Counted from the stretch's first letter, positions 1 to 14,360 are shown. The stretch is DNA of 14,360 bases from Bacteriovoracaceae bacterium (GCA_049599895.1 JBMYPC010000081.1:1-14360); one strand, 5' to 3'. The notes: a model not told the origin generated them from the sequence alone. Numbers and translations are program-made.

Positions 1-1140
1 AATTTTAACTTTTTGCGCCCCAGTTTCATCCAGATTTCCAAAAGGAATGTCGAGTCTTAGGCCAACTTCAAATCCAGCACGGTTTTCTTTAAAGGATTCA
101 TCAAGAGCGTCTTGAGCTCTTGGTTCAACACCATTAGTATTAAAGACTGATGTGAGTTTAAGATCAACATCATCGTATCTTTTACTGACTTTGATTTGCT
201 CGTTATAGAACTTTTCAAGGCTTTGGTTGATTTCATCATATGAAGAGAATTCAAAGGGTGTCTCTTCAAGAGTCTTAAGATAGCTCACGCACTGAAGAAC
301 GGTGCCTATTGTTTTATCAAAGCTGGGTTTATTAATAACGAATGTCATTCCGTTAAAGCTAGGAATCATATCTCTTAATCTCTGAAAGAGTTGTTCTTTT
401 TCAAATTGAAGAATGTTGATTTGATTTTTTCTTGAAGAAACCTGAGCTTTATATCTTGCAACCTCTCCTTTATCCGAGACAGAACTTCGCAGTCTTTGGA
501 TTGCTTGATCTCTTTGTTTTTCAGCTGTTTTTAATAATTCGCCGGCAATATCAAGGGAATGTTCTTTAGCAATGATTTGCCAATAAATGATTCTGAGCGA
601 ATTAAGAAAAACCTGTTTTTGAACTTGATTAGAGAGTTTTGTTGTTTCGACAGAATACTTAAGCCCCTTTTTTTGAGAAGCCTCAAGCCGTCCAAAAATA
701 TTCTTCCAAAGATCAAGGTTGATTCTAACCTGTGCCCCTGCAATGCTATTAATTGTGTCGACCCCACTAAACTCGTACTCTCTTTTATCTGTATAGACCT
801 GAGAGCTTAACTCAATCCCTTTACTGGTTTTCTTAGCTAAGCCTACAGAGAAAGCTTTCCTGGGTGAGTAGATCGGCTGAAATGAAATAAAGGGCTCTTC
901 ATAGGTTTTAGCATAGAGGGATTCCGCTTGCGCTCTTATGCTATATTGATCATCAAATTCACCAAGTCTCGCTTTCGTTTCAGTGAGGTTGGCCTCAAGT
1001 TGAATGAGGTCTGGAGCTTCGGAATTGACAACAATGGACTTCAAGAGTTCTTCGTTAAGATTGAGGACTTCATTGGCAAAAGTGGCTTCAACACCAAAGG
1101 CGATAAATGCCCAAAGTAGTCCCTTTTTAATACTAGTCAT
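1..1140 (-). CDS. TolC-family outer membrane efflux protein (partial, 3' end runs off the window)
   Basis: Translated by hand: open for 380 codons from ATG at 1140 to the window edge (MTSIKKGLLWAFIAFGVEATFANEVLNLNEELLK...). GGAG RBS 6 nt upstream. Signal peptide, then alternating beta segments and long helices typical of OEP repeats: 'GAQVRINLDLWKNIFGR', 'LRIIYWQIIAKEHSLDIAGELLKTAEKQRDQAIQRLRSSVSDKGEVARYKAQ', 'AGFEVGLRLDIPFG'. Confidence 0.8.
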   Translation of the reverse strand, partial: MTSIKKGLLWAFIAFGVEATFANEVLNLNEELLKSIVVNSEAPDLIQLEANLTETKARLGEFDDQYSIRAQAESLYAKTYEEPFISFQPIYSPRKAFSVGLAKKTSKGIELSSQVYTDKREYEFSGVDTINSIAGAQVRINLDLWKNIFGRLEASQKKGLKYSVETTKLSNQVQKQVFLNSLRIIYWQIIAKEHSLDIAGELLKTAEKQRDQAIQRLRSSVSDKGEVARYKAQVSSRKNQINILQFEKEQLFQRLRDMIPSFNGMTFVINKPSFDKTIGTVLQCVSYLKTLEETPFEFSSYDEINQSLEKFYNEQIKVSKRYDDVDLKLTSVFNTNGVEPRAQDALDESFKENRAGFEVGLRLDIPFGNLDETGAQKVKI

Positions 1141-1156
1141 GAAATACTCCAGTTTA

Positions 1157-1227
1157 AAACAAGTGTTTAATACAAATGTTTAATTGAAACGACCGTTCAG
1201 GTCAACGCCATTTTTAAACACTTGCTT
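1157..1227. promoter_or_regulatory. Array of four AAAC-N4-GTTT-like palindromes (putative TetR-type operators) overlapping a candidate minus-strand promoter for the TolC-like gene
   Basis: AAACAAGTGTTT (1157-1168), ATACAAATGTTT (1170-1181), AAACGACCGTTC (1187-1198), AAACACTTGCTT (1216-1227). On the minus strand TTGACC (1205-1200), 17 nt spacer, TAAACA (1182-1177; weak -10). Confidence 0.55.
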
Positions 1228-1306
1228 GAAACTTAGTGAAATTGGGCATTTGATGACTAATTTTCTTTGATTTGTCTAAGAGATAAGTACCTGTACTTAA
1301 TTAGTT

Positions 1307-1889
1307 CTAATCGAGAGAGATGCTTTTTTGGAAAGTGTAGCTGAAGCCAGCGGCAACATAGCTCGTTCTTTGAATCTCTTCACTACTAAATTCTCCAGCG
1401 CTTAAAAAGTATCTGAAGTTTCCTGGAGCGAAGAAATTGGGAAAGCTTGCGTCTTTATAAGCAATAAAGATGGCCCTGATTCGATGAATTCCACCATTTT
1501 TTTCAACGATTGATTTTTTGATCTCCGTACCGATGGAAAGAGAAGCAAGGTTCACTCCAAGAAGAAGCCTTTCGGTTTTAACCGTATCGTTGTTTCGATC
1601 AAGAGCTGAGCCAATGTCGGGATAAATAAAGTTTTTGCTGCTATTTTTAGTTGAAACCTTGTCTTTACCCTCTTCAAGCTTTCCAAATACCGGTCCAATA
1701 CCCGTACCAAGGAACGTCTTTGTGATCGCCCCAGATTAAAAGACCTTTACCGGCTTCAACTTCAACCCCTCCTGCCACTGGCTTATTTCGATAGAGACTG
1801 AGGAGGCTTAGATCGTAAGCTGCAGATGAGTTGAGAGCAGAGAGTGAAATAATGAGAGAAACAATGGTCTTCAAATGTATACGGCTCAT
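1307..1889 (-). pseudogene. Frame-disrupted gene for an exported, beta-strand-rich (outer-membrane-like) hypothetical protein
   Basis: The 5' frame from ATG 1889 (MSRIHLKTIVSLIISLSALNSSAAYDL...LLIWGDHKDVPWYGY) has a signal peptide and stops at TGA 1676-1674. A second frame, open from 1735 to TAG 1309-1307 (…GIGPVFGKLEEGKDKVSTKNSSKNFIYPDIGSALDRNNDTVKTERLLLGVN…YVAAGFSYTFQKSISLD), overlaps it and has no ATG. The two ORF-track entries 1674..1949 and 1307..1555 look like halves of one gene. Confidence 0.65.
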
Positions 1890-1890
1890 A

Positions 1891-1941
1891 GTCAAAACCT
1901 TCAGGGAAGTTTTTGACAATACTACTAGAATTAGTGAGAAT
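1891..1941 (+). promoter_or_regulatory. Sigma70-type promoter candidate for gpmA, with the -35 embedded in an inverted repeat
   Basis: TTGACA (1913-1918), 17 nt spacer, GAGAAT (1936-1941). Inverted repeat GTCAAAA-C-CTTC-AGG-GAAG-T-TTTTGAC at 1891-1917. Confidence 0.5.
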
Positions 1942-1987
1942 CCGTACACTTAATGTATGAACTCATTTGAGATACGGAGCTAAACTC

Positions 1988-2671
1988 ATGAAAACTTATG
2001 AAATTGTTGTTGTTCGTCATGGCCAATCAGTATGGAATAAAGAAAACCGATTTACTGGTTGGGTGAATGTTAATCTTTCAGAACAAGGGTTGAGTGAGGC
2101 CAAAGCTGCAGGCGAGCTTTTAAAGAAAAACAATATCTCTTTTACAAAGATGCACACTTCTTATTTAAACCGGGCCATCAAGACTGGTTGGACAATCTTA
2201 GAAGAGTTAGGACTCATGAGTATTCCGGTTCAAAAATCATGGGAACTTAATGAAAGACATTACGGTGGTCTCCAAGGAAAAAATAAAAAAGAGACTGCAG
2301 AGATTCACGGTGACGACCAAGTGAAAATTTGGCGAAGATCATTTGATACTCCTCCACCAGAGTTAACAGAAGAGCAAGATTTATCCCCAGCTTTTCTTTA
2401 TGAAAAACTTGAAACGATTCCTAAGAGCGAAAGCTTAAAAGATACATGCCAAAGAGTGATTCCTTTTTGGAATGATGTGATTGCAAAAGATGTTCTTGCC
2501 GGAGAGAAAATTCTTATCGCAGCTCACGGAAATAGTATTCGAGGTCTTCTTAAGCATCTTAAGAATATTTCAGATGAAGAGATCGTAAAGCTTGAAATCC
2601 CAACAGGTAAGCCTATTGTTGTAAAGTTAGATGAAAACCTTAAGGCTGTGGAAGATTTCTTTCTTTCGTAA
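1988..2671 (+). CDS. gpmA: 2,3-bisphosphoglycerate-dependent phosphoglycerate mutase
   Basis: RHGQSVWNKENRFTGW, TSYLNRAIKT, LNERHYGGLQGKNK, QVKIWRRSFD, ESLKDT, AAHGNSIR and EIPTG motifs. Start placed at ATG 1988 because GGAG lies at 1976-1979; 227 aa. Confidence 0.96.
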   Translation: MKTYEIVVVRHGQSVWNKENRFTGWVNVNLSEQGLSEAKAAGELLKKNNISFTKMHTSYLNRAIKTGWTILEELGLMSIPVQKSWELNERHYGGLQGKNKKETAEIHGDDQVKIWRRSFDTPPPELTEEQDLSPAFLYEKLETIPKSESLKDTCQRVIPFWNDVIAKDVLAGEKILIAAHGNSIRGLLKHLKNISDEEIVKLEIPTGKPIVVKLDENLKAVEDFFLS

Positions 2672-2680
2672 ACCAGACTT

Positions 2681-3970
2681 TTAAGACTCAAGCTCTTTAA
2701 TTGCTTTTAAGTATTGTTCCATACAGTCTTTTTCATTAAGGAATTGGATTTCTCTATTCCACAGAACCCATTTGCCATTGATCATACTGTGTAAAACATC
2801 TGAGTTTGAAAGAGAAAAGATTATGTGAGACCAGATATCTTTAATTGGTTGGTTAATGATGTTCTTTTCAATAAAGATAAGATCGGCAAAGTTATTATTC
2901 TTTATAGATCCTATGCGCGAATCAAAAACCTGAGAAGGATTTTGAGTCATCGAGAAAAAGACTTTTTGGTAAAGATCATCATCGTCGACCCCTCGATCTT
3001 TTAAAAGAAGAGAAAGTATTTTTGCTTCTTGTAAAAGATCTGCTTGGTCATTTGAAGCGGCACAGTCTGTGGCCAGAGTTAAAGGAATTTGATTTTTATA
3101 AAACCTCTCTATAGGTGCAAGCTTTTCATAAATAATTTGTGAGCTTGGACAAGTTGTAATAGTTGTTCCTGAATCTTTTAAAATTTTAAGATCATCATCA
3201 TTTACGTGAAGAAGATGAACTGCTTGAGACCGATCTCCAAGCCAGCCCCTTTTGAGGGCCTTTTGAGTTGGGCTGCATCCATACTCTTTATGACAATAAT
3301 CCCACTCACTTTGAGTTTGTGAAAGATGAAAGTGAATAGGAAGGCCTGAAGATTTTAAAAAGTCTGAAATCTCTTTTGCATACTGATCAGATACTGTGTC
3401 AATTGCATGAGGACAGATGATAGGAGAGATTGTTTCACCTAATTGCCAATTATCGATCTCTTTTTTTACTTTTGTCAGAGTTTTATTTGATGGAAAGGCG
3501 CCAGAGAGGTCAGCAAGTGTTTCCCCAATAAAGCCCCTCATGCCAAGAATTTTTAAACAATTTCCAATTTCTTCGGAGAAGTAATAATGATCAACAAATG
3601 ATGTTGTTCCACTTTTAATTCCAGAGATAATATAGCTATAGCTTAGATCTTTTACCAATTTGGCTGTTAGCTTTGATTCCATTTTAAAGAAAATATTTTC
3701 AATCATATTCTTTTGACCATGAACAAGACCACGGAGAAAGTTCATTGGTGAATGAGTGTGGGAATTGATAAGACCTGGGAGAATAATGAAGTTTGATGCA
3801 TCAATTTCGAGGGTTTCAGATTCATTAACTTGATCACTGATGAGGTTATTATGAACGGTAAGTGTTTCATTCTCAATAAATTGATCACCTTTAAGATAAC
3901 TTGTATTCTTAAAAGAATAGCTCTTGGCCTTTGGAGGTGTTTGAGAATTAAGAGTGTGTTCAGTTTTCAT
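2681..3970 (-). CDS. Metal-dependent amidohydrolase, MtaD/TRZ-ATZ (COG0402-like) nucleoside deaminase family
   Basis: ILPGLINSHTHSPM (HxH metal motif), SGTTSFVDHY, CPHAIDT, IHFHLSQT, VHLLH, LATDCAASND, IGSIKNNNFADLI, VLHSMINGKWV. Substrate cannot be assigned from sequence alone. Confidence 0.88.
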   Translation of the reverse strand: MKTEHTLNSQTPPKAKSYSFKNTSYLKGDQFIENETLTVHNNLISDQVNESETLEIDASNFIILPGLINSHTHSPMNFLRGLVHGQKNMIENIFFKMESKLTAKLVKDLSYSYIISGIKSGTTSFVDHYYFSEEIGNCLKILGMRGFIGETLADLSGAFPSNKTLTKVKKEIDNWQLGETISPIICPHAIDTVSDQYAKEISDFLKSSGLPIHFHLSQTQSEWDYCHKEYGCSPTQKALKRGWLGDRSQAVHLLHVNDDDLKILKDSGTTITTCPSSQIIYEKLAPIERFYKNQIPLTLATDCAASNDQADLLQEAKILSLLLKDRGVDDDDLYQKVFFSMTQNPSQVFDSRIGSIKNNNFADLIFIEKNIINQPIKDIWSHIIFSLSNSDVLHSMINGKWVLWNREIQFLNEKDCMEQYLKAIKELES

Positions 3971-3981
3971 TTTAGACTCTT

Positions 3982-5664
3982 TTACTTAATAGTGAATTCA
4001 AATAAATCTGTTTCTTTAATATACGGGTTTTTATCATGAGGCTTTTTTTCAATTTTCCAGAAATACTTCCCTTTTTTGAGTCTGACTTTCATCGGAAACT
4101 CTGGATCTTTTTCAAATAAAAGAGGGTCAATGAGATTTTCCTCTCGATAGACAAGAAAGTTTACCTGATCAAGGTTTGTTGTCGCATCAAAGGTAATGGT
4201 TCTAAATCCTTTTTTGCTTTTAAACTGAGCGTAATTTGAAGGATTAAGATCTTGGGCAGCAGATTTGAGAACTTTGAGACTTTGAACCTCTGATTCAATT
4301 TTATATTTTGGTGAACTTACAGACCAATAATATTCTCCTTCCTGTTTAAAGAGAACTTGAGTTTCCTCACCAAGGGCTTGAATCTCTTTATCGAAAGAAG
4401 GGTCATTTTTTCTTTTAAGTTTTAGAATATACTCCTCATCTTTGTGAGCTTTCCAATTAAACTTAATAGACTTTCTTTTTCCTTGAATATCAAAAGATGC
4501 CAAGTGTCTTGGGGTTAGGAGTTCGATCTGATCGACTCCCCTGAAGATAAGTCTTCGCTCTTGGGAAAATGGAGCATTCTCATAATCAAAGGAAACTTTC
4601 CAAATATAAGTCCCAGGTTTTTTGATAGAGATTTGAAGAGATTTTTGACTTGAAACAATCTGTTGGTTCCATCTTTTTTGTGAACTATGACGATATGAAA
4701 AAATAAAATCTGAGAAATGAGGAGTCGACCATCTAAAGTTTACGATATTATTTTTTTTATAGTTAAAGGGGCGTTCTTCAGAAAAACGTGGAGATTCTAA
4801 TTTGGGAGGATCAGGTTCCACTAGTCTAAATGAACGAGTTTCGGAGATGGATTTTCCATTTGAATCTTTTAAGCGCCAGTAATAGATACCTGATTCGGGA
4901 AAGGTAAAGCGATGAGAATTTGCGATAGTTTTAGTCGAGACGAGTGTTTCATCAAAATCATAGGAATCAGAGACTTCGAGCTGAACCGAGTCCTCGTTGG
5001 GATTAGACCAAGTGAGGTTGATTCTCTTTGTTTTTAAAATTGAAAACTCTTGTTCGTTTTGCGGGCTCAACAGTTGATTACCTGACGTTTTCTTTATCGA
5101 AGAGTTAATGGGCCTATTTTCGACAGGGCCTTTTAATTTTGTCTTGGGCTTAACGGTTTTAAAACTTGGAATGATCGTCGCTGATTCATCTTCTGATTTT
5201 TTTGTTACTCGTAAAGACTTTTTAGGATCAAGGTTCTTTTGATCAATTTTTTTGCCGTTGATTTTGATTTTTTCGAGTTCTTGGATATTAAGGTAATCGA
5301 TTTCAAAGAAGCCAGAGTCCAAAATGAGGTTAATGTTTTGATTATTAGAGTCAGCATCAACTCGAACAAGAGTGTTGGGTGAGAGGTGGATAACGTATTG
5401 GGTTTTGTTAAACTTGATAATCGCGCTCGAGTTTTTTGAGGTAATAACTCGATCCCCATTAGAAAGCTTTTGACCGTTATAGGCATTTGACCAAGCGACT
5501 GTGCCCTTGGGTTGGACTTTTGCCTTTCCGAGAATGTTGATTATTGTGGCAACTGAGTTTTTTTCTTGGGTATTAGTGGTGATAAAGTCAGAAAAAAAAC
5601 CTAGGACGCCAGCAATCACCAGAGTGATTGAGAACCCTACGAGAAATTTATCACTTTTTTCCAT
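3982..5664 (-). CDS. Membrane-anchored FecR-domain protein with four C-terminal Ig/Fn3-like repeats
   Basis: N-terminal TM helix (FLVGFSITLVIAGVLGFF); FecR-like segment 'GKAKVQPKGTVAWSNAYNGQKLSNGDRVITSKNSSAIIKF...IHLSPNTLVRV'; four repeats containing L.SP/TP...W...G.Y.W (GIYYWRL, GTYIWKV, GEYYWSV, GKYFWKI). It ends 11 bp before the amidohydrolase start. Confidence 0.78.
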   Translation of the reverse strand: MEKSDKFLVGFSITLVIAGVLGFFSDFITTNTQEKNSVATIINILGKAKVQPKGTVAWSNAYNGQKLSNGDRVITSKNSSAIIKFNKTQYVIHLSPNTLVRVDADSNNQNINLILDSGFFEIDYLNIQELEKIKINGKKIDQKNLDPKKSLRVTKKSEDESATIIPSFKTVKPKTKLKGPVENRPINSSIKKTSGNQLLSPQNEQEFSILKTKRINLTWSNPNEDSVQLEVSDSYDFDETLVSTKTIANSHRFTFPESGIYYWRLKDSNGKSISETRSFRLVEPDPPKLESPRFSEERPFNYKKNNIVNFRWSTPHFSDFIFSYRHSSQKRWNQQIVSSQKSLQISIKKPGTYIWKVSFDYENAPFSQERRLIFRGVDQIELLTPRHLASFDIQGKRKSIKFNWKAHKDEEYILKLKRKNDPSFDKEIQALGEETQVLFKQEGEYYWSVSSPKYKIESEVQSLKVLKSAAQDLNPSNYAQFKSKKGFRTITFDATTNLDQVNFLVYREENLIDPLLFEKDPEFPMKVRLKKGKYFWKIEKKPHDKNPYIKETDLFEFTIK

Positions 5665-5687
5665 CTCAAATTAATCGTAACAGAGGT

Positions 5688-5696
5688 TGTTATAAT
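5688..5696 (+). promoter_or_regulatory. Extended -10 element (TGnTATAAT) in the 73-bp divergent intergenic region, probably driving the kinase
   Basis: TGTTATAAT at 5688-5696, about 40 nt upstream of the TTG at 5738. Confidence 0.5.
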
Positions 5697-5737
5697 TATC
5701 TAGATACCTAAAATTACAGCTAAAAGGGTAACGTTCG

Positions 5738-8398
5738 TTGAAGAGCGCATTGGATTCATTAAAAATAGGCAAGAACTCAAATATTGGTGACATCAATAAA
5801 AAAGTTAATGTGCCATTAAAGTTCAAGTTTATTGTCGTTTATAGCTCGTTAATTTTTTCAACAGTTCTTCTTTATTTATACTTTGCTTTTAATTTTTATA
5901 TTGAAGATAAGACAGCCTATGTTTTTGAGCGTGGTCTTAGTGAAGCAGAAAGTATCTTTGATGAATATAAAGTTTATTCTCAGAAACTGTATCAGCAAAT
6001 CGCAAGTCTTTCTCTTTTAAGCAAAGAGGAAATTGCGAGAAGAAAAGCATTGTTTCAAACTCAAGAAGATCTTTTTTCTTATCATCAAGGATCCGTTGTT
6101 GATGGAAAACTCAAGATTAATTTCAATTCATTCCATGATGATCTTATTAAAGAAATAGAGGCAAAGAACTATAAGGTTAATTTTAAAAATGCTTTGGGAT
6201 TCCAACTTGAAAAGTTTATCACTCTCAAAGATCAAGCTGCGGTTCTTAAGCCAGCGCAAGCCCTGACAGGGTTTCCCTCCCTTGTCATGGCCTTGAAACC
6301 ACAAGATGGCAGTGGAAAAGTCTTTATTGGAATTCTTTCACTGATCAATCTTCAAAAAAGACTTCTCAAGAAAAAGAATTTCTATATAGGAATGTATGAC
6401 TACGAAGGAAAACCTCTTTTTGAGAATCAATCTATTCCTGAAAACATTCTAAAGAAAATCCTAAATGAAAATCATTCAAATGGATCATTCGGTGCAGAGG
6501 GAGTTTTTTCAAAGAAAGAAGATCTTGTTTCCTTTATCAAAGATAAAACCCTTAATTTAACAGTGATTATCTCAACCCCTAAAGAAGTTGCTTATGGTGC
6601 GGCTAGAAAACTATTAATTGAAAGTTTTAGTTTTTCCGCGATCTTAATTGGAGCTTCAATATTTATCTCAATTCTTTTTGCTTGGGGAGTGACAAGACCT
6701 CTTCGAAATCTTCTCGAGGGAACTGTTGGTGTGATTAATGGAGACTTTGAACAGAAAATAGATGTGAAATCAAATGATGAAATTGGAATTTTAACGAATT
6801 CGTTCAACTTAATGACGGCTGAAATTAATGACCTTATTAAAAATAAACAGTTCGTGATTGATGAACTCGTTGAGGCCAAAACTCAGATCATGGAATATAA
6901 CAAAAACCTTGAGACAATTGTTGAGAGTAGAACAAAAAGGCTTTCTGAAGCGAATAGTTTTCTTGATGCAATTGTAAACTCTATTGATGAAGGGATTCTT
7001 GTGGTGAAACCTGATGGCACCTGCCATGAGTTTTACACAAAGGTTTGTGAGGATTTCTTTCCTGTTGTACCTCGAGAGCAAAGATTAATTGATGTGTTAA
7101 AAATCGATGATCCTACTGAGCAGAAGACCTTAGAGAGTTGGATTGATAATATCTTTAGTGAGACGATTTCTTTTGAAGAAATGGCCGAGCTTGGTCCGTC
7201 TCATTATAGTGAGGGGACATTAGGAGAGAACCAGTTTAAGCAAATCTCACTTCGTTACTTCCCAATTAGAGATGGAAATAGAGATATTATTTATTTAGTC
7301 GTTGTTGCGACCAATGAGACAAGGCGCGTGACTCAAGATGCCGCTTTTAAGAGGCAACAAGAAGATGTTGACATGATCATTAAGATTCTTGAAGCGAGAG
7401 AGAACTTTCTTACTTTTATTAAAGAATCAAAACAATTTCTTAATCAAATGATTTCGGATGTTGAACGTGGCAGTATCGATAAAAACTCAATTCTTATTGG
7501 ATTGCATTCACTGAAAGGAACTTGCTCGATCTTTGCCATTCATTCTTTAATTCGAAGTCTCCATGAAGCAGAAGACAAAATGAAGTTGGCTGATTCGAGT
7601 GAAAATCAACAGCGCTATGTTTATGGCATACTCAATGATGTTCAAATTGAGTTTAGTGCTTTACTTAACTATGCCTCAAAAATTATTGGCATTAATCTCC
7701 ATGAAGGGGAGGAGATTGTTCGACTTGATAAGTCTTTGGTGGTGGATTTTGCTCAAAAGGTTGAAGGCGCACAAAATCAAGAACTTCATAAAGAATATCT
7801 TGAGAACTTTGTTTATTATTCGGGAAAAGTTCTATTTAAAGGATATGAAATTCTGATTCAAGACCTTTCCAAAAAATTAGGGAAAAAGATTTCTCCTCTA
7901 ATTGTTAATAATGAGGATATTCCGATCCCTCCAGAGTTTGAGGAGTTCTTCTCCTCTCTTATCCATCTCTTTCGAAACGTTGTGGACCATGGAATAGAGT
8001 ATCCTTCAGAGAGAATACAAGCAAACAAAACAGAATTTGGAAAAGTTAAAGTGGAGCTAAAGTATTTTTATTCAGAAAATGAAAAGCAGGAGTTTCTCAA
8101 CGTTAGTATTCAAGATGATGGTAAAGGCATTGACCCTGAACAGATCCGACAAAAAGCAATTGAAAAAAATATTCAAGAAGTGGCAGGTCTTTCTGATGAA
8201 TCAATTATTTATGGGATCTTCCACCCTGAAATTTCAACCTCAAGTAAAGTAACGACGGTTTCTGGTCGTGGGGTTGGAATGGCGGCAATCAAAAAAACTG
8301 TAGATGCTTATCACGGTGAAATTCATATGAAGTCAATTAAAGGTGTTGGAACTAACTTTCTTTTTAAACTTCCGGTCAATCGTCCATATCGATCTTAA
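5738..8398 (+). CDS. Membrane sensor histidine kinase: TM-periplasmic (Cache-like)-TM-HAMP-PAS-like-HPt-CheA-type HATPase, no CheW domain
   Basis: Two TM helices; HAMP 'VTRPLRNLLEGTVGVINGDFEQKIDVKSNDEIGILTNSFNLMT'; PAS-like start 'IVNSIDEGILVVKPDG'; HPt 'LHSLKG' (His codon 7505-7507); CheA-type N box 'LIHLFRNVVDHGIE', G1 'DDGKGID', G2 'STSSKVTTVSGRGVGM'. The protein ends right after the ATPase domain. The TTG start is uncertain. Confidence 0.88.
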   Translation: MKSALDSLKIGKNSNIGDINKKVNVPLKFKFIVVYSSLIFSTVLLYLYFAFNFYIEDKTAYVFERGLSEAESIFDEYKVYSQKLYQQIASLSLLSKEEIARRKALFQTQEDLFSYHQGSVVDGKLKINFNSFHDDLIKEIEAKNYKVNFKNALGFQLEKFITLKDQAAVLKPAQALTGFPSLVMALKPQDGSGKVFIGILSLINLQKRLLKKKNFYIGMYDYEGKPLFENQSIPENILKKILNENHSNGSFGAEGVFSKKEDLVSFIKDKTLNLTVIISTPKEVAYGAARKLLIESFSFSAILIGASIFISILFAWGVTRPLRNLLEGTVGVINGDFEQKIDVKSNDEIGILTNSFNLMTAEINDLIKNKQFVIDELVEAKTQIMEYNKNLETIVESRTKRLSEANSFLDAIVNSIDEGILVVKPDGTCHEFYTKVCEDFFPVVPREQRLIDVLKIDDPTEQKTLESWIDNIFSETISFEEMAELGPSHYSEGTLGENQFKQISLRYFPIRDGNRDIIYLVVVATNETRRVTQDAAFKRQQEDVDMIIKILEARENFLTFIKESKQFLNQMISDVERGSIDKNSILIGLHSLKGTCSIFAIHSLIRSLHEAEDKMKLADSSENQQRYVYGILNDVQIEFSALLNYASKIIGINLHEGEEIVRLDKSLVVDFAQKVEGAQNQELHKEYLENFVYYSGKVLFKGYEILIQDLSKKLGKKISPLIVNNEDIPIPPEFEEFFSSLIHLFRNVVDHGIEYPSERIQANKTEFGKVKVELKYFYSENEKQEFLNVSIQDDGKGIDPEQIRQKAIEKNIQEVAGLSDESIIYGIFHPEISTSSKVTTVSGRGVGMAAIKKTVDAYHGEIHMKSIKGVGTNFLFKLPVNRPYRS

Positions 8399-10911
8399 AA
8401 CTGAAAGAGTGAAAGAACTGGGTCGTGATCAGAGATTCTTCCCATGTAATCTGAGTTAAAATTAAGGATCTCAAATTGAGGAGATCTTTCCATTAATTTC
8501 TTATTGGCAAAAATATAATCAAGAGATTGAGAATTCCCTTGAAAGTTCGTTGTGTAACGTTCGTTTTTTGGAAGGAGATAAATGAGGTTATCAAGAACTG
8601 TATTTTCGAGTTGCTTCATTGGTTGAGAGTCATAATAGTCATTGAAATCACCGACGGCAACAATGTGGGCATCAGGAGAGTTCTTTTCAATATAGCGGAT
8701 AAACTCATTCACTTTCTTCGCCATAAGCATTCTTTTTTCTTCTGATTTTTTAACAACTGGTTGATTCGCTCCAAAGTTTGGACTGTCTCCAAGTTTTGAA
8801 TTGAAGTGATTGCCAATAACAAAAACTTTTTTACCCTTAAACTCAAATTCAGCGACAAGACTTTTTCTGGTTCGATAAAAAGCCTTATGATGTGGAAAGA
8901 CTCGACCAGGATTGTTGTTAAGGCTTCCATTGGCCATAACCTTAGCTTCAGCAGTTCCATTTTCAGCGTTTCGGTAAATAAACTTTACTTTGCTTTTATT
9001 GTACATCATGGCGACTCGAATATTCCCACCTGGTTGACCACCTTCATTATGATTAACAGGATCAATATTGATGTAGTCATAGTTCTCGCAAGTGAGTTCA
9101 CCCAGGAGCTTGCTAAGGGTTGCTTCTGCACTTGATGTCCCTGAAAAGTCGGGACCGTTAAAATCTTGAATCTCAACTAGAGTGAGAATGTCTGGACACT
9201 TAAGGCGATTCGAAATCGATTCGGCAACAAGAGCAATTTTATGGTCTTGAAATCCAGCGAGATTTTTTACGTTATAAGAAGCTATTGAGAGAGAATTTTC
9301 ATCGCTAAGGAGTTTTGTGACTTCTTGTTTCTTACGATCTTCAGCAACAAGATTTTGAGCATAGTTAACAAGGGGTCCTTGTTCCTCTGGAACGATCATA
9401 TTGAAATGACCATCTCCAAAAAGGTTTTTTTCATAACTCATAACACCAATAATTTCGCCTTCAATCATGTCTCCAACGCTATAAAGAGCGTCGATGTTTA
9501 CACCCTTTGAAAGGTGGTTGGTTGCAATGGTGATAATCTCTGGATTAAAGTCGTTATTTTTAGAGTCAATAATAATCCCGTTTGCTTTTGTGTCCTGAGG
9601 ATTACCAAGATGTCCATCAGCAAGGAAGTGAAGGTTGAGATAGCCTTTAGGTCCATCATTTTCAAGTTCCTCACGACCTCCACGAAAGCCAACAATTCTT
9701 GGGTTCTTAACTTTAATTCTCATGCCTTCAAGACTTTCCCAGAAATCAAGAGCATCATTTAAGTTAAGAGAAGTTTTTTTATTAACATTGCCTCTATAGC
9801 TCGAAGCAACTTTATTGGGAACAGGACGTCCCTCTTTACCAATCAGAACAGGCTTAGGAAGAGAGTTTCTTTTTGAGAGGACTTGATAACTTGAAATGTT
9901 TCTTAAACTTGTTCGAGAAAGACCTGTTCGGCTTGAGAATTGTTCAAAAATAATACCTTTGAGTTGGATTAAGTCTCCTAGTTCAGGTTTGTTGTGAAGC
10001 TCAAAAAACTCCTTTGGGTTTTCAATGAAGATATGAAGACCCTCTGAGGTTTTGGGGTTTCCATCGTCTGATTGGGTGTGAATAAAAATGTCATAACCAC
10101 CTGGATATCTTTCCACTTCTCCATGGGCCACAACAATTCCCTGAGTGAGAACTTTATGGGCCATAAATGGTGAGAGAAAGGATTGACCTTGGATTTCAGA
10201 GATCTTTTTCTTTCCAATATAGCTTTTCGTATGGTTCTTAACCGTTGCTCTTCTTTCGACTAGAAGAGGAATTCGTCTCAGTTTTTTGAGATAGCTTCTT
10301 AGAGAGTCTCTTGCTGAGATTTCATTGTTGATTCTTCTTCTAAAGTCTCCTTGAAGACCATTTCGATATTTGTAACCTGGGAAAGTTTTAAAATTTGCGT
10401 AGAAATAATCGCTAATCGCAACTTTATAGTATTCATCGTCTTTTAAAGTTGAGCTTTTATTAAGAGAGATATTCTTGATCAGAGGCTGTCCGCCTTGGAA
10501 TTGAATATCATAGCGAACTCCTGAAACTTGAAGTTCTGCTGAGTAGACGTCTTGGATTCTTTCAAAGATAAACTTTTTAATTTTTGATCCGCGCATTGTT
10601 CCAAGGCGAAATTTGTCCTTGCTTCCTCGAGGGAAAAGATTGAGAACTTCTTCAATCTCATAATCGCGCATACGAGGTCTTACAGTGCCATACTCATTAC
10701 TTCGAATAAAATTTGATGGGTAAAAGACAATATCAAGGTCGTGCTCTTCCTTGATGGCGTCGGCCATAAGGTTTCCGGTTGTGGTTGAGCCATTTTTGAT
10801 ATTTCTTGATTCGAGAAGCACTTCTCGATAGGGAGGCTCAGAATACTCTTGCGAGCAGCCAATAAAAAGGACGAGCAGTGAAAGAAGAGAAAGCTTAAAA
10901 GATTTCTTCAT
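8395..10911 (-). CDS. Lipoprotein extracellular nuclease: 5'-nucleotidase C-terminal domain + OB fold + EEP (ExeM/NucH-like) domain
   Basis: Lipobox LFIG-C. 5'-nucleotidase-C-like motifs (TTGNLMADAI, EEVLNLFP, MRGSKIKKFI, LQVSGVRYDI, LKDDEYYKVAISDYF). OB/ExeM-like motifs (ISEIQGQSFLSP, DDGNPKTSEGLHIF, GDLIQLKG, FWESLEGMRIKV). EEP catalytic set intact (ASYNVKNL, LVEIQD, GGQPGGNIR, NHFNSK, GDFND, LDYI, SDHDP). GGAGGG RBS lies inside the end of the upstream gene. Confidence 0.88.
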   Translation of the reverse strand: MKKSFKLSLLSLLVLFIGCSQEYSEPPYREVLLESRNIKNGSTTTGNLMADAIKEEHDLDIVFYPSNFIRSNEYGTVRPRMRDYEIEEVLNLFPRGSKDKFRLGTMRGSKIKKFIFERIQDVYSAELQVSGVRYDIQFQGGQPLIKNISLNKSSTLKDDEYYKVAISDYFYANFKTFPGYKYRNGLQGDFRRRINNEISARDSLRSYLKKLRRIPLLVERRATVKNHTKSYIGKKKISEIQGQSFLSPFMAHKVLTQGIVVAHGEVERYPGGYDIFIHTQSDDGNPKTSEGLHIFIENPKEFFELHNKPELGDLIQLKGIIFEQFSSRTGLSRTSLRNISSYQVLSKRNSLPKPVLIGKEGRPVPNKVASSYRGNVNKKTSLNLNDALDFWESLEGMRIKVKNPRIVGFRGGREELENDGPKGYLNLHFLADGHLGNPQDTKANGIIIDSKNNDFNPEIITIATNHLSKGVNIDALYSVGDMIEGEIIGVMSYEKNLFGDGHFNMIVPEEQGPLVNYAQNLVAEDRKKQEVTKLLSDENSLSIASYNVKNLAGFQDHKIALVAESISNRLKCPDILTLVEIQDFNGPDFSGTSSAEATLSKLLGELTCENYDYINIDPVNHNEGGQPGGNIRVAMMYNKSKVKFIYRNAENGTAEAKVMANGSLNNNPGRVFPHHKAFYRTRKSLVAEFEFKGKKVFVIGNHFNSKLGDSPNFGANQPVVKKSEEKRMLMAKKVNEFIRYIEKNSPDAHIVAVGDFNDYYDSQPMKQLENTVLDNLIYLLPKNERYTTNFQGNSQSLDYIFANKKLMERSPQFEILNFNSDYMGRISDHDPVLSLFQF

Positions 10912-10912
10912 C

Positions 10913-11980
10913 TTAGTTCGTCCCTCCGGTAGTTGTTGTGTCGGGGACCTCTTGTTGAACAGGTGGTGTTTGAGGCTCTTCTTGTTGTACAGGAGGGGGC
11001 TCTGGTGTTTGGAAATTCATTCGATAGGTTTTGTACTTAAGAGTGTCTCCAATCCCCCAAATATTAATATTGGCAATCTCCCAAACCTGATCATCCGATT
11101 CTTCTGAAATAAATTGAAAGGCAAGAACGATCTCTTTTCCTTTATAAGGAGTGAGGTCTATGGCCTTTGATGTGAGATCTGTCCATCTTCCAGGGCTGGC
11201 AACACTTGGATCTTCAATGTAATCTATTTCATCCCAAGCTGTTGCACTAGGATCATCTCCATTGTAGTCAGTAGAGATTTTGACTTTGAGTTTATCCCAA
11301 ATGGGATTTTTCACAGTAAGGTCGATCTTCATTTTAAGATCTTCTGCATTTACAAGAGAGATTTTAGGAGAAAGAAGCCATGATTCTCCCACGGCTTTTT
11401 CACCATCTTTAAAGTTTGCAATTTTGGCGAATCGATATCTTCCAGAGAGTTGGAAGGCTTCCCACTCCGGAGCAGTATGACTGAGTCTCGCTGACTGAAA
11501 GGGGTGGAGTTTCGGTTTATTGAAAGAATGTTTAAAGAGCTCAAATTTGATGGTTTTCACATTTACCTTATGAGCTTTTGCGTATTTATAAAGAATGATA
11601 TTGGCCTTCTTTTCAATACTCTTCACTCGATTTTCATCCTGTCTTAAGAAAGGATATTTTGAAAATTGAGTCACTGAACGATAAAGAAGTTTGATGGATT
11701 CCTGGGCGTCAACACCTCGGTCGAGTTTGATAAGAGAAATTTTGATTCTAAAAAGAGTCTTTTGAATTGCTTTTCTTTCTTGAGAGGTATTAGAGGCTAA
11801 AAATTCTTTGTCTTCAATTGCTGCTTGGAGACCATTGATTTCAATAACGGCAGCTTGAATCTCTTGATCTTGAATGTTTCGACTATCAAATTCGGTTTGA
11901 CCTCTGTCTCCTCCACAAGACCCCAGTAAGAAGAGACCTAGTAGAGCGAGTGAGCGAAACAAGACTGTACAGAAGTTCAT
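10913..11980 (-). CDS. Lipoprotein with N-terminal helical region, DUF5017/cleaved-adhesin (choice-of-anchor J)-like beta-sandwich and Pro/Gln/Thr-rich tail
   Basis: Start placed at ATG 11980 (AAGGGA RBS upstream; MNFCTVLFRSLALLGLFLLGS-CGG lipobox). Domain signature 'ESWLLSPKISL...LKVKISTDYNGDDPSATAWDEI...WTDLTSKAIDLTPYKGKEIVLAFQF...WEIANINIWG'; 355 aa. Confidence 0.75.
   Translation of the reverse strand: MNFCTVLFRSLALLGLFLLGSCGGDRGQTEFDSRNIQDQEIQAAVIEINGLQAAIEDKEFLASNTSQERKAIQKTLFRIKISLIKLDRGVDAQESIKLLYRSVTQFSKYPFLRQDENRVKSIEKKANIILYKYAKAHKVNVKTIKFELFKHSFNKPKLHPFQSARLSHTAPEWEAFQLSGRYRFAKIANFKDGEKAVGESWLLSPKISLVNAEDLKMKIDLTVKNPIWDKLKVKISTDYNGDDPSATAWDEIDYIEDPSVASPGRWTDLTSKAIDLTPYKGKEIVLAFQFISEESDDQVWEIANINIWGIGDTLKYKTYRMNFQTPEPPPVQQEEPQTPPVQQEVPDTTTTGGTN
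10950..10996 (-). repeat. Short imperfect intragenic direct repeat, 30-bp period, encoding PPVQQE twice
   Basis: tcttgttgaacaggtgg (10950-10966) versus tcttgttgtacaggagg (10980-10996), 15 of 17 identical. Confidence 0.7.
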
Positions 11981-11990
11981 AATAAATCCC

Positions 11991-13397
11991 TTAGAGTTTA
12001 AAAATCTCTCCAGCATCAAAGTTATAGTTAATTTCAATTGAAAGTAGCCAGTCACTATCTTTATAAGAACTTAAGAAGCGATCTTCTTGGACGTCAGCAC
12101 TATTTCCAAAGACTTTGTTCTTTGCCTTAAAGTATTCAATCTCTGGCTTGATTTCATATTTTCCTTGAAGGATATAAGTTCCAAAACCATATCGAGTAAG
12201 ACCACCATGTGAGAGGGCATCGTCAAAAGTTCTGAGGCGATGAGCCGATTCTCTTTCGCGAAAAACAAAATGCTCACTTTGGTTTTTATAAGAGATATAG
12301 GGGATGACATTTTCTAGTCTTGTTCCCAGCTTAAGGCTGTAGGCCATACCAGATTGGTCGATCCAGTTCTGTCTGTTTCCATAATAATCGAGATAGATCG
12401 GTTCAAAAGGATTCTCTTCCTTGAACCAGCTTCCAGAAGAGTTGAGGTTATAAGGGTTATCACCGGCTTTTGATCGAGTGACTTCGGCAGAAATAAGAAT
12501 CTTGTTGTTGAATTCAGAGGCAAGTTGAAGAGAGCTTGCTGAAGAAAGAAGAGAGCCTGTTTCTTTTGCTTCGCTGTGAGATACATGTTTTGCTTTTGTC
12601 CAAAGCTTAAGAGAGTTGGTGATAAATTTTCCTTCTATACCAAATTGCGTCCCAAAGTCTTCTCTACGCTCCCATCTTTCAACGCTTGTATTAGATTCAA
12701 TATTGAAATCTTCGTTGGATGGATGAAGATAAGTGGCAACTCCAAACCCTGCTGAAAGTTTGATCATTTCTTCAAAATCAAAAGCGAGAACAAAGCCAGG
12801 AATTGTTTTTGTTTCAATTTTTACATCACTTGAGTTGGTTCCTGATAAAGGTGTAGGAGCTCCGTCAATAGAATAGATTCTTGTAACATCGTAAGTGTTA
12901 AACTCGCTTCCAACATCACCGTCAAAGTTATAAGGATAAAAAGTTATCCCAAATCCAAGAGTTGGAAGAATTTGAGTGTTATATTGGACAAAGGTTTTGT
13001 CCGAATCAAGATCTGGCCCAAAACTGATGGCCTTGGAGTCACTGGTGTCGCCATTGTCATCATCAGTTTTCAGTTCAAGATCGAGACCAAATTTAAATTT
13101 CTGATAACGGTGGTTTAAAAGAAATTCAAATTTAGAAGTTTTACTATCAAAGGTATCTTCAACAGGATCGGTCTCAAAACCAAATGTCAGTGAAAAGTCT
13201 TTACTGTACTGATATTTTAACTTTGCATCGACTTCAACCTGATCTCCCGCTTCAGCATTTTTTGAGCTACTGTAGAGATGATCTTCGTAGCTAAAGCTAT
13301 CGATTGAAAACTTTGAAGTCTTTGGTGATTCAGAAAAAGCGTCAAAGGCCAGGAGATTTGAGCAAGCAACAAGAATAGAGATCCAACGTGATTTCAT
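11991..13397 (-). CDS. Exported hypothetical protein, probable outer-membrane beta-barrel/porin
   Basis: Sec signal peptide (MKSRWISILVACSNLLAFDAFS); many amphipathic beta-strands with aromatic ends (VEVDAKLKYQY, FEFLLNHRY, FKFGLDLELK, IKLSAGFGVATY, AYSLKLGTR, YEIKPEIEYF, WLLSIEINYNF). I do not recognise the family. Confidence 0.65.
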   Translation of the reverse strand: MKSRWISILVACSNLLAFDAFSESPKTSKFSIDSFSYEDHLYSSSKNAEAGDQVEVDAKLKYQYSKDFSLTFGFETDPVEDTFDSKTSKFEFLLNHRYQKFKFGLDLELKTDDDNGDTSDSKAISFGPDLDSDKTFVQYNTQILPTLGFGITFYPYNFDGDVGSEFNTYDVTRIYSIDGAPTPLSGTNSSDVKIETKTIPGFVLAFDFEEMIKLSAGFGVATYLHPSNEDFNIESNTSVERWERREDFGTQFGIEGKFITNSLKLWTKAKHVSHSEAKETGSLLSSASSLQLASEFNNKILISAEVTRSKAGDNPYNLNSSGSWFKEENPFEPIYLDYYGNRQNWIDQSGMAYSLKLGTRLENVIPYISYKNQSEHFVFRERESAHRLRTFDDALSHGGLTRYGFGTYILQGKYEIKPEIEYFKAKNKVFGNSADVQEDRFLSSYKDSDWLLSIEINYNFDAGEIFKL

Positions 13398-13437
13398 AGC
13401 AAAAAAGTACCTTTTCTCGATTGGGTTCTAGACAGGG

Positions 13438-13485
13438 CCAAAACCTAAGTAATTTCCTTATTTTTCAAATACCTTAGAGTTTTGG
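13438..13485. promoter_or_regulatory. Imperfect inverted repeat upstream of the barrel/lipoprotein/nuclease operon
   Basis: CCAAAAC-CTAAG (13438-13449) pairs with CTTAG-A-GTTTTGG (13473-13485) with a one-base bulge around a 23-nt AT-rich spacer. Confidence 0.35.
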
Positions 13486-13692
13486 TTTGCGCCAATAAAT
13501 TGCATTCTTTACAGCGGTGCGTGATGTGAATGAATCGAACCGATTTCTTTTTAATTCCAGTGGTTTAGTCATTTCGAGAAAGTATTTTTCTAATATATTT
13601 AAAATGATTTCTTTATAAAGTGGTGCCGAAACTTCACCAAAATTATGCTTGAGGAAAAAATTTTTAAATTAGGAGCTGGGGCCAGTCCCTCT

Positions 13693-13743
13693 TATAATGG
13701 TTGGAGTATTTTCAATAATTTAATCGAACTTATTTGCGAGGAG
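13693..13743 (+). promoter_or_regulatory. Candidate -10 box and ribosome-binding site of gltA
   Basis: TATAAT at 13693-13698 (no good -35 seen); GAGGAG at 13738-13743, 9 nt before ATG 13753. Confidence 0.5.
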
Positions 13744-13752
13744 AACCGTATT

Positions 13753-14360
13753 ATGAGCAATACTGCTAAAATCCAACATGGAGATGTGGACTTTGAATGC
13801 CCTGTCGTTGTTGGCTCTGAAGGAGAGAAGGGGATAGATATCTCAAAACTGAGAGCTGAAACAGGTTTAATCACCATTGATAATGGGTTTGGTAACACGT
13901 GTACGGGACAAAGTGCGATTACCTTCTTGGATGGTGAGAAGGGGATTCTTCGTTATCGTGGGATTTCTATTGAGGACCTTGCCAAGAACTCGAGCTTCCT
14001 AGAAGTTGCTTATCTTTTAATTTATGGAAACCTTCCGACTCAAGAGCAGTATAGTACTTGGGAAAATAAAATTAAGAGGCATACTCTTTTAAAAGAAAAC
14101 TTTTCTCAATTTTTTAATGCCTTCCCAAGAGATGCTCACCCAATGGGAGTTCTTGCTTCATCAGTAAGTGCGCTTTCGACTTTTTATCAAGAGTTCCTTG
14201 ATCCTAAGAATACTGAAGAGGTGGATGAAGTGATCGTTCGATTAATGGGGAAACTTCCAACGATTGCTTCATATGCTTATAAGACATCAATTGGTCAGCC
14301 AAGAATTTATCCTCAAAATAGTTTGGATTATTGTTCAAATTTTTTAAATATGATGTTCTC
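13753..14360 (+). CDS. gltA: Citrate synthase, type II (partial, runs off the right edge)
   Basis: Translated by hand: MSNTAKIQHGDVDFECPVVVGSEGEKGIDISKLRAETGLITIDNGFGNT...SAITFLDGEKGILRYRGISIEDLAKNSSFLEVAYLLIYGNLPT...FPRDAHPMGVL...RLMGKLPTIASYAYKTSIGQPRIYPQNSLDYCSNFLNMMF. Strong RBS. Confidence 0.97.
   Translation, partial: MSNTAKIQHGDVDFECPVVVGSEGEKGIDISKLRAETGLITIDNGFGNTCTGQSAITFLDGEKGILRYRGISIEDLAKNSSFLEVAYLLIYGNLPTQEQYSTWENKIKRHTLLKENFSQFFNAFPRDAHPMGVLASSVSALSTFYQEFLDPKNTEEVDEVIVRLMGKLPTIASYAYKTSIGQPRIYPQNSLDYCSNFLNMMF

Follow-up and report, generated by a model that had tools for sequence, protein, structure and literature searches.

A co-inherited three-gene cassette of Bdellovibrio-like bacteria encodes a predicted porin-class barrel and two lipoproteins: a candidate surface DNA-harvesting system

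Locus and inheritance of the three genes

The window analysed here is a 14,360-nucleotide stretch of Bacteriovoracaceae DNA, in which three minus-strand open reading frames lie at 8395-13397 in the order barrel, lipoprotein, nuclease (468, 355 and 838 aa). Gene 1 (P0001; 11991..13397, minus strand) encodes a predicted outer-membrane beta-barrel, assigned from an AF2 model, Foldseek/VIA-align comparison and loop statistics. Gene 2 (P0002; 10913..11980, minus strand; 355 aa counted from the ATG at 11980) encodes a J-domain lipoprotein, identified by NF038128 and a model, and gene 3 (P0003; 8395..10911, minus strand) a nuclease lipoprotein, identified by alignment to SpnA and by PF02872, PF03372 and PF19580, all above cut-off. 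The gaps measure 10 bp between genes 1 and 2 (11981-11990) and 1 bp between genes 2 and 3 (10912). Upstream of gene 1 is a 247-bp intergenic region (13398..13644), shared with a divergent citrate synthase gene and presumed to contain the promoter; the coordinates agree with the common strand, close spacing and separate upstream region described in an earlier, sequence-only reading. No convincing sigma-70 site was found upstream of the cassette (the scan returned 4 sites, fewer than the 11.7 in shuffles), and a Pho-box-like pattern was absent upstream in the window and present in 4/53 upstream regions. At the other end, a sensor kinase gene converges on the nuclease gene, their stop codons overlapping at 8395-8398. 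No conserved inner-membrane transporter, phosphatase or regulator adjoins the cassette, and since flanking genes are not conserved across clades, we take the cassette to comprise these three genes.

We conclude that the three genes are one strictly co-inherited unit. Barrel and nuclease occur in the identical 34 of 401 genomes of the phylum (Bdellovibrio-like bacteria), and gene 2 in the same 34 plus one weak match (E 7.6e-6); at genus level the patchiness is alike for all three (3/9 in g16, 1/3 in g29 and 2/3 in g68). A GTDB scan returned nothing when a single barrel protein was the query and 52 loci when an alignment was used. The barrel gene is followed by gene 2 in all 52 and gene 3 comes next in 50, the remaining two contigs stopping inside gene 2. 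This order rules out a chance neighbourhood, and the gene-neighbourhood search that the earlier reading had proposed as a check thus finds the genes syntenic elsewhere. Within Oligoflexia, the cassette is present in 22/131 genomes, with gene order kept in 16 of 20 regions and the other four ending early. As a reciprocal test, 80 metagenome nuclease loci were considered: 23 have a 5'-nucleotidase-C-like domain, with gene 2 upstream in 21 and the barrel in 17 (the rest stop at a contig edge), and none of the 57 nucleases lacking this domain is accompanied by a barrel or gene 2 (32 of them have at least 1 kb of upstream DNA). Barrel and nuclease trees have 28/35 and 32/40 supported splits in common. 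The carriers are largely marine Bdellovibrionota, including the named Bacteriovorax sp. DB6_IX and Seq25_V, plus Oligoflexia, which fits the earlier guess of a Bdellovibrionota host. To our knowledge, Oligoflexia are not known as predators.

Predicted properties of the three proteins

The gene 3 protein has a lipobox (Cys19-Ser20) whose cysteine is aligned in 43/43 homologues. Its residues 34-173 (10393..10812, minus strand) form a 5'-nucleotidase C-terminal-like domain (PF02872, 44.1 bits against a cut-off of 23.6), which the earlier reading missed and which is seen only in cassette-linked nucleases. UshA binds its substrate through R375, R379, R410, F429, F498 and D504. The equivalent of R410 is Arg in 4/43 homologues, those of R375, R379, F429 and D504 are not kept either, and solely at or next to F498 is an aromatic residue retained (placed by motif in a weak alignment). 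A UshA-like catalytic (metallophosphoesterase) domain is not in gene 3, nor did phmmer match one in the genome. A true 5'-nucleotidase was therefore rejected for lack of both the catalytic domain and conserved substrate positions.

The remainder of the protein (residues 236-835) matches SpnA (PDB 9SF8/9SF9) at E 1e-72. It comprises an SpnA OB3/OB4-like region at about residues 236-535 (9307..10206, minus strand; alignment to 9SF9, with domains named as in PMC13601614) and an EEP nuclease domain (8398..9291, minus strand) recognised by its catalytic residues and SpnA equivalence. Residues N547, E580, R682, H702, D755, N757, D798, D828 and H829 are each invariant in 58/58 cassette nucleases, the SpnA equivalents being E592, R696, H716, D767, N769, D810 and D842, and the protein ends directly after an SDHDP motif. 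The earlier assignment to EEP/ExeM-type nucleases holds for the DNase I-like EEP site, which is intact, and fails for ExeM/NucH membership (NF033681, 130.6 bits vs a cut-off of 300). Judged by homology, gene 3 probably encodes an SpnA-type (OB3-OB4-EEP) DNase lipoprotein with an intact predicted active site.

The gene 2 protein consists of a lipidated cysteine, a disordered tether, a four-helix bundle (residues 39-136; 11573..11866, minus strand, from the model and domain copies), one choice-of-anchor J/cleaved-adhesin jelly-roll domain (residues 146-312; 11045..11545, minus strand, from VIA matches) and a Pro/Gln-rich tail. The model has a pLDDT of 88, falling below 50 in the tether (residues 26-36). 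Homologues have one to four J domains and a single helix bundle each. The earlier description as a DUF5017/cleaved-adhesin-like lipoprotein is borne out: NF038128 (choice-of-anchor J) scores 45.6 bits against a cut-off of 30, fold matches are to cleaved-adhesin and carbohydrate-binding modules (8jiy at Z 13.8; gingipain K1, 4itc, at Z 13.1 with an rmsd of 3.1 over 151 aligned residues), and the nearest Atlas clusters to the J domain are Bacteroidota DUF5017/DUF5689 proteins. The Pfam DUF5017 score itself is below cut-off (20.1 vs 28.8 bits, E 5e-4; one homologue reaches 29.1), and the gene 2 profile matches a DUF5017+DUF5689 protein at E 1.6e-7. The helix bundle, seen within the whole-protein search, gave generic bundles at Z 10-11. 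DUF5689 (PF18942) is absent from gene 2 and from the 97%-complete genome, with a positive B. thetaiotaomicron control; as the J domain is moreover net acidic, DNA binding by gene 2 finds no direct support. Word-based homologue searches were insensitive (2 matches for gene 2 and 9 for the gene 3 N-terminal domain) and uninformative on range.

The lipobox of gene 2 (Cys22-Gly23) has its cysteine aligned in 50/50 homologues. The export signals read earlier on both lipoproteins therefore stand. The added argument that Gly or Ser at +2 indicates outer-membrane sorting is weak, because Asp occupies +2 in 5/50 gene 2 and 3/43 gene 3 homologues.

For gene 1, a probable Sec signal peptide (residues 1-22; 13332..13397, minus strand) was placed by eye and coincides with a low-confidence N-terminal helix in the model. 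The AF2 model (pLDDT 91.5, pTM 0.89) has 18 strands, no plug and no periplasmic domain. The earlier reading had held the 468-aa barrel to be unlike a TonB-dependent receptor and had proposed structure prediction with Foldseek; the model agrees, and a TonB-dependent receptor fragment was rejected on length, strand number and the missing plug. Foldseek and VIA-align returned porins as the best matches throughout, none of them standing out (Z 15.5-16.4, rmsd 3.6-5.1, identity at most 12%); Omp85/TpsB translocons reached Z 12-14, behind solute porins at about 16. Nine long, conserved loops of fixed length project from one side of the barrel. Conservation is 0.64 in these outer loops, 0.54 in the strands and 0.27 in the short periplasm-side turns, none of which attains 90%. 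The mature barrel is net acidic (-23; family mean -16), a charge that speaks against passage of DNA. A crude lumen-side charge sum, taken from sequence alternation without coordinates, is about -2, mixed acidic and basic, with no apparent arginine ladder of the kind that lines the pore of OprP-type anion channels.

Gene 1 has no Pfam or NCBIfam match, and nothing related came up when the barrel alignment was run as a profile against solved structures; Atlas feature matches (unnamed clusters, MOSP/Tpr and OprD-type porins) were not decisive. A nearer homologue is P0148 of Hypnocyclicus thermotrophus (Fusobacteriota). The distant relatives of gene 1 include unnamed barrels of 360-470 aa (P0156-P0184), with full-length homology (E 5e-41 over residues 34-460), although most have a much shorter L4, L7 and L9; L4 and L7 of gene 1 have roughly double the length seen in most of these distant barrels. 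These distant relatives match the FomA family (E 1e-6, below cut-off) and BBP2 (E 2e-7) weakly, and one of them, P0178, has no match among plasmids. We take gene 1 to be a predicted plug-less, porin-class barrel of an unnamed family. A complex prediction of the barrel (23-468) with gene 2 (23-325) scored 0.00 against a mark of 0.32, which is evidence neither way.

Likeness to known systems

Loci that combine a barrel with binding or degrading lipoproteins for polymer utilisation are known mainly from Bacteroidota and use TonB-dependent transporters. A DNA-directed version, ddbABCDEF of Bacteroidales, was described only in 2025 (PMC12478041). There, the TonB-dependent transporter DdbC is paired with DdbD, whose DUF5689 is the predicted DNA-binding part, and ddb is needed to deplete exogenous DNA and turn it over to nucleobases; BT3560-3563 is a ddb-type locus of Bacteroides (PMC8851478). 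Like ddb, the cassette places genes for a putative binding lipoprotein and an exported lipoprotein nuclease after that of the barrel, is patchy among close relatives and shares the J/DUF5017 domain family. Unlike ddb, it occurs in a different phylum, its 18-strand barrel is plug-less and of an unnamed family, DUF5689 is missing, and its nuclease is SpnA-type with a 5'-nucleotidase-C-like N-terminal domain. Matches to PF00593 in this genome lie on contigs other than the cassette contig.

In Riemerella anatipestifer, RA0C_RS04915/04920 likewise sets a choice-of-anchor J/DUF5017 protein beside an outer-membrane barrel gene for DNA handling (PMC8459023), RA0C_RS04920 being reported as homologous to DdbD (PMC12478041). 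That barrel is a DdbC homologue whose partner carries DUF5689, and the locus serves transformation, whereas the cassette is unlinked to ComEC. With Streptococcus pyogenes SpnA, gene 3 shares the OB3-OB4-EEP core of about 600 residues and the catalytic and metal residues (PMC13601614); in place of the OB1-OB2 domains and LPXTG cell-wall anchor of SpnA, gene 3 has a lipobox and the 5'-nucleotidase-C-like domain, and it is tied to a barrel.

Gene 1 resembles the substrate-specific 16-18-strand porins (LamB, ScrY, chitoporin/ChiP, OprD/Occ, OprP, AlgE) in predicted fold class, size and lack of a plug, and its predicted fold is that of FomA and BBP2 as well, the structural matches to the named families being tied. 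It differs from these porins in its low identity (at most 12%), the absence of a profile match, its unusually conserved long outer loops and its fixed lipoprotein partners. The earlier view that the combination is not a described system survives in part: no description of the three-gene cassette was found in a literature search covering mainly openly available papers, but ddb loci share its logic, though TonB-dependent (PMC12478041).

Proposed surface DNA harvesting and its alternatives

We consider it somewhat probable (about 0.55) that the cassette is a surface DNA-harvesting, porin-based counterpart of the Bacteroidota ddb loci that works without TonB. Extracellular DNA would be cut at the surface by the SpnA-like lipoprotein, with the J-domain lipoprotein as binding or tethering partner. 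Both lipoproteins would sit at the outer surface, perhaps docked on the conserved outer loops of the barrel through the helix bundle and the 5'-nucleotidase-C-like domain. Small products, presumably nucleosides, nucleotides or very short oligomers and not long DNA, would diffuse through the barrel to the periplasm; ordinary inner-membrane transporters would then recover them as a source of phosphorus, nitrogen and precursors. The fold class supports uptake, since LamB, PorB, chitoporin, OprD and OprP, all of them passive channels, belong to it; an acidic barrel with no apparent arginine ladder is unexpected in a polyanion channel and counts against it. The module of channel, binding lipoprotein and hydrolase proposed earlier is thus upheld as a co-inherited unit with the matching domain content, and weakened by the lack of DUF5689 and the acidic barrel and J domain. 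If the harvesting reading is correct, a passive porin-class barrel would here have been put to this task independently of the TonB-dependent loci. The cassette also offers a candidate outer-membrane route for nucleic-acid products in predatory bacteria, as well as a new family of barrels, amenable to cryo-EM, whose lipoprotein partners are obligate.

The foremost competitor, which we regard as possible though not probable, is that the barrel is a display or anchoring device that threads or holds both lipoproteins at the surface, with products entering through general porins or not being taken up. We know of no route of lipoprotein surface exposure in this phylum, and the cassette may offer a handle on it. 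Barrel display follows Slam-like or RcsF-OMP-like logic, and it would explain the strict one-to-one co-occurrence, the fixed-length conserved outer loops with their long L4 and L7, the disordered tether of gene 2, the cassette-specific N-terminal domains on both lipoproteins, and a barrel whose acidity fits nucleotide transport poorly. Slam, the type XI lipoprotein translocon, has an N-terminal TPR domain and a 14-strand barrel; the gene 1 model, by contrast, shows 18 strands and lacks a periplasmic domain of any kind, TPR and POTRA included, its best fold matches are solute porins above translocons, and its distant relatives resemble ordinary porins. Display and harvesting could also be combined: tentatively, and with the odds against it, the barrel may surface both lipoproteins and hold them on its loops by their cassette-specific N-terminal domains while also admitting the products, as an energy-independent "porin utilisome". 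This would be a new class of outer-membrane machine, displaying lipoproteins in a way unrelated to that of Slam, Bam or SusCD.

Removal of DNA in place of feeding appears improbable. A tethered surface DNase could clear biofilm matrix or viscous lysate on the way to or from prey, or shape the cell's own biofilm, as suggested by the cleaved-adhesin/carbohydrate-binding-module fold and variable repeat number of gene 2, by the need for BT3563 of the related Bacteroides locus in bile-induced biofilm (PMC8851478) and by the altered biofilm behaviour of Bdellovibrio nuclease mutants (PMC7925074). Removal by itself gives no reason for the constant presence of a specific barrel, and generic SpnA-like nucleases in other bacteria operate without the cassette (0/57).

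Most diderm bacteria keep their lipoproteins periplasm-facing by default, and apart possibly from the barrel the cassette has no surface-export gene. Both lipoproteins might accordingly face the periplasm, the barrel admitting oligonucleotides that the nuclease finishes there; we hold this to be very improbable, as conservation in the barrel is lowest in the periplasm-side turns and highest in the outer loops, and oligonucleotides would probably not get through an acidic pore of 18 strands. Least credible is an outer-membrane entry for natural transformation, for which the requirement for RA0C_RS04920 in R. anatipestifer speaks (PMC8459023, PMC12478041), but against which stand an ever-present surface DNase with invariant catalytic residues, a barrel lacking plug or energy coupling, and ComEC, which has no match in this genome and is unlinked to the cassette (18/33 genomes with vs 13/30 without it, many matches in the phylum being weak).

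As to the fate of products under the harvesting reading, the genome encodes a NupC-type transporter away from the cassette. Single marker genes of de novo purine and pyrimidine synthesis are present as well, so that nucleotide salvage is probably not essential for the cell.

The cassette and its co-inheritance

The cassette consists of three minus-strand genes, which encode a barrel (gene 1, 11991-13397, 468 aa), a choice-of-anchor J domain lipoprotein (gene 2, 10913-11980, 355 aa) and a nuclease lipoprotein (gene 3, 8395-10911, 838 aa). The spacings of 10 bp (genes 1 and 2) and 1 bp (genes 2 and 3) bear out the compact same-strand trio claimed by the sequence-only reading. A 247-bp region separates the cassette from a divergent citrate synthase gene (13645-14358, plus strand), and the gene 3 stop overlaps that of a convergent HAMP/Hpt/HATPase sensor kinase gene (5738-8398, plus strand). 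The lipobox cysteine is aligned in 50/50 homologues of gene 2 and 43/43 of gene 3; the signal peptide of gene 1 was assigned by eye. Each gene occurs once in the host genome. The DNA of the window is present in one seawater sequencing run, which may be its source.

The neighbourhood search that the same reading had proposed found the three genes to be syntenic. A GTDB scan using the barrel alignment as query yielded 52 loci, not counting L001-L004 (own or duplicate loci). Gene 2 directly follows the barrel in 52/52 and gene 3 comes next in 50/52, the remaining two contigs stopping within gene 2. Among 401 genomes of the Bdellovibrionota (host genome included, top 2-5 candidates scored per genome), barrel matches occurred in 34, nuclease matches in the identical 34, and gene 2 matches in these 34 plus one weak match in a 140-aa frame. 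The matches cover four families and 17 genera, and the genera with patchy occurrence coincide for all three genes. The closest named homologues of gene 1 are from Bacteriovorax, Bdellovibrionales and Oligoflexus, and cultured carriers include Bacteriovorax sp. DB6_IX and Seq25_V; the barrel was found in 32/186 genomes of the Bacteriovoracaceae and in 22/131 genomes of the class containing the Oligoflexus record. Twenty regions from the latter class comprise 16 with all three genes in order and four ending at or within gene 2, at least one of the 20 duplicating a locus of the GTDB scan. Because such kin are not independent, these co-occurrence counts are evidence of a stable unit rather than a statistical probability.

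With the nuclease alignment as query, 80 metagenome loci were recovered, 23 of which have an N-terminal 5'-nucleotidase-C-like domain. Gene 2 lies immediately upstream in 21 of these 23, together with the barrel in 17, and the rest reach a contig edge. Neither gene 2 nor the barrel accompanies any of the 57 nucleases without this domain, for 32 of which the contig extends 1 kb or more upstream. In trees of 58 loci, 28/35 and 32/40 supported splits were common to barrel and nuclease, and the genes flanking the cassette differ from clade to clade. We conclude that the three genes form one strictly conserved cassette whose barrel belongs to an unnamed family. Mixed record titles inside clades hint at possible lateral transfer of the cassette. 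The Sulfitobacter title of locus L024 is probably wrong, as its gene layout is that of the Halobacteriovorax-titled L023. Assembly error or decay has broken gene 2 into two frames at L011:2034-4122 and gene 3 at L038:4164-6291 and L147:7606-10256.

A predicted porin-like barrel and two lipoproteins

Gene 1 matched no family in Pfam or NCBIfam, and searching 1.84 billion representatives with a profile returned 75 clusters. Its AlphaFold2 model (pLDDT 91.5, pTM 0.89), with secondary structure as read, shows 18 membrane strands, nine long loops on one side and short turns opposite, with neither plug nor periplasmic domain. Foldseek and VIA-align matches were porins only, with tied top scores (Z of 16.4 for maltoporin, 16.4 for PorB, 16.2 for chitoporin and 15.5 for OprP; rmsd 3.6-5.1; identity at most 12%), ranking above Omp85/TpsB barrels and TonB-dependent transporters. 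The predicted structure and these matches thus support the plug-less membrane barrel claimed earlier. Conservation falls from the long loops (0.64) to the strands (0.54) and the turns (0.27), and loop lengths are almost fixed among aligned close homologues. The net charge of the protein is negative, and an approximate estimate from sequence only gave no basic ladder in the lumen. A second, distant family of unnamed barrels (360-470 aa; P0156-P0184) has full-length homology to gene 1 (E 5e-41); loops L4, L7 and L9 are shorter in most of them, with weak matches of individual members to the FomA family and BBP2. A long-loop homologue, P0148, comes from Hypnocyclicus thermotrophus (Fusobacteriota).

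In the gene 2 model (pLDDT 88), a disordered tether leads into a four-helix bundle, followed by a jelly-roll domain resembling gingipain cleaved-adhesin domains and carbohydrate-binding modules. This acidic domain scores above the choice-of-anchor J cut-off, and its closest neighbours among Atlas clusters are DUF5017 and DUF5689 proteins of Bacteroidota, in agreement with the cleaved-adhesin-like or DUF5017-like lipoprotein anticipated. The profile of gene 2 also matches one protein carrying both DUF5017 and DUF5689; DUF5689 itself was not found in gene 2 (Pfam) or in the host genome. Homologues have one helix bundle and one to four J domains. The C-terminus (10913-11010) is a short duplicated Pro/Gln/Glu-rich tail, absent or shortened in most homologues.

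Residues 236-835 of gene 3 align (E 1e-72) with the solved part of Streptococcus pyogenes nuclease A (SpnA), namely OB3-OB4-nuclease (PMC13601614, from the text available). Nine active-site positions are invariant in 58/58 cassette nucleases. Of the claimed EEP/ExeM-type enzyme, the EEP assignment stands, as judged by its intact active-site residues; the score falls below the ExeM/NucH cut-off, and the protein is SpnA-type instead. The N-terminal domain scores above the PF02872 cut-off, and in a weak alignment it does not keep the substrate positions of the 5'-nucleotidase UshA. The host genome yielded no UshA-like catalytic domain. The domain has conserved residues of its own (R118 in 41/43; P178 and Y180 invariant), and its role is inferred to be docking or altered binding.

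Proposed surface DNA harvesting and its alternatives

We favour, at a probability of about 0.55, a surface DNA-harvesting unit that works without TonB. The nuclease would cut DNA at the cell surface, gene 2 would bind or tether, and small products would diffuse through the barrel; elsewhere, the host genome encodes a NupC-type nucleoside transporter. Against this reading, the barrel and J domain are both acidic, DUF5689 is missing, the cassette has neither a linked transporter nor a Pho box, and de novo nucleotide marker genes are present in the host genome. The main rival, that the porin-like barrel displays or anchors the lipoproteins, is unlikely though worth keeping in view; a barrel combining display of its lipoproteins with entry of products is also rather doubtful. 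It is improbable that DNA is cleared with no uptake of the products, and slightly more so that the lipoproteins face the periplasm. Transformation is very improbable, ComEC occurring in 18/33 genomes with the cassette vs 13/30 without it.

Among described systems, the ddbABCDEF locus of Bacteroidales (PMC12478041; also PMC8851478 and PMC8459023, in the text available) comes closest to the cassette, and the two likely work in a similar way. The cassette is not a ddb member, because the TonB-dependent DdbC and the DUF5689 protein DdbD are absent. The main text of the ddb paper (PMC12478041) contains neither 'porin' nor 'Bdellovibrio', and such a cassette is not mentioned in the available text on described Bdellovibrio nucleases (PMC7925074) or of a phylum-wide comparison (PMC11656739). 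Searches of open-access papers yielded no description of it. We class the cassette as a putative nucleic-acid utilisation locus.

Neighbouring elements

Nucleic-acid or phosphate enzymes lie beside the cassette in some clades (L037:6075-7226, L006:13978-14751, L141:7326-8468, L146:1026-2204 and L003:3015-3887), including a PF19580 EEP protein, a second EEP protein, and S1/P1-nuclease-like and LNS2/HAD phosphatase-like proteins; none is universal across clades. Several Bacteriovoracaceae clades share a motif close to AATTTTTACAA, located roughly 70-92 bases upstream of where the barrel gene starts (the mutually related loci L012, L013, L015-L024, L030-L035 and L054). Its 8-mer occurs in 19/53 upstream regions, and none of 30 simple shuffles gave more than 11. 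The motif may be a regulator site; it was not seen upstream of the cassette in the window. Genes for a TolC-like efflux protein (1-1140, minus), a histidine-phosphatase-family phosphoglycerate mutase-like protein (1967-2671, plus) and an amidohydrolase (2681-3970, minus) are, like citrate synthase, ordinary genes whose neighbourship with the cassette is not kept elsewhere. A membrane-anchored beta-rich protein of 560 aa (3982-5664, minus), of no clear family and with only a marginal TIGR04183 score, is encoded by a gene that forms a divergent pair with that of the sensor kinase.
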